Origin: a virus
Taxonomy: Duplodnaviria; Heunggongvirae; Uroviricota; Caudoviricetes
Strand: one strand, 5' to 3'
IMG/VR virus record: IMGVR_UViG_2698536485_000021
DNA length: 36,937 bases
Shown here: positions 1 through 36,937 of the stretch, one piece after another
Layout: the number at the start of each line of letters is the position of its first letter
Numbering within the stretch: the stretch's first letter is position 1
Notes under the pieces: model-generated
Told to the model about the DNA's origin: nothing
Databases searched by the model: none
Seen by the model: only the letters and a program-made list of their open reading frames with translations
Made by a program: the position numbers and the translations under genes

Positions 1-1053
1 TTACGGGGTAATGCCAACCGCTGCCGCCACTTTGTCGCCACTTGGCAGCGTTGCCAGAGGATTGAAACGGAGCGCCGTTTCCAGATGATCCGGTGCCAGA
101 TGTGCGTAACGCATAGTCATTTTTATATCGTGGTGTCCGAGAATTTTTTGTAAGGCCAGAATGTTTCCACCCGACATCATGAAGTGCGCCGCAAACGTAT
201 GGCGCAGAACGTGTGTGAGTTGACCGCGAGGGAGCACGATAGACGTTTTTTCCATCACGGATAAAAATTGAAAATAGCAGTCTGTGAAGAAATTGAACCC
301 ATCAAGCGCCATGATCTCTTCGTAAAGCTCTTTACTGATAGGGATGCTTCTATTTTTCTTCCCCTTCGTTCTTACAAAGGTAATTCGGTATTTGGTCACC
401 TGTGAACGAGTAAGATTTATGGCTTCTCGCCAGCGTGCGCCTGTGCTTAAGCATATCTTAACTACCAGTGCCAGAATTGGGTCCTGACGTTTGCAATCAG
501 CCAGTAATTCAACAATCTGCTCATGGGTAAGCCATGCCATCTCTTTTTCTGCGATGGTGAATTTTCGCATGTTCTCCAGTGGGTTCGGATACGACCATTC
601 GCCCAGGCGGGATAGTTCGCTAAAAACACTACTTAGATAGCTTTGCTCCAGGTTAATGGTGACCGGGCTTGCTCCTTTCTTCCATTTCTCGCTGAAGTAG
701 ATCTCACCTGTCAGGCGTTTATCTCGATAGTGGGCAAACATTTTAGAGGTTAGATCAGTTGCAAGGGGATTGCCCAGAGCGTCAACCATCAGCAGCAATT
801 TGTCATAGACATGCTGCCCAGCTGTCAGTGATTTACCATGTAGTTTGAACCATAGCTCAACCACGTCTTTCAGTGTTCGACGATCCACTGATTCACCTAG
901 CCAGGGCTTTGCTTCGGTTTCTTCCATCGTGTGACGCTCAAAAGCCAGTGCTTCGCCTTTGGTGGCGAATTGTTTACGCACACGACGTCCACTACGTCCG
1001 GCGGGGTAACATTCGCAAAGCCATTTTCCTGTGGTGAGTTTTCGTACTGCCAT
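1..1053 (-). CDS. int: Tyrosine recombinase / phage integrase (P2/186 Int-like), complete; stop codon at 1-3
   Basis: 350-aa ORF; C-terminal catalytic-domain motifs (ARWRE, HVLRHTFAAH, HHDIKMTMRYAHL); position beside the att core and repressor. Confidence 0.9.
   Translation of the reverse strand: MAVRKLTTGKWLCECYPAGRSGRRVRKQFATKGEALAFERHTMEETEAKPWLGESVDRRTLKDVVELWFKLHGKSLTAGQHVYDKLLLMVDALGNPLATDLTSKMFAHYRDKRLTGEIYFSEKWKKGASPVTINLEQSYLSSVFSELSRLGEWSYPNPLENMRKFTIAEKEMAWLTHEQIVELLADCKRQDPILALVVKICLSTGARWREAINLTRSQVTKYRITFVRTKGKKNRSIPISKELYEEIMALDGFNFFTDCYFQFLSVMEKTSIVLPRGQLTHVLRHTFAAHFMMSGGNILALQKILGHHDIKMTMRYAHLAPDHLETALRFNPLATLPSGDKVAAAVGITP
19..40. repeat. attL core: 22-bp direct repeat CGCTGCCGCCA(C)TTTGTCGCCA, left copy, overlapping the 3' end of int
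   Basis: Same 22-mer with one mismatch (C vs T at position 12) recurs at 34083-34104; flanks differ on both sides; the copies bracket all phage genes. Confidence 0.6.
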
Positions 1054-1136
1054 AAAAAAGCCCTCATATCAGAGGGCTAAATTTAACTGTATATGCAACC
1101 AGTAATCAATGTGTGATTGCTATGAAACATACATTG

Positions 1137-2813
1137 CTAAGCAACATGTAGTTCATCGTTGGCGGAAGTGGCTGCTTTGCGTTCCTGCTCAATAGCTAGT
1201 GACTCTCTATATTCTTTCGCCTCTGCAAACATTGTCCAGTGGGCATTGATGTTCATATCTTCAATAACCGATTTAATTTCTTTAATATTTACGTTAAAAA
1301 ACTCTTTTCGTGAGTTAATTTTATTGACCTGCTTTTCGTTGAAGACTTTATGCAGATGATTTTCTAATGACGGTGCATCATCACTATAAATCATCGCATG
1401 AACATCGAACGAAAAAGGAACACTAGCATCCCCAAGTTCACGAACACGATCAAGTGGTTCAAGGCGGCGTGTCATTCCAATTTTATATACATCTTCGCCA
1501 AATGAGCCAATATTGCTAATTATATAAACATGGCCTGATCTAGTTTGTTGAGCCATAGAAATAGCTCGTTGGTTTTTAGCTTCAGCTTCTTCATATTTTA
1601 ACTGTAGTTCAGCTATTTTTTGCTCTAAAGCTAAGCGTTGTTCTTCATTTGCAAGCATAAGCTCTTTCGTTGCTTTATTTATAGCTTGCTGAATAGCTTT
1701 TTCTTCTTTTTCGGCTTCTTTTATCGCTTTTTCATACTCTCTACGAGCTCTTTCCTCTTCACGAAGCTGTTCTTTAATCCTTCTTTGCTCCTCTTTTTCT
1801 TCGAGCATAATTTCATTAACTGCAACTCCCCATTTTAGCTCGTTGAGTCGTGCCTGAAGATAGATGTCACTTATTTTTGCGGATCTAAAAGCAGAGCCAT
1901 TATAATTTACAAGTTGAAATGCATCTTTTATTTCTTGGGAAAGTTTTCCAAAATTGTTGTGTTTGACTTTTGATAAAATACTGTCAACTCTTCCATTGAA
2001 GGCATCCAAAACAAAGTTGATAGCAGTATTACGCCTGTTTTGCTCAACATAATCACACGAAGCTGCTTTATTAGTTTTTATTAATGATTTTGTTAACTCC
2101 CTGGCTTTTTGTAATTCCTTGCCTGCATCTGTAAACTCATAATTTTCTGCCAATTCATCAAGTACACTACGGTTAGGGATGATCCATTCATCGCCATAAC
2201 CTTCAATTTTATTTTTCATTGATTTGGCAACTGCTTCATATTTTTCTGCAAACTCTTTAGCTTCATATGCTGAACCAGCAATCTCTTTTGCTCTTTCTTC
2301 TGCATCGGAAATAATTTTTACTGCGTTGTCATTAGCATTTGAGATCAGCTCATTTGCTTTACTGTTGGCATTATCAAGACGTTCTTTGGCTTTCAGGCGT
2401 GCATCGCGAGCGTCTTTGGTGATTGCTATAGCTTCGCTATTAGCGTTGCTTATTGTTATCTGAGCTTGATAACTTGCTTCGTTTACTGTCTTAGCTGCCT
2501 TTATTTGGGCTTCTTCTATTTTTTGCCTAGCTATTGAGTCTGCATTTTTTATCTTATTCTCTGCCTCCATCACTGCGCTGTGCAATTCTTCGTATTGCCA
2601 TAATGGTGCTGCTCGCCCTTCAAGCTCTGATAGATCTCGTGCAGTCTGTGCTAACTTTTCTTGATTTTCACTCAGTTGGCTGGAAAGGGCTATGTTGTTA
2701 GCCGTCTGGTTATCTATGGCGGCTTTGTGTTCTTTACTTTGCTTAAATAATATTATAGCTAGAACAGGGGCGAGAAATGCTAATAAGAATATAACGATGG
2801 AAAATGAATTCAT
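1137..2813 (-). CDS. Membrane-anchored coiled-coil protein with C-terminal T5orf172 (GIY-YIG-like) domain; N-terminal part resembles DUF4041
   Basis: 558-aa ORF; N-terminal hydrophobic helix (FSIVIFLLAFLAPVLAIILF); long low-complexity A/E/K/Q-rich helical region; C-terminal GHVYIISN...YKIGMT...FNVNIKEIKSVIE matches the T5orf172 pattern; AGGA RBS 8 nt upstream; region visibly AT-rich. Confidence 0.75.
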   Translation of the reverse strand: MNSFSIVIFLLAFLAPVLAIILFKQSKEHKAAIDNQTANNIALSSQLSENQEKLAQTARDLSELEGRAAPLWQYEELHSAVMEAENKIKNADSIARQKIEEAQIKAAKTVNEASYQAQITISNANSEAIAITKDARDARLKAKERLDNANSKANELISNANDNAVKIISDAEERAKEIAGSAYEAKEFAEKYEAVAKSMKNKIEGYGDEWIIPNRSVLDELAENYEFTDAGKELQKARELTKSLIKTNKAASCDYVEQNRRNTAINFVLDAFNGRVDSILSKVKHNNFGKLSQEIKDAFQLVNYNGSAFRSAKISDIYLQARLNELKWGVAVNEIMLEEKEEQRRIKEQLREEERARREYEKAIKEAEKEEKAIQQAINKATKELMLANEEQRLALEQKIAELQLKYEEAEAKNQRAISMAQQTRSGHVYIISNIGSFGEDVYKIGMTRRLEPLDRVRELGDASVPFSFDVHAMIYSDDAPSLENHLHKVFNEKQVNKINSRKEFFNVNIKEIKSVIEDMNINAHWTMFAEAKEYRESLAIEQERKAATSANDELHVA

Positions 2814-2833
2814 TTTTAAATCCTTTTACTATA

Positions 2834-3121
2834 TCAATTTGAAACTATTGTACTTCTTATACAAGCAACCACTTCAATATCAGAAAATGCACATTCAAAG
2901 CTATTCTCTGTAGTTGTAATTTTAATCATACCTTTTGGAAGCTTTGTGATTTTTCGAATGGAATAGGTTCCGTCGATGTTGATTAACCAGTGTCCATCAA
3001 GTACTTCAGAAAATTTTTGATCACAAATGTATGTGACAAGCCCATCCTGAATAACAATTGGTGATGAAAGATTTGCAGGAAGAAATGATGAATCGAATAC
3101 ATATGAACCATCTTCAATCAT
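2834..3121 (-). CDS. 95-codon ORF: either the C-terminal domain of an interrupted 186 CI-like repressor or a separate small gene co-transcribed with the T5orf172 gene
   Basis: Same frame as the HTH ORF at 3191-3430, separated only by one TAA (3191-3193) and 23 open codons; weak RBS of its own; AT-rich like the cargo gene. Confidence 0.45.
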   Translation of the reverse strand: MIEDGSYVFDSSFLPANLSSPIVIQDGLVTYICDQKFSEVLDGHWLINIDGTYSIRKITKLPKGMIKITTTENSFECAFSDIEVVACIRSTIVSN

Positions 3122-3190
3122 TTTGCCTGCGGTAAGGCGAAACTTGGGAAGCTCTTCTGTGGCTACTGTCAGCGAGCTTTGCTTAAGTCC

Positions 3191-3430
3191 TTACCCGGTG
3201 GTTAACCATTTCAGTGAGGTTCCTGTTTCAAGAGCACATTGGATTATCCAGTCTGCAGGAAACGTATCCCGCAAATACCTGTTCGCCAGAGTGCTTTTTG
3301 ATACTTCCAAGTGATCAGCTAAAGCCTGTCGTGTCGTAAAGCCATAAGCTTCGACTAATCGCTCAATCGCAGCCTTACCACCTTTATTGGGATTTATTTT
3401 GATCTCACTTGGGTACTTTGATGTTGACAT
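3191..3430 (-). CDS. Immunity repressor, HTH DNA-binding N-terminal domain (186 CI-like); ends at an in-frame TAA
   Basis: 79-aa ORF with HTH-like segment (TTRQALADHLEVSKSTLANRYL); divergent from the apl/cox-like gene across a 95-bp control region, as in P2/186 switches. Confidence 0.7.
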   Translation of the reverse strand: MSTSKYPSEIKINPNKGGKAAIERLVEAYGFTTRQALADHLEVSKSTLANRYLRDTFPADWIIQCALETGTSLKWLTTG

Positions 3431-3525
3431 ATCTCTTTTGCGATCCTGGTATCAGTTTTGTCCCCATTTGGGTACTTGTCACGATTACTACAGGCTCACC
3501 ACAAGCCAATAGGAGATGTTGCATC
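3431..3525. promoter_or_regulatory. Lysis-lysogeny switch region with divergent/face-to-face early promoters and operators (not resolved to base)
   Basis: Short intergenic region between the divergent repressor and apl/cox-like genes; AGGAG RBS at 3511-3515. Confidence 0.4.
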
Positions 3526-3747
3526 ATGACCCCTAACATTTCAATAACTCTGAATACGCCACATGTCACAATTGAGCGTTATAGCGAACTTACTGGTCTT
3601 TCAATCGACACAATTAACGATATGCTGGCTGACGGTCGCATCCCTCGGCATCGCCTTCGGAAAGACAAGAAAAGAGAAAAGGTGATGATCAACCTTGCTG
3701 CTCTTACCGTTGATGCACTTACTGATTGCAATGTTGTATTCAACTAG
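3526..3747 (+). CDS. Cox/Apl-like excisionase and transcriptional regulator
   Basis: 73-aa ORF from ATG 3526 with AGGAG RBS; small basic HTH protein ([23 protein letters not shown]) first in the rightward early operon. Confidence 0.65.
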
Positions 3748-3779
3748 TTCCATTTTGGGATGCATCAGGGGTGTCGACC

Positions 3780-4289
3780 ATGTTTGATTACCAAGTTTCC
3801 AAACATCCACATTTTGATGAAGCCTGTCGTGCATTCGCATTGCGCCACAACCTGGTGCAACTGGCAGAACGTGCTGGCATGAATGTGCAGATTCTGCGGA
3901 ACAAGCTGAACCCATCTCAACCTCATTTATTAACCGCACCAGAAATCTGGCTGCTTACCGATCTGACAGAAGATTCAACGCTGGTAGATGGTTTTCTGGC
4001 ACAGATTCACTGCCTGCCATGTGTACCGATTAATGAGGTTGCAAAAGAGAAACTGCCGCATTACGTCATGAGCGCAACTGCAGAGATCGGACGTGTTGCA
4101 GCAGGTGCGGTATCTGGTGATGTAAAAACTAGTGCCGGTCGTCGTGATGCTATCAGCAGCATTAACTCTGTAACACGACTGATGGCGCTGGCTGCTGTTT
4201 CATTGCAGGCCCGTTTACAGGCTAATCCTGCGATGGCGAGTGCAGTTGATACCGTGACTGGCCTCGGTGCTTCATTCGGTTTGCTGTGA
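3780..4289 (+). CDS. 186 CII-like regulatory protein (Phage_CP76 family)
   Basis: [20 protein letters not shown]... resembles my recollection of 186 CII; position after apl/cox. Confidence 0.65.
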
Positions 4290-4296
4290 GGTGCTT

Positions 4297-4497
4297 ATGC
4301 TGACGAAAGAACCATCATTTGCATCGCTGCTGGTAAAACAAAGCCCGGCAATGCACTACGGTCACGGCTGGATCATGGGTGAGGATGGTAAACGCTGGCA
4401 TCCGTGCCGTTCACAAGATGAATTGCTGGCAGAACTATCTACGAAAAAACGGGGGAACAAATGGCTATTGAAGGCGCTGCGGCGACTGTTCCATTAA
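4297..4497 (+). CDS. Small early-operon protein, function unknown
   Basis: ORF from ATG 4297 with GAGGTG RBS, tightly packed in the early operon. Confidence 0.45.
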   Translation: MLTKEPSFASLLVKQSPAMHYGHGWIMGEDGKRWHPCRSQDELLAELSTKKRGNKWLLKALRRLFH

Positions 4498-4802
4498 GCC
4501 CCGGTGAACGCCTGAATGGACTTAATCACATAGCGGAATTAAGGGCGAAAGTTTTTGGTTTGAATATTGAGTCAGAGCTTGAGCGGTTTATTAAAGATAT
4601 GCGTGATCCACGGGATATCAATAATGAACAAAATAAACGGGCACTGGCTGCCATATTCTTTATGGCAAAAATTCCAGCTGAACGTCATAGCATCAGCATT
4701 AATGAGCTGACCACTGACGAAAAGCGGGAGTTGATTAAAGCAATGAATCATTTTCGTGCAGTGGTGAGCTTATTTCCCAGACGGCTAACCATGCCGAATT
4801 AA
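4461..4802 (+). CDS. Early-operon hypothetical protein
   Basis: 113-aa ORF, co-directional, overlaps neighbours by a few codons. Confidence 0.5.
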   Translation: MAIEGAAATVPLSPGERLNGLNHIAELRAKVFGLNIESELERFIKDMRDPRDINNEQNKRALAAIFFMAKIPAERHSISINELTTDEKRELIKAMNHFRAVVSLFPRRLTMPN

Positions 4803-4869
4803 CCAACTAATGAAATTAATGGCGTAAACCCGCCGGGCATCCCTTTATCTAAATTCAGGAGAATTGCTT

Positions 4870-5103
4870 ATGCGTAATATTGAAACCCTCACGACCAAAA
4901 CCGGACCGGATGATGCAGGTCTTAATCTTTTACTGACAGAGGCTCGTCTGGAAGAACGCCGGGCAAGGGCTGAAGCAATGGCTGCTCGCCTCGATAGCCT
5001 GGCGTGTCATATCACCTCCCGCCAGCTAAACCACGTCGAAGCGGCAGAACTGCTGCGTGTGACTGCTGAAGCAATCCAGAACGAAGCGCAGGAGATCCAC
5101 TGA
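4870..5103 (+). CDS. Early-operon hypothetical protein (small helical)
   Basis: ATG 4870 preceded by AGGAG RBS; stop overlaps the next start (ATGA-type coupling). Confidence 0.5.
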   Translation: MRNIETLTTKTGPDDAGLNLLLTEARLEERRARAEAMAARLDSLACHITSRQLNHVEAAELLRVTAEAIQNEAQEIH

Positions 5104-5330
5104 TGGCTGATGCAATGGATCTCGTACAGCAGCGCGTTGAAGAAGAACGCCAACGCCATATCCGTGCTGCCCGTGCCAAAACGCCGGGCGTGTCCCGCGT
5201 GCTTTGCGTTGAGTGTGAAGCGCCAATTCCGCCAGCACGCCGCCGTGCCATTCCTGGAGTGCAGCTTTGCATTACCTGTCAGGAAATCGCAGAGCTGAAA
5301 GGCAAACATTACAACGGAGGTGCTGTATGA
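5103..5330 (+). CDS. TraR/DksA-family C4 zinc-finger protein
   Basis: CVECEAPIPPARRRAIPGVQLCITCQ four-Cys motif typical of the TraR/DksA family; P2 has a similar small protein at this position. Confidence 0.7.
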   Translation: MADAMDLVQQRVEEERQRHIRAARAKTPGVSRVLCVECEAPIPPARRRAIPGVQLCITCQEIAELKGKHYNGGAV

Positions 5331-6184
5331 GCACCATCCTGAAATGGGCGGGTAATAAAACCGCCATTATGTCCGAACTGAAAAAATACCTTCCTGCTGG
5401 CCCGCGACTGGTTGAACCTTTCGCGGGTTCTTGTGCTGTGATGATGGCGACGGATTACCCCAGCTATCTGGTTGCGGATATTAATCCTGATTTAATCAAC
5501 CTCTATAAAAAGATTGCCGCTGATTGCGAAGCGTTTATATCTCGTGCCAAAGTTTTATTTGAGGAAGCAAACAGTGAGCTGGCTTATTACAACATAAGAC
5601 AGGAGTTTAATTACTCAACTGAAATTACTGATTTCATGAAGGCGATATATTTCCTGTATCTCAATCGTCACGGTTACCGTGGTTTATGTCGCTATAACAA
5701 GAGCGGGTATTTCAACATTCCCTACGGTAATTATAAAAATCCGTATTTCCCTGAAAAAGAAATTCGCGCATTTGCAGAGAAAGCCCAGCGGGCAACGTTT
5801 ATCTGCGCGAGCTTTGATGAAACGCTGGCGATGCTGCAGGTGGGGGATGTGGTGTATTGCGATCCGCCGTATGACGGTACGTTTTCCGGCTATCACACTG
5901 ATGGTTTCACTGAAGATGACCAGTATCACCTGGCATCCATTCTTGAACATCGGTCATCAGAAGGACATCCGGTCATTGTTTCTAACAATGACACATCCCT
6001 GATTCGTTCGCTGTATCGCAATTTTACTCACCACTATATCAAGGCAAAACGCAGCATCGGCGTGTCAGCTGGCGAGGGTAAATCTGCAACAGAAATCATT
6101 GCTGTTTCCGGGCCGAGCTGCTGGTTGGGATTTGATCCTTCGCGTGGCGTGGATAGTTCTGCCGTGTACGGAGTGTGTGTATGA
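5327..6184 (+). CDS. dam: DNA adenine methyltransferase (Dam-like, N6-adenine MTase)
   Basis: N-terminal KWAGNK and FAGSCAV (SAM-binding) plus DPPY catalytic motif; start overlaps the TraR stop and its stop overlaps the gene A start. Confidence 0.85.
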
Positions 6185-8595
6185 GTCATGACGATATGAA
6201 CAATTGCAGCGGCTTTAACGAGGCCGCCGCAGCATTTTCATGGAACGGCTCGAAAAAGGCCATTAACCCTTATCTGGACCCGGCGGAAGTTGCGCCGGAG
6301 TCTGCACTTTCAAACCTGATCACTCTGTACGCTGCCGATAACGAGCAGGAACAACTGCGCCGCGAGGCACTGAGTGAGCAGGTCTGGGAGCGTTATTTCT
6401 TTAATGAATCCCGTGATCCTGTCCAGCGCGAAATGGAGCAGGATAAGCTCATTAGCCGGGCAAAGCTGGCGCATGAACAGCAGCGTTTTAATCCGGACAT
6501 GATCATTCTGGCGGACGTAAACGCCCAGCCTTCCCATATCAGCAAGCCGCTGATGCAACGTATTGAATACTTCAGCAGCCTGGGCAGGCCAAAGGCTTAT
6601 TCCCGCTATTTGCGTGAGACGATTAAGCCATGTCTGGAGCGACTGGATTGTGTACGTGACAGTCAGCTATCTGTTTCTTTCCGTTTTATGGCAAGCCATC
6701 AAGGGCTGGAGGGTCTGCTGATCCTGCCTGAAATGAGCCAGGATCAGGTGAAACGCCTGTCCACCCTGGTAGCAGCGCATATGAGCATGTGTCTTGAGGA
6801 CGCTTGTGGTGATTTGTATGCCACCGATGACGTTAAGCCAGAAGAAATCCGCAAGACATGGGAAAAGGTGGCAGCGGAAACCCTGCGTCTGGATGTTATC
6901 CCGCCTGCGTTTGAGAAACTTCGTCGGAAAAGAAACCGCCGCAAACCAGTGCCCTATGAACTCATCCCGGGTTCGCTGGCGCGTATGTTGTGTGCCGACT
7001 GGTGGTATCGGAAATTATGGAAGATGCGTTGCGAATGGCGGGAAGAGCAGTTGCGTGCTGTCTGCCTGGTCAGCAAAAAAGCATCCCCCTATGTCAGCTA
7101 TGAAGCCGTGATGCATAAACGTGAGCAGCGCCGTAAGTCGCTGGAGTTTTTTCGTTCTCATGAACTGGTGAACGAAGACGGCGACACGCTGGATATGGAA
7201 GATGTGGTAAACGCCAGCAGCAGCAACCCGGCGCATCGCCGCAATGAGATGATGGCCTGTGTTAAAGGTCTGGAGCTTATCGCGGAAATGCGCAGTGACT
7301 GTGCCGTTTTCTACACTATCACCTGTCCGTCGCGTTTCCATTCCACGCTCAATAACGGCAGACCAAACCCGACCTGGACAAACGCGACGGTAAGACAAAG
7401 TAGCGATTATCTGGTCGGCATGTTTGCTGCATTTCGTAAGGCTATGCATAAAGCCGAGTTGCGCTGGTATGGCGTGCGGGTAGCTGAGCCGCATCATGAC
7501 GGTACTGTGCACTGGCATCTCATGTGTTTCATGCGTAAAAAAGACCGCCGCGCCATCACTGCATTACTGCGTAAGTTTGCCATCCGTGAAGACCGCGAGG
7601 AGCTGGGCAATAACACGGGACCACGCTTTAAGTCTGAGCTTATAAACCCGCGCAAAGGTACGCCAACAAGCTATATCGCGAAATACATCAGTAAGAACAT
7701 TGACGGGCGTGGTCTGGCTGGGGAGATCAGCAAGGAAACGGGTAAATCCCTGCGTGATAACGCTGAATACGTTAATGCCTGGGCGTCTCTGCATCGTGTT
7801 CAGCAATTCCGCTTCTTTGGCATTCCGGGGCGTCAGGCTTACCGTGAACTGCGATTGCTGGCTGGTCAGGCGGCAAGGCAACAGGGTGACAAAAAAGCAG
7901 GTGCGCCGGTACTGGATAACCCGCGCCTTGATGCCATTCTGGCTGCTGCTGATGCTGGTTGTTTTGCCACCTATATCATGAAGCAGGGCGGCGTACTGGT
8001 TCCCCGTAAATATCACCTCATCAGAACCGCTTATGAAATCAACGAAGAGCCAACCGCCTATGGCGATCACGGTATTCGTATTTATGGCATCTGGTCACCC
8101 ATTGCAGAGGGCAAGATCTGCACTCATGCGGTGAAGTGGAAAATGGTTCGTAAGGCCGTTGACGTTCAGGAGGCGGCAGCCGACCAGGGCGCTTGCGCCC
8201 CTTGGACTCGTGGCAATAACTGTCCCCTTGCTGAAAATTTGAACCAACAAGGGAAAGACAAATCAGCTGATGGGGACTCCAGAACGGATATTACCCGTAT
8301 GAATGACAAGGAGTTGCACGATTACCTGCACAGTATGAGCAAAAAAGAGCGCCGGGAACTGGCTGCAAGGTTACGCCAGGTGAAACCGAAACGGCGTAAA
8401 GACTACAAACAGCGAATTACAGACCATCAGCGACAGCAGCTCGTCTATGAACTGAAGTCCAGGGGATTTGATGGCAGCGAGAAAGAAGTCGATTTGCTCC
8501 TTCGCGGCGGCAGTATTCCGTCAGGAGCAGGCCTGCGTATCTTCTATCGGAACCAGCGTCTGAAGGAAGATGATAAGTGGCGGAACCTATATTAA
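6181..8595 (+). CDS. A: Replication initiation protein A (rolling-circle nickase, P2 gpA-like)
   Basis: ~805 aa; HUH-type motif (VHWHLM) and tandem active-site tyrosine motif (YIAKYISK); position after the early small genes. Confidence 0.85.
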
Positions 8596-8687
8596 TTACG
8601 CGGGTTAACAATTCGTGCTCTTAATAATACCAGGCATATCAGGCCGATGAACGTAAAAAAACGTTTTACATCAGTAAGATTATTATA

Positions 8688-8707
8688 TACTGTAAATATA
8701 AACAGTG
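8688..8707. promoter_or_regulatory. LexA operator (SOS box) TACTGTAAATATAAACAGTG upstream of the 8748 ORF
   Basis: Fits CTGT-N8-ACAG with an AT-rich spacer (CTGT 8690-8693, ACAG 8702-8705); 40 bp upstream of a strong AGGAGG RBS and ATG. Confidence 0.7.
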
Positions 8708-8747
8708 GTTATGTGTACAGTATTGTTTTGGTGTCATAGGAGGAAAG

Positions 8748-8936
8748 ATGCAGGACTATTTTTTGGAGTCTTTGAAGCTCCAGCGCATTGATTTTTTTCT
8801 TAAGCTTGTAGCGGCTAGTGAGTGTAGTGATGAAGAGAAGGGGCTGGCTCTGCAGTGGGTTTCTGAATTGACTGATGAACTCATGGCAAAAATCAGAAGC
8901 CACGAATACAACCGCTCAATGGATGTCATCAGCTGA
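8748..8936 (+). CDS. SOS-controlled small protein; possible Tum-like antirepressor component
   Basis: 62-aa ORF with AGGAGG RBS directly downstream of the LexA box; 186 carries the LexA-controlled antirepressor gene tum at this position. Confidence 0.5.
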   Translation: MQDYFLESLKLQRIDFFLKLVAASECSDEEKGLALQWVSELTDELMAKIRSHEYNRSMDVIS

Positions 8937-8946
8937 GGTGACTTTT

Positions 8947-9180
8947 ATGCGCATTGAAATAATGATCGATAAAGAGCAGAAGATTAGCCAGTCTACCCTG
9001 GACGCCCTTGAATCCGAGCTTTACCGCAATCTGCGCCCCCTGTATCCCAAAACGGTAATTCGCGTTCGCAAAGGTAGCTCTAACGGTGTGGAACTAACCG
9101 GACTGCAACTGGATGAAGAAAGAAAACAAGTGATGAAAATTATGCAGAAGGTGTGGGAGGACGACAGCTGGCTGCATTAA
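8947..9180 (+). CDS. DinI-family protein
   Basis: MRIEIMIDK...ELTGLQLDEERKQVMKIMQKVWEDDSWL follows the DinI pattern (N-terminal MRIE and C-terminal acidic W-containing tail); GAGGTG RBS 7 nt upstream of ATG 8947. Confidence 0.75.
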   Translation: MRIEIMIDKEQKISQSTLDALESELYRNLRPLYPKTVIRVRKGSSNGVELTGLQLDEERKQVMKIMQKVWEDDSWLH

Positions 9181-9372
9181 GAAATGTTGCCCCCAGGAGG
9201 ATTCATTCTGATGGGGGCTAGTTTGGGCAATGAGTGAAATAAGGCGTAAGGTGGGCGGTTATTTTGATAAGTGATCGTCCGCTTTGTGTCAGAAGCAGAA
9301 GTGGGAGTGTCTGAGACTCTCTAAAAGTTGATGATTCACTTACAAAACCATTTTCCTGATGGATGCTTACAC

Positions 9373-9708
9373 TTACGAATGATCATTCTGTTTAGTCTTC
9401 ATGAGAAAATCCCGAATCTTTGCCAAGTTTGAATTTTCGGGGATTGAATCCATGTACGGATCACGCTCAAACACTAATTGCTCAGATTCAACGAAAGCCT
9501 GCCACTCTACTGGGTCTAGCTCAAATCCCATTGCTGTCATATCACTTTCATCTTCCCCCTCGATCCAGTGGACTAAATAAAACAATTCATCATCAGGAGA
9601 ATCATCCTCACCATCAACAATATCAACATCGGTTACAGTGATACGTAGGGTGGGATCGATTTTTGAGACATAAATTCCTAACTGTGGTATAGGGGGAATA
9701 TTGTTCAT
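9373..9708 (-). CDS. Small, strongly acidic protein of unknown function
   Basis: 111-aa ORF rich in D/E (DVDIVDGEDDSPDDE, EGEDESD); AGGAG RBS upstream; opposite strand to its neighbours. Confidence 0.6.
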   Translation of the reverse strand: MNNIPPIPQLGIYVSKIDPTLRITVTDVDIVDGEDDSPDDELFYLVHWIEGEDESDMTAMGFELDPVEWQAFVESEQLVFERDPYMDSIPENSNLAKIRDFLMKTKQNDHS

Positions 9709-10087
9709 GGAAACTCCTTTTATTGGTGTTTGCTATTTGAATAAAAATACGCCAAACAGAGTGTTAACTGTGAATATGGAAAGAATCGTTGTAAGTACCC
9801 CGCTTAGGTGTCCCATTCTATTTTAGAGGTTCTCGTGCATATGGATTATGTTATCTGAAAGTTAACTTCCGCTTCCCGTTCACAGCGAACATTCATCTTT
9901 GTAAACCCGTATGATCCGTTTTTCAAGTGGCCATTCAGATACGGATTTTTACTTCTTTGACAGTGCATGACTATGCTGCATGAAATCGCATGATCGATTG
10001 AGGATCGTCTTTGCTCAGATCCGCCAGAACTGGCGGGCTTTTGCTCATGTCATGCATGTGCATGAAAACCACTGCATAAAGCGGGCA

Positions 10088-10106
10088 GGCGTGGCGGGGA
10101 TACGAG
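10088..10106. other. Possible cos (cohesive-end) site: GGCGTGGCGGGGA...
   Basis: From memory, P2/186 cohesive ends begin GGCG(A/T)GGCGGGGAAAGCA; the first 13 nt match here and the rest diverges; position between gene A side and Q side is as expected. Confidence 0.25.
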
Positions 10107-10184
10107 CGCGCGCAATGCTATGATCTGGCTCTTTCAAAACTGTTAACGGTTCTTCACATTCTTAAATGATCATGGTAGCTTAAA

Positions 10185-10322
10185 CATGCACATGTAGGCA
10201 GATTTGTTGGTTGTGGTATCGCAATCAGTGATCTAAATGTTAGATGGATTCGCCTTCTGACATCCTTGTAGCCATTCTTGGGCTGTCCTATGCTTTGCGT
10301 AAGAGTGCCTACATGTGCCTAC
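10185..10322 (+). ncRNA. Retron msr-msd non-coding RNA (template/primer for msDNA), approximate bounds
   Basis: Perfect 13-bp inverted repeat GCACATGTAGGCA (10188-10200) / TGCCTACATGTGC (10306-10318) placed like retron a1/a2 repeats, ending about 35 bp before the RT start; total span fits an Ec67-size msr+msd. Confidence 0.5.
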
Positions 10323-10353
10323 CCTAACTGATAATCAAGGTTGATTTTTAGAT

Positions 10354-11856
10354 ATGGCACCCCTATCAATTTTAGAACGTTTACAAAACGCTGCTAACAG
10401 GCAAGATTTGGCTAGTATCTTGAATCTTAAAACTGCTTTTCTTACGGATGTTATTTATCGTTTAAAAGCTGAAACGCAGTATACACAATTTACTATTCCT
10501 AAAAAAAACGGAGCGCCGAGAGTCATATCAGCACCTACCACTAAGCTCAAAGATATTCAACGTAGATTAGCTGATGTTTTATATTTATGTCGTGCAGAAA
10601 TTTATAAAAAATATAATATTAATCCAGTTTTATCTCATGGGTTTGAAAAAGAAAAGTCAATTATTACGAATGCTGAACGGCATAGAGGTAAAACGCTACT
10701 ACTAAATATAGATCTTGAGGATTATTTTGATAGTTTTAATTTTGGACGTGTTAGAGGTTTTTTCTTATCAAACAGAGATTTTAGATTAAATAATACTGTT
10801 GCTACAACGATCGCACAAATTGCATGTTTTCAGAATGGACTTCCTCAAGGAAGCCCATGCTCTCCAATTATAAGTAACTTAATCAGTGGAATTCTTGATA
10901 TAAGATTATCAAAGTTAGCAAAGAAATACGGATGCAATTATTCACGGTATGCTGATGATCTTACATTTTCAACTAATAAAAAAACATTTCCAAAAGAGAT
11001 TGCTGATGTTGGCGGAGAGTCTGTAACCCTAAGTCCAACTTTAATTAAAGAGATTATAAAGGCTGGCTTTAAAATAAATGATAAAAAGACAAGGGTTTGT
11101 TATAAAACATCACGACAAGATGTTACTGGGTTGACTGTTAATAAAAAAGTGAATGTTGGCAAAGAATATGCAAAAGTAACGCGTGCCATGGCTCATTCTC
11201 TTTATAAAGATGGTTCTTTTGTTATTGTTACTGAATCAGGAAAGATTGAAAAAGGTACATGTGCTAAATTAGAAGGCCGTTTTGGATTCATTGACTCAAT
11301 AGATAAATATAATAATTTAAAACTAAAGAATGCAAGACAGTTGGAAAAGTACCAAAGTGTAAATCATGGATTAAATTACACTGCAAAATTGAATTCGAGA
11401 GAAAAAGCCTACAGTTATTTTCTATACTATAAAAATTTTCATGGAATGGAAATGCCAACAATACTCACTGAGGGTAAAACAGACCGTGTATATTTAAAGT
11501 GTGCTTTGAAGTCATTGGCGAATTCATATCCTTTATTGTTTAATTCTTCTGATGATAGCTCTAAAAATGAGTATCGTGTTAATTTTTTTAAAGCAACTGA
11601 AAAAACAAGCTATTTTCTTGACATTTCTGGCGGTGCTACAGACTTCAAAAGATTTATATTAAGATACCAAGAACAAAAAAAGAGGTTCGAGAAATTTAAA
11701 CCAAAGCACCCTGTTATTATGCTTCTTGATAATGACTCAGGCCCTAAAGATTTATTAAATCACTTAAAGGATAAAGTAAAAATTGTCCAAATGATGTTGA
11801 TACTATTCGTAAGGCAAGGTATACCCACATATTTGACAATCTCTATTTGTTATTAA
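10354..11856 (+). CDS. Retron reverse transcriptase fused to a TOPRIM domain (Retron-Eco2/Ec67-like), reading frame broken near the 3' end
   Basis: RT motifs NIDLEDYFDS, QGSPCSPIISN, RYADDLTFS and retron-type VTGLTVN; TOPRIM-like TEGKTD glutamate and LLDNDSG DxD motif. Confidence 0.8.
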   Translation: MAPLSILERLQNAANRQDLASILNLKTAFLTDVIYRLKAETQYTQFTIPKKNGAPRVISAPTTKLKDIQRRLADVLYLCRAEIYKKYNINPVLSHGFEKEKSIITNAERHRGKTLLLNIDLEDYFDSFNFGRVRGFFLSNRDFRLNNTVATTIAQIACFQNGLPQGSPCSPIISNLISGILDIRLSKLAKKYGCNYSRYADDLTFSTNKKTFPKEIADVGGESVTLSPTLIKEIIKAGFKINDKKTRVCYKTSRQDVTGLTVNKKVNVGKEYAKVTRAMAHSLYKDGSFVIVTESGKIEKGTCAKLEGRFGFIDSIDKYNNLKLKNARQLEKYQSVNHGLNYTAKLNSREKAYSYFLYYKNFHGMEMPTILTEGKTDRVYLKCALKSLANSYPLLFNSSDDSSKNEYRVNFFKATEKTSYFLDISGGATDFKRFILRYQEQKKRFEKFKPKHPVIMLLDNDSGPKDLLNHLKDKVKIVQMMLILFVRQGIPTYLTISICY

Positions 11857-12110
11857 CACCATTGCTTCCTGGAGGGAAAGAGTCTTGTATGGAGGATTTA
11901 TTTGATAGCACGGTACTATCAACGGTGCTTGATGGAAAGACATTTAATAAATCTAATGATACGGATACAAAAACAGAATATGGTAAGCATGTGTTTTCAA
12001 CAAAGGTTATAAAGGCAAATTGTAAAACAATTAGTTTTGAAAAGTTTAAAGTTATTTTTGATGGTGTTGAGGAAATTATTGCAGATTATTCAAAGAGGTG
12101 CAAAGTATAA
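11775..12110 (+). pseudogene. C-terminal continuation of the RT-TOPRIM gene in a shifted frame (apparent 1-bp deletion within 11775-11856)
   Basis: Second frame opens at 11775 and runs to 12110; 500 + ~87 codons is close to the ~586 aa I recall for the Ec67 RT. Confidence 0.5.
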
Positions 12111-12159
12111 CTGTAATTACAGGCAAAGAGTATGCTCTTTGCCTTGTATTGTGGGACGA

Positions 12160-13194
12160 TTACATATCTAAGTTATATTCTGTAAATGCGATAATATCTG
12201 TACCTAACCAGACATTAATCTCCTTGATCCGTTTTTGCATTGATATCAATTCGTTTCTTACGAATACCTTACTAGCCTTTTCCACATCCCCAAACCCCCC
12301 AACATTATTAGGCATAATCCCCATCATTTGCGGCGGCACGCGGTGCGCAGCCATCATGTCATCGCGGCTGACATTTTTGATATTCAGAAACTCATCCTTC
12401 GCCGCGACCTCTGACAACGGGATAATCTGAAGCCCGTCTTTTTTGCCGTTAGGCGAGTACATAAACAGATTGCGGAAGTTGCCAGGACCTTTGGCGCTTT
12501 TCATCGCATTGCGGAGGTTGTTCACATCCTCCTGGTTCTGCGCGGCATCGGTCATGTACATGATGAAGCCTGCATGACTACCGTTAATGTAATATTTGCG
12601 GCGGAACAGCGTGGCGGACTCGTTGAGCAAAGCGGATGGGATGGCAGAAAGATAGCCGGGCAGGCCGTAGATCTCCTGATTAATATCCGGTTCCATCAGA
12701 TGAAAAATGCTGCCTTTCGTGAACTGATACGGCTGGGTTGTCATACCGTATTGCACAAACCAGTAGGTATCTAGGTCTAACCCGCGTCGGGTATATTTTG
12801 CCAGGGCAGGCTCAAGGGCGATAACTTCACCGAAGCGGTTCGTGTGTTTCTCCAGGTAGGCGTTACCAAATACCAGGTAGTCCTGCACAAAACGTGAAAA
12901 AGCCTGCTGGCTGAGCAGCGGGTGAGGGATATAGGTACTGGTCAGAATGTTGCACTTTACTGCAATCGGGGAACTGTGATGCACGGCAGCGCGGAAGGTG
13001 CGCGCCAGTCCGTCAAAGCTGACGGGCGGCTCATACCAACGGTCCATCTGTACGCATTCCACATAGTCCAGTAATTCTCGGCGGTCCAGAACAGGAACGG
13101 GATCGCCGAAGCTGAATGCTTCGGCTGTAGTTTGACTTTTAAGCTGGATCTGATTCGTCGCCGCAGCGCGGTTCTTCTTACTCTTTCCCATCAA
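12160..13194 (-). CDS. Q: Portal protein (P2 gpQ-like)
   Basis: 344 aa, same length as P2 Q; conserved blocks (FGDPVPVLDRRELLDYVEC, AVHHSSPI, LFRRKYY). Confidence 0.9.
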   Translation of the reverse strand: MMGKSKKNRAAATNQIQLKSQTTAEAFSFGDPVPVLDRRELLDYVECVQMDRWYEPPVSFDGLARTFRAAVHHSSPIAVKCNILTSTYIPHPLLSQQAFSRFVQDYLVFGNAYLEKHTNRFGEVIALEPALAKYTRRGLDLDTYWFVQYGMTTQPYQFTKGSIFHLMEPDINQEIYGLPGYLSAIPSALLNESATLFRRKYYINGSHAGFIMYMTDAAQNQEDVNNLRNAMKSAKGPGNFRNLFMYSPNGKKDGLQIIPLSEVAAKDEFLNIKNVSRDDMMAAHRVPPQMMGIMPNNVGGFGDVEKASKVFVRNELISMQKRIKEINVWLGTDIIAFTEYNLDM

Positions 13195-14957
13195 AAAATC
13201 TCCACAATATTGCTGGTATTGGCGGATTCGCCCTGCAGCGGTTCGTTAAACAGTGCGTGCATCGTTGCCCATGCCAGATCGGCGTGGCTGGCTTCTTCGC
13301 TGCGGCTGGCTTCATAGGTCGGGCGGTTGCCACTGGCGGTGGTGGAGCGACGGATTGCCATAAAGGACTGCGCTATGTCGGTGTGTCCGGCGTCAAACTC
13401 CAGACGGCGGTGGCTGATAATGTCGTAGGCCTTGAGTACCAGGGCGTTTTTAACGTTGGGGTTGTAGACAAACTCCCGGACGGCAGGAAAGAACGCTTTC
13501 ACGTTCTCATAAACCCCGTGACCAACGCCGGTTGAGTCGATACCGATATAGGTCACGTTGTACTGTTCGGTCAGTTTTTTGATGGCGTCAGCCTGGGCGC
13601 GAAAGTCCATCCCGCGCCACTGGTGACGCTCAAGAATGCGGAACTTGCCGCCCGGCACGGCTGGCGGTGCCACCACCACGCATCCGGCACTGTCGCCGTT
13701 CTGCGTACCTTTCGCCGGGTCATAACCGATCCACACTTCGCGCCAGCCAAATGGGCGCAGTGCCAGTGCATGAAAGTCGGTCCAGACTTCCCAGCTGTCC
13801 ACCATGCACGCCTGCAGCTCGCTGAGTGGGAACACAGACGCGAGATCGTCCACAAACTCGCACATCAGCAGGTTCTGGTATTCGTCCGGGCTGTACTCCA
13901 TGCGTAACTGATCGAGGTCGAACAGGTTACATCCGCCGCGCACTGCATCTTCCACGGTGACTATCTGGCGGTATTGCCCGTCTGCGCACAGCAGGCCGGG
14001 GGCCAGATTGCTGTGGGACAGGTCGATGTCCACCTTATCGGCTTTGTTGCGCCCACGGTTGAACAGCGCACCGGACCAGAACGGATAAGCACTGTGTGTC
14101 AGGCTGGATGGCGTGGAAAAATAGGTTTGTCGCCATTTTTTGTGAATAGCCATACCGGAAGCCACTTTGCGCAGCTCCTGGAATTTCGGTATCCAGAAAT
14201 ATTCATCCAGATACAGGTTGCCGTGGTAACTCTGGGCTGTGCGGGCATTGGTGCCGAGGAAGTAAAGCGTGGCCCCGTTGGGAAGCACCATCGGATCGCC
14301 TTTCAGCTCCACCTCCACTTCTTTGGCGAAGTCGATGATGTACTGTTTAAAGACGTGGGCCTGTGCTTTACTGGCGGAAAGGAAAATCTGGTTACGTCCA
14401 GTCAGAAGGGCGTCAATCAGGGCTTCACGGGCAAAGTAAAAGGTCGCGCCGATCTGGCGTGACTTCAGCAGGTTGCGGATGCGGTTGGTTTTTCCGGCTT
14501 CCCACCAGTGGCGCTGGTAGTTGAACATGGAGGAATGGAAGATTTCTTCCAGCTTCTCAATCTGCTCATCGGTGAAAACATTCTTTTCCGGCTGACGGCG
14601 CGGGCCTTTGTTGCGGTTGGCGACGTTAGGGTTTAAGTCGGCTTCGTTACCGCCATTGTTAAACTTGCCGATGCGCGCGTGGCGTTCCGACTGGCGCGCC
14701 AGCAGGTCAATTTCTTTGAAATCTTTCCCTTCTTTGTGCTCCTTCATAATGAGCTGGCAGTAGAGTGCGGCGGTGGTGAGCTGCATCTGATCCAGCGGCC
14801 CATAGTCACCCCACTTGTCGCGTTTTTTCCAGCTGTGAACGGTTGCAACTTTCTCGCCCAGCATTTCAGCAATGCGGGCTACGCGGTATCCCTGAAAGTA
14901 CAGCAGCATGGCCTGCCGACGGGGATCGAGATCTGCGGGTGTCAGTGTGGTGTTCAT
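13191..14957 (-). CDS. P: Terminase large (ATPase) subunit (P2 gpP-like)
   Basis: 588 aa; co-directional with Q with overlapping stop/start; P2 P is about 590 aa. Confidence 0.85.
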   Translation of the reverse strand: MNTTLTPADLDPRRQAMLLYFQGYRVARIAEMLGEKVATVHSWKKRDKWGDYGPLDQMQLTTAALYCQLIMKEHKEGKDFKEIDLLARQSERHARIGKFNNGGNEADLNPNVANRNKGPRRQPEKNVFTDEQIEKLEEIFHSSMFNYQRHWWEAGKTNRIRNLLKSRQIGATFYFAREALIDALLTGRNQIFLSASKAQAHVFKQYIIDFAKEVEVELKGDPMVLPNGATLYFLGTNARTAQSYHGNLYLDEYFWIPKFQELRKVASGMAIHKKWRQTYFSTPSSLTHSAYPFWSGALFNRGRNKADKVDIDLSHSNLAPGLLCADGQYRQIVTVEDAVRGGCNLFDLDQLRMEYSPDEYQNLLMCEFVDDLASVFPLSELQACMVDSWEVWTDFHALALRPFGWREVWIGYDPAKGTQNGDSAGCVVVAPPAVPGGKFRILERHQWRGMDFRAQADAIKKLTEQYNVTYIGIDSTGVGHGVYENVKAFFPAVREFVYNPNVKNALVLKAYDIISHRRLEFDAGHTDIAQSFMAIRRSTTASGNRPTYEASRSEEASHADLAWATMHALFNEPLQGESANTSNIVEIF

Positions 14958-15003
14958 GGCACAAACCTACAGCCTTGAATGACGGCTTTCCCCGCCTGCG
15001 GTT

Positions 15004-15021
15004 TGTGTGGTTGTCGGTACA
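15004..15021. promoter_or_regulatory. Ogr-dependent late promoter element TGT-N12-ACA in the divergent P/O control region
   Basis: TGT 15004-15006, ACA 15019-15021 with exact 12-nt spacing, between the divergent P and O starts. Confidence 0.5.
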
Positions 15022-15099
15022 AATACCGCGCATTGTTTCACTGCCCCCATCACCGCAACCATAAGGCTCCAGTAAGTTTTTTCTAACGGAGCACGGCTC

Positions 15100-15933
15100 A
15101 TGACAGTGAAAGCAAAGCGTTTTCGCATCGGGGTGGAAGGTGCCACTACCGACGGACGTGAAATCCAGCGTGAATGGTTGGAACAGATGGCAGCCAGCTA
15201 CAACCCGGCGGTGTATACCGCGCTGATTAACCTTGAGCACATCAAGTCTTATCTGCCGGACAGCACCTTTAACCGCTACGGCAAGGTGACGGCGCTGTTT
15301 GCTGAAGAAATCACGGAAGGTCCGCTGGCGGGCAAGATGGCGCTGTATGCCGACGTTGAGCCAACGGAGTCCCTGGTGGAGCTGGTGAAAAAAGGCCAGA
15401 AATTATTCACCTCTATGGAAGTCAGCCCGAAGTTTGCTGATACGGGCAAAGCCTACCTAGTCGGCCTGGCGGCCACTGATGATCCTGCCAGTCTGGGCAC
15501 TGAAATGCTGACATTCAGCGCCAGTGCAGCCTATAACCCGCTGGCAAACCGCAAGCAGAATCCCGCCAATCTTTTTACCGCTGCAGAGGAAACGGTGAGC
15601 GAACTGGAAGAAATCCAGGAGGACAAGCCGTCCCTGTTTGCCCGTGTCACGGCGCTGTTTACCAAAAAAGAGCAGTCCGATGACGCCCGGTTCTCTGATG
15701 TGCATAAGGCCGTGGAGCTGGTCGCCACTGAGCAGCAGAACCTGAGCGCACGCACCGAAAAATCCCTGTCTGAGCAGGAAGAACGCATGTCTGAGCTGGA
15801 GACTGCTCTGCAGGAGCAGCAAACCGCCTTTAACGAACTGGTGAATAAGCTGAGTCATGAAGACAGCCGCCAGGACTACCGCCAGCGTGCAACAGGCGGT
15901 AACGCCCCCGCTGACACTCTGACCAATTGCTGA
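15100..15933 (+). CDS. O: Capsid scaffolding protein (P2 gpO-like)
   Basis: 277 aa, first gene of the rightward head operon; acidic helical C-terminal half. Confidence 0.8.
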   Translation: MTVKAKRFRIGVEGATTDGREIQREWLEQMAASYNPAVYTALINLEHIKSYLPDSTFNRYGKVTALFAEEITEGPLAGKMALYADVEPTESLVELVKKGQKLFTSMEVSPKFADTGKAYLVGLAATDDPASLGTEMLTFSASAAYNPLANRKQNPANLFTAAEETVSELEEIQEDKPSLFARVTALFTKKEQSDDARFSDVHKAVELVATEQQNLSARTEKSLSEQEERMSELETALQEQQTAFNELVNKLSHEDSRQDYRQRATGGNAPADTLTNC

Positions 15934-15949
15934 TGGAGCACAAAACCTG

Positions 15950-17008
15950 ATGAAGAAGAATACCCGCTTTGCTTTTAACGCTTACCTGCAGCAACTGGCA
16001 CGTCTGAACGGTGTGGCAGTTGAAGAACTGTCCAGCAAGTTCACTGTAGAGCCGTCTGTGCAGCAGACGCTGGAAGACCAGATCCAGCAGTCCGCCGCTT
16101 TCCTGACGCTGATTAACGTCACGCCAGTGACTGAGCAGTCCGGTCAGCTGCTGGGGCTGGGTGTTGGCAGCACCATTGCCGGAACCACTGACACCACCGC
16201 GAAAGAGCGTGAACCTGTCGATCCGACGCTGATGGTCGATGTGGAATACAAATGCGAACAGACCAACTTTGACACGGTGCTGACCTACGCGAAGCTGGAC
16301 CTGTGGGCGAAGTTTCAGGATTTCCAGGTGCGTATCCGTAACGCCATCGTGAAACGTCAGGCACTGGACCGCATCATGATTGGCTTTAACGGAGTGAAGC
16401 GTGCGAAAACCTCTAACCGTAGCGAAAACCCGCTGCTGCAGGATGTGAACAAAGGCTGGCTGCAGAAAATCCGTGAGGATGCACCGGATCACGTCATGGG
16501 CAGCACCACCACGGGCGGTGAAACCATACCGGGTGCGGTGAAAGTCGGGAAAGGTGGCGAATATGCCAACCTGGACGCCGTGGTGATGGATGCGGTCAAT
16601 GAGCTTATCGACGTGGTCTACCAGGACGATGACGATCTGGTGGTGATTTGCGGTCGTGAGCTGCTGTCTGACAAGTATTTCCCGCTGGTCAACAAAGAGC
16701 AGGAAAACAGTGAAAAACTGGCTGCCGATATGATCATCAGTCAGAAACGCATGGGGGGTCTGCAGGCCGTGCGTGCGCCGTTCTTCCCGCCGAATGCGCT
16801 GCTGATCACCCGTCTGGATAACCTGTCCATTTACTGGCAGGAGGACACCCGCCGCCGTTCGGTTATCGACAACCCGAAACGTGACCGGATTGAAAACTTT
16901 GAATCCGTTAACGAAGCCTATGTGGTTGAGGACTACCGCTGCGCAGCACTGGTGGAAAACATCCAGATTGGCGACTTCAGCGCCGCCGCCGCAGAAGCCG
17001 GAGCATAA
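15950..17008 (+). CDS. N: Major capsid protein (P2 gpN-like)
   Basis: 352 aa (P2 N ~357), follows O. Confidence 0.85.
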   Translation: MKKNTRFAFNAYLQQLARLNGVAVEELSSKFTVEPSVQQTLEDQIQQSAAFLTLINVTPVTEQSGQLLGLGVGSTIAGTTDTTAKEREPVDPTLMVDVEYKCEQTNFDTVLTYAKLDLWAKFQDFQVRIRNAIVKRQALDRIMIGFNGVKRAKTSNRSENPLLQDVNKGWLQKIREDAPDHVMGSTTTGGETIPGAVKVGKGGEYANLDAVVMDAVNELIDVVYQDDDDLVVICGRELLSDKYFPLVNKEQENSEKLAADMIISQKRMGGLQAVRAPFFPPNALLITRLDNLSIYWQEDTRRRSVIDNPKRDRIENFESVNEAYVVEDYRCAALVENIQIGDFSAAAAEAGA

Positions 17009-17011
17009 ACC

Positions 17012-17662
17012 ATGAGCCTGAGTCCCGCACGGCAGCATCGCCTGCGCGTTCAGGCTGAACAGGCCGCCCGCGAGGGCGGCAGTGTTCGCCACGCGTCGGG
17101 CTATGACCTGATGCTGCTGCAACTGGCGGAAGACCGCCGCCGTCTCAAGGGCGTTCAGTCCACGGTCAAAAAAGCGGAAATCAAGGTGGAGCTGCTGCCG
17201 AAGTACGCCGCCTGGGCAGAGGGTGTCCTGACTGCCGGAGGCGCACAGCAGGATGACGTGCTGATGTACGTGATGCTGTGGCGCATTGATGCCGGAGATT
17301 ATGCCGGGGCGTTGGAGATCGGGCGTCATGCCCTGCGTCATGGCTGGGTGATGCCGCTGGGTAACCGCAATGTGCAGACCGTGCTGGCAGAGGAAATGGC
17401 AGACGCGGCGCAGAGCGCAATGCTTGCCGCCACCGGCTTTGATGCCGATCTGTTGTTGCAGACGCTGGAGCTGACAGACGGTCTGGATATGCCGGACCAG
17501 TCACGGGCGCGTCTGCATAAAGCGATTGGCGCTGTCCTGAGTGAAAGCAATCCGGCTTCTGCCCTTAACCATCTCAACCATGCGTTACAGCTCGATCCCC
17601 GCTGTGGCGTGAAAAAAGACAAACAGCAGCTGGAGCGCAGACTGCGCAATGACAGCCGCTGA
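17012..17662 (+). CDS. M: Terminase small subunit (P2 gpM-like)
   Basis: 216 aa, follows N as in P2. Confidence 0.75.
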   Translation: MSLSPARQHRLRVQAEQAAREGGSVRHASGYDLMLLQLAEDRRRLKGVQSTVKKAEIKVELLPKYAAWAEGVLTAGGAQQDDVLMYVMLWRIDAGDYAGALEIGRHALRHGWVMPLGNRNVQTVLAEEMADAAQSAMLAATGFDADLLLQTLELTDGLDMPDQSRARLHKAIGAVLSESNPASALNHLNHALQLDPRCGVKKDKQQLERRLRNDSR

Positions 17663-17758
17663 CAGAACGTGCCCCCGCGCACGGGCGGCACGGGGTGGCG
17701 AAAGGCACAGCCACATCAAAATCCCGTCCACCGCCCTCTATTTCAGGAGAAAGCAGCA

Positions 17759-18222
17759 TGAAGTTTGTTGCGCCAGAACAGGCACCGGAACAGGCGGAAA
17801 TCATCAGAAATACGCCGTTCTGGCCTGATGTGGACCTGTCGGAGTTTCGCAGCGTGATGCGCACTGACGGCACGGTGACGCAGCCGCGTTTAAAGCAGGT
17901 TGCCCTGTCGGCAATTTCGGAGGTCAACGCAGAGCTGTATGAGTTTCGTAGACGTCAGCAGATGCTGGGATATGTGTCGCTGGCTGAGGTTCCGGCGGAA
18001 CAGCTGGACGGCAAAAGTGAGCGCATTCAGCACTATTTCAACGCGGTTTACTGCTGGGCACGCGCCATGCTCAACGAACGATACCAAGACTATGACGCCA
18101 CGGCATCCGGTGTGAAGCGGGGCGAGGAACTGGCGGAATCCAGCGGTGATTTGTGGCGTGACGCCCGCTGGGCCATCAGTCGGGTGCAGGATGCGCCGCA
18201 CTGCACAGTGGAGCTTATCTGA
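17759..18222 (+). CDS. L: Head completion/stabilisation protein (P2 gpL-like)
   Basis: ATG 17759 with AGGAG RBS; synteny after M. Confidence 0.7.
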
Positions 18223-18425
18223 TGAAAGTGCGTGCGCATCAGTATGACACGGTGGACGCGCTTTGCTGGCGTCATTACGGGCGCACGCAGGGTGTCACGG
18301 AGCAGGTACTGAAGGCAAATCCGGGGCTTGCCGAATACGGCCCCTTTTTACCTCACGGGCTGCAGGTGGAGCTGCCGGACATTCCGACAACCACCACCGT
18401 GCAGACCGTCCAGCTATGGGACTGA
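18222..18425 (+). CDS. X: Tail protein X (P2 gpX-like)
   Basis: 67 aa, same length as P2 X; start overlaps the L stop. Confidence 0.8.
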   Translation: MKVRAHQYDTVDALCWRHYGRTQGVTEQVLKANPGLAEYGPFLPHGLQVELPDIPTTTTVQTVQLWD

Positions 18426-18428
18426 ATT

Positions 18429-18644
18429 ATGACGCTTGAGCGAATCAGCGCCTTTATCACGTATTGCATCGCCGTCGTGCTGGCCTGGCTGGGCGATTTG
18501 TCCATCAAGGATGCCTCAACGCTGGGCGGCCTGATGATCGGTGTGCTGATGCTGGCTATCAACTGGTACTACAAACACAAAGCCTACCAGCTTCTGCGCG
18601 ACGGGCAGATCTCGCGGGAGGACTATGAATCCATCAATCGTTAA
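18429..18644 (+). CDS. Holin
   Basis: 71 aa with hydrophobic helices and charged C-terminus, immediately upstream of the endolysin. Confidence 0.7.
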   Translation: MTLERISAFITYCIAVVLAWLGDLSIKDASTLGGLMIGVLMLAINWYYKHKAYQLLRDGQISREDYESINR

Positions 18645-19137
18645 ACGCTGCCTTGTCGGGGCTGTGCTGGCTATTGCTGCCACGCTGCCGGGTTTTCAGC
18701 AGCTTCACACCTCCGTGGAGGGGCTGAAACTGATTGCCGATTACGAAGGCTGTCGTCTGCAGCCGTATCAGTGCAGCGCGGGTGTCTGGACCGACGGCAT
18801 TGGTAATACATCGGGCGTCATTCCCGGCAAAACAATCACGGAACGACAGGCAGCAGAAGGGCTGATCTCCAACGTGCTGCGTGTGGAGCGGGCACTGGAA
18901 AGGTGTGTGAAGCAACAGCCACCACAGAAGGTGTATGACGCTACGGTGTCGTTTGCCTTCAACGTGGGGACGGGCAATGCCTGCAGCTCCACGCTGGTGA
19001 AATTGCTCAATCAGCGGCGCTGGGCGGATGCGTGCCGACAGTTGCCGCGCTGGGTTTATGTAAAAGGTGTGTTTAATCAGGGGCTGGATAACCGCCGTGC
19101 GCGGGAGATGGCCTGGTGTTTACAGGGAGCAAACTGA
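18625..19137 (+). CDS. K: Endolysin, lysozyme-like muramidase with N-terminal hydrophobic (SAR-like) segment (P2 gpK-like)
   Basis: 170 aa; LIADYEGCRLQPYQCSAGVWTDGIGNT resembles the T4 lysozyme-family catalytic region; N-terminal VGAVLAIAATLPG. Confidence 0.8.
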   Translation: MNPSIVKRCLVGAVLAIAATLPGFQQLHTSVEGLKLIADYEGCRLQPYQCSAGVWTDGIGNTSGVIPGKTITERQAAEGLISNVLRVERALERCVKQQPPQKVYDATVSFAFNVGTGNACSSTLVKLLNQRRWADACRQLPRWVYVKGVFNQGLDNRRAREMAWCLQGAN

Positions 19138-19138
19138 A

Positions 19139-19516
19139 ATGAAAAAGAAATTAATCAGCGGACTGTTTCTGATGTTATGGATGGCGCTGTTAATCGCAGC
19201 AATGGTGTATCCGCAGGGGATTTTTCCGGTACTGGCAGCGTCCGGTGTCTGGGTAGCCTGCCTGCTGACATGGGGGGCAATTCCGGTAGCACTGGTTGCG
19301 TTAATTAAGAACGGCCCGCTCTGGCAGGAGTTGAGGGCATCTTTGCTGAAGAGCATTACCCGAAAAGAAAACGTATTTATCAGCTGGGTTATGCGATTGC
19401 TGATTATCGTAAGTCTCGCCTGGACGGGGTGGGCCATTACCCTGGTCTTTTATCTGCTGACCGTTATTGCCTTCTGGATCACTCGTAACCAGATGGCGCA
19501 ACAGGTAGCAGCATGA
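19139..19516 (+). CDS. lysA: LysA-like membrane lysis protein
   Basis: 125 aa with multiple hydrophobic helices; follows the endolysin. Confidence 0.65.
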   Translation: MKKKLISGLFLMLWMALLIAAMVYPQGIFPVLAASGVWVACLLTWGAIPVALVALIKNGPLWQELRASLLKSITRKENVFISWVMRLLIIVSLAWTGWAITLVFYLLTVIAFWITRNQMAQQVAA

Positions 19517-19941
19517 ACCGGTTGCTGCTGGTTGTGCTGGCGTTATTACTGGCGTCGCTGGGCTGGCAGACGTGGCGGCTGGCTGATGCCAGCCAGACCA
19601 TCAGCACGCAGGCAGACGAGCTGCGGAGCAAAAGCCAGGCACTGGCAAAGAGCAACAGCCAGCTTATCAGCCTGTCCATTCTGACTGAAACCAATAACCG
19701 GGAGCAGGCGCGGCTCTATGCCGAAGCAGAACAGACCAACGCGCTGCTGAGACAACGACAACATCGGATTGAGGAACTGAAACGTGAGAACGAGGATTTA
19801 CGCCGCTGGGCTGATACTCCTTTGCCTGCTGACATTATCCGGCTGCGGGAACGTCCGACGCTCACCGGAGGTGCAGCTTACCGTCAGTGGTTGTCCGCGA
19901 GTGACGCCGTGTCGGCTGGATCAGGCAGCGCCGCGCACTAA
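19513..19941 (+). CDS. lysB: LysB, i-spanin (Rz-like)
   Basis: 142 aa; N-terminal TM helix then coiled-coil periplasmic domain. Confidence 0.7.
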   Translation: MNRLLLVVLALLLASLGWQTWRLADASQTISTQADELRSKSQALAKSNSQLISLSILTETNNREQARLYAEAEQTNALLRQRQHRIEELKRENEDLRRWADTPLPADIIRLRERPTLTGGAAYRQWLSASDAVSAGSGSAAH

Positions 19942-20074
19942 CGGTGATCTGAACGCGTTGCTGGATGAAACGGAGGCCGCCTGGGCGGTCTGTGCAGACA
20001 AAGTGGACATGATTATTGCGTGTCAGGAGCGAAACAGTGAACAAACCACAATCCCTGCGCCACGCCCTCAATAA
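19784..20074 (+). CDS. lysC: LysC, o-spanin lipoprotein (Rz1-like), starts inside lysB in another frame
   Basis: Lipobox LTLSGC after a signal peptide; Pro-rich; embedded in the lysB 3' region. Confidence 0.65.
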   Translation: MRTRIYAAGLILLCLLTLSGCGNVRRSPEVQLTVSGCPRVTPCRLDQAAPRTNGDLNALLDETEAAWAVCADKVDMIIACQERNSEQTTIPAPRPQ

Positions 20075-20468
20075 AGCGGTGCCTTATGTCCGCAATAACC
20101 CGGACAAACTGCATCTGTTTGTGGATAACGGTTCGCTGGTTGCCACGGGGGCCAGCTCCATGTCGTGGGAGTACCGTTACACCCTGAACGCGGTGATTGA
20201 AGATTTCAGCGGCGACCAGAATCTGCTGATGGCCCCGGTTTTGCTGTGGCTGCGGGATAACCAGCCTGATGCCATCAATAACCCGACGTTACGGGAAAAG
20301 CTATTCACCTTTGAGGTGGATATTCTGCGCAACGATGTCTGTGATATCAGCCTGAACCTGCAGCTGACGGAGCGTGTGCTGGTCAGCACTGACGGCAGTG
20401 TGTCGAGCGTTGAAGCGGTAGCGGAACCCGATGAACCTGAAGAAATGTGGACGGTGAAACGTGGCTGA
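20037..20468 (+). CDS. R: Tail completion protein R (P2 gpR-like)
   Basis: ~143 aa from GTG 20037 with AGGAG RBS; synteny. Confidence 0.7.
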   Translation: MNKPQSLRHALNKAVPYVRNNPDKLHLFVDNGSLVATGASSMSWEYRYTLNAVIEDFSGDQNLLMAPVLLWLRDNQPDAINNPTLREKLFTFEVDILRNDVCDISLNLQLTERVLVSTDGSVSSVEAVAEPDEPEEMWTVKRG

Positions 20469-20907
20469 ACTGCAGAAGGTGGACGACTGGCTGAGTGCTT
20501 TACTGGCGAATCTGGAACCAGCCGCAAGAAGCCGAATGATGCGCCAGCTGGCGCAGGAACTGCACCGGACACAGCAGCAGAATATCAGGATGCAGCGCAA
20601 TCCAGATGGTAGCAGTTATGAACCGCGCAGGGTAACAGCACGCAGCAAGAAGGGGCGCATCAAACGTCAGATGTTTGCAAAGCTGCGCACCACAAAATAC
20701 CTGAAAACTGCCGCCAGCGCCGACTCTGCCAGCGTACAGTTTGAAGGCAAGGTGCAGCGTATTGCCCGTGTTCACCATTACGGTCTGCGTGATCGCGTCA
20801 GTCGCAAAGGACCGGAGGTCCGTTACGCAGAGCGCCGCCTGCTGGGTGTAAATGATGATGTTGAGGCAATGACCCGCGACATGATTCTACAATGGCTGGC
20901 GGGGTGA
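20461..20907 (+). CDS. S: Tail completion protein S (P2 gpS-like)
   Basis: 148 aa (P2 S ~150); start overlaps the R stop. Confidence 0.75.
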   Translation: MAELQKVDDWLSALLANLEPAARSRMMRQLAQELHRTQQQNIRMQRNPDGSSYEPRRVTARSKKGRIKRQMFAKLRTTKYLKTAASADSASVQFEGKVQRIARVHHYGLRDRVSRKGPEVRYAERRLLGVNDDVEAMTRDMILQWLAG

Positions 20908-20911
20908 TCTT

Positions 20912-20929
20912 TGTATCAGCACTGATACA
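20912..20929. promoter_or_regulatory. Ogr-dependent late promoter element TGT-N12-ACA upstream of V
   Basis: TGTATCAGCACTGATACA, near-perfect dyad with exact 12-nt spacing in the S-V intergenic region. Confidence 0.55.
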
Positions 20930-20975
20930 AGTTGCAGCACTGCCGCCTTTCTTCCCCTGATGGCAACCTTTCCCT

Positions 20976-21554
20976 ATGAACGCACAATTAACCGAAATCA
21001 TGCGCCTTATCACCAATCTGATCCGCACAGGTGTAGTCACCGAAGTGGACCGGGAAAACTGGCTTTGTCGGGTGAAAACAGGCGAGCTTGAAACCAACTG
21101 GATCAGCTGGCTGACGCTGCGTGCCGGGAATGCCCGCACATGGTGGCGACCATCAGAAGGTGAGCAGGTGGTGCTGCTGAGTCTGGGCGGCAATCTGGAA
21201 ACCGCCTTTGCGTTACCCGCCATCTATTCGAATCAGTTCGCGCCACCGTCGACGTCGGCGAACGCCTGCGTGACAGAACATCCTGACGGTGGCTGGTTTG
21301 AATACGAACCCGCCACCGGGCGGTGGTATGTCAGGGGCATCAAATCAATGGTCATTGAGGCCGCTGACAACATCACCATGAAAACCAGTGAGTTTGTACT
21401 GGAGGCTGACCGCACGCGCATTAACAGCGAAGTGGTGATCAATGGTGGCGTTACCCAGGGCGGCGGAGCGATGAGTTCTAACGGGATCGTGGTTGATACG
21501 CATCAGCATACTGGCGTCCTGAAAGGCGGCGATACAACCGGAGGCCCGGTATGA
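20976..21554 (+). CDS. V: Baseplate spike/assembly protein V (P2 gpV-like)
   Basis: 192 aa; synteny. Confidence 0.8.
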   Translation: MNAQLTEIMRLITNLIRTGVVTEVDRENWLCRVKTGELETNWISWLTLRAGNARTWWRPSEGEQVVLLSLGGNLETAFALPAIYSNQFAPPSTSANACVTEHPDGGWFEYEPATGRWYVRGIKSMVIEAADNITMKTSEFVLEADRTRINSEVVINGGVTQGGGAMSSNGIVVDTHQHTGVLKGGDTTGGPV

Positions 21555-21910
21555 CGCTTTATAGTGGGATGAACAATACCAGCGGCAAAGTCATTACTGA
21601 TATTGACCATCTGCGCCAGTCGGTGCGGGACATTCTGCTGACGCCGCAGGGTAGCCGCATTGCTCGTCGTGAATATGGTTCCCTGCTGTCGTCGCTAATA
21701 GACCAGCCACAAAATCCGGCATTACGCCTGCAGGTCATGTCGGCAGTGTATGTGGCGCTGAGTCGCTGGGAACCACGGATGACGCTGGATTCCATCACCA
21801 TCAACAGCAATTTTGACGGTTCAATGGTGGTGGCGCTGAGCGGGCGGCGTAATAACGGTGTGCCTGTTTCCCTTTCCGTATCAACAGGAGCAGAGAATGG
21901 CAGTGATTGA
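21551..21910 (+). CDS. W: Baseplate wedge protein W (gp25-like)
   Basis: 119 aa (P2 W 115); overlapping start/stop with V and J. Confidence 0.8.
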   Translation: MTLYSGMNNTSGKVITDIDHLRQSVRDILLTPQGSRIARREYGSLLSSLIDQPQNPALRLQVMSAVYVALSRWEPRMTLDSITINSNFDGSMVVALSGRRNNGVPVSLSVSTGAENGSD

Positions 21911-22805
21911 CCTTTCGCAGTTGCCTGCGCCGCAGATTGTGGATGTGCCGGACTTTGAGACGCTGCTTGCCGAACGCAAGGCCGAATTTGTTGCGCTTCA
22001 TCCGAAAGATGAGCAGGAAGCCGTGATCCGCACGCTGGAACTGGAATCTGAACCCGTCACCAAATTGCTGCAGGAGAACGCTTACCGTGAGTTGCTTCTG
22101 CGCCAGCGCATTAACGAAGCCGCGCAGGCTGTGATGGTGGCTTACGCGATGGGCAGCGATCTTGACCAGCTCGCTGCCAACTACAACGTGAAACGCCTGA
22201 CGGTGACGCCTGCTGATAATGACGCTGTGCCGCCCGTTGCAGCTGTGATGGAAAGCGATGAAGCGTTACGCCTGCGTGTGCCTGCAGCCTTTGAAGGGCT
22301 TTCAGTTGCGGGGCCAACTGCAGCTTATGAATTTCATGCCCGAAGCGCCGACGGTCGGGTGGCGGATGCCAGTGCAACCAGCCCAGCACCTGCAGAGGTG
22401 GTGCTGACTGTCCTTAGCCGCGAAGGCGATGGAACTGCAGAAAAAGACCTGCTGGACGTGGTGGAAAAAGCTCTGAACAGTGAGAACGTCCGCCCGGTGG
22501 CTGACCGTCTTACGGTTCGCAGCGCAGAAATCATCCCGTATCGTGTGGAAGCCACCATTTTTCTCTATCCTGGACCGGAAGCAGAGCCGGTAATGGCAGC
22601 GGCAAAAGCCAGCCTGCAGAAGTACATCGCCAGTCAGACGCGTCTTGGTCGGGATATTCGCCGTAGCGCCATCTTTGCCGCCCTGCATGTTGAGGGTGTG
22701 CAGCGTGTGGAGCTGGCTTCTCCTCTGGCGGATGTGGTCCTGAACAAAACACAGGCGGCATCATGTACGCAGTGGAGCGTAACCAACGGAGGAACGGATG
22801 AATAG
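21897..22805 (+). CDS. J: Baseplate assembly protein J (P2 gpJ-like)
   Basis: 302 aa from ATG 21897 (P2 J 302 aa). Confidence 0.85.
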   Translation: MAVIDLSQLPAPQIVDVPDFETLLAERKAEFVALHPKDEQEAVIRTLELESEPVTKLLQENAYRELLLRQRINEAAQAVMVAYAMGSDLDQLAANYNVKRLTVTPADNDAVPPVAAVMESDEALRLRVPAAFEGLSVAGPTAAYEFHARSADGRVADASATSPAPAEVVLTVLSREGDGTAEKDLLDVVEKALNSENVRPVADRLTVRSAEIIPYRVEATIFLYPGPEAEPVMAAAKASLQKYIASQTRLGRDIRRSAIFAALHVEGVQRVELASPLADVVLNKTQAASCTQWSVTNGGTDE

Positions 22806-23403
22806 TCTGCTGCCACCGGGTTCAACACCACTGGAACGCCGACTGGCGCAAACCTGCAGCGGGATTTCTGATCTGCAGGTGCCGCTTCGTGACTTGTGGA
22901 ATCCGGCAACCTGTCCGGTCAGTTTCCTGCCTTATCTCGCCTGGGCGTTCTCTGTGGATCGCTGGGACGAGGGCTGGACAGAAAGCGTCAAGCGCCAGGT
23001 GGTGAAGGATGCTTTTTATATTCATCAGCATAAAGGGACCACCAGTGCCGTGCGGCGGGTGGTGGAGCCGTTCGGCTTTCTGATCCGCATTATTGAGTGG
23101 TGGCAGACCGCAGAGGCACCGGGCACGTTTCGCCTGGATATCGGCGTGAAGGACCAGGGCATCACTGAAGATACCTATCTGGAACTTGAGCGACTGATAA
23201 GCGATGCCAAACCATGTAGCCGCCACATGATCGGCATGTCCATCAATCTGCAGACCAGCGGCCCGCATTGGGTGGGAGCCGCCAGCTATCTTGGCGAAGA
23301 AATCACGATCTATCCGTATATCAACGAAACGATTATTTCCGGTGGCACCGCGCATGAAGGCGGGGCGGTCCATGTTATTGACACAATGAGAGTGAATCCA
23401 TGA
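22798..23403 (+). CDS. I: Baseplate protein I (P2 gpI-like)
   Basis: 201 aa with GGAGG RBS; precedes the tail fibre gene. Confidence 0.8.
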   Translation: MNSLLPPGSTPLERRLAQTCSGISDLQVPLRDLWNPATCPVSFLPYLAWAFSVDRWDEGWTESVKRQVVKDAFYIHQHKGTTSAVRRVVEPFGFLIRIIEWWQTAEAPGTFRLDIGVKDQGITEDTYLELERLISDAKPCSRHMIGMSINLQTSGPHWVGAASYLGEEITIYPYINETIISGGTAHEGGAVHVIDTMRVNP

Positions 23404-24821
23404 GCACAAAATTTTATACCCTGCTGACGGATATTGGCGCGGCGAAACTTGCCAGCGCCGCCGCGCTCGGTGTGCCGCTAAAAATTACCCATATGGCGGT
23501 GGGCGATGGCGGCGGAGTATTGCCAACGCCGGACGCAAAGCAGACGGCACTGGTAAATGAGAAACGCCGGGCTGCGCTGAATATGCTTTATATCGACCCG
23601 CAGAACAGCAGCCAGATTATTGCTGAACAGGTGATCCCTGAAAACGAGGGTGGTTGGTGGATACGTGAAGTGGGCCTGTTTGATGAGTCCGGGGCATTGA
23701 TTGCCGTGGGCAACTGCCCGGAAAGCTATAAGCCGCAACTGGCTGAAGGCAGCGGGCGCACCCAGACCGTGCGCATGGTGCTGATTACCAGCAGTACGGA
23801 CAATATCACCCTGAAAATCGACCCTGCTGTAGTGCTGGCAACCCGTAAATACGTGGATGATGAAGTCCTGGAATTAAAGCTGTATGTGGATGACCAGATG
23901 AGAAACCACATTGCCGCACAAGATCCTCATACCCAGTATGCGCAGAAACATAATCCGACATTTACCGGAGAACCAAAAGCGCCGACGCCTGCAGCAGGAA
24001 ATAACACCACGCGGATTGCGACCACTGAGTTTGTTCAGGCCGCTATTACTGCTCTGATTAACGGTGCGCCAGCCACGCTGGACACACTGAAAGAAATTGC
24101 CGCAGCCATTAACAATGACCCGAAATTCAGCACCACCATTAACAATGCGCTGGCACTAAAAGCACCGCTGTCGAGTCCGGCACTCACCGGAACCCCAACA
24201 GCACCTACTGCGGCACAGTCGGTCAACAATACACAGATTGCCACTACAGCTTTTGTGAAATCAGCGATTGCAGCAATGGTGGGGTCTGCACCTGCGGCAC
24301 TGGATACACTGAACGAACTGGCGGCGGCACTGGGGAATGATCCGAACTTTGCCACGACAATGCTTAATGCGCTGGCAGGTAAACAACCGCTGGACAATAC
24401 GCTTACCAATTTGAGTGGAAAGGATGTAGCTGGTCTTCTCGCATACCTTGGTTTGGGAGAAGCGGCGAAAATGAGGGCATCTAATACAGTGGCCTCCACA
24501 TCAGGGCGAATTTCGATTCCAACCTTCGTTGAGGGAGTAGAGAGGGAGTTAATTATTCAGTGGGTAACTGGGGTCATCTCTGATGGTAACGGAGTAGCGA
24601 AAATAACACTGCCAATGGCATTCTCTAATGCATTAATGTATGCAGTAGCTGTTGATTGTGGGGCCAGTGAATCAGCATGGCCTGGTAATTCTGGAACAAC
24701 GTGGGGGGGTGATTTTTATAATTCGTCAAGAACAACTGTAATTGCACGAGTATTAAAATTTGCGAATGGAAATTGGTATGGTGGGACAGCAGCAGGAAGT
24801 ATACTTGCAATAGGATACTGA
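23400..24821 (+). CDS. H: Tail fibre protein H
   Basis: N-terminus MSTKFYTLLTDIGAAKLASAAALGVPLKITHMAVGDGGG is the conserved P2 H-type start; internal ~45-aa tandem repeats; AT-rich divergent C-terminal tip. Confidence 0.85.
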   Translation: MSTKFYTLLTDIGAAKLASAAALGVPLKITHMAVGDGGGVLPTPDAKQTALVNEKRRAALNMLYIDPQNSSQIIAEQVIPENEGGWWIREVGLFDESGALIAVGNCPESYKPQLAEGSGRTQTVRMVLITSSTDNITLKIDPAVVLATRKYVDDEVLELKLYVDDQMRNHIAAQDPHTQYAQKHNPTFTGEPKAPTPAAGNNTTRIATTEFVQAAITALINGAPATLDTLKEIAAAINNDPKFSTTINNALALKAPLSSPALTGTPTAPTAAQSVNNTQIATTAFVKSAIAAMVGSAPAALDTLNELAAALGNDPNFATTMLNALAGKQPLDNTLTNLSGKDVAGLLAYLGLGEAAKMRASNTVASTSGRISIPTFVEGVERELIIQWVTGVISDGNGVAKITLPMAFSNALMYAVAVDCGASESAWPGNSGTTWGGDFYNSSRTTVIARVLKFANGNWYGGTAAGSILAIGY

Positions 24822-24822
24822 T

Positions 24823-25242
24823 ATGAAAACTCGATTTTATTTTTGCAGTGAAGATACTGGTTTTTATATTTTACCTGGTAGTTCTTTTGTACCTAAGTCA
24901 TCTATTGAAATTACAGCAGAACAGTACGCAAAATATGCGGGCGTTGCGTGGCCAGAAAATAAAGTACTAGGAGTTTGTGATGATGGGAATCTGGCATGGC
25001 TTGATGCCCCCCAGCTATCGTATGAGGAAAAATTAATAAAAAATGAATCTCAAAAACAAAAATTAATCTCTATTGCTAATGAGTATATAAACAGTAAACA
25101 GTGGCCAGGTAAAGCAGCCATTGGTCGTCTGAAAAGCGAAGAGCTAGTGCAGTACCATTTATGGTTAGATTATCTCGATGAGGTAATTGCGATAGATGCT
25201 TCCAGTGAGACGGATATTATTTGGCCAAAACCGCCAAAATAA
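24823..25242 (+). CDS. G: Tail fibre assembly chaperone (P2 gpG-like)
   Basis: 139 aa immediately after H; MKTRFYF...LWLDYLDEV ending is Tfa-like. Confidence 0.75.
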   Translation: MKTRFYFCSEDTGFYILPGSSFVPKSSIEITAEQYAKYAGVAWPENKVLGVCDDGNLAWLDAPQLSYEEKLIKNESQKQKLISIANEYINSKQWPGKAAIGRLKSEELVQYHLWLDYLDEVIAIDASSETDIIWPKPPK

Positions 25243-25422
25243 TTATTATTCATTAACAAAATGGTTTATATATGTTAATTTATCGATTTTTATATTGCCT
25301 CGAACGTTTGCAATAAGTTTTTATTGTTGGATTGTTAATGATCCCCCGGTGAAACCGGGGAATCATAAAAATTAGTCTTTCTTAATGATGTTTAATTGTT
25401 CTTTTTTGTAACTTGTAGAGAT

Positions 25423-26550
25423 TTAGTTAAATGTGTTGATTATTTTTTTTCCAATCTTTATGCATGGTTTTTCAATAGATAAGTAACTTATATATGAAAG
25501 AGAGTAAACTATGGGAAAACATATTATAGATGTTATGAATAACCTTAAAAATGCTGGTTCATGGTGGATCTCGGAATGATTTAACAGGAAGGCGCAAACA
25601 GGTGTTACAATCAGTAAGTGAATTAAGTACACAGAGTATGAAACATCACCAAGCCATACGCTAAATTTATTATTTAATGTTCTTTTGATTTGTTTTTTTA
25701 ATTCATTTTGTTTTGATACGTCGTCGCCATTGACAATATAAAATATAAAAGCGCATAATATTATTTGTATTACCAATTGTTTTGTATTTATATGAATATG
25801 ACTTGTTGATGCAATTATAATTACAAAGATAGCGAGTGCTAGATATGATTTGTTATGTTTAAAAATAGACATATAAACGAGCATTCCGGCAATAAAAATA
25901 GGAAGCTTAATTAAAATAAATGAAGGCATGTGAAACGATTTGAAAAAATCGGGGAAAATAAAAAACATAAAAGTGGATAGTATAGAAGTAATTAATAATG
26001 AAAGCCGCATTCCGAATTTTTCCGCGGCAATCATAATAAATGGGAATATTAAATAATATTGAGTTTCCAATCCTATGCTCCAGTCAGGCAGGGTAGTTCT
26101 GAAACTATAGTCAGGAATCACGCCAAAAATGAAGGAAAGATGTAGCATTATGTTTTTGACTGACTGGTCAGAAAATCTATTTACATCTGTTGCCGTTTGA
26201 GGATAGAAGTCGGCAATGATTTCTCTCATATTTCCAATATATGGGCCGAAATAGATAGCTATAGCTAATAAAATATAATATAGAGGAGCAATACGGAAGA
26301 ATCGCCTAATCCAAAAATTTCTCATTGTACTAAATTTAATCCATGGTTCAATATCTTGTCGTTCAATATAGTTTTTAGTCATCAAGAAACCTGATAAGAG
26401 AATGAACAAATCAACGCCATAAGTTGGTTCACCAAGAATAGGTATTCTGCATTCTGTTAAAATCGCTATATGGCCAATAAATACCCATACAGAGGCAAGT
26501 CCTCTTAGACCTTCAAGCTCAGGAAGCCATCCTTTTCTAGTCATGTGCAT
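25423..26550 (-). CDS. Integral membrane acyltransferase (acyltransferase-3 / OafA-Oac family), probable lysogenic-conversion gene
   Basis: 375 aa, polytopic hydrophobic profile, N-terminal LRGLASVWVFIGH signature; isolated AT-rich gene on the opposite strand between G and FI. Confidence 0.75.
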   Translation of the reverse strand: MHMTRKGWLPELEGLRGLASVWVFIGHIAILTECRIPILGEPTYGVDLFILLSGFLMTKNYIERQDIEPWIKFSTMRNFWIRRFFRIAPLYYILLAIAIYFGPYIGNMREIIADFYPQTATDVNRFSDQSVKNIMLHLSFIFGVIPDYSFRTTLPDWSIGLETQYYLIFPFIMIAAEKFGMRLSLLITSILSTFMFFIFPDFFKSFHMPSFILIKLPIFIAGMLVYMSIFKHNKSYLALAIFVIIIASTSHIHINTKQLVIQIILCAFIFYIVNGDDVSKQNELKKQIKRTLNNKFSVWLGDVSYSVYLIHLLIVTPVCAFLLNHSEIHHEPAFLRLFITSIICFPIVYSLSYISYLSIEKPCIKIGKKIINTFN

Positions 26551-26841
26551 ATGCTTTGAATCTTCATTTGATAGGGGAAGTGAATTATATCGCCGCTTTA
26601 TAAATATGCCATCAAAAATTCATATCGAATATAGGAATGCACTCGAACCAATCGGTAAGGGAGTGTCTGACCGAAAGTGAGTTTGGATTATATTCAAACA
26701 TAGACAAATAATATTGGCTTCTGGTTAATATATAGATATTGATGTGGTTTGTCACAATTTTTTAACAATGCAGGTTGTAACAAGTTCATCGGGAGCAGCA
26801 TTATGTTGATTATCCCTGCAAGCGGACAAATACCGTTATTT

Positions 26842-26859
26842 TGTGTGAATAACGGTACA
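26842..26859. promoter_or_regulatory. Ogr-dependent late promoter element TGT-N12-ACA upstream of FI
   Basis: TGT 26842-26844, ACA 26857-26859, embedded in a 9-bp inverted repeat ACCGTTATT/AATAACGGT. Confidence 0.5.
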
Positions 26860-26935
26860 ACTGCGCTTAGCTGTTTGTCAGGCACAATCACTTCAATATA
26901 GGGCGAAGCCTAATCCAATCAGGAGGTTCGCCACT

Positions 26936-28108
26936 ATGGCTCAGGATTACCACCACGGGGTGCGCGTTGTTGAAGTCAACGAAGGCACCCGATCCATTAC
27001 CACGGTGAGCACCGCCATCGTGGGTATGGTCTGCACGGGCGATGATGCCGATGCAAAAATGTTTCCTCTTAATAAACCCGTGCTGATCACTGATGTGCTG
27101 ACTGCCAGCGGTAAAGCGGGTGAGTCCGGCACGCTGGCCCGTTCGCTGGATGCCATCGCTGACCAGGCAAAACCCGTGACCGTTGTTGTGCGTGTGCCGC
27201 AGGGTGAAACGGAAGAAGAAACCACGACCAATATCATCGGCGCAGTGACTGCTGAAGGTAAAAAAACAGGCATGAAAGCTCTGTTATCTGCCCAGTCACA
27301 GCTCGGCGTTAAACCGCGCATTCTCGGCGTGCCAGGCCACGATAACAAAGCCGTTGCGACTGAGTTGCTGAGCGTGGCGCAAAGCCTGCGTGGATTTGCT
27401 TACCTGTCAGCGTATGGCTGCAAGACAGTGCAGGAGGCGATCACTTACCGCGAAAACTTCAGCCAGCGCGAAGGGATGCTGATCTGGCCTGACTTTACTG
27501 GCTGGGACACGGTGCTGAATGCCGAAGCAACGGCATATGCCACCGCCCGTGCGCTTGGTCTGCGCGCCAAAATTGACGAGCAGACCGGATGGCACAAAAG
27601 CCTGTCCAACGTGGGCGTGAACGGTGTCACCGGAATTTCTGCAGATGTGTTCTGGGATCTGCAGGACCCGGCAACCGATGCAGGTCTGCTGAACCAGAAC
27701 GACGTCACCACGCTTGTGCGCAAGGACGGTTTCCGCTTCTGGGGTTCCCGCTGCCTGAGTGATGACCCGCTCTTTGCCTTCGAAAACTACACCCGCACGG
27801 CGCAGGTGCTGATGGACACGATGGCAGAAGCACACATGTGGGCGGTGGATAAACCGCTTAACCCGTCGCTGGCCCGCGACATTATCGAAGGTATCCGCGC
27901 CAAAATGCGCAGCCTGGTCAGTCAGGGCTATCTCATTGGTGGTGATTGCTGGCTGGATGAGTCGGTGAACGACAAAGACACGCTGAAAGCCGGAAAACTC
28001 ACCATCGACTATGACTACACGCCAGTGCCGCCACTTGAAAATCTGATGCTGCGCCAGCGCATCACCGATCAGTACCTGGTGAATTTCGCCAGCCAGGTCA
28101 GCGCGTAA
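26936..28108 (+). CDS. FI: Tail sheath protein (P2 gpFI-like)
   Basis: 390 aa; N-terminus [19 protein letters not shown]...[11 protein letters not shown] closely resembles P2 FI. Confidence 0.9.
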
Positions 28109-28117
28109 GGGGACAAC

Positions 28118-28633
28118 ATGGCTTTACCACGCAAATTAAAACACCTGAACCTGTTTAACGACGGGAACAACTGGCAGGGGATCGTTGAGTCGCTGACGCT
28201 GCCGAAATTTACCCGCAAATATGAGAAGTATCGCGGCGGCGGAATGCCGGGTGCGGTGGATGTGGATCTGGGGCTTGATGACAGTGCGCTGGACACAGAA
28301 TTTTCCATTGGTGGTACTGAATTGCTGCTGTTTAAACAGATGGGTAAAGCCACGGTGGATGGCATCCAGCTGCGCTTTACCGGCTCTATTCAGCGTGACG
28401 ATACCGGGGAAGTGCAGGCCGTGGAGCTTGTCGTGCGTGGACGTCACAAAGAAGTGGATTCCGGCGAGTGGAAGACGGGCGAAAGCAACACCACCAAAGT
28501 GACCAGTACCAACAGCTACGCGAAGCTGACCATCAATGGTGAGGTGCTCTATGAAGTGGACCTTATCAACATGGTGGAAATTGTGGACGGTGTGGACCTG
28601 ATGGAAGCGCACCGCAACGCCCTCGGCCTCTGA
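28118..28633 (+). CDS. FII: Tail tube protein (P2 gpFII-like)
   Basis: 171 aa (P2 FII 172), follows FI. Confidence 0.85.
   Translation: MALPRKLKHLNLFNDGNNWQGIVESLTLPKFTRKYEKYRGGGMPGAVDVDLGLDDSALDTEFSIGGTELLLFKQMGKATVDGIQLRFTGSIQRDDTGEVQAVELVVRGRHKEVDSGEWKTGESNTTKVTSTNSYAKLTINGEVLYEVDLINMVEIVDGVDLMEAHRNALGL

Positions 28634-36937: not shown

Follow-up and report, generated by a model that had tools for sequence, protein, structure and literature searches.

The closest described relative of the gene discussed here is PD-Lambda-1, which was discovered by Vassallo et al. in 2022 (PMC9519451) and is now called SNIPE; its mechanism was resolved by Saxton et al. in 2025 (bioRxiv 10.1101/2025.11.03.685801) and is also cited in a review. 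A transmembrane (TM) segment lies within the first ~70 residues in 66% of SNIPE homologues. The reference protein, RCP76574.1 from E. coli ECOR26, has 500 amino acids (PMC9519451; bioRxiv 10.1101/2025.11.03.685801), with DUF4041 at residues 197-252 (Vassallo et al. 2022, Supplementary Table). According to Saxton et al., SNIPE is a TM-anchored nuclease encoded by a single gene that cleaves siphovirus DNA during injection. It resides in the inner membrane in an experimentally demonstrated N-out/C-in topology, associates with the phage tape measure protein and, for lambda, involves ManYZ, while its DUF4041 binds DNA and contacts the tape measure protein. Specifically, the E414A substitution abolishes defence, and W257R boosts defence against Bas14. 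Even when the MOI is high, infected cells stay alive and continue to grow, and the injected phage DNA is degraded; SNIPE lacking its TM segment is highly toxic and cuts host DNA. Within the BASEL collection, the reference protein protects against no myovirus or podovirus. The same authors proposed ManYZ binding or a role as specificity 'adapter' for the N-terminal region, which varies across the family. A PD-Lambda-1 homologue from Streptococcus thermophilus, a distant Gram-positive host whose homologues fall in the same HMM family, gives >3-log protection against siphoviruses, and in a 98.5%-identical homologue pair from this species one protein is active and the other inactive (bioRxiv 10.1101/2024.10.22.618286), so that homology does not guarantee activity.

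The window analysed here, a stretch of 36,937 nt (IMG/VR record IMGVR_UViG_2698536485_000021; Caudoviricetes), is a 186-like prophage. On its minus strand, at 1137..2813, it carries a gene for a 558-aa protein that belongs to the SNIPE family and probably provides, by analogy with its characterised relative, a single-protein, direct and non-abortive anti-phage defence based on a TM-anchored nuclease. The assignment is based on family profiles and on homology to the characterised protein. PADLOC model PDLC03976 matches at E=5.9e-120 (aa 117-550 against model positions 38-481 of 491) and PDLC03977 at E=1.9e-116, and the two PD-Lambda-1 HMMs together span aa 107-551. For direct comparison, the 500-aa proteins of two further loci, L003 and L004, served as reference-type SNIPE; they carry all nine residues named by Saxton et al. 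(E414, L253, E264, K305, E223, T319, W257, I308 and N250), which identifies them as such. Against this type the 558-aa protein is 49% identical over aa 265-555 (BLASTP, E=1e-76), and profile-based comparison for the 558-aa type covers 263-552 at E=2e-88. Newer RefSeq records already name the protein at this locus 'SNIPE associated domain-containing protein' (PGAP). The preliminary description of this DNA had proposed an undescribed system; given the published architecture and the existing name, that proposal does not hold, and the gene is an ordinary instance of a known system. Our literature search on the 558-aa subtype itself found no experiment.

The domain order is that of SNIPE: a TM anchor, a helical stalk, DUF4041, a linker helix and a GIY-YIG (T5orf172) nuclease. 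The predicted TM helix, FSIVIFLLAFLAPVLAIILF, occupies codons 4-23 (2745..2804, minus strand, as are all features below), N-terminal as in the preliminary description, and is the only hydrophobic segment; its Kyte-Doolittle 19-residue mean of 2.99 marks the sole window above 1.6 in the protein. K24, K27 and K30 follow directly, and these basic residues predict an N-out/C-in topology, in agreement with that of SNIPE. An A/E/K/Q-rich stalk follows at codons 24-203 (2205..2744), within a helix that AF2 places at residues 2-203. Pfam recognises DUF4041 at codons 267-322 (1848..2015; PF13250, 46.6 bits, cut-off 27) and the nuclease domain at codons 427-520 (1254..1535; T5orf172, PF10544, E=5.9e-17; MUG113, PF13455, E=1.6e-19). 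All three matches of this suggested HMM search exceed their gathering cut-offs, bearing out the C-terminal T5orf172 domain seen earlier, and both DUF4041 and T5orf172 are offset by +70 from where they lie in the reference. Within the nuclease, E484 (1362..1364) aligns with the reference E414 in a similar context (SLENHLH vs SLEKKLH, BLASTP) and is the putative catalytic residue. The roughly 400 aa of helical repeats described earlier are not repeats: self-BLAST of residues 27-264 returned the identity match alone, which points to a compositional coiled coil, and the span is broken by the globular DUF4041. From the AF2 model, built on an alignment of 22 sequences that are all at least 81% identical, only the secondary-structure layout was used; its confidence is low (mean pLDDT 57, pTM 0.23), so it lends the fold of the globular domains no independent support. 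A sequence search of solved structures with the nuclease domain likewise gave only chance matches (E=0.056 and 0.74).

Conservation is distributed unevenly along the protein. In 118 homologues, conservation is ~100% at the putative catalytic residues Y430, Y443, R449, R450, R456, E484 and E504; together with purifying selection, indicated by a dN/dS of 0.056 against a 96%-identical allele, this points to a functional gene. Within the subfamily, variability peaks in residues 1-120, which have a conservation of ~63% compared with >90% elsewhere and hold 12 of the 13 amino-acid differences to the related locus L002. Omega in this region is 0.27 against ~0 in the remainder, a raised value that does not exceed 1, so positive selection on the N-terminus was rejected. 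By BLASTP, no similarity was detected between the first 262 aa and the first 193 aa of the reference, and the profile aligns only from residue 263; the stalk is ~70 aa longer, and K327 stands in place of the reference W257. Because this N-terminal part is unrelated to that of the reference, ManYZ dependence cannot be assumed. General-purpose collections add little for this protein: no family-level NCBIfam model matches beyond sub-threshold DivIVA_Wag31 and SMC hits, Pfam finds only sub-threshold DivIVA and ATP-synt_B in the N-region alone, and the best PHROGs match is phrog_1847, of 'unknown function'. Across Enterobacteriaceae the subtype occurs widely, at 82-85% identity, and 165 of 5,426 complete E. 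coli genomes carry it.

The position of the gene is that of exchangeable cargo. It lies between the cI immunity repressor and the P2/186-type tyrosine integrase at 1..1053 (Pfam Int_N and Phage_integrase; PGAP 'phage integrase'), with which the leftward, lysogenic transcription unit ends. In phage 186, cI abuts int with no gene between them, as the preliminary description had stated. The slot is also empty in RE-2010, and it holds different, uncharacterised genes in the CFT073 prophage (323 aa) and in Klebsiella phage 4LV2017 (349 aa). The proposed survey of the int-repressor junction thus found variable content as far as these four relatives go, and together with the defence family of the gene this upholds the view of int-proximal, anti-phage-type cargo. 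The module has sharp boundaries at 1119/1137 and 3247/3422, and the 558-aa gene and the cI immunity allele are each found in 165 genomes; as the comparison shows, the int-adjacent cargo of E. coli 186-like prophages and the immunity repressor are exchanged jointly. GC content is 0.33-0.39 over 1050-3150 and 0.47-0.55 in the flanks, which agrees with the AT-richness reported earlier. A terminator-like hairpin (AGCCCTC-TGATAT-GAGGGCT plus a T-run, 1059..1078; terminator scan) lies just upstream of the int ATG; it is part of the conserved int flank and not of the cargo, since homology with prophages carrying other cargo runs through it to 1118 or 1136. The cI-int slot was also considered as a new hotspot; its general form, however, is already published, with a cI-integrase hotspot described for Vibrio K139-like, P2-related phages. 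Like this locus, the published hotspots of P2-like prophages (Rousset et al. 2022, PMC9122126; bioRxiv 10.64898/2026.02.27.708500) combine fixed positions with variable anti-phage cargo. In E. coli P2, the classical hotspots differ in lying between gpA and portal (tin/old) and at Z/fun, and the cargo here is set apart by being swapped together with the cI allele.

The gene immediately upstream accounts for the second open reading frame that had been noted. The positions of the two frames, 1137..2813 and 2834..3121, were confirmed, as were the common strand and the 20-bp spacer (2814..2833) from the upstream stop codon to the SNIPE-family ATG, which is preceded at 7 nt by a Shine-Dalgarno-like AAGGA (2821-2825). 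As judged from the reading frame and its domains, the 95-codon ORF is not a gene of its own but the end of the cI gene, severed from the remainder by a nonsense mutation. The 186-type cI pseudogene covers 2834..3430 (in-frame translation; Pfam; PGAP 'internal stop'). Its HTH domain is encoded by a 79-aa ORF at 3194-3430 (3191..3430 with the stop; Phage_CI_repr, E=7.5e-31) and its C-terminal domain by the 95 codons at 2834-3121 (Phage_CI_C, E=2.6e-25). Both domains of a 186-type CI are thus present in one frame, interrupted by a TAA at 3191-3193 (Q80*) that arose by a single CAA-to-TAA (C-to-T) change; KP12 and L002 keep the ancestral CAA at codon 80. In relatives, CI is an intact protein of 198 aa, in which the 95 codons make up residues 104-198. 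Whereas cI is intact in 159 of the 165 carrier genomes, just 6 of the 5,426 E. coli genomes carry Q80*.

These observations bear directly on the suggestion that the 558-aa gene and the 95-codon ORF form a two-gene defence module. Shared strand and close spacing would fit such a module, but a C-terminal CI domain that continues the frame of the HTH ORF, a split confined to six genomes and a reference SNIPE that needs only one gene, in another genomic context, refute it and leave it with hardly any probability; instead of a conserved, co-varying partner, the 558-aa gene has cI and int as neighbours. Even less credible, to the point of being negligible, is a non-defence structural role, as implied by the 'chromosome segregation ATPase' label in the records of phages KP12 and 813R9, by the JGI label 'vacuolar-type H+-ATPase subunit H' given to homologues, and by SMC-like or DivIVA-like matches. 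The matches to DivIVA_Wag31 (22.5 bits, cut-off 260) and SMC_prok_A (15.5 bits, cut-off 729) fall far below their cut-offs and are confined to coiled-coil stretches, so that they reflect composition; Pfam finds no ATPase domain, including no SMC head, and the strong matches all go to the defence family. An abortive-infection toxin, in which infection would free or activate the nuclease against the host chromosome and kill the cell, has more in its favour, given the toxicity of TM-less SNIPE and the many prophage cargo nucleases that work by abortive infection. It is nonetheless quite improbable, as cells with reference SNIPE survive at high MOI and degrade the injected DNA, and the protein described here has the same domain organisation. 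A silent gene or remnant in this particular genome is unlikely too, though less so: an intact ORF in a decaying prophage, poorly expressed behind the nonsense codon upstream. The prophage is indeed decaying, with cI interrupted by Q80* and the tape measure gene by an in-frame TAG at codon 58; both nonsense mutations are restricted to six genomes and hence recent. The codon in cI could lower expression of the 558-aa gene by polarity. A promoter scan found no promoter between cI and the 558-aa gene, a weak result in that the same simple scan also missed pR and pL. Against a remnant stands an intact ORF with no more than one amino-acid difference to the allele of the isolated phage KP12, and an ATG at 3121 within cI could permit re-initiation and so limit polarity.

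A further alternative refines the SNIPE explanation and does not replace it. It is a real possibility, if somewhat short of an even chance, that the SNIPE architecture is combined here with a different specificity module, such that the N-region docks on some inner-membrane entry factor that is not ManYZ, or uses none at all, and the protein acts on a different set of phages, which might include P2/186-like competitors. The dissimilar N-terminal region with its longer stalk, the concentration of nearly all subfamily variation in residues 1-120, the role of 'adapter' proposed for this region and the lysine at the position where an arginine boosts defence against Bas14 all argue for such a shift. 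On the other side, the inactivity of reference SNIPE against the BASEL myoviruses and podoviruses speaks against P2/186-like targets, and our sequence analysis identified no partner protein. Somewhat more tentatively, the 558-aa subtype may constitute a functionally distinct SNIPE class whose longer, unrelated N-stalk docks on an inner-membrane entry route that does not involve ManYZ, with a phage range of its own, and which passes on with the cI allele as one recombination unit in the cI-int slot of E. coli 186-like prophages.

The model proposed for the SNIPE-family protein follows E. coli SNIPE. Lying inside the leftward lysogenic operon (cI, the 558-aa gene, int) and apparently lacking a promoter of its own, the gene is probably co-transcribed from pL and expressed in the lysogen. 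By analogy, membrane anchoring would keep the nuclease off the chromosome. During siphovirus injection, DUF4041 would contact the phage tape measure protein and DNA, and the GIY-YIG (T5orf172) nuclease would then cut the entering DNA with E484 as the catalytic glutamate. Expression in the lysogen would thereby shield host and prophage alike from competing phages.

Seen against other systems, the 558-aa protein shares with reference SNIPE the single gene, the single-pass N-terminal TM segment, the stalk, the DUF4041, the long linker helix and the nuclease, as well as the 49% identity over the C-terminal ~290 aa, the catalytic glutamate (E414/E484), the recognition by the same PADLOC HMMs and the location on a prophage. 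Apart from the N-terminal region, the two differ in their setting: reference-type SNIPE lies in the ren-nin region of lambdoid prophages, next to ren, an HD-domain gene and nin genes, whereas the 558-aa gene occupies the cI-int slot of a 186-like myovirus and, as far as the weak promoter scan can tell, has no promoter of its own. Zorya and Kiwa are likewise localised to the membrane and target incoming phage DNA at the entry site or close to it, but they are multi-gene systems of unrelated proteins (the ZorAB motor with ZorC/D; KwaA/KwaB) that sense envelope perturbation, whereas SNIPE binds the tape measure protein; Kiwa, moreover, leaves the DNA uncut. Exclusion proteins of the HK97 gp15 type are also prophage-encoded, reside in the inner membrane and impose a tape-measure-dependent block to entry; in contrast to SNIPE, they lack a nuclease domain and block injection without cutting DNA.

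The family of the 558-aa protein, its variable N-region and the cI-int hotspots are all already published. As such, the locus represents a textbook-style prophage whose lysogenic operon carries a known defence gene, and the value of the analysis lies mainly in correct annotation, including the correction of phage records with misleading labels, 'chromosome segregation ATPase' among them. Beyond annotation, a SNIPE subtype that is common in Enterobacteriaceae and carries another N-terminal region presents a natural test case for the 'adapter' hypothesis.

The 558-aa ORF at 1137..2813 (minus strand), next to the integrase gene (1..1053, minus strand), encodes a member of the known and mechanistically characterised SNIPE (formerly PD-lambda-1) family, which existing tools and annotation already recognise. 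Specifically, both PADLOC PD-Lambda-1 models match the protein (E=5.9e-120 and 1.9e-116), and newer RefSeq annotation lists this exact locus as a 'SNIPE associated domain-containing protein'. The preliminary description was thus right to read the gene as anti-phage cargo and wrong to consider it an undescribed system. Its picture of the locus largely holds: this ORF and the neighbouring 95-codon ORF are real and lie where it placed them, the region is AT-rich (GC 0.33-0.39 across 1.05-3.15 kb vs 0.47-0.55 in the flanks), and the proposed N-terminal membrane helix corresponds to residues 4-23, the one strongly hydrophobic and predicted transmembrane segment (19-residue Kyte-Doolittle mean 2.99), after which come K24, K27 and K30. 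The HMM search recovers DUF4041 at residues 267-322 (Pfam, 46.6 bits, cut-off 27) and, as expected at the C-terminus, T5orf172/MUG113 at 427-520. The A/E/K/Q-rich parts are indeed helical, but they are not repeats, as self-BLAST finds no internal repeats in them; the globular DUF4041 region also breaks them up.

PD-lambda-1 came from a functional selection in E. coli, and its reference protein, the 500-aa RCP76574.1 of strain ECOR26, has DUF4041 at 197-252 and T5orf172 at 357-448 (PMC9519451); relative to it, both domains of the window protein are displaced by exactly +70. Reference-type 500-aa genes are also found between ren and the nin region of two lambdoid prophages, L003 and L004 (5805-7307, minus strand, in both), whose proteins hold all nine residues of Saxton et al. 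(E414, L253, E264, K305, E223, T319, W257, I308 and N250). The window protein aligns with these at 49% identity over residues 265-555 (E=1e-76), with E484 as the partner of E414. A profile built from 118 close homologues of the 558-aa protein aligns with reference SNIPE only over 263-552 (E=2e-88), and it detects no similarity between the N-terminal 262 residues and the N-terminal 193 of the reference. In L004, a gene for a 515-aa HD-domain protein (3898-5445, minus strand) adjoins SNIPE, so variable cargo seems to be a feature of the ren-nin locus as well.

The 95-codon ORF (2834..3121, minus strand), 20 bp upstream, had been proposed as the second gene of a two-gene module. It is instead the C-terminal part of cI (Phage_CI_C, E=2.6e-25), in one frame with a 79-aa ORF at 3191..3430 (minus strand) that encodes the repressor HTH (Phage_CI_repr, E=7.5e-31); a TAA at 3191-3193 is all that separates the two. 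In phage KP12 and in L002, a prophage with 96% identity, an intact 198-aa CI is encoded by these same 597 nt, and the cI of KP12 differs from that of the window by exactly one base (CAA, Gln80, vs TAA). Of 5,426 complete E. coli genomes, only 6 (13E0725, 13E0780, 2014C-3061, OkiPb01680, OkiPb01683 and OkiPb01700) contain an exact match to a 65-nt probe with the TAA at its centre, and nine further close relatives show a one-base mismatch. The identity of the ORF, the intact CI of these relatives and the rarity of the stop together refute the module. The window cI (2834-3430, minus strand), a pseudogene with 'internal stop' in RefSeq, thereby carries the nonsense mutation Q80*, which cuts the lysogen's repressor down to its HTH domain; re-initiation at the ATG at 3121 might still supply the C-terminal domain. 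In the tail tape measure gene (29117-32194, plus strand), codon 58 is likewise a stop, an in-frame TAG (29288-29290; PGAP 'internal stop'). Given these two nonsense mutations, the prophage is probably defective; the SNIPE-family ORF is intact despite them.

Reaching from int to grxA, the window is a 186-like prophage with its insertion site beside rcdA. As the preliminary description had stated for 186, cI abuts int in phages 186 and RE-2010, leaving the slot empty. Across relatives, the content of this slot varies: a CFT073 prophage at the same insertion site carries a 323-aa hypothetical gene and a 308-aa CI (L008 2550-3521 and 3534-4460, minus strand), and Klebsiella phage 4LV2017 a 349-aa hypothetical gene and a 313-aa CI (L005 1851-2900 and 2903-3844, minus strand). 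Both CIs are unusually long, each with two Phage_CI_repr HTH stretches. Homology between the window and these relatives stops at 1118/1136 and restarts at 3248/3423, which indicates that cargo and cI are swapped as one unit. Consistent with such joint exchange, the window-type cI allele and the 558-aa type (at least 95% identity) each occur in 165 of the 5,426 genomes. A hotspot between cI and the integrase gene is already described in the literature for P2-related phages of Vibrio (bioRxiv 10.64898/2026.02.27.708500), and a published integrase-primase hotspot is the reported home of 8% of P2 defence systems. The 323-aa and 349-aa slot genes have no PADLOC match, and their lone Pfam match is a sub-threshold DUF2207_C in the CFT073 gene; these uncharacterised genes are more novel candidates than the SNIPE-family gene itself.

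Like cI and int in the lysogenic operon of 186 (pL - cI - int), cI and the 558-aa gene probably share one transcript in lysogens; a scan of the stretch between cI and the 558-aa gene revealed no promoter-like site, and 7 nt before the ATG of the latter there is a Shine-Dalgarno-like AAGGA. A terminator-like hairpin and T-run at 1059-1078 (minus strand) leads straight into the int start codon and may limit read-through into int from the transcript of cI and cargo; its conservation in relatives with other cargo places it in the int flank. Elsewhere in the prophage, a retron Ec67-family reverse transcriptase/endonuclease gene (10354-11856, plus strand; annotated in the near-identical L010) occupies the classical P2 hotspot between the replication endonuclease and portal genes as a second defence cargo. 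The Z/fun-type accessory locus known from P2-like phages, here the interval between the tail fibre assembly and tail sheath genes, contains an acyltransferase family gene on the opposite strand (25423-26544, minus), possibly a surface-modification moron. Homologues of the 558-aa protein with 82-85% identity occur in Citrobacter, Salmonella, Klebsiella, Enterobacter and others, and two phage records hold the 558-aa type mislabelled as 'chromosome segregation ATPase'. The KP12 record (OM835953.1, 'Klebsiella phage KP12 clone KP12_3'), filed under Vequintavirinae with host Klebsiella, is 99.6% identical to the window across int, the SNIPE-family gene and cI and contains the P2-type genes ogr and D; it looks like an induced Peduoviridae prophage under the wrong taxon.

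SNIPE provides direct, non-abortive defence, cutting lambda DNA while it is being injected, and acts against siphoviruses but not BASEL myoviruses or podoviruses (Saxton et al., bioRxiv 10.1101/2025.11.03.685801). The protein spans the inner membrane once, with a periplasmic N-terminus and an otherwise cytoplasmic chain, associates with ManYZ, and uses DUF4041 for DNA binding and tape measure protein contact; E414A or deletion of DUF4041 abolishes defence, and without the transmembrane segment the nuclease cuts the chromosome, which makes the protein toxic (10.1101/2025.11.03.685801). By homology, the 558-aa protein would share this mechanism. Its K327 (codon at 1833-1835) aligns with W257 of the reference, a position at which basic residues are common among homologues and where W257R strongly improves both protection from Bas14-18 and cross-linking to the tape measure protein of these phages (10.1101/2025.11.03.685801). 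Within the 558-aa subtype, conservation is ~63% over residues 1-120 and >90% elsewhere, 12 of the 13 amino acids that differ between window and L002 lie in residues 17-120, and dN/dS is 0.056 overall, 0.27 for residues 1-120 and ~0 elsewhere. Judged from these substitution patterns, the gene is functional, with a relaxed or diversifying N-terminus. Across ~500 SNIPE homologues the N-terminal region is poorly conserved and varies in length, and it has been proposed to be an 'adapter' (10.1101/2025.11.03.685801). The N-terminal difference of the 558-aa protein therefore falls within the described diversity of the family.

What the first reader, a model, noticed from the sequence alone, without database searches (positions are those of the whole stretch)
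2834..3430. CI-like repressor reading frame interrupted by an in-frame TAA
The 79-aa HTH ORF (3191-3430) and the 95-aa ORF (2834-3121) are in the same frame on the minus strand, separated by one TAA (3191-3193) and 23 open codons. Joined they give about 198 codons, close to the ~192 aa of 186 CI (HTH N-domain plus oligomerisation C-domain). A prophage with a truncated repressor should not be stably maintained unless the fragment still represses or the prophage is otherwise defective. The C-terminal part is more AT-rich than the N-terminal part, so the alternative is a mosaic junction where the 95-aa ORF belongs to the cargo gene downstream.
Basis: partly seen in the sequence, partly recalled or inferred. 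Interest (0 to 1): 0.65.

Follow-up and report, generated by a model that had tools for sequence, protein, structure and literature searches.

The report
Broken repressor in a disarmed prophage
The interrupted gene is a real but ordinary pseudogene: a 186-type phage repressor killed by one CAA-to-TAA change, in a cattle E. coli lineage whose prophage also carries a crippling mutation in the lytic promoter that this repressor normally silences, which probably explains why the host survives.

Summary
On the minus strand, 3430..2834 is one 198-codon frame: 79 codons, TAA (3191-3193), 23 codons, then 95 codons. With the stop read through, it has both Pfam domains of phage 186 CI and is 33% identical to 186 CI. 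The ancestral codon is CAA (Gln80); LR-50 carries a cI gene otherwise identical to the window's. RefSeq already marks the gene as a pseudogene with an internal stop.

The TAA is not a sequencing error. It is in six independent complete genomes from Germany, the USA and Japan; the two typed strains are STEC ST300.

The same six genomes, and no others, share two more lesions:
- An A-to-G change at window 3448. It destroys the key A in the -10 box of the predicted early lytic promoter pR (TTGACA-17-TAGTAT becomes TGGTAT).
- An amber codon in the tail tape-measure gene (29288-29290).

No second copy of the repressor's DNA-binding domain was found in the four carrier chromosomes listed in that search. 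The isolated N-terminal domain of 186 CI is reported not to work in vivo.

Best reading: a grounded prophage whose lytic promoter is dead, so the repressor is dispensable. This is ordinary prophage decay with a tidy genetic explanation. The mosaic-junction alternative is rejected.

The parts
2834..3430 (-). cI pseudogene: a 186-type immunity repressor of 198 codons with one internal TAA
   Evidence: RefSeq marks it 'phage repressor protein CI, internal stop'.
3191..3193 (-). Premature TAA at codon 80. The ancestral codon is CAA (Gln), a C-to-T transition. It aligns with Glu72 of 186 CI, just after the last helix of the HTH domain.
   Evidence: Alignment with LR-50, L73 and 2014C-3061. The exact 61-mer is in 6 of 63 genomes. 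Among fetched loci, CAA is in 13 and TAA only in lineage loci.
3194..3430 (-). Remaining 79-aa ORF: the complete Phage_CI_repr HTH domain without linker or oligomerisation domain
   Evidence: Pfam residues 20-83. The DNA is 100% identical to the N-terminal part of intact alleles in many genomes.
2834..3190 (-). Untranslated remnant: 23 linker codons plus the Phage_CI_C oligomerisation domain. The 95-aa ORF from the ATG at 3121 would lack the start of the domain.
   Evidence: Pfam residues 94-190. 2FKD aligns from residue 97. No difference from the LR-50 allele downstream of the stop.
3424..3452 (+). Predicted early lytic promoter pR. The -35 box TTGACA (3424-3429) overlaps the cI start codon. 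After a 17-nt spacer, the -10 box at 3447-3452 reads TGGTAT here and TAGTAT in all relatives.
   Evidence: This is the only promoter-like site in the LR-50 switch region (10/12 match), and the scan finds none in the window. The same scan recovers the annotated pR of 186, and one promoter with the same geometry in two other phages of this group.
3448..3448 (+). Lineage-specific A-to-G change at position 2 (-11) of the pR -10 hexamer
   Evidence: The exact 61-mer occurs in the same 6 of 166 genomes. All 20 IMG/VR contigs have A.
3516..3544 (-). Candidate lysogenic promoter pL, TTGAAA-17-CAACAT, facing pR. It is unchanged in the lineage.
   Evidence: Read from the sequence. Its -10 box lies 5-10 nt before the apl ATG, exactly as for the annotated pL of 186. 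It scores below the scan threshold, so this is inference.
3526..3747 (+). apl/cox-like gene, first gene of the early lytic operon. Intact.
   Evidence: WP_000188448.1, identical in relatives with intact cI.
3780..4289 (+). cII-family gene. Intact.
   Evidence: WP_000460897.1.
1137..2813 (-). Cargo gene, starting 20 nt after the cI stop: DUF4041 plus a T5orf172/MUG113 nuclease domain (PGAP: SNIPE-associated). It lies in the same operon as cI and int.
   Evidence: SNIPE paper PMC13190303.
1..1053 (-). Phage integrase. Intact.
29117..32194 (+). Tail tape-measure pseudogene with TAG at 29288-29290 (codon 58; AAG Lys in LF82)
   Evidence: The exact 63-mer occurs in the same 6 of 205 genomes.

Best explanation
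The window holds a P2-like prophage with a 186-type immunity switch, inserted between rcdA and ybjL/rybB in E. coli 13E0725 (STEC O182:H25, ST300).

Shown:
- Its cI gene was inactivated recently by a single CAA-to-TAA change at codon 80. Only the 79-aa HTH domain can be made. The linker and the oligomerisation domain are lost.
- The early lytic promoter pR normally reads TTGACA-17-TAGTAT and overlaps the cI start codon. In this lineage its -10 box reads TGGTAT.
- A third lesion, an amber codon in the tape-measure gene, means no infectious particle could be assembled anyway.

Inferred:
- The host tolerates the loss of CI because the pR change removes the -11 adenine that sigma-70 needs to open the promoter. 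Transcription of apl, cII and the replication genes should therefore be very low with or without repressor.
- In 186, pR suppresses the facing promoter pL by transcriptional interference. A dead pR should therefore leave pL on constitutively. pL would then transcribe the cI remnant, the SNIPE-type defence gene and int.

The order of the two switch mutations cannot be resolved from these data. Either pR went down first and cI then decayed neutrally, or the cI nonsense came first and survivors were selected for a dead pR.
For: - Intact versus broken alleles: CAA in relatives, TAA here, and the LR-50 cI is otherwise identical. RefSeq marks a pseudogene in 13E0725, 2014C-3061 and OkiPb01680.
- Both CI domains are present in the joined frame.
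- The same six genomes carry the exact 61-63-mers for the TAA (6 of 63), the pR G (6 of 166) and the tape-measure TAG (6 of 205).
- These six genomes are about 100% identical over 9 kb of early region. The next relative is 96.6% identical.
- pR assignment: it is the sole promoter-like site in the LR-50 switch (10/12 match), pointing at apl, and it is lost in the window.
- Positive control: the same scan finds exactly the annotated pR in 186, and one TTGACA-17 promoter 67-87 nt upstream of apl/cox in two other phages.
- All 20 IMG/VR contigs have A at the mutated base.
- No repressor in trans was found: the N-terminal domain coding DNA occurs once in each of the four carrier chromosomes listed, even in distant blastn. 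There is no tRNA in the prophage.
- The 186 CI N-terminal domain 'dimerizes weakly ... but is unable to function in vivo' (PMC3991615 citing Shearwin et al. 2002).
- From established knowledge: -11A is the most critical base of the -10 element, and 186 pR interferes with pL.
Against: - pR is predicted, not mapped, in this phage group. Its -35 box sits about 20 nt closer to cI than in 186.
- The effect of A-to-G at -11 on this particular promoter was not measured.
- The mutated base could also lie in a CI operator.
- The statement about the 186 N-terminal domain is second-hand, and this CI is only 33% identical to 186 CI.
- No close intact sibling of the whole prophage exists (the next relative is 96.6% identical). 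Additional inactivating missense changes in early or late genes therefore cannot be excluded as the real cause of tolerance.
- All other prophage ORFs, including replication, lysis and ogr, are annotated intact.
- The ogr upstream region is a common, unmutated allele. How late and lysis genes stay silent rests on the assumption that they need early functions or replication.
Confidence: 0.72

Rival explanations
1. The 79-aa HTH fragment is still a working repressor, in the way that the short C repressors of P2 work. It would keep the prophage silent and confer immunity, and the pR base change would be incidental or would tune an operator.
For: The fragment contains the whole Phage_CI_repr domain, and its DNA is unchanged relative to intact alleles. 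With pR down and no negative autoregulation by a CI wheel, the fragment could accumulate. P2-type repressors of about 99 aa do work alone (PMC2995052, listed).
Against: The isolated 186 CI N-terminal domain binds DNA very weakly and is reported not to function in vivo. High-affinity binding in 186 depends on the oligomer built by the C-terminal domain (PMC3675496). The P2 C and 186 CI types are considered to be of different origin (PMC3448106). The co-occurring loss of -11A is hard to dismiss as coincidence.
Confidence: 0.12
2. The prophage is kept harmless by some other lesion, such as a missense change in the replication or late genes. The pR change would then be a neutral passenger.
For: The tape-measure amber shows the prophage is already decaying. 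The nearest relative of the early region is only 96.6% identical, so missense lesions cannot be scored.
Against: Every other ORF is annotated full length. A tail defect does not prevent replication or lysis. Only two lineage-specific changes exist in the roughly 1 kb immunity module, against near-identical alleles in 160 genomes. One of them hits the single most critical promoter base.
Confidence: 0.1
3. Full-length CI is still made, by readthrough, by a suppressor, or from two pieces (the N-terminal domain plus a C-terminal piece restarted at the ATG at 3121).
For: A weak AGG lies 4 nt before the ATG at 3121 (sequence). The downstream frame is still open.
Against: UAA is the stop codon least prone to readthrough. 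There is no tRNA in the prophage. The second nonsense codon of the prophage is TAG, so a single suppressor would not explain both. Relatives simply have CAA, so nothing is programmed. A restart at codon 104 would miss the beginning of the C-terminal domain, which starts at about residue 94.
Confidence: 0.03
4. The stop is a sequencing or assembly error, or a mosaic junction where the 95-aa ORF belongs to the cargo gene.
For: The C-terminal part is more AT-rich (GC 0.33) and resembles the cargo gene (0.38). DNA similarity to Klebsiella phage cI genes ends near the domain boundary.
Against: The TAA is in six independent complete assemblies from three countries. The 95-aa ORF is a Phage_CI_C domain. 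Intact 198-aa alleles have the same AT-rich C-terminal part.
Confidence: 0.01

Closest known systems
Phage 186 CI immunity repressor (NP_052279; PDB 2FJR, 2FKD) and the 186 pR/pL switch
   Same: Same two-domain architecture, Phage_CI_repr plus Phage_CI_C, with 33% identity over 172 residues. Same gene order: int, cI, then apl, cII and fil in the opposite direction. pR lies next to the cI start and fires towards apl, with a facing pL whose -10 box sits 5-10 nt before the apl ATG.
   Different: The gene here is a pseudogene cut at the residue aligned with Glu72 of 186. The pR -35 box overlaps the cI start codon instead of lying 15 nt beyond it. A defence gene is inserted between cI and int. No tum-type antirepressor was annotated. 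The late region is P2/W-phi-like; the ogr upstream region is identical to that in E. coli W.
Intact alleles of the same repressor (WP_000107904.1 in LR-50, WP_000107902.1 in L73; phages KP12 and vB_EcoM-813R9)
   Same: The LR-50 allele is identical to the window's cI apart from codon 80; the listed alleles are 95-99.7% identical in DNA. Same switch region and the same SNIPE-type cargo gene.
   Different: They have CAA at codon 80 and TAGTAT in pR. The rest of each prophage is mosaic, with different cargo.
Defective ('grounded') prophages produced by regulatory and structural mutations, such as the cryptic prophages of E. coli K-12 or survivors of lambda cI857 induction
   Same: Loss of lytic competence through point mutations, with retention of cargo genes useful to the host. 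A repressor that has become dispensable. This comparison rests on my own knowledge.
   Different: This one is very young. There are three point lesions, no deletions and no further decay after the stop.

Membership tests
186-type CI repressor (Pfam Phage_CI_repr + Phage_CI_C) | N-terminal CI-type helix-turn-helix domain | tested here: met
   PF07022, residues 20-83, E=8e-32, 110 bits against a cutoff of 22.
186-type CI repressor (Pfam Phage_CI_repr + Phage_CI_C) | C-terminal CI oligomerisation domain in the same polypeptide | tested here: not met
   The domain is encoded (PF16452, residues 94-190, E=2.5e-27), but it lies downstream of the TAA at codon 80. It is met in intact alleles.
186-type CI repressor (Pfam Phage_CI_repr + Phage_CI_C) | Sequence homology to the 186 CI structure across both domains | tested here: met
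   2FJR E=1e-26. BLASTP 33% identity, E=1e-34.
186-type lysis-lysogeny switch | cI transcribed opposite to apl-cII, with face-to-face pR and pL between them | tested here: inconclusive
   Gene order is met. pR is predicted with 10/12 match in relatives, with the 186 positive control. pL is only a match of 8/12 in the geometry of 186. No start sites have been mapped.
186-type lysis-lysogeny switch | CI binding to operators at pR and repression of pR | not testable with these tools
   Only a 31-nt direct repeat flanking pR was seen as a candidate operator.
Functional (inducible, infectious) prophage | Intact repressor, intact early promoter and intact structural genes | tested here: not met
   cI TAA, pR -11 A-to-G, tape-measure TAG.

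The most novel reading that the evidence does not exclude
The truncation could be adaptive rather than decay. In the ST300 cattle-colonising lineage, the paired pR-down and cI-Q80* mutations would lock pL permanently on. That would raise expression of the downstream SNIPE-type nuclease, while the free 79-aa HTH domain would still give partial immunity to homoimmune phages. On this reading, the phage switch has been rewired into a constitutive promoter for a host defence gene.
Probability: 0.1. Interest if true: 0.45.

Novelty: already known. Interest (0 to 1): 0.2.

Why it matters
It matters little beyond this lineage. The locus is a clean natural example of how a prophage becomes grounded without deletions: three point mutations hit the repressor, the lytic promoter and the tail. 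It also shows that an interrupted repressor should prompt a look at the promoter it controls. For the ST300 O156/O182:H25 STEC lineage, the three lesions are a shared clonal marker. They suggest that the prophage's defence cargo (a SNIPE-type nuclease and an Ec67-type retron) is now fixed host property rather than mobile.

Tried and rejected
- Mosaic junction, or the 95-aa ORF belonging to the cargo gene: rejected by Pfam and by intact alleles.
- Sequencing error: rejected by six assemblies.
- Trans-acting second repressor copy: none was found in the four carrier chromosomes listed, even in distant blastn.
- Prophage-encoded suppressor tRNA or a structured RNA at the site: none found.
- A lesion in the ogr (late activator) promoter: the window's allele is shared by 55 genomes, including E. 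coli W, so it is not lineage-specific.
- A third immunity-region difference at window 3762, upstream of cII: it is an ordinary polymorphism also present in Klebsiella and ESSI2 phages.
- Phylogenetic footprint of pR using Klebsiella phages: the intergenic region is not alignable. I used promoter scans on each phage instead.
- Search for a near-identical intact sibling of the whole prophage, to list every lineage-specific change: none exists in the collection, and the next best is 96.6% identical.
- Scripted comparison of fetched loci failed because most loci are not exposed to the script machine. I used DNA alignment instead.
- I did not run structure prediction or large protein searches. Sequence evidence was already decisive.

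Full report
**1. Observation**

On the minus strand, window 3430 to 2834 is a single frame of 198 codons. It reads 79 codons (MSTSKYPSEIK...LKWLTTG), TAA at 3191-3193, 23 open codons (GLKQSSLTVATEELPKFRLTAGK), then the 95-aa ORF starting at the ATG at 3121.

**2. Identity**

With the stop read as Gln, the product has two Pfam domains:
- Phage_CI_repr, residues 20-83, E=8e-32.
- Phage_CI_C, residues 94-190, E=2.5e-27.

It matches the full-length 186 CI structure 2FJR at E=1e-26, and the C-terminal 14-mer structure 2FKD. It is 33% identical to 186 CI over 172 residues (E=1e-34). The stop aligns with Glu72 in the motif LTG-E-G, directly after the last helix of the DNA-binding domain.

The 23-codon linker has counterparts in 186 CI and in Klebsiella phage 4LV2017 CI. 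The 95-aa ORF is therefore the repressor's own oligomerisation domain and not part of the cargo gene.

**3. Source and context**

The window is E. coli 13E0725 (NZ_CP020092.1, 3441616-3478552, reversed). This strain is an STEC O182:H25 of ST300 that colonises cattle persistently (PMC5427212).

The window holds a complete P2-like prophage with a 186-type immunity region, lying between rcdA and ybjL/rybB. Its contents, in order, are:
- int, then a DUF4041/SNIPE-type gene, then cI on one strand.
- apl, cII, fil, dam, the replication endonuclease and an Ec67-family retron reverse transcriptase on the other.
- Then the head, lysis and tail genes, and ogr.

RefSeq already annotates the gene as 'phage repressor protein CI, internal stop' in three of the carrier genomes I inspected.

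**4. The ancestral state**

Strains L73 and LR-50 and the phage records KP12 and vB_EcoM-813R9 carry an uninterrupted 597-nt cI. In the alignment, codon 80 is CAA in LR-50 and L73 and TAA in the window. The LR-50 gene is otherwise identical to the window's, both upstream and downstream of the stop.

So the lesion is a single recent C-to-T transition, and no further decay has followed it.

**5. Distribution**

- The exact 61-mer centred on the TAA occurs in 6 of the 63 E. coli complete genomes that match this stretch.
- The six are 13E0725 and 13E0780 (German cattle; both ST300, serotypes O182:H25 and O156:H25), 2014C-3061 (human stool, USA), and OkiPb01680, OkiPb01683 and OkiPb01700 (bovine faeces, Japan).
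- These six are essentially identical over 9 kb of the early region, and the next relative is 96.6% identical.
- 13E0725 and 2014C-3061 share the same flanking host alleles.
- Among the 13 fetched loci that match a 23-mer spanning this codon, outside the lineage, all have CAA.

The stop is therefore real, derived, and vertically inherited in one clone. A prophage with this cI has been maintained stably across continents.

**6. Why the host tolerates it**

The alignment shows only one other lineage-specific change in the roughly 1 kb immunity module. It lies 18 nt upstream of the cI ATG. On the plus strand, window 3448 is G where LR-50, L73, KP12 and 813R9 have A.

On the plus strand the region reads TTGACA (3424-3429, overlapping the cI start codon), then 17 nt, then TAGTAT (3447-3452). 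This element points towards apl, whose ATG is at 3526.

Evidence that this element is pR:
- The consensus scan finds it (10 of 12 matches) as the only promoter-like site in the switch region of LR-50.
- The scan finds nothing in the window, because the A at position 2 of the -10 hexamer is gone.
- As a positive control, the same scan on phage 186 returns exactly one site, the experimentally annotated pR (TTTACT-17-TATATT).
- In two further phages of this group, the scan returns one TTGACA-17 promoter aimed at apl/cox.
- In all four phages, the -10 box lies 67-87 nt upstream of apl/cox.

Distribution of the G allele:
- The exact 61-mer carrying G at 3448 is found in the same six genomes, out of 166 that have the region.
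- All 20 IMG/VR contigs matching the surrounding pattern have A.

From established promoter biology, -11A is the base that sigma-70 flips out to nucleate DNA melting, and it is the least replaceable position of the -10 element. The most economical reading is that pR is a strong down-mutant in this lineage. The early lytic operon would then stay silent without a repressor.

**7. Other ways of keeping the prophage quiet**

- Repressor in trans: distant blastn with the N-terminal domain coding DNA finds a single place in each of the four carrier chromosomes listed, namely 13E0725, 13E0780, 2014C-3061 and OkiPb01680.
- Suppression: the prophage has no tRNA. Its second nonsense codon is TAG, not TAA.
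- Function of the fragment: the isolated N-terminal domain of 186 CI is reported to dimerise weakly, to bind operators very weakly and to be unable to function in vivo (PMC3991615 citing Shearwin et al. 2002). Strong binding in 186 depends on the wheel built by the C-terminal domains (PMC3675496).
- Restart: a restart at the ATG at 3121 would give a C-terminal piece that lacks the start of its domain.

**8. Further decay**

The tape-measure gene (29117-32194) has TAG at 29288-29290 where LF82 has AAG (Lys58). This lesion too is confined to the same six genomes, out of 205 with the region.

All other prophage ORFs are annotated full length. The region upstream of ogr is a common allele shared with 55 genomes, including E. 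coli W. A difference at 3762, upstream of cII, is an ordinary polymorphism.

**9. Mechanism proposed**

Shown: cI is truncated after the HTH domain, the -10 box of the predicted pR has lost its key A, the tail gene is broken, and all three lesions are clonal.

Inferred:
- pR is nearly inactive, so CI is dispensable.
- A candidate pL, TTGAAA(3544-3539)-17-CAACAT(3521-3516), faces pR. It has the same geometry as the annotated pL of 186.
- In 186, pR suppresses pL by transcriptional interference. A dead pR should therefore leave pL constitutively active.
- pL would then transcribe the cI remnant, the SNIPE-type gene that starts 20 nt after the cI stop, and int. Polarity from the premature stop could dampen this.

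The order of the two switch mutations cannot be resolved, because no intermediate genome is in the collection.

**10.

The AT-rich C-terminal half is present unchanged in intact alleles, so it does not mark the interruption.

There is a grain of truth at a deeper level. DNA similarity to Klebsiella phage cI genes stops at about window 3195-3203, the domain boundary. At protein level, the C-terminal domain is much more diverged than the N-terminal one. CI domains therefore appear to evolve or be exchanged as modules, but this is unrelated to the TAA.

**11. Verdict**

This is a correctly spotted, real and already annotated pseudogene in a young defective prophage. The added value here is the linked promoter mutation, which explains its stability.

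This is ordinary prophage domestication, of modest interest (0.2). The kind of feature is already known.

Noticed in passing
window 29117-32194 (+); TAG at 29288-29290: The tail tape-measure gene carries an amber codon at codon 58 (AAG in LF82). It is confined to the same six genomes as the cI stop.
   Followed up: yes
window 1137-2813 (-): A 558-aa cargo gene lies between cI and int. It has an N-terminal hydrophobic segment, a DUF4041 domain and a T5orf172/MUG113 nuclease domain, and newer PGAP calls it 'SNIPE associated domain-containing protein'. SNIPE is a membrane nuclease that cuts phage DNA during injection (PMC13190303). The gene starts 20 nt after the cI stop, so it is probably co-transcribed from pL.
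   Followed up: partly
window ~10354-11856 (+): A retron Ec67-family reverse transcriptase/endonuclease sits in the prophage between the replication region and the portal gene. No Rfam match to an msr/msd RNA reached threshold.
   Followed up: no
window ~25423-26544 (-): An acyltransferase-family gene is inserted between the tail-sheath and tail-fibre-assembly genes, on the opposite strand. It may be a serotype-modifying moron.
   Followed up: no
window 34160-34238 (-): The RybB small RNA (Rfam, 105 bits) lies about 80 nt beyond ogr. The prophage end and attachment site therefore abut rybB.
   Followed up: no
L035:1404-2345 (-) (Klebsiella phage 4LV2017, KY271398.1): The annotated 313-aa CI has two tandem Phage_CI_repr HTH domains (58% and about 70% identical to the window's N-terminal domain) followed by one Phage_CI_C domain. 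This is an unusual duplicated-HTH repressor, unless the annotated start is wrong.
   Followed up: partly
window ~3195-3203: Nucleotide similarity to Klebsiella phage cI genes (84-88%) ends at the boundary between the N-terminal and C-terminal domains. Protein similarity continues at lower identity, which suggests module-level mosaicism of CI repressors.
   Followed up: partly
window 3388-3418 and 3447-3477 (+): A 31-nt direct repeat (74% identity, 59-nt spacing) has both copies ending in TTGGGTACTT. One copy lies inside the first codons of cI and the other starts at the pR -10 box. These are candidate CI operators and are untested.
   Followed up: no
L005 (E. coli LR-50) 15473-16696 and 26002-27894: A prophage with the same immunity module carries different cargo at the same hotspots: a SIR2-family protein and a P-loop NTPase instead of the retron. 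This illustrates cargo turnover in this phage group.
   Followed up: no

What the first reader, a model, noticed from the sequence alone, without database searches (positions are those of the whole stretch)
8688..9180. SOS-controlled module: LexA box, small ORF and DinI-family protein
A near-consensus LexA operator (TACTGTAAATATAAACAGTG) lies 40 bp upstream of a 62-aa ORF with a strong RBS, followed within 10 bp by a DinI-family gene with its own RBS. In 186 the equivalent position holds the LexA-controlled antirepressor Tum, whose C-terminal part is DinI-like. Here the function appears split across two ORFs in different frames, which could be a variant SOS-induction switch or a remnant of a frameshifted tum.
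Basis: partly seen in the sequence, partly recalled or inferred. Interest (0 to 1): 0.5.

Follow-up and report, generated by a model that had tools for sequence, protein, structure and literature searches.

The report
Split Tum antirepressor SOS operon
This is the already described DNA-damage switch of a Fels-2/186-type P2-like prophage: a LexA-repressed promoter drives a small antirepressor, whose identical copy in E. coli HS is needed for prophage induction, and a separate DinI-like protein, so it is ordinary although databases still call the small protein hypothetical.

Summary
A LexA box (8688-8707) lies 40 nt upstream of a 62-aa ORF (8748-8936). A 77-aa DinI-family gene (8947-9180) follows after 10 nt, in another frame. 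All of this sits directly after the P2-type replication gene A.

This is the split form of the 186 tum SOS operon, already annotated as tumA/tumB in PSP3 and described for Fels-2. It is not a frameshifted remnant.
- The 62-aa protein is 100% identical to ECHS_RS04495 of E. coli HS prophage DuoHS. A published in-frame deletion of that gene, whose primers map onto this ORF's start and stop, abolishes mitomycin C induction. So does lexA(Ind-).
- Profile comparisons show it is a distant homologue of the N-terminal antirepressor half of 186 Tum, although BLASTP finds nothing.
- Both genes are under strong purifying selection (dN/dS 0.03-0.12).
- More distant relatives keep the position and a LexA box but lack dinI.

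Two extras came up:
- The operator is a double overlapping box. It is about 84% identical over 35 nt to colicin and pesticin operators.
- In this copy the presumed target, CI, carries an ochre stop at codon 80, and the tape-measure gene is also broken, so the prophage is probably defective.

Novelty: already known. Interest is low.

The parts
8665..8670 (+). Putative -35 hexamer TTTACA of the tum promoter (p95 equivalent)
   Evidence: Read from the sequence. It lies 17 nt upstream of TACTGT (8688-8693), the same layout as the annotated 186 p95 (TTCACA-18-TACTGT). TTTACA is conserved in Fels-2, SopEPhi, Yersinia MLG42 and Klebsiella phi4.1. The consensus scan did not call a promoter because only 8 of 12 positions match, so this is an inference by analogy.
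8688..8707 (.). LexA box 1 (TACTGTAAATATAAACAGTG; core CTGT-N8-ACAG). Its left arm doubles as the putative -10.
   Evidence: Only window match to the consensus with up to 3 mismatches; 0 of 100 shuffles had one. A near-consensus box lies 15-48 nt upstream of the start codon in all 16 other family-member loci examined.
8703..8722 (.). LexA box 2, degenerate (CAGTGGTTATGTGTACAGTA; core GTGG-N8-ACAG). Its core shares G8705 with box 1, giving a colicin-type double overlapping operator.
   Evidence: Conserved across the Fels-2 clade although the flanks diverge (operator 87% against flanks 48-63%). It is 84% identical to the colicin R, colicin N and pesticin operators, where the flanks are 20-27%. 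LexA binding to box 2 was not tested.
8738..8743 (+). Shine-Dalgarno AGGAGG of the 62-aa gene
   Evidence: Sequence.
8748..8936 (+). tum (tumA-like) gene: 62-aa stand-alone antirepressor, homologue of the N-terminal half of 186 Tum
   Evidence: 100% identical to ECHS_RS04495, the tum gene deleted in DuoHS. hhalign against the 186 Tum N-half family: 96.7%, E 4.3e-10. PHROG cross-hits. dN/dS 0.06-0.12. AF2 predicts a two-helix hairpin, pLDDT 88.
8947..9180 (+). dinI-like (tumB-like) gene, 77 aa, with its own SD GAGGTGA at 8935-8941
   Evidence: Pfam DinI 5.5e-23. 43% identical to 186 Tum residues 71-145. Full-length match to E. coli DinI 1GHH. dN/dS 0.03-0.10.
9189..9218 (+). GC-rich hairpin (GCCCCCA...TGGGGGC) just after dinI; possible weak end of the operon
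   Evidence: RNA fold of 9175-9300: MFE -47.5 kcal/mol, z = -5.3. It has no proper U tract and the terminator scan did not call it, so this is weak. Similarity to Fels-2-type phages ends at about 9178-9190.
2834..3430 (-). cI repressor gene, the presumed target of Tum. Here it is a pseudogene with an ochre stop at codon 80 (TAA at 3191-3193).
   Evidence: Translation. The codon is CAA in the 99.8%-identical UMNF18 copy. PGAP notes an internal stop in the identical genome.

Best explanation
This is the SOS-induction operon of a Fels-2/DuoHS-type P2-like prophage, that is, the split (tumA/tumB-like) form of the coliphage 186 tum operon.

Proposed mechanism:
1. In undamaged cells LexA occupies a strong box that overlaps the -10 of a promoter just downstream of gene A. 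It probably also occupies a second, overlapping weaker box, as in colicin operators. The two-gene operon is thereby kept tightly off.
2. DNA damage activates RecA, LexA cleaves itself, and the operon is transcribed.
3. The first product is a 62-aa two-helix protein homologous to the N-terminal half of 186 Tum. It acts as an antirepressor: it binds the 186-type CI immunity repressor and stops it from binding DNA. The early lytic promoter is derepressed and the prophage induces. Inactivation is by sequestration, so it is reversible.
4. The second product is a stand-alone DinI homologue. It is accessory and probably modulates RecA filaments and hence the SOS signal. It is not the inducer.

Shown here in silico: the anatomy, homology, conservation and selection. 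Shown in the literature: the identical protein and lexA dependence are required for induction in DuoHS. Inferred: CI binding, the role of box 2, the role of DinI, and the promoter hexamers.

In this copy the cI gene has a nonsense codon after the DNA-binding domain and the tape-measure gene is also broken. The switch is intact, but the prophage it controls is probably defective.
For: Anatomy and position:
- The elements are as described, in the same position and promoter/operator layout as the annotated 186 p95-LexA-tum.
- PSP3 is annotated tumA ('similar to 5' end 186 tum; UV induction of prophage') and tumB ('similar to dinI and 3' end of 186 tum').
- PMC3121763 states that Fels-2 and PSP3 have tum split in two, and that the upstream PSP3 gene encodes the antirepressor.
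- The region is 96-98% identical to Fels-2 STM2728/STM2726.1.

Function of the small protein:
- It is 100% identical to ECHS_RS04495.
- Primers NHR24/NHR28 of PMC12055606 map to 8728-8750 and 8934-8956. The published delta-tum therefore removes exactly this ORF and leaves dinI.
- Delta-tum and lexA(Ind-) both abolish mitomycin C lysis and virion foci.

Homology to 186 Tum:
- hhalign of A4 against A5: 96.7%, E 4.3e-10, residues 1-44 on 1-44.
- hhalign of A4 against full 186 Tum: 94.9%.
- PHROG cross-hits: 186 Tum hits phrog_698 at 2.4e-5, and the window ORF hits phrog_8554 and phrog_1993.

Conservation:
- dN/dS is 0.03-0.12 for both genes.
- A LexA box is present upstream in every relative examined, including members 35-50% identical whose flanks are unalignable.
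- Those distant members lack dinI, so the small protein is the conserved core.

Mechanism of 186 Tum: SOS derepression of p95, then Tum inhibits and sequesters CI, and repression returns when SOS decays (PMC7708051).

Operator: colicin double boxes bind two LexA dimers and prevent untimely expression (PMC2994835). The operator here is 84% identical to them.
Against: - No direct test exists for this locus. CI binding by the 62-aa protein is inferred from distant homology (19% identity in the hhalign alignment; BLASTP finds nothing).
- PSP3 TumA alone aligns only weakly to the family profile (8.6%).
- The simple promoter scan did not call the promoter.
- Box 2 has a GTGG left arm, and LexA binding to it is untested.
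- No canonical terminator was found after dinI.
- In this copy CI is truncated at codon 80, so the module may have nothing functional to act on in cis.
Confidence: 0.9

Rival explanations
1. Decaying remnant: a once-fused 186-like tum gene was broken by a frameshift. The 62-aa ORF is then a non-functional leftover and only the DinI part still matters.
For: The two ORFs are in different frames and 10 nt apart. In 186 both parts are one 146-aa protein. BLASTP finds no similarity between the 62-aa ORF and Tum.
Against: - dN/dS is 0.06-0.12 at dS of about 1 for the 62-aa ORF.
- It is intact in 1126 of 5426 complete E. coli genomes, in Fels-2, and in Klebsiella, Yersinia and Cronobacter phages.
- 67 representative clusters were found, most of them stand-alone proteins of about 55-75 aa.
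- Distant members occur with no dinI at all.
- Stand-alone 63-78 aa homologues also exist in the 186-type family.
- Deletion of the identical gene abolishes induction.
Confidence: 0.02
2. The module is real and LexA-controlled, but in this prophage it is functionally orphaned. With cI truncated and the tape-measure gene broken, it no longer triggers productive induction in cis. It persists by recency of the lesions, or because it acts in trans on other P2-like prophages or modulates the host SOS response through DinI.
For: - CI carries Q80* (CAA to TAA), a single change relative to a 99.8%-identical intact copy.
- PGAP pseudogene flags mark cI and the tape-measure gene.
- The same Tum62 (97-100% identical) serves prophages whose CI proteins differ strongly: NTD 66-77% and CTD 25-41% identity. 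That makes action across immunity types plausible.
- Some genomes hold up to 3 copies of the module.
- Trans-acting antirepressors are documented for Gifsy and Fels-1.
Against: It does not conflict with the main explanation; it only qualifies it for this copy. How a lysogen tolerates a truncated CI is unexplained. No second prophage in the same genome was examined. Trans action of this Tum is untested.
Confidence: 0.5
3. The 62-aa protein has some other job, for example the 'levan regulatory protein' label seen in some records, and the DinI-like protein is the real effector of induction.
For: Some records label homologues 'levan regulatory (domain) protein'. Pfam and NCBIfam have no model for it, and its PHROGs are of unknown function.
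Against: No Pfam family matches at E <= 0.01, so the levan label has no support here. The published deletion removes only this ORF, keeps dinI with its SD, and abolishes induction. Distant relatives lack dinI yet keep the LexA box and the position. [quoted passage not shown]
Confidence: 0.03

Closest known systems
tum of E. coli HS prophage DuoHS (ECHS_RS04495) with the downstream DinI-like ECHS_RS04500 (PMC12055606)
   Same: The 62-aa protein is 100% identical. LexA box 1 is identical and the layout is the same. The chromosomal attachment site next to rcdA is the same. The gene order A-tum-dinI is the same.
   Different: The immunity repressor differs (CI NTD 76%, CTD 41% identical) and is intact in HS but truncated here. 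Three bases differ in the spacer of box 2. The moron region downstream of dinI differs: here a retron Ec67-type RT.
Fels-2 STM2728 + STM2726.1 (split tum) of Salmonella Typhimurium LT2
   Same: 96.9% DNA identity over the module. 97% protein identity for the 62-aa ORF. The double operator is the same. The literature describes it as a tum coding region split in two.
   Different: Different host genus. The CI is more divergent (NTD 67%, CTD 28%). In Fels-2 dinI is followed by a 732-nt (243-codon) ORF, STM2726, the same length as 186 orf97. That gene is absent here.
PSP3 tumA/tumB
   Same: Same split architecture: a LexA box, a small antirepressor gene, then a separate dinI-like gene after gene A. 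TumA and the window ORF are linked through PHROGs 1993, 8554 and 698.
   Different: TumA belongs to the 186-type subfamily. It has no BLASTP similarity to the window ORF and only a weak profile match. In PSP3 the two genes are in the same frame with a single intervening codon after the tumA stop; here they are 10 nt apart and out of frame. PSP3 has a single LexA box 20 nt from the start codon.
Coliphage 186 Tum (146 aa) and its p95 SOS operon
   Same: The position after gene A is the same. The LexA box overlaps the -10. The N-terminal half is homologous to the 62-aa ORF, and the C-terminal half is 43% identical to the DinI-like ORF. The presumed mechanism is reversible inhibition of CI DNA binding.
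   Different: In 186 the two parts are fused, and internal starts also give a free 77-aa DinI-like product. 186 has a single LexA box, and its operon continues into orf97.
Double overlapping SOS boxes of colicin and pesticin promoters on Col-type plasmids
   Same: The 35-nt operator TACTGTA..CAGTGGTT..TACAGTA is 84% identical to the colicin R, colicin N and pesticin operators, and 825 plasmid records match. The two box cores share one base. In colicins the double box binds two LexA dimers and prevents untimely expression of a lethal function.
   Different: The flanks and the regulated genes are unrelated (flank identity 20-27%). In colicin promoters the boxes lie downstream of a separate -10. 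Here box 1 appears to overlap the -10. Whether the similarity reflects shared ancestry or convergence on LexA is undecided.
Gifsy and Fels-1 LexA-controlled antirepressors (GfoA, GftA, FsoA) with a dinI homologue
   Same: A LexA-controlled operon combines a small antirepressor with a dinI homologue. The repressor is inactivated by binding, not by cleavage.
   Different: The gene order is reversed (dinI first). The phages are lambdoid and the repressor family is different. Sequence relatedness to the 62-aa ORF was not tested.

Membership tests
Tum-type antirepressor (N-terminal half of 186 Tum / PSP3 TumA / DuoHS Tum) | Sequence homology to the Tum N-terminal (non-DinI) region | tested here: met
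   BLASTP is negative. Profile-profile comparison: 96.7% probability, E 4.3e-10, collinear from residue 1 to 44. Against single 186 Tum: 94.9%. Independent PHROG cross-hits. 100% identical to DuoHS Tum.
Tum-type antirepressor (N-terminal half of 186 Tum / PSP3 TumA / DuoHS Tum) | LexA operator at the promoter (an SOS-controlled gene) | tested here: met
   Met in silico only: a near-consensus box at 8688-8707, conserved in all relatives examined. Experimental support comes from lexA(Ind-) in DuoHS, which has an identical box 1.
Tum-type antirepressor (N-terminal half of 186 Tum / PSP3 TumA / DuoHS Tum) | Location immediately downstream of replication gene A in a P2/186-like genome that carries a 186-type CI | tested here: met
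   Phage_GPA gene at 6175-8595. The CI homologue aligns with 186 CI. The same synteny holds in 186, PSP3, Fels-2, HS and the distant loci.
Tum-type antirepressor (N-terminal half of 186 Tum / PSP3 TumA / DuoHS Tum) | Required for SOS induction of the prophage | not testable with these tools
   Published for the identical protein in DuoHS (PMC12055606). Not tested for this locus, whose CI is truncated.
Tum-type antirepressor (N-terminal half of 186 Tum / PSP3 TumA / DuoHS Tum) | Binds CI and blocks its DNA binding | not testable with these tools
   Known for 186 Tum (Shearwin 1998, as cited). Only inferred here. Indirect hint: the CI NTD is conserved among prophages that share this Tum.
DinI family (PF06183) | Full-length match to the DinI profile above the curated cutoff | tested here: met
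   81.5 bits against a cutoff of 24.2. Residues 1-75 align to residues 1-77 of E. coli DinI 1GHH. It falls below the NCBIfam equivalog cutoff (44 against 111 bits), so it is a family member, not the chromosomal dinI orthologue.
DinI family (PF06183) | Binds RecA filaments and modulates co-protease activity | not testable with these tools
   Inferred from family membership. The C-terminal WEDDSW motif aligns with the WESADDW of DinI.
Colicin-type double overlapping SOS operator | Two 16-nt LexA cores that overlap by one base | tested here: met
   Cores at 8690-8705 and 8705-8720. 84% identity to the colicin R, colicin N and pesticin operators against 20-27% in the flanks.
Colicin-type double overlapping SOS operator | Occupancy by two LexA dimers | not testable with these tools
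   Reported for colicin operators. Untested for this sequence. Box 2 has GTGG in place of CTGT.

The most novel reading that the evidence does not exclude
Two readings remain open.

1. The 35-nt double LexA operator may be a regulatory cassette shared, by exchange or by strict convergence, between Col-plasmid bacteriocin promoters and Fels-2-type tum promoters. It would give prophage induction the same tight, late, all-or-none SOS timing as colicin release.

2. The 62-aa Tum may recognise the conserved N-terminal DNA-binding domain of CI. One antirepressor could then induce P2-like prophages of several immunity types in trans, including from a defective prophage such as this one.

I found no open-access paper that states either point, but I could not read Bunny et al. 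2002.
Probability: 0.3. Interest if true: 0.4.

Novelty: already known. Interest (0 to 1): 0.2.

Why it matters
Little is new biologically. LexA-controlled Tum antirepressors are the textbook induction route of 186-type phages. The split tumA/tumB form is annotated in PSP3 and described for Fels-2, and the identical gene has been knocked out in E. coli HS.

The practical value is annotation. The 62-aa antirepressor is labelled 'hypothetical protein' (or, misleadingly, 'levan regulatory protein') in RefSeq and phage records. It has no Pfam or NCBIfam model, and its PHROGs are of unknown function. Yet it occurs in about a fifth of complete E. coli genomes and decides whether those prophages respond to DNA-damaging antibiotics.

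Two side observations are cheap to test and would refine how induction thresholds and prophage cross-talk are set:
- the colicin-like double operator;
- one Tum sequence serving divergent CI repressors.

Tried and rejected
- BLASTP of the 62-aa ORF against 186 Tum and PSP3 TumA gave no alignment. Profiles were needed.
- The hairpin 8925-8942 spans the tum stop codon and the dinI SD and was flagged as terminator-like. I considered it as an attenuator or translational-coupling device. It is not conserved in SopEPhi, MLG42 or Klebsiella phi4.1, so I rejected it as a feature.
- The consensus sigma-70 scan found no promoter. The promoter assignment therefore rests on analogy with 186 p95 and on conservation of TTTACA.
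- No canonical intrinsic terminator follows dinI. The hairpin at 9189-9218 is only a candidate.
- Rfam search of 8400-10600 gave no match at E <= 0.1.
- The search for related loci with alignment A4 failed because no stretch was conserved enough. I used the look-up of encoding contigs and phage records instead.
- PDB sequence search with the family profile gave no hit.
- Foldseek of the AF2 model gave only generic helical hairpins, none with E <= 0.001, so it gives no functional lead.
- Bunny et al. 2002 (PMC151935), the primary Fels-2 lexA/tum paper, is not held.
- The minus-strand ORFs that overlap tum (8709-8903, 8756-8929) and the 101-aa upstream-extended dinI ORF (8875-9180) are treated as mechanical ORFs. 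The plus-frame selection signal, the PGAP calls and the DinI alignment starting at M1 all favour the annotated frames.

Full report
**1. Observation**

The window is a P2-like prophage inserted next to rcdA. The identical sequence occurs in E. coli 2014C-3061 and five other complete genomes. The P2/186-type replication gene A lies at 6175-8595 (Pfam Phage_GPA, 3.6e-127).

- TACTGTAAATATAAACAGTG at 8688-8707 is the only match in the window to the 20-nt LexA consensus with up to 3 mismatches. None of 100 shuffles had one.
- The core CTGT-N8-ACAG alone is not rare: 40 of 100 shuffles had at least one.
- A 62-aa ORF runs from 8748 to 8936, with AGGAGG at 8738-8743.
- A 77-aa ORF runs from 8947 to 9180, with its own GAGGTGA, 10 nt after the first stop and in another frame.
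- The 77-aa protein is a DinI-family member (81.5 bits against a cutoff of 24.2). It is 43% identical to residues 71-145 of 186 Tum and aligns end to end with E. coli DinI 1GHH.

**2. What it is**

The 0.6-kb module is 96-98% identical in Fels-2, RE2010, many Klebsiella phages and other Peduoviridae. Similar DNA occurs in 1126 of 5426 complete E. coli genomes.

- Phage 186 is annotated at the same position with promoter p95, a LexA site overlapping its -10, and tum. tum encodes the 146-aa antirepressor plus internally initiated DinI-like products.
- PSP3 is annotated with two genes: tumA ('similar to 5' end 186 tum; UV induction of prophage') and tumB ('similar to dinI and 3' end of 186 tum').
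- Lemire et al. [quoted passage not shown] The split arrangement is therefore described.

**3. Direct experimental link**

The 62-aa protein is 100% identical to ECHS_RS04495 of E. coli HS. The Phollow paper (PMC12055606) made an in-frame delta-tum at that locus tag in prophage DuoHS.

- Its junction primers are NHR24 and NHR28 (ATAGGAGGAAAGATG|TGAGGTGACTTTTATGCGCATTG).
- They map to window 8728-8750 (one mismatch) and 8934-8956 (exact).
- The deletion therefore fuses the start and stop codons of exactly this ORF and leaves dinI and its SD in place.
- Delta-tum and lexA(Ind-) both abolish mitomycin C-induced lysis and virion formation.

**4. Is the small ORF related to Tum?**

BLASTP says no. 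Profile methods say yes.

- An exhaustive HMMER search of 1.84 billion representatives found a small family: 67 representatives at E <= 1e-3, most of them stand-alone proteins of about 55-75 aa.
- I built a 28-member alignment of this family (A4) and a 20-member alignment of the 186 Tum N-half family (A5).
- The two match at 96.7% probability, E 4.3e-10, collinear over residues 1-44 of both. A4 against the single 186 Tum sequence gives 94.9%.
- PHROGs gives independent support:
  - The window ORF hits phrog_698 (5.9e-38), phrog_8554 (1e-8) and phrog_1993 (2e-3).
  - 186 Tum hits phrog_1993 (1e-22), phrog_8554 (1.4e-11) and phrog_698 (2.4e-5, residues 7-44).
  - PSP3 TumA hits phrog_1993 (2.7e-32).
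- All three PHROGs are of unknown function, and Pfam and NCBIfam have no model. This is an annotation gap, not a knowledge gap.
- AlphaFold2 predicts a two-helix hairpin (helices 2-23 and 28-61, pLDDT 88). It has no informative structural neighbour.

**5. Not a remnant**

- Among the window, Fels-2, SopEPhi, Yersinia MLG42 and Klebsiella phi4.1 copies, dN/dS is 0.06-0.12 for the 62-aa gene and 0.03-0.10 for dinI, at dS up to about 1.3.
- More distant members (35-50% identity) sit at the same place after gene A. They are followed directly by the convergent ogr and portal genes, with no dinI.
- Stand-alone 63-78 aa proteins also exist in the 186-type subfamily.

The small antirepressor is the conserved core and DinI is an add-on. 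Whether the fusion in 186 is ancestral or derived was not resolved.

**6. Regulation**

Every family member examined has a near-consensus LexA box 15-48 nt upstream of its start codon, even where the surrounding DNA cannot be aligned.

In the Fels-2 clade the operator is double.

- Box 1 is at 8688-8707.
- An overlapping box 2 (CAGTGGTTATGTGTACAGTA, core GTGG-N8-ACAG) is at 8703-8722.
- The two 16-nt cores share G8705.
- The 35-nt element is 87% identical among four divergent phages, against 48-63% in their flanks.
- It is 84% identical to the operators of colicin R, colicin N and pesticin, against 20-27% in the flanks. In total 825 plasmid records match.
[quoted passage not shown] Such operators give no detectable basal expression (PMC2994835).

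By inference the tum operator is tuned the same way, which fits a gene whose expression kills the host.

The promoter is inferred. TTTACA (8665-8670) lies 17 nt upstream of TACTGT (8688-8693), mirroring the annotated 186 p95 (TTCACA-18-TACTGT). The -35 hexamer is conserved across the clade. The simple scan did not call a promoter because only 8 of 12 positions match.

The operon appears to hold only the two genes.

- Similarity to other phages ends at about 9180-9190.
- A GC-rich hairpin lies at 9189-9218.
- The next ORF (9373-9708) is on the opposite strand.

**7. Mechanism**

1. DNA damage activates RecA, and LexA cleaves itself.
2. The promoter is derepressed.
3. Tum62 binds CI and blocks its DNA binding, as shown for 186 Tum: a reversible, sequestration-type antirepressor, with repression restored when SOS decays.
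4. The early lytic promoter fires.

The DinI-like protein probably modulates RecA filaments. [quoted passage not shown]

One hint about the Tum target comes from the CI repressors. The window, HS and Fels-2 prophages share Tum62 at 97-100% identity. Their CI repressors are 66-77% identical in the N-terminal DNA-binding domain but only 25-41% in the C-terminal domain. This fits recognition of the N-terminal domain and possible action across immunity types. It is an inference only.

**8. Caveat for this copy**

- The cI gene (2834-3430, minus strand) has an in-frame TAA at codon 80 (3191-3193). The 99.8%-identical UMNF18 copy has CAA there. PGAP marks the gene as a pseudogene.
- The tape-measure gene also has an internal stop.
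- The prophage is therefore probably defective. The SOS module, although intact, may be orphaned here or may act only in trans.
- How the host tolerates a CI that lacks its oligomerisation domain is unexplained.

**9. Verdict**

- Observation: confirmed.
- Interpretation: partly supported. It is a split-tum SOS switch, not a frameshift remnant.
- Novelty: already known.
- Interest: low. Its value lies mainly in fixing the 'hypothetical protein' annotation and in two small testable side observations: the colicin-type double operator, and one Tum serving divergent CI repressors.

Noticed in passing
window 2834-3430 (- strand); stop codon at 3191-3193: The 186-type CI immunity repressor carries an in-frame ochre stop at codon 80, right after the N-terminal HTH domain. 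The codon is CAA in a 99.8%-identical E. coli UMNF18 copy. PGAP flags the gene as a pseudogene in the identical genome. How the lysogen survives without full-length CI is unexplained.
   Followed up: partly
window 8688-8722: The LexA operator is a double overlapping box. It is about 84% identical over 35 nt to the operators of colicin R, colicin N and pesticin on Col-type plasmids (825 plasmid records match), while the flanks are unrelated. I found no open-access paper that notes this for tum promoters.
   Followed up: partly
window about 29117-32194 (+ strand; coordinates converted from CP027548 2625369-2628446): PGAP annotates the phage tail tape-measure gene as a pseudogene with an internal stop in the identical genome. 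This is a second lesion suggesting a defective prophage. I did not inspect the codon myself.
   Followed up: no
window 10354-11856 (+) and 11889-12110 (+): A retron Ec67-family reverse transcriptase/endonuclease ORF of 500 aa is followed by a separate 73-aa ORF in another frame. From memory Ec67 RT is about 586 aa, so the gene may be frameshifted. Rfam found no msr/msd-like RNA in 8400-10600.
   Followed up: no
window 1137-2813 (- strand): A 558-aa DUF4041 ('SNIPE-associated') protein is encoded between int and cI, a typical moron or anti-phage defence position.
   Followed up: no
window 9243-9290 and 9373-9708 (- strand): A long G-U-rich hairpin of about 22 bp lies between dinI and a convergent 111-aa ORF (phrog_17127, unknown function). 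It may be the terminator of that minus-strand gene. The fold of 9175-9300 has z = -5.3.
   Followed up: partly
L010-L016, L020, L021 (distant Tum62 relatives): In P2-like phages with Tum62 homologues 35-50% identical, the gene stands alone between gene A and the convergent ogr and portal genes. It has a single LexA box 15-23 nt from the start codon and no dinI.
   Followed up: yes
window 8748-8936 homologues in public records: Homologues are annotated 'hypothetical protein' or 'levan regulatory (domain) protein'. No Pfam or NCBIfam model exists, and phrog_698, phrog_8554 and phrog_1993 are of unknown function, although these families include the 186 Tum N-half and PSP3 TumA.
   Followed up: yes

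What the first reader, a model, noticed from the sequence alone, without database searches (positions are those of the whole stretch)
9373..9708. Strongly acidic 111-aa protein on the opposite strand beside the retron
The ORF has a good RBS, is transcribed opposite to its neighbours and is unusually rich in Asp/Glu. Small highly acidic phage proteins are often DNA mimics or anti-defence factors (Ocr-like logic). Its position in the variable region next to the retron and the SOS-controlled module suggests an accessory, possibly counter-defence or retron-modulating, role.
Basis: inference. Interest (0 to 1): 0.5.

Follow-up and report, generated by a model that had tools for sequence, protein, structure and literature searches.

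The report
Acidic DUF8087 cargo gene beside cos
The ORF is a real, conserved gene for a small, very acidic protein of unknown function (family DUF8087). It sits as a swappable cargo cassette next to the cohesive-end site of a P2/186-like prophage, is not tied to the neighbouring retron, and has not been tested as either a defence or a counter-defence factor.

Summary
Window 9373-9708 (-) encodes a 111-aa protein with 26 Asp/Glu against 7 Lys/Arg, pI 4.05 and a good RBS. It is the most acidic ORF in the window.

The protein is identical to RefSeq WP_001059831.1, which is also present in BL21(DE3) and REL606. It belongs to Pfam DUF8087 / phrog_17127, both of unknown function.

- **Real gene:** dN/dS is 0.06-0.2, and all 101 relatives examined are acidic.
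- **Fold:** the AlphaFold model (pLDDT 81) is a small SH3-like barrel with an acidic loop and a C-terminal helix. It has no significant match to Ocr, ArdA or any solved or viral structure.
- **Cassette:** the gene lies in a 771-bp insert (9191-9961) between the SOS-controlled DinI-like gene and the cos site.
- **Not retron-linked:** the retron lies on the other side of cos. The identical protein sits beside five different cargos, and half of the Ec67-retron genomes lack it.
- **Origin:** in other P2-like prophages the gene sits in the lysogeny operon (repressor, Flk_N membrane protein, DUF8087, integrase). The window copy still carries about 14 vestigial integrase codons.

The accessory, variable-region reading is supported. 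The retron-modulator reading is not. The DNA-mimic or anti-defence reading is untested. My best guess is a prophage-expressed, non-enzymatic binder used in conflicts between mobile elements.

The parts
9373..9708 (-). Coding sequence of the 111-aa acidic protein, identical to WP_001059831.1 (family DUF8087 / PF26332 / phrog_17127)
   Evidence: ORF and translation. phrog_17127 match at 2e-70. RefSeq annotation of the identical protein as 'DUF8087 domain-containing protein'. PF26332 label on all homologues. dN/dS 0.06-0.2. AF2 model with pLDDT 81.
9714..9720 (-). Shine-Dalgarno sequence AAAGGAG, 5 nt upstream of the ATG
   Evidence: Read directly from the sequence. Conserved in the copies from other genera.
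9709..9882 (-). Conserved upstream region of about 170 nt that travels with the gene. The best promoter candidate is TTCACA (9769-9774), a 19-nt spacer, then TATTTT (9743-9748).
   Evidence: 84-88% nucleotide identity to the copies in E. coli islands, Serratia, Symbiopectobacterium, Lonsdalea and Proteus. The promoter candidate comes from a lenient scan; the strict scan found none. No covariation-supported RNA structure. No Rfam hit.
9339..9386 (-). Vestige of the first ~14 codons of a P2-type integrase (MIIRKCKHPSGKWFCK*), overlapping the 3' end of the gene
   Evidence: The match in the window itself is weak (tblastn E 0.01-0.04). In island copies the equivalent 71-aa ORF matches integrase N-termini at E 1e-11 to 1e-17. 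In native prophages a full integrase gene overlaps the DUF8087 stop codon.
9191..9961 (.). The whole 771-bp insert that occupies the slot between the DinI-like gene and cos
   Evidence: Backbone homology to vB_EcoM-813R9 and Fels-2 ends at 9190 (813R9; 9178 in Fels-2) and resumes at 9962/9965. The slot holds only 68 nt in 813R9 and an unrelated 243-aa gene in Fels-2.
10088..10105 (+). P2-type cohesive-end (cos) motif GGCGTGGCGGGGATACGA, separating the DUF8087 slot from the retron slot
   Evidence: Pattern match. The linear genome of Salmonella phage SEN8 ends at the base aligned to window 10087. Segment 9962-10115 is conserved across P2-like phages.

Best explanation
**Shown.** The ORF is a functional stand-alone cargo gene (a 'moron') of the P2/186-like prophage. 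It occupies the small variable slot between the SOS-controlled DinI-like gene and the cos site. It belongs to family DUF8087. It was transplanted, with about 170 nt of its own upstream sequence and a stub of an integrase gene, from the lysogeny operon of another P2-like phage lineage. In that lineage the gene order is repressor, Flk_N membrane protein, DUF8087, integrase. The gene is independent of the retron on the other side of cos.

**Inferred.** The protein has no catalytic motif. It is predicted to be a compact SH3-like beta-barrel with a poly-acidic loop and a C-terminal helix. It most likely works stoichiometrically, by binding a positively charged surface on a partner protein, probably a nucleic-acid-binding one.

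Its native position is in the repressor operon, and it persists in decayed elements. I therefore think it is made in the lysogen and serves conflicts between mobile elements. The most likely role is blocking a protein of a superinfecting phage or satellite (exclusion or defence). Disarming a host defence is less likely.
For: - **Real, constrained gene:** phrog_17127 at 2e-70, 61 homologue clusters, dN/dS 0.06-0.2, and acidity conserved in all 101 relatives down to about 30% identity.
- **Cassette boundaries and slot polymorphism:**
- **Independence from the retron:** five different cargos beside the identical protein, and Ec67 found with and without it.
- **Native operon:** HTH repressor, Flk_N protein, DUF8087, int, with the DUF8087 stop overlapping the int start, in E. 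coli, Enterobacter, Klebsiella and metagenomic P2-like prophages.
- **Vestigial integrase codons in the window:**
- **The native slot is itself swappable:** a BRCT protein or a DUF2511 protein sits there in other prophages.
- **Both locations are published P2 defence hotspots:** PMC9122126 and PMC13586616.
- **Alternative occupants of the DinI-cos slot are defence-like:** a HEPN protein, or a restriction endonuclease plus an ASCH protein.
- **Retained intact in decayed or non-phage settings:**
  - the defective BL21 prophage;
  - the ychF island with truncated int, an allele found in 82 E. coli genomes;
  - islands in four other genera.
Against: - No functional data exist for any member of the family.
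- Expression in the lysogen is inferred from position only. No strong sigma-70 promoter was found upstream; the only candidate has a 19-nt spacer.
- Guilt by association with defence hotspots cannot separate defence from counter-defence.
- The native partner-like neighbour, the Flk_N membrane protein, is absent from the window, so a partner-dependent function would be lost here.
- The binding-partner idea rests on charge and on the lack of catalytic motifs, not on any detected interaction.
Confidence: 0.4

Rival explanations
1. Counter-defence factor. The acidic protein mimics DNA or otherwise binds and inhibits a host nuclease-type defence (restriction-modification or similar), protecting the incoming or induced phage genome.
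For: - Extreme, family-wide acidity, which is typical of DNA mimics (PMC2926617).
- The gene lies only about 380 nt from the right cohesive end of the mature linear genome and reads inward, an Ocr-like 'end gene' position.
- It spreads as a small cassette among phages, islands and ICE-like elements.
Against: - No sequence or fold similarity to Ocr, ArdA or any solved or viral structure.
- The acidic loop varies from 0 to about 12 residues in the family, so it is not a fixed charge ruler.
- The native position is in the repressor-integrase operon, not an early lytic operon.
- It is kept in decayed, immobile elements, where counter-defence brings no obvious benefit.
- It is absent from all 50,697 deposited phage genomes.
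- A DefenseFinder anti-defence scan of 1,511 P2-like prophages found only Anti_RM and Anti_CRISPR types, in 28 elements (PMC13586616).
Confidence: 0.2
2. Regulator of the element's own life cycle. For example, an antirepressor that mimics operator DNA (CarS-like), or a modulator of the integrase with which it is translationally coupled in native prophages.
For: - In native contexts the stop codon overlaps the integrase start, and the gene shares an operon with the repressor.
- In small int + HTH_17 + GPA elements it sits divergent from the replication operon, where a switch regulator would sit.
- CarS offers a precedent.
Against: - The same slot is filled by unrelated proteins (BRCT, DUF2511) in sister prophages, and the BRCT gene overlaps int in the same way. 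The overlap is therefore a property of the slot, not of the gene.
- The gene is under purifying selection in copies with no functional integrase or repressor next to it.
- The window prophage has a different repressor and integrase (its integrase is about 50% identical) and no Flk_N gene.
Confidence: 0.12
3. Orphan partner of a two-gene module. DUF8087 is the cytosolic partner (antitoxin, immunity or sensor) of the Flk_N tail-anchored membrane protein, Rex-like. The solitary copy here is either an anti-addiction remnant or inactive.
For: The Flk_N protein immediately precedes DUF8087 in every native P2-like operon seen.
Against: - The Flk_N-like membrane protein stays with the repressor while the downstream gene swaps, so the two are not an obligate pair.
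- Most copies found in islands and in 186-like prophages lack Flk_N yet remain constrained.
- No PADLOC or Pfam family links them.
Confidence: 0.1
4. Retron modulator or accessory component of the adjacent Ec67 retron.
For: Only its adjacency on the prophage map.
Against: - The identical protein sits next to five unrelated cargos.
- Half of the Ec67 loci lack it.
- It is on the opposite strand, and cos lies between it and the retron.
- Ec67-type retrons are single-gene RT-Toprim systems in PADLOC.
- In this window the RT-Toprim gene is itself frameshifted.
Confidence: 0.03

Closest known systems
Pfam DUF8087 (PF26332) / PHROG 17127, uncharacterised protein family
   Same: Full-length member. 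The protein is identical to WP_001059831.1, which newer RefSeq annotation calls 'DUF8087 domain-containing protein'. The phrog_17127 match is 2e-70 over residues 1-111.
   Different: Nothing differs; this is simple membership. The family has no known function and no literature.
Accessory genes of the P2 cos-proximal hotspot (old, tin; Rousset et al. 2022, PMC9122126)
   Same: It lies in the same gpA-gpQ interval next to cos, shows presence/absence polymorphism and has lower GC. WP_001059831 is listed there as 'hypothetical' in the paper's table of hotspot loci.
   Different: No homology to Old, Tin or any PADLOC model. It occupies a separate sub-slot, DinI to cos, distinct from the cos-to-portal sub-slot that holds the retron. 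Anti-phage activity has not been tested.
CarS antirepressor of Myxococcus xanthus (acidic SH3-like operator-DNA mimic; PMC2926617)
   Same: Small size, pI about 4, and a five-stranded SH3-like barrel as the predicted core. This shows how such a protein could work by sequestering a DNA-recognition helix.
Ocr (T7 gp0.3) and ArdA DNA-mimic anti-restriction proteins
   Same: Small and highly acidic, encoded near the end of the element's DNA.
   Different: No Pfam or PHROG match to those families, and no structural match in PDB or BFVD. The predicted fold is a beta-barrel. From my own knowledge, not tested here, Ocr is a helical dimer and ArdA an elongated multi-domain protein.
DUF1653 protein (PDB 3be3) and FeoA-type SH3-like small barrels
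   Different: The scores are weak, identity is 8-13%, and only about 55-65 residues align. DUF1653 is itself uncharacterised, so nothing about function can be transferred.

Membership tests
DUF8087 (PF26332) / phrog_17127 | Full-length match to the family profile | tested here: met
   phrog_17127 at 2e-70 over residues 1-111 of 111. All 61 homologue clusters carry the precomputed PF26332 label. RefSeq names the identical protein DUF8087. The local Pfam copy lacks this model.
DUF8087 (PF26332) / phrog_17127 | Conserved core motifs (P8, G11, Y13, V25, V28, V46, E63, W69, L78) and overall acidity | tested here: met
   Alignments A2 and A3. Net charge is -6 to -22 in all 101 members examined.
Ocr/ArdA-type DNA-mimic anti-restriction proteins | Strong net negative charge | tested here: met
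   Net charge about -19, pI 4.05.
Ocr/ArdA-type DNA-mimic anti-restriction proteins | Sequence homology to the Ocr or ArdA families | tested here: not met
   No such Pfam, PHROG or PDB sequence hit.
Ocr/ArdA-type DNA-mimic anti-restriction proteins | Fold similarity to a known DNA mimic | tested here: not met
Ocr/ArdA-type DNA-mimic anti-restriction proteins | Inhibition of a restriction-modification or other DNA-targeting defence | not testable with these tools
   Needs plating assays or in-vitro binding.
CarS-like acidic SH3 DNA mimic (antirepressor) | Five-stranded SH3-like barrel with an acidic-lined pocket | tested here: inconclusive
   The AF2 model has five strands plus helices. Matches to SH3, Tudor and FeoA folds are weak.
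CarS-like acidic SH3 DNA mimic (antirepressor) | Homology to CarS | tested here: not met
   No PDB sequence hit with either the single sequence or the family profile.
Cargo of the P2 cos-proximal hotspot | Located between gpA and gpQ, adjacent to cos | tested here: met
   gpA at 6175-8595, cos at 10088-10105, portal at 12160-13194. WP_001059831 is listed in the hotspot table of PMC9122126.
Cargo of the P2 cos-proximal hotspot | Presence/absence or replacement among otherwise collinear phages | tested here: met
   The slot is empty in 813R9. It holds other genes in Fels-2, ECCTRSRTH03 (HEPN) and strain 2547 (restriction endonuclease plus ASCH protein).
Cargo of the P2 cos-proximal hotspot | Anti-phage activity | not testable with these tools
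   No PADLOC model matches. An experiment is needed.
Retron accessory or effector gene | Consistent co-occurrence and co-orientation with a retron RT and ncRNA | tested here: not met
   Five different neighbours. Ec67 occurs without it in 7 of 14 genomes. Opposite strand, with cos in between.
Moron (autonomous cargo cassette) | Deviant base composition and its own expression signals | tested here: inconclusive
   GC is 40% against 50% for the window. About 170 nt of upstream sequence moves with the gene. Only a weak promoter candidate was found and no clear terminator.

The most novel reading that the evidence does not exclude
DUF8087 is a new family of small acidic SH3-like decoy proteins (functional DNA mimics). 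Elements with a P2/GPA-type replicon carry it in their hotspots to neutralise one specific DNA-binding protein of an opponent. That target would be either a host defence nuclease or a key protein of a competing phage or P4-type satellite. The copy here, about 380 nt from the right cohesive end, would act as an 'end gene' available as soon as the DNA enters the cell.
Probability: 0.2. Interest if true: 0.65.

Novelty: new member of a known kind. Interest (0 to 1): 0.35.

Why it matters
The protein is present, 100% identical, in the workhorse strains BL21(DE3) and REL606 and in EPEC E2348/69. It also occurs in two different cargo hotspots of P2-like prophages, which are known reservoirs of phage-defence genes, yet no member of the family has ever been studied.

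If it proves to be a defence or counter-defence factor, it would add a new, very small, non-enzymatic family to that repertoire, and it would be trivial to test in standard lab strains. For the scan itself, the useful result is negative: the gene is not part of the retron, and the Ocr analogy rests on charge alone.

Tried and rejected
- **Family and structure libraries:** Pfam, NCBIfam, PADLOC and PDB sequence searches of the protein and of the family profile gave nothing.
- **Fold searches:** Foldseek against PDB and BFVD found no significant hit. The afdb50 library was unavailable.
- **Rfam:** a scan of 8500-12300 gave no hit.
- **Upstream RNA structure:** RNAalifold on the conserved upstream region found one compensatory pair out of 36, so a structured leader is not supported.
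- **LexA control of the gene:** only a one-mismatch half-match (9768-9783). It is no better than chance and is not conserved in other copies, so I rejected it.
- **Upstream region as a relic of the Flk_N gene:** no tblastn similarity. Only the last ~50 nt are shared with native operons.
- **Deposited phage genomes:** tblastn with two family members found no match.
- **Plasmids:** one match only.
- **Literature:** searches for DUF8087, PF26332, phrog_17127 and the protein accessions found nothing.
- **DNA entry order:** a search for which P2 DNA end enters the cell first was unproductive.
- **Species-representative genomes:** the scan gave only four loci.

Full report
**What is there**

Window 9373-9708 on the minus strand is an ATG-to-TAA ORF of 111 codons. 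AAAGGAG precedes the start codon by 5 nt. The product has 26 Asp/Glu and 7 Lys/Arg, giving a net charge of about -19 and a pI of 4.05. It is the most acidic of the 61 ORFs of at least 80 aa in the window. The gene has 40% GC, against 50% for the window.

The window is a P2/186-like prophage of E. coli. The gene order around the ORF is:
- Dam methylase;
- replication endonuclease gpA (6175-8595);
- a perfect LexA box (8690-8705);
- a 62-aa ORF and a DinI-like gene (to 9180);
- the acidic ORF, on the opposite strand;
- a P2-type cos motif (10088-10105);
- a retron of the Ec67 RT-Toprim type (ncRNA region, then RT from 10354);
- portal and terminase, on the minus strand.

**It is a real gene of a catalogued but unstudied family**

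The protein matches phrog_17127 (unknown function) end to end at 2e-70. It is identical to RefSeq WP_001059831.1, which older annotations call 'hypothetical' and newer ones call 'DUF8087 domain-containing protein'.

- A search of 5.8 billion proteins returned 61 clusters, all labelled PF26332 and all from Enterobacterales.
- An exhaustive profile search of 1.84 billion representatives found only 35 representative proteins. These extend to acidic proteins of 70-130 aa at about 30-45% identity, some from Betaproteobacteria.
- Pairwise dN/dS among 11 copies is 0.06-0.2.
- Every one of the 101 family members examined is acidic, with net charge -6 to -22 and pI at most 4.99. The length of the poly-acidic loop, however, varies from 0 to about 12 residues.
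- Positions conserved across the wide family are P8, G11, Y13, V25, V28, V46, E63, W69 and L78.

**Structure**

An AlphaFold2 model built on 43 sequences has mean pLDDT 81. It consists of:
- four strands, with the acidic loop (residues 32-42, lower confidence) between strands 2 and 3;
- a helix at 66-76;
- a fifth strand;
- a C-terminal helix at 94-108.

**It is a cassette in its own slot, separated from the retron by cos**

Homology to the collinear phages vB_EcoM-813R9 and Fels-2 stops at 9190 (9178 in Fels-2) and resumes at 9962 (9965). The slot holds 68 nt in 813R9 and an unrelated 243-aa gene in Fels-2. In other E. coli prophages it holds a HEPN protein, or a restriction endonuclease plus an ASCH protein.

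The conserved block 9962-10115 contains the cos motif. The deposited linear genome of Salmonella phage SEN8 ends exactly at the base aligned to 10087. The gpA-gpQ hotspot of Rousset et al. (PMC9122126) is therefore really two slots, one on each side of cos. DUF8087 lies in the left slot and the retron in the right. On the packaged linear DNA the two are at opposite ends.

**It is not linked to the retron**

The ORF occurs in 214 of 5,426 complete E. coli genomes, as two alleles: at least 99% identity in 132 records and about 88.7% in 82. The identical protein sits beside five different cargos:
- retron Ec86 in BL21(DE3) and a strain labelled C;
- retron Ec67;
- an OLD-like nuclease;
- a Sll1717-type P-loop ATPase;
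- a DprA system in E2348/69.

Conversely, this Ec67 retron is found in 14 genomes, and only 7 of them carry DUF8087. The retron-modulator idea is therefore not supported.

**Where the cassette came from**

The stretch 9337-9882 comprises the gene, 36 nt downstream and about 170 nt upstream. It recurs at 84-88% identity outside P2-like phages:
- in an integrase island at ychF in E. coli (the 88.7% allele);
- in islands or ICE-like elements of Serratia, Symbiopectobacterium, Lonsdalea and Proteus.

In three of those copies (E. coli, Serratia, Lonsdalea) a 71-aa ORF overlaps the stop codon; Symbiopectobacterium and Proteus retain only tblastn-detectable remnants of the same sequence. All five match the N-terminus of P2-type integrases at E 1e-8 to 1e-17. 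The window keeps only about 14 of its codons, at 9339-9386.

In a lineage of P2-like prophages the gene sits in the lysogeny operon. These prophages are integrated at pgsA/uvrC in E. coli, Enterobacter and Klebsiella, and also appear in metagenomes. The operon order is HTH repressor, a ~210-aa tail-anchored Flk_N-domain protein, DUF8087, then integrase, with the DUF8087 stop overlapping the integrase start. That position is itself a swap slot: sister prophages carry a BRCT-domain protein or a DUF2511 protein there. The integrase-primase interval is a reported minor defence hotspot of P2 (PMC13586616).

Distant relatives sit in small int + HTH_17 + GPA elements. These carry TIR-STAND, Gabija-like or BglII cargo.

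The family is absent from 50,697 deposited phage genomes and occurs in one plasmid record.

**Expression signals**

The ~170 nt upstream are as conserved as the coding region. However, a strict sigma-70 scan finds no promoter. The best candidate is TTCACA, a 19-nt spacer, then TATTTT. There is no Rfam hit and no covariation-supported structure. A LexA-like half-match at 9768-9783 is at chance level and is not conserved. Expression is therefore inferred, not shown.

**How it most likely works**

Shown: it is a constrained, autonomous cargo gene with a small, non-enzymatic, acidic, SH3-like product. It is mobile between two P2 hotspots and other islands, and independent of the retron.

Inferred: it acts by stoichiometric binding of a basic, probably nucleic-acid-binding, partner. 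CarS, an acidic SH3-like operator-DNA mimic (PMC2926617), shows that this architecture can do so.

Three observations favour a prophage-expressed exclusion or defence role (about 0.4) over counter-defence (about 0.2):
- its native place is in the repressor operon;
- the other occupants of its slots are defence-like;
- it survives in defective prophages and islands.

The other readings are self-regulation of the element (about 0.12), an orphan partner of the Flk_N protein (about 0.1) and a retron accessory (about 0.03). None of these can be separated without experiments.

**Comparison with what is known, and novelty**

It is a plain member of DUF8087/phrog_17127. It is already listed as a 'hypothetical' gene in the published table of P2 hotspot loci. 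No paper mentions the family. It resembles Ocr and ArdA only in charge, and CarS only in charge and approximate fold; it fails the homology and fold tests for both.

I rate it a new (uncharacterised) member of a known kind, namely hotspot cargo of P2-like prophages. Interest is moderate to low (0.35): the finding is ordinary as it stands. It is cheap to test because the gene is in BL21(DE3), and it would be of real interest if it turned out to be a new decoy-type defence or anti-defence protein.

Noticed in passing
window 11777-11781 (RT-Toprim ORFs 10354-11856 and 11847-12110): The retron Ec67-type RT-Toprim gene is split into 500-aa and 87-aa ORFs by loss of one A in an A-run (A5 here, A6 in strain Ec1117, where the gene is an intact 585 aa). 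Six other complete genomes match the window at 100% identity across this region and are annotated with the same split. The Toprim effector domain is probably truncated.
   Followed up: yes
window 8690-8705: A perfect LexA box, CTGTAAATATAAACAG, lies just upstream of the 62-aa ORF and the DinI-like gene. This is consistent with an SOS-controlled, 186 Tum-like module (the resemblance to 186 p95 is from memory).
   Followed up: partly
window 9962-10115 (cos motif 10088-10105): The conserved cos block divides the published gpA-gpQ hotspot into two independent variable slots, DinI to cos and cos to portal. The linear genome of Salmonella phage SEN8 ends at the base aligned to 10087.
   Followed up: yes
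window 9760-9882: About 120 nt upstream of the gene are conserved only among the transplanted 'module' copies (E. coli island, Serratia, Symbiopectobacterium, Lonsdalea, Proteus) and not in the native operon. No promoter consensus, RNA family or coding potential explains this.
   Followed up: partly
L015 7343-7990; L031 8344-8976; L029 8341-8976: An uncharacterised ~210-aa tail-anchored Flk_N-domain membrane protein is conserved directly after the repressor in a lineage of P2-like prophages. The slot between it and the integrase alternates between DUF8087, a BRCT-domain protein (L035) and a DUF2511 protein (O157:H7, L036).
   Followed up: partly
L023 (Nitrosospira multiformis) and L027 (metagenome): Small integrative elements with integrase, an HTH_17 protein and a Phage_GPA replication protein carry defence cargo: TIR-STAND, OLD-like plus UvrD (Gabija-like), or a BglII restriction-modification system. 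Each also carries a DUF8087 relative with a basic N-terminal extension (MGQAKLRGSKEERIAQ...), divergent from the replication operon.
   Followed up: no
L012 / L022 (E. coli island at ychF): The 88.7% allele lies in an integrase island. It sits next to a conserved 127-aa protein with a hydrophobic stretch near its N-terminus, possibly a membrane segment, and a 1,589-aa helicase that matches the PADLOC TmtA and Mokosh MkoA models. RadC and DUF2787 genes are also in the island.
   Followed up: no
L024-L026 (Pantoea sp.): A solitary, divergent DUF8087 gene (33% identity) sits next to pgsA/uvrC, the attachment region used by the P2-like prophages that carry the native operon. No phage genes remain. 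It may be a relic of a lost prophage.
   Followed up: no

What the first reader, a model, noticed from the sequence alone, without database searches (positions are those of the whole stretch)
10185..12110. Retron (msr-msd plus RT-TOPRIM) in the variable region between gene A and the portal gene
A 500-aa RT with retron-type motifs and a C-terminal TOPRIM-like region follows about 35 bp after a pair of perfect 13-bp inverted repeats (10188-10200 / 10306-10318) placed like retron a1/a2. The RT-TOPRIM fusion, a Dam gene elsewhere on the element, the ~34 kb size and the location near ybjL together match what I recall of the published Ec67 retron element. This retron type has no separate effector gene, so the fused TOPRIM is the presumed effector.
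Basis: partly seen in the sequence, partly recalled or inferred. Interest (0 to 1): 0.65.

Follow-up and report, generated by a model that had tools for sequence, protein, structure and literature searches.

The report
Frameshifted Ec67-family retron in P2-like prophage
This is a genuine retron of the well-studied Ec67/Eco2 type (a phage-defence element made of a small RNA plus a reverse transcriptase fused to a nuclease), but it is a diverged sister of Ec67, not Ec67 itself. In this copy a one-base deletion cuts off the end of the nuclease, so it is an ordinary and probably disabled member of a known family.

Summary
The observation largely holds. The perfect 13-bp inverted repeat (10188-10200 / 10306-10318) is real, not expected by chance, and is the retron a2/a1 stem. 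It covaries across eight homologous loci. A covariance model built without the window finds 10184-10323 as the only hit in the window (105 bits). The ORF 35 nt downstream scores above NCBI's curated cut-off for the 'retron Ec67 family RT/endonuclease' model and matches PADLOC RT-Toprim_I-C.

Two corrections:
- **It is not Ec67.** True Ec67/Eco2 occurs in E. coli fS25a, in the same P2/186-like prophage backbone at the same rcdA-ybjL site. The window carries a different cassette (~10131-12290): RT 57% identical, msr 84%, msd 57%, and a predicted 66-nt rather than 67-nt msDNA.
- **The 500-aa ORF is not an intact RT-TOPRIM.** A 1-bp deletion in an A6 run (now A5, 11778-11782) shifts the frame after residue 476. 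Strand beta4, the metal-B glutamate (E514) and the invariant lysine (K545) fall into a separate frame (11784-12110). Intact 585-aa alleles exist.

The deletion is real: six complete genomes and 462 public contigs carry it. The prophage also has nonsense codons in cI and the tape-measure gene.

Verdict: known kind, type I-C1 retron, effector most likely inactivated. Low interest.

The parts
10131..12290 (.). Variable cargo cassette. Relative to the Ec67-carrying sister prophage, identity is ~100% up to ~10100-10130, 36-77% across this span, and 90-99% again from ~12291. The cassette is AT-rich (GC 0.29-0.34, against 0.50-0.56 in the adjacent portal and terminase genes).
10173..10181 (+). Candidate extended -10 promoter element TGGTAGCTT, 6-8 nt upstream of the expected RNA 5' end. 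A TGnTAnnTT motif stands at the same place in Ec67 and in two other E. coli Ec67-family loci. This is an inference; the consensus sigma-70 scan found no full promoter.
10188..10200 (+). a2, the 5' arm of the retron inverted repeat (GCACATGTAGGCA)
10201..10201 (+). Predicted branching guanosine (equivalent to Ec67 rG15), within the invariant AGATTT motif that immediately follows a2
   Evidence: PMC12405507 and PMC12916289 for rG15
10207..10228 (+). msr stem-loop (9 bp, loop GUAU), equivalent to the Ec67 RSL. Four of its nine pairs covary among homologues.
10239..10304 (+). msd template. By alignment with Ec67 it predicts a 66-nt msDNA: 5'-TCTTACGCAAAGCATAGGACAGCCCAAGAATGGCTACAAGGATGTCAGAAGGCGAATCCATCTAAC-3'
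10306..10318 (+). a1, the 3' arm of the retron inverted repeat (TGCCTACATGTGC)
10354..11781 (+). Authentic part of the RT-TOPRIM gene (residues 1-476): RT domain with YADD at 10948-10959, thumb, and the N-terminal three quarters of TOPRIM (E373 at 11470-11472, D377, D459xD461 at 11728-11736)
11778..11782 (+). A5 run. Intact alleles have A6 here. This 1-bp deletion is the frameshift.
11782..11856 (+). Out-of-frame tail (24 aa, IVQMMLILFVRQGIPTYLTISICY) and the premature TAA stop of the 500-aa ORF
11784..12110 (+). Displaced C-terminal remnant of TOPRIM (equivalent to residues 478-585 of the intact protein). It holds beta4 (NLY), E514 (11892-11894) and K545 (11985-11987). Possible starts are TTG 11847 and ATG 11889.
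12121..12144 (+). Terminator-like hairpin between the convergent retron and portal genes

Best explanation
The locus is a type I-C1 (Ec67/Eco2-family) retron. It is carried as cargo in the cos-proximal defence hotspot, between cos and the portal gene, of a P2/186-like prophage integrated between rcdA and ybjL.

Expected mechanism in intact alleles (inferred from Eco2):
1. A ~135-nt ncRNA is transcribed from just upstream of 10188.
2. Its ends pair (a2 10188-10200 with a1 10306-10318).
3. The RT primes on the 2'-OH of G10201 and copies 10304 down to 10239 into a 66-nt msDNA.
4. msDNA and RT-TOPRIM assemble into a trimer in which the msDNA cages the TOPRIM RNase.
5. Phage nucleases (DenB, A1) degrade the msDNA, which releases the TOPRIM to cut tRNA and stop translation.

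In this window a 1-bp deletion (A6 to A5 at 11778-11782) truncates the protein after residue 476. The product keeps the ncRNA, the whole RT and the metal-A ligands. It loses strand beta4, the metal-B glutamate, the invariant lysine and the C-terminal helices.

The most likely state is therefore a defence-dead retron remnant in a decaying prophage. It may still synthesise msDNA.

Shown: homology, ncRNA structure and covariation, the frameshift and what it removes, and its population frequency. Inferred: msDNA production, priming and termination sites, and loss of defence.
For: Family assignment:
- NCBIfam NF038237 retron_Ec67_fus scores 627 bits against a cut-off of 450. The 500-aa ORF covers profile positions 1-465 of 572 and the 87-aa ORF covers 491-572.
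- PADLOC RT-Toprim_I-C gives 2e-189, split in the same way.
- PDB Retron Ec67 (9lm3, 9i2f) matches at E = 5e-217 over the full length of the intact allele.

ncRNA:
- It aligns with published Eco2, with the sequence taken from PMC12956279 supplementary file 1a.
- In an 8-locus alignment the a1/a2 helix is 99% paired, 7 of 12 pairs show compensatory changes, and 0 of 500 shuffles reach the observed score. Slid controls are at most 46% paired.
- A covariance model trained without the window hits 10184-10323 at 104.6 bits as the only hit in the window. It also hits an untrained Campylobacter locus.

Frameshift:
- Ec1117 and seven other complete genomes have A6 and a 585-aa ORF. The window and six genomes have A5.
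- The first 476 aa are identical to the intact allele.
- Family-invariant residues N496, L497, Y498, E514, F517, L522, K545, F548, I560, F562 and F565 lie after the break.
- For Eco2, alanine substitutions at the reported TOPRIM active-site residues, which include S513 and E515, abolish defence (PMC12405507).
- A TOPRIM-dead Eco2 still makes msDNA and still trimerises (PMC12916289).

Reality of the deletion:
- The exact 500-aa product is on 462 public contigs and the intact one on 510.
- Every context that was read is the same prophage.

Prophage decay: nonsense codons in cI (TAA 3191-3193) and in the tape-measure gene (TAG 29288-29290), both flagged by PGAP. Both genes are intact in Ec1117.

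Hotspot context: PMC9122126.
Against: - No experimental data exist for this allele. msDNA production, the priming G and the termination site are extrapolated from Ec67, whose RT is only 57% identical.
- Rfam has no family that matches this ncRNA.
- The frameshifted allele is about as common in public assemblies as the intact one. That could mean it is tolerated or even favoured, rather than simply decaying.
- A -1 slip of tRNA-Lys on GUA AAA AUU would restore exactly the wild-type protein, so low-level full-length product cannot be excluded.
- The C-terminal remnant remains an open frame with possible starts (TTG 11847, ATG 11889).
- Too few substitutions have accumulated since the deletion to show relaxed selection: 3 synonymous changes upstream of it and 1 non-synonymous change downstream of it.
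Confidence: 0.83

Rival explanations
1. The A5 allele is still a working defence system. Full-length RT-TOPRIM would be made at a low level by -1 ribosomal slippage (or transcriptional slippage) on the A-run. Alternatively, the 476-aa fragment and the C-terminal fragment (87 aa from TTG 11847, or 73 aa from ATG 11889) would reassemble into an active TOPRIM.
For: - A -1 shift of tRNA-Lys on GTA AAA ATT yields ...KVKNCP..., identical to the intact protein (read).
- The downstream frame is fully open from 11784 to 12110.
- The allele is on 462 contigs.
- GGAGGG lies upstream of ATG 11889.
Against: - The site is not a canonical X XXY YYZ heptamer, and five A's are too few for efficient transcriptional slippage.
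- No stimulatory structure lies downstream (z = 0.21).
- A6 is the ancestral state shared by all in-frame homologues, so nothing suggests a programmed site.
- Either split product would lack residues 477-498 of the intact protein, which run up to and include the invariant NLY (496-498) at the start of beta4.
- Two other genes in the same prophage carry nonsense mutations.
Confidence: 0.06
2. The single-base deletion is an assembly or sequencing error in a homopolymer, and the gene is actually intact.
For: The difference is one base in an A-run, which is a typical error site.
Against: - The same allele appears in six independently assembled complete genomes from Germany, the USA and Japan.
- The exact 500-aa product is on 462 contigs from several sources, and the 73-aa remnant on 682.
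- The intact A6 allele is assembled correctly in eight other complete genomes.
Confidence: 0.02
3. The RT is not a retron RT but belongs to another prokaryotic RT class (Abi, DRT, group II intron), and the inverted repeat is coincidental.
For: Weak sub-threshold matches to the group II intron RT and Drt2 models, as expected for any RT.
Against: - Group II intron RT scores 57 bits against a cut-off of 300. Drt2 scores 41 against 390. The Ec67 family model scores 627 against 450.
- The ncRNA is homologous to Eco2 and supported by covariation and an independent covariance model.
- Solved retron Ec67 structures are the top PDB hit.
Confidence: 0.01
4. The frameshift was positively selected. In this lineage the intact retron would have been toxic, for example if triggered by a nuclease from another resident prophage, and inactivating the TOPRIM rescued fitness while RT and msDNA were kept.
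For: - The allele is frequent.
- The isolated Eco2 TOPRIM domain is toxic when uncaged (PMC12405507).
- The ncRNA and the RT part are still identical to those of intact-allele strains.
Against: - There is no evidence of a resident trigger.
- Frequency can be explained by clonal expansion and heavy sampling of one lineage.
- Parallel nonsense mutations in cI and the tape-measure gene point to general decay.
- Only one inactivating event is seen, not recurrent independent ones.
Confidence: 0.08

Closest known systems
Retron Ec67 / Retron-Eco2 (type I-C1; PDB 9LM3, 9I2F, 9I2G, 9S1F)
   Same: - Same architecture: ncRNA followed by a single RT-TOPRIM gene and no separate effector.
- Same phage backbone, same hotspot (cos to portal gene) and same chromosomal site (rcdA-ybjL).
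- msr is 84% identical, with the same AGATTT branch context and hairpin.
- YADD, TEGKTD, DxD, E515 and K546 equivalents are all conserved in the intact allele.
   Different: - RT-TOPRIM is only 57% identical (585 versus 586 aa).
- msd plus a1 is 57% identical, and the predicted msDNA is 66 nt rather than 67 nt.
- The a1/a2 arms differ by compensatory changes.
- In this window the gene is broken after residue 476.
Other E. coli Ec67-family retrons (the ST131-type locus next to dhaR with an ABC-three-component system, L005; and L004)
   Same: Same family model, with ncRNA 74-78% identical to the window's. They carry the same GGTAT-containing msr hairpin as the window.
   Different: - They are not in P2-like prophages.
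- RT is 53-54% identical.
- They are present in more than 500 of 5426 complete genomes, against 14 for the window's allele.
P2 old / tin and other cargo of the P2 cos-proximal hotspot (Rousset et al. 2022, PMC9122126)
   Same: Same position in the phage genome, between gpA and gpQ next to cos. Same role as exchangeable anti-phage cargo. OLD also uses a TOPRIM nuclease.
   Different: OLD is an ATPase-TOPRIM protein with no RT or ncRNA. The window's cargo is a retron.

Membership tests
Retron type I-C (Ec67/Eco2 family) | RT of the retron clade that scores above the curated family threshold | tested here: met
   NF038237 scores 627 bits against a cut-off of 450. PADLOC RT-Toprim_I-C gives 2e-189. 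YADD, NAERH and VTGL motifs are present.
Retron type I-C (Ec67/Eco2 family) | msr-msd ncRNA immediately upstream on the same strand, flanked by the a1/a2 inverted repeats | tested here: met
   There is a 13-bp perfect inverted repeat, with 7 of 12 pairs compensatory across 8 loci. An independent covariance model hits at 104.6 bits, and it is the only hit in the window.
Retron type I-C (Ec67/Eco2 family) | Conserved branching G directly 3' of a2 | tested here: met
   G10201 lies in the AGATTT motif that is invariant in all 8 aligned loci and aligns with Ec67 rG15. Branching itself was not tested.
Retron type I-C (Ec67/Eco2 family) | Complete TOPRIM nuclease fused in one polypeptide to the RT (E, DxD, metal-B Glu, conserved Lys) | tested here: not met
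   In this window the frame breaks after residue 476. E514, K545 and beta4 are in another frame. The feature is met in the intact A6 allele of 8 other genomes.
Retron type I-C (Ec67/Eco2 family) | No separate effector gene in the cassette | tested here: met
   Between the cos-proximal backbone (~10130) and the portal gene stop (12160) there is only the ncRNA and this gene.
Retron type I-C (Ec67/Eco2 family) | Production of branched msDNA | not testable with these tools
   Requires msDNA extraction from a carrier strain.
Retron Ec67 itself (the published element) | Sequence identity of ncRNA and RT with published Ec67/Eco2 | tested here: not met
   RT is 57% identical and the ncRNA 67% identical. 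True Ec67 was found 100% identical in fS25a instead.
Group II intron RT / DRT / RT-TIR retron (type XII) | Score above the curated family cut-off | tested here: not met
   TIGR04416 scores 57 against 300. Drt2 scores 41 against 390. NF042941 RT-TIR scores 291 against 600.

The most novel reading that the evidence does not exclude
The truncated allele may be retained in a widespread E. coli lineage because an 'effector-less' retron (ncRNA plus RT plus a catalytically incomplete TOPRIM) does something useful. It might make msDNA that titrates or decoys phage nucleases. It might act as a dominant-negative partner of other Ec67-family retrons. Or it might give a tuned low level of full-length enzyme through -1 slippage on the A-run.
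Probability: 0.06. Interest if true: 0.5.

Novelty: new member of a known kind. Interest (0 to 1): 0.2.

Why it matters
The finding matters little for discovery. The family is curated by NCBI and PADLOC, and its structure and mechanism were solved in 2025-2026.

It has three modest uses:
- It shows that the Ec67 slot of this P2-like prophage carries at least two deeply diverged type I-C1 alleles with different msd sequences. That pair is a natural set for asking what in the msDNA sets trigger specificity.
- It supplies a natural TOPRIM-truncation allele, common in public assemblies. This allele could test whether msDNA synthesis and trimer formation survive loss of the nuclease C-terminus.
- It is a caution for automated annotation. 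PGAP names the 500-aa fragment as a retron RT/endonuclease without marking it as disrupted.

Tried and rejected
- **Rfam, all families, E up to 10, over 9800-12400.** Only chance snoRNA/lncRNA matches and no retron family. I therefore built my own covariance model.
- **Megablast of the cassette against 50,697 phage records.** No match. Only the cos-proximal backbone (9962-10127) matches P2-like phages.
- **Scan of genome contigs with the protein.** It returned only distant relatives at 32-44% identity. These were useful for covariation but gave no close relatives.
- **Structure prediction on the intact 585-aa allele.** I ran no further search on the truncated ORF because solved Ec67 structures already cover the fold.
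- **Search for att direct repeats.** Only a 14-nt exact repeat (AACAAAAAACCCAT) was found, and one copy lies outside the window. Not pursued.
- **Consensus sigma-70 scan.** No full promoter upstream of msr. Only a conserved extended -10-like motif, seen by alignment.
- **Test for a frameshift-stimulating structure after the A-run.** None.
- **DNA-parameter folding of the predicted msDNA.** Only weak short hairpins, -4.0 kcal/mol against -6.2 for Ec67. Nothing can be concluded about a three-way junction.
- **First protein alignment attempt.** It failed because L012 contains a stop codon, so L012 was dropped.
Full report
**1. The observation**

GCACATGTAGGCA lies at 10188-10200 and TGCCTACATGTGC at 10306-10318. 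The arms are 13 nt, 100% complementary, and 105 nt apart.

It is not a chance feature. In 300 shuffles of 10000-10500 the longest perfect inverted repeat was at most 11 nt. The 138-nt stretch 10185-10322 folds at -54.8 kcal/mol, against -35.3 +/- 3.5 for dinucleotide shuffles (z = -5.6).

The ATG at 10354 is 35 nt after the 3' arm and opens a 500-aa ORF ending at 11856. That ORF has a complete Pfam RVT_1 domain at residues 48-262 (3.5e-27).

**2. What the gene is, and the break in it**

- PADLOC assigns the 500-aa ORF to RT-Toprim_I-C (2e-189), but it covers only profile positions 7-455 of 568. The next ORF (11847-12110, 87 aa, another frame) covers positions 473-555 of the same profile.
- NCBIfam gives the same picture. 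NF038237 'retron Ec67 family RNA-directed DNA polymerase/endonuclease' scores 627 bits (cut-off 450) over profile 1-465 of 572, and the 87-aa ORF matches 491-572.
- The group II intron RT (57 against 300), Drt2 (41 against 390) and RT-TIR (291 against 600) models are far below threshold.

Fourteen of 5426 complete E. coli genomes carry this locus at 99% identity or more. Six have the window's 2101-nt version, which PGAP annotates as a 500-aa RT plus a 73-aa hypothetical protein. Eight have 2102 nt and one 585-aa gene.

The only length difference is one A: GTAAAAAATTG in strain Ec1117 against GTAAAAATTG in the window, at 11778-11782. The window product is identical to the intact protein for 476 residues. 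It then reads 24 out-of-frame residues and stops. The authentic C-terminus (residues 478-585) is still open in the other frame at 11784-12110.

The deletion is not an assembly artefact. The exact 500-aa product is recorded on 462 public contigs, the intact 585-aa product on 510, and the 73-aa remnant on 682. Every context read for the 500-aa product is the same prophage.

**3. What the break removes**

I aligned nine family members spanning 40-57% identity. The invariant residues fall as follows:
- Before the break: E373, G374, K375, T376, D377, D459 and N460.
- After the break: N496, L497, Y498, E514, F517, L522, K545, F548, I560, F562 and F565.

For Eco2, Wang et al. assign E374/D460/D462 to metal A and D378/S513/E515 to metal B, plus a catalytic lysine. 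They report that alanine substitutions abolish defence (PMC12405507).

They call the lysine 'K562', but residue 562 of Ec67 is Asp. The family-invariant lysine is K546, which is K545 here. The number is probably OLD-nuclease numbering.

The 500-aa product therefore lacks one metal-B ligand, the conserved lysine, the last strand of the TOPRIM sheet and the C-terminal helices.

Jasnauskaite et al. show that a TOPRIM-dead Eco2 still makes msDNA and still trimerises (PMC12916289). msDNA synthesis by the truncated protein is therefore plausible, provided it folds.

**4. The ncRNA**

The published Eco2 sequence (PMC12956279, supplementary file 1a) aligns with 10188-10318 at 67% identity overall. The msr part is 84% identical and the msd plus a1 part 57%.

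By that alignment:
- the branching G (Ec67 rG15) is G10201, inside an AGATTT motif;
- the msr hairpin is 10207-10215 paired with 10220-10228;
- the msd template is 10239-10304, predicting a 66-nt msDNA.

Ec67-family loci elsewhere in E. coli (L004, L005), and distant ones from Bacillus, Methylobacterium, Marinicrinis and an alphaproteobacterial MAG, have inverted repeats of different sequence at the same position, with 117-121 nt between the arms and ending just before the RT.

In the 8-sequence alignment RNAalifold recovers the a1/a2 helix and the msr hairpin. The a1/a2 helix is 99% paired, with compensatory changes in 7 of 12 pairs. None of 500 shuffles reaches the observed covariation score or paired fraction. 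Sliding the partner by 1-3 columns drops pairing to 28-46%.

A covariance model built from the seven other loci, with the window left out, hits 10184-10323 (+) at 104.6 bits (E about 4e-30). This is the only hit in the 36.9-kb window. The model also finds an untrained Campylobacter locus directly upstream of its RT.

Rfam has no matching family.

**5. Is it Ec67?**

No. The published Eco2 fragment (399 nt) is 100% identical to E. coli fS25a (L015 3999-4397). That strain's RT equals the PDB Ec67 chain over residues 4-580.

The fS25a prophage has the same gene order: Dam, replication endonuclease, DinI, DUF8087, retron, portal. It lies between rcdA and ybjL, as does the window's prophage.

Window and fS25a are about 100% identical up to ~10100, 36-77% identical over 10101-12290, and 90-99% identical beyond. 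The shared backbone ends at ...GGGGATACGAGCGCGCGC, at about 10130.

The intact form of the window's RT is 57% identical to Ec67 RT.

The cassette is AT-rich (GC 0.29-0.34). It occupies the cos-proximal gpA-gpQ hotspot described by Rousset et al. (PMC9122126). The conserved cos-region homology to P2-like phages covers 9962-10127.

**6. State of the prophage**

The window's cI gene has a TAA at codon 80 (3191-3193), and the tape-measure gene a TAG at codon 58 (29288-29290). PGAP flags both as pseudogenes in the near-identical strain OkiPb01680, which has 7 mismatches to the window over 36,937 nt. Both genes are annotated intact in Ec1117, which carries the intact retron.

The retron frameshift is thus one of at least three inactivating lesions in this copy of the element.

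**7. Mechanism and alternatives**

Best explanation: this is a type I-C1 retron that, when intact, should work as Eco2 does. The msDNA cages a trimeric RT-TOPRIM. Phage nucleases DenB or A1 degrade the msDNA. The freed TOPRIM cuts tRNA and halts translation (PMC12916289, PMC12405507). In this window the effector is truncated, so defence is most likely lost.

Low-probability alternatives:
- **Slippage.** A -1 slip of tRNA-Lys on GUA AAA AUU would regenerate exactly the wild-type sequence. However, the site is not a canonical heptamer and nothing structured follows it (z = 0.21). A6 is clearly ancestral.
- **Reassembly of the two fragments.** They would still lack residues 477-498.
- **Positive selection for loss of a toxic effector.**

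Sequencing error and a non-retron RT are effectively excluded.

**8. Verdict**

The feature is real and correctly recognised as a retron. It is a previously uncharacterised but automatically annotated member of a known, mechanistically solved family, and in this copy it is a frameshifted remnant. Interest is low (0.2).

Noticed in passing
window 1137-2813 (-): A 558-aa protein sits between the integrase and cI. It has DUF4041 plus T5orf172/MUG113 (GIY-YIG-like) domains and matches PADLOC PD-Lambda-1 at 6e-120. PGAP calls it 'SNIPE associated domain-containing protein'. This is a second, apparently intact, single-gene defence system on the same prophage. Ec1117 and fS25a carry a KAP-family NTPase at this position instead.
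   Followed up: partly
window 2834-3430 (-), stop at 3191-3193: The cI repressor gene has an in-frame TAA at codon 80, and PGAP flags it as a pseudogene in the near-identical strain. How a 186-like prophage persists with a truncated repressor is unexplained. Only the N-terminal HTH part would be made.
   Followed up: partly
window 29117-32194 (+), stop at 29288-29290: The tail tape-measure gene has an in-frame TAG at codon 58, so the prophage is probably defective for virion production.
   Followed up: partly
window 25423-26544 (-): An Acyl_transf_3 family acyltransferase (373 aa) sits between the tail-fibre assembly and tail-sheath genes, at the Z/fun-type cargo position. Ec1117 and fS25a carry a recombinase/invertase and alternative tail-fibre segments there. 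It may be a surface-polysaccharide-modifying lysogenic-conversion gene.
   Followed up: partly
window 12160-12290 (-): The low-identity cassette relative to the Ec67-carrying sister prophage extends about 130 nt into the 3' end of the portal gene. The recombination boundary therefore lies inside the portal coding sequence, not at its stop codon.
   Followed up: no
L005 / L016 (E. coli ST131-type genomes, next to dhaR): A third Ec67-family retron (RT 53% identical, ncRNA ~74% identical) is present in more than 500 of 5426 complete E. coli genomes. It lies next to an 'ABC-three component system' and outside any P2-like phage. In strain CH4794 (L016) an IS1 element (4115-4812) is inserted at the 3' end of the ncRNA, splitting it from the RT.
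   Followed up: partly
L015 3994-5934 (E. coli fS25a): PGAP annotates the true Ec67 RT as a 646-aa CDS that starts inside the msr-msd region. That is 60 codons upstream of the experimentally used start (586 aa). This is an annotation over-extension across the ncRNA.
   Followed up: no
literature, PMC12405507: The 'catalytic lysine K562' quoted for Eco2 does not fit Ec67 numbering, because residue 562 is Asp. The family-invariant lysine is K546 (YGK motif). The number probably comes from the class 2 OLD nuclease used for comparison.
   Followed up: partly
window 9373-9708 (-): A 111-aa acidic DUF8087 ORF lies between DinI and cos. It is 100% conserved between the window, Ec1117 and fS25a prophages and has no Pfam or PADLOC hit in my scans. 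Its function is unknown.
   Followed up: partly

Follow-up and report, generated by a model that had tools for sequence, protein, structure and literature searches.

An AT-rich cassette carrying a tail fibre tip, a chaperone gene and an AT3 acyltransferase gene replaces an invertible fibre segment in a P2-like prophage of E. coli

The 36,937-nucleotide stretch of DNA analysed here, hereafter the window, comprises a complete P2/186-like prophage inserted beside ybjL in E. coli, and the prophage of E. coli 2014C-3061 is 100% identical to it. As originally predicted, a gene for a membrane protein of the acyltransferase-3 (AT3) family lies on the minus strand between the genes of the tail fibre assembly chaperone and of the tail sheath, which are both on the plus strand (Table 1); the tube gene FII also belongs to the flanking genes of this slot. 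The family assignment is well founded. Indeed, Pfam Acyl_transf_3 (PF01757) matches the protein with an E value of 4e-23 (82.4 bits for a cutoff of 31) over its full length, from profile position 3 to 324 of 326 and with the domain ending at residue 351, and PHROG 3333 'O-acetyltransferase' matches it with an E value of 4e-51. In 2014C-3061, RefSeq labels the gene product 'acyltransferase family protein' and places the start at the second ATG, which gives 373 aa. The GC content falls to 31.6% in the AT3 gene and to 32.6% over positions 25243-26935, compared with about 55% in the flanking late genes. The AT-rich island noticed earlier at these positions is therefore real, but its extent had been underestimated, as the block covers 24473-26795 and takes in the fibre tip and the chaperone gene.

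The limits of this block were obtained by BLAST comparison with related E. coli prophages. Homology to two of them, L002 and L003, ends within the fibre gene at 24472 and 24470, respectively, and resumes at 26796, so that the variable block corresponds to 24473-26795. This cassette of 2,323 bp (34.5% GC) contains, in order, the fibre tip, the chaperone gene, a spacer of 180 bp, the AT3 gene and the spacer upstream of it. The part of the fibre up to 24472 is constant and common to the related prophages, whereas the cassette-specific tip corresponds to the last ~116 aa of the protein (24473-24821, 44% GC).

Table 1. Features of the cassette and of its borders (positions in the window)
Feature	Position	Strand	Description
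Tail fibre gene, P2 H-like	23400-24821	+	473 aa; Pfam Phage_tail_fib, Gp53-like_C
Single arm of invertase crossover repeat	24436-24472	+	37 nt, TTCTCGCATACCTTGGTTTGGGAGAAGCGGCGAAAAT; left edge of the cassette starts exactly at the arm end
Tail fibre assembly chaperone gene, P2 G-like	24823-25242	+	139 aa; Pfam Caudo_TAP, E 1.1e-15; PHROG 188; 37% GC
GC-rich hairpin	25339-25367		13 bp; between the convergent chaperone and AT3 genes
AT3-only membrane acyltransferase gene	25423-26550	-	Uninterrupted 375-aa ORF
AT-rich spacer 5' of the AT3 gene	26551-26795	-	245 bp, unique to the cassette; sigma-70-like hexamers
Conserved region 5' of the sheath (F) operon	26796-26935	+	140 bp; right cassette edge; TGT-N12-ACA dyad at 26842-26859
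Tail sheath gene FI	26936-28108	+	Pfam Phage_sheath_1, Phage_sheath_1C, Gp18_domIII_N; conserved backbone gene bounding the slot

On its right side, the cassette abuts a conserved region that probably constitutes the late-promoter region of the sheath operon. We take its TGT-N12-ACA dyad to be an activator site of the Ogr/Delta type known from P2/186, and in the P2 record an activator site and the pF start are annotated at the equivalent relative position. Since the P2 pF region aligns poorly with the window at the nucleotide level, this assignment draws on the dyad and on the conservation of the region in closer relatives. Within the AT-rich spacer 5' of the AT3 gene, a promoter scan found two sets of sigma-70-like hexamers, ATGGCA-17-TATAAT (26612-26584) and GTGACA-17-TATATT (26755-26727). 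Such sites are no commoner in the AT3 region than shuffled expectation, and the AT3 promoter is thus a candidate only; no nucleotide homology was found between this spacer and the flanks of other AT3 genes. The hairpin on the other side of the gene folds as RNA with -21.4 kcal/mol (z -5.2) on the minus strand and -19 kcal/mol (z -4.0) on the plus strand, and is a candidate two-way transcription stop, devoid of a U-tract. A consensus terminator scan did not call it, and an Rfam search of 24300-27100 returned nothing meaningful.

The position of the left edge, exactly at the end of a crossover arm, indicates what the cassette has displaced. In L002, the same 37 nt (3037-3073) pair with an inverted copy at 3984-4020 that is 86% complementary, and the two arms flank a 910-nt segment with an alternative fibre tip and chaperone, directly 5' of a recombinase (invertase) gene. 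Two inverted crossover sites and an invertase gene, the elements of an invertible switch, are hence both present in L002; a search of the window revealed neither a second 37-nt arm nor an invertase or recombinase gene, and no such switch is found there. Furthermore, the right breakpoint falls two bases beyond the point where the annotated invertase gene stops (L002 4076-4642, with homology from 4645), and related prophages carry invertase switches or their remnants in the same slot. The cassette has therefore replaced the invertible fibre segment and the invertase gene of related prophages. Invertible tail-fibre segments with an invertase of the Hin/Gin/Cin family are known from Mu (G), P1 (C) and e14 (P), and the 26-bp core of the arm presumably resembles the hix/gix/cix crossover sites of such systems. 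The window shares with them an arm at the junction of the constant and variable parts of the fibre and one tip-chaperone pair. In contrast to them, it has neither a second arm nor an alternative tip and chaperone, and the invertase gene is missing as well, so that the fibre is locked, and an acyltransferase gene fills the space.

The slot itself is that of the variable Z/fun locus of P2, as had been proposed: according to the P2 record, G and FI are separated by fun(Z), which runs on the opposite strand and is framed by the V-operon terminator and the pF activator site, and the AT3 gene occupies the same place in the same orientation. Both inserts are AT-rich and bounded by the end of the V operon and the pF late promoter. 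They differ in content, since the product of fun(Z) is an unrelated protein of 528 aa with the blocking of T5 growth as its annotated role, whereas the AT3 cargo is a membrane acyltransferase joined in one cassette with a new tip and chaperone. The original description of this locus as a hotspot for anti-phage cargo also agrees with the literature, where Z/fun is named as a second hotspot of P2-like phages for defence and cargo genes; its content is mixed, fibre swaps and invertases included (PMC9519451; preprint 10.1101/2024.10.15.618418). Rousset 2022 was rejected as a source for Z/fun, as it describes the old/tin hotspot. In the text of the P2-like hotspot papers searched, acyltransferases or acetyltransferases are nowhere mentioned. 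Moreover, the AT3 protein has no match at E <= 0.1 among the defence models of PADLOC-DB, which counts against an anti-phage reading.

Comparison of the locus across related prophages, which the original prediction had suggested, revealed that its content varies: the flanking backbone is matched in 1,460 genomes and the insert in 8. By megablast, these 8 of 5,426 complete E. coli genomes always carry the cassette whole, at >=99.3% identity, and never in part. In a comparison with the surrounding prophage backbones, identity reached 98.4-100% for the cassette but only 94-97% for the backbones. Tip, chaperone and AT3 gene have thus spread recently as one block among diverged P2-like backbones. 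Distant blastn in E. coli found no match to the tip beyond the 8 carrier genomes, tblastn against 50,697 deposited phages found none, and neither did a search of the tip alone against an index of 5.8 billion proteins. For the chaperone gene, only the last ~150 bp resemble other E. coli or phage chaperone genes in distant blastn.

The AT3 gene is annotated as intact in all 8 complete carrier genomes. Its 90% identity cluster counts 222 members on about 490 contigs, and the gene is intact in most of them. Variants in E. coli show 1-3 substitutions, and one has a stop-to-Gln change that adds 17 residues and was judged harmless. Against homologues of 63-70% identity, dN/dS amounts to 0.06-0.13, whereas for those of 59-60% identity dS is saturated and gives no ratio; the AT3 subfamily is under purifying selection. 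Disrupted homologues, which the original prediction had named as evidence against it, are not seen in E. coli but do occur in a 56% identical Klebsiella cluster with many split fragments.

The protein also keeps the residues that are essential in studied AT3 enzymes. When it was aligned with 19 homologues (45-70% identity), R16 and H27, forming the R-X10-H motif of helix 1, were invariant, as were G45-V46-D47, F49/S53/G54, R82-R83-F-F-R86 (the RXXR motif), D156, E162, G222 and H311. The motifs R/K-X10-H and RXXR and the FFxISG-type motif of TMH2 are thus all recovered. In characterised enzymes, R/K-X10-H in TMH1 (R14/H25 of OafA) and RXXR (R69/R72 of OafA; R73/R75 of Oac) are the AT3 motifs, and mutagenesis of OafA and Oac demonstrated an essential role for the His, for the Arg upstream of it and for each of the two RXXR arginines (PMC7448272). 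Modelling further places the essential AT3 residues around a pore that admits acetyl-CoA (PMC9833829). The structure model of the protein examined here is entirely helical, with roughly ten helices, as befits the polytopic all-helical fold of the transmembrane acyltransferase superfamily. Foldseek searches with this model gave nothing significant in the PDB and one match in BFVD, an unnamed 637-aa protein; a sequence search of the PDB returned only a chance match, a botulinum toxin. The sole NCBIfam match is sub-threshold, to SucT, and an identity as OpgC or WecH was rejected for want of a match in NCBIfam. An SGNH domain is absent from both the Pfam matches and the helical model, which makes the protein AT3-only and sets it apart from the OafA/OatA-type fusions. 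Indeed, it shares the R/K-X10-H and RXXR motifs with OafA and OafB of Salmonella and with OatA, but their fused periplasmic SGNH domain and 11th helix are missing.

AT3 acetyltransferases of phages that convert the serotype and block superinfection (Sf6, phiV10, D3, Salmonella OafA, GtrC) are already well known, and one more phage AT3 is thus in itself not surprising. The closest parallels are Oac (OacA) of the Shigella phage Sf6 and Oac of the E. coli O157 phage phiV10, two validated O-antigen acetylases, which likewise belong to PF01757, are AT3-only without SGNH and have a length of 333-338 aa, compared with 375 aa here. The gene order is similar too. In Sf6, a receptor-binding gene (13719-15590, plus strand) is directly followed by oac (15624-16625, minus strand), and in phiV10, a receptor-binding gene (20996-23623, plus strand) is followed by oac (23636-24652, minus strand), so that the genes are convergent as in the window. 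On the other hand, Sf6 and phiV10 are podoviruses, in which oac adjoins int or lysis genes, and the present host of the gene is a P2-like prophage of the myovirus type. In BLASTP, the protein matches Sf6 Oac with an E value of 1.7 and phiV10 Oac with 0.011 over 28 residues; as this similarity is not significant, the substrate cannot be transferred by homology. Together with the absence of SGNH, it means that the predicted OafA/Oac type of the enzyme could not be upheld.

An AT3 gene in convergent orientation behind a receptor-binding gene is not limited to these two phages but recurs in BcepMu and the Pantoea phage AH07. Their products gp53 and gp25, respectively, are uncharacterised AT3 morons and the best matches among the 50,697 deposited phages, with ~28% identity, BcepMu gp53 being the first. 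Both genes immediately follow, in convergent orientation, P2 gpH-like genes for the fibre or its assembly in myoviruses, though the sequences are distant, the hosts are others, and neither gene occupies the P2 G-FI slot flanked by FI. As to what such a gene could do in a lysogen, the phiV10 record assigns oac a function in superinfection immunity, and O-acetylation makes the Sf6 lysogen immune to further infection by Sf6 (PMC9558356). By analogy with Oac, a role in lysogenic conversion and superinfection immunity would be expected for the AT3 cargo.

The genomic context of the homologues provides some indications about the acceptor. Among the nearest relatives (53-70% identity), five are located in surface-polysaccharide loci and four in prophage DNA. 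The former comprise P0003 (63% identity) with wzx, P0006 (60%) and P0067 (57%) with wzx, a pyruvyl transferase, GT2 and ugd, to which gnd is added for P0067, P0004 (59%) with wza, and P0010 (53%) directly after ugd. Among the latter, P0002 (70%) lies in a Raoultella prophage remnant and P0005 (59%) follows tail-tip and fibre genes of siphovirus type in convergent orientation; the protein next to P0007 (59%) belongs to a PHROG to which the fibre adjacent to P0005 is also matched in its N-terminal part. P0008 (56%) adjoins a BNR_4-domain protein and proteins weakly matching PHROGs with no assigned function, and its prophage context is tentative. This division between polysaccharide loci and prophages speaks for an acceptor of the Wzx/Wzy type, namely a repeat unit of O-antigen or capsule, and the neighbouring wzx, ugd, gnd and wza genes make a surface-glycan target plausible. 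When IMG/VR and species-representative genomes were scanned with the single protein, no close relative emerged, and the relatives found by alignment-based scans were limited to <=46% and <=50% identity. The name 'BcsY' carried by one Pantoea homologue (47% identity) was not accepted, since cellulose-synthase genes are absent within 10 kb of it.

Collectively, these data make it fairly likely that the gene codes for a functional AT3-only inner-membrane acyltransferase and is lysogenic-conversion cargo that alters the O-antigen or capsule and hence phage receptors. The gene would be expressed in the lysogen. By what is known of the AT3 family, cytoplasmic acyl-CoA, probably acetyl-CoA, would enter a pore in the membrane whose lining includes R16, H27 and R83/R86, and the acyl group would be passed to a sugar on the periplasmic face. 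The likeliest acceptor would be the undecaprenyl-linked repeat unit of a Wzx/Wzy-dependent polysaccharide, either O-antigen or a group-1-type capsule. Such a chemical alteration of the lysogen surface would change its serological type, and it could hinder adsorption of phages that use the modified glycan, possibly including phages with the co-travelling fibre tip. A literature search found no published data on O-acetylation of the O156 or O182 antigen.

These two serotypes bear on the nature of the acceptor, since the identical AT3 allele occurs in 13E0725 (O182:H25) and 13E0780 (O156:H25), two isolates of one ST300 clone that differ by a switch of the O-antigen cluster (PMC5359238). The persistence of one allele across both clusters is awkward for a strictly O-unit-specific enzyme and makes O-antigen specificity uncertain. 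Furthermore, orthologues of 44-50% identity are widely conserved stand-alone chromosomal genes of many Enterobacterales, among them Erwiniaceae, Serratia, Cedecea and related genera, located outside glycan clusters and often adjoining dacD and sbcB (26/80 and 20/80 loci). Together, these observations make a conserved envelope glycan a live alternative acceptor, be it ECA, osmoregulated periplasmic glucans, LPS core or peptidoglycan, in which case the benefit would lie in general envelope remodelling; AT3-only precedents such as WecH for ECA exist (PMC9558356). We nevertheless consider this unlikely, as the closest relatives of 53-63% identity are embedded in the polysaccharide loci described above, NCBIfam points to neither OpgC, WecH nor a similar enzyme, and E. 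coli already possesses WecH and OpgC. P2-type fibres use the LPS core, so that acylation of the core would still amount to modification of a phage receptor.

Surface acylation could also serve mainly to alter recognition by antibody or complement, or gut colonisation, with phage exclusion as an incidental effect. Several carriers are bovine or STEC-lineage isolates, and effects of O-acetylation on serotype and on immune recognition are known (PMC9558356). The cI and tape-measure genes are pseudogenised in the window's copy of the prophage, for which self-exclusion may thus not matter; the prophage looks defective, yet its AT3 gene is intact. A predominant function in host interaction appears quite improbable, however, given the tight and exclusive linkage of the AT3 gene to one particular tip and chaperone, the occurrence of the same fibre-adjacent layout where superinfection immunity is the annotated role, and the presence of lettuce and chicken isolates among the carriers. 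Host interaction and receptor modification are not mutually exclusive. Finally, the gene is very improbable as an unexpressed passenger that hitch-hiked with the acquired tip and chaperone and is functionless in E. coli: its very low GC content is typical of possibly silenced foreign DNA and its promoter support is unconvincing, but the ORF remains open in the carriers and in most of the cluster, the catalytic motifs are all retained, selection on the subfamily is strong, and variation is limited to the few substitutions and the harmless extension mentioned above.

Acylation of a surface glycan that alters phage receptors is the explanation best supported by family knowledge and genomic context. 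It is possible, though rather doubtful, that the fibre tip and the AT3 enzyme form a matched pair in which the enzyme acylates exactly the glycan bound by the tip. In that case, the cassette would provide a P2-like phage that acquires it with a new receptor specificity and, in the prophage state, with a means of masking this receptor against its own kind, the invertase-driven host-range switch having been given up in exchange. It would then represent a portable receptor-binding and receptor-masking module, spreading among P2-like phages via recombination at the crossover arm and the pF promoter.

At this position, the Z/fun hotspot would hold a receptor-modifying enzyme and not an intracellular immune system, a class of cargo that surveys with defence models miss. 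The strict co-inheritance of the AT3 gene with a novel tip and chaperone offers a concrete case in which the coupled evolution of a receptor modifier with a receptor-binding protein can be put to the test. Furthermore, since the cassette is present in cattle-associated STEC lineages (O156, O182), an unrecognised acylation of their O-antigen or capsule could affect serotyping and phage-based control.

Orthologues of the acyltransferase-3 (AT3) protein are found as stand-alone chromosomal genes, with 44-50% identity, and are conserved in Erwiniaceae, Serratia, Cedecea, Buttiauxella, Dryocola and Scandinavium. In the set of 80 such loci collected from species-representative genomes (L066-L145), the AT3 orthologue is adjoined by a dacD-like DD-carboxypeptidase gene in 26 loci and by sbcB in 20. 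A closer homologue, 57% identical to the window protein, is located in the metagenomic locus L152 inside a gnd-ugd-wzx-pyruvyltransferase-GT2 cluster. The gene past gnd in this locus (L152 7973-9069) encodes a product with a Phage_tail_beta domain, an odd neighbour for a polysaccharide locus.

The Klebsiella pneumoniae homologue P0011 shares 56% identity with the window AT3 protein. Since its protein cluster is rich in short or split fragments (many of 85-257 aa, some of them adjacent pairs on the same contig), it seems that this homologue is frequently disrupted in Klebsiella. In the AT3 gene of the window itself, the coding strand has eight consecutive A (25443-25450). A role of this tract as a phase-variation switch is unlikely, because it lies within the final codons and slippage would change only the last ~8 residues of the protein.

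Two phage genes of the window, cI and the tape-measure gene, carry lesions (see the table). Moreover, the segment 29229-29659 gave no megablast alignment to either of the two related prophages. The prophage copy in the window is probably defective, yet its cargo genes are intact.

Features of the prophage outside the AT3 cassette
Feature	Window position	Strand	Remarks
DUF4041 protein gene	1137-2813	-	558 aa; between integrase (1-1053) and cI region
cI repressor gene	2834-3388	-	pseudogene in RefSeq; N-terminus missing, internal stop
Tape-measure gene	29117-32194	+	internal stop at 29288-29290

The position between integrase and cI has been described as a third hotspot in P2-like phages (iLund4u preprint, 2024, 10.1101/2024.10.15.618418), and the DUF4041 gene located there may constitute defence cargo.
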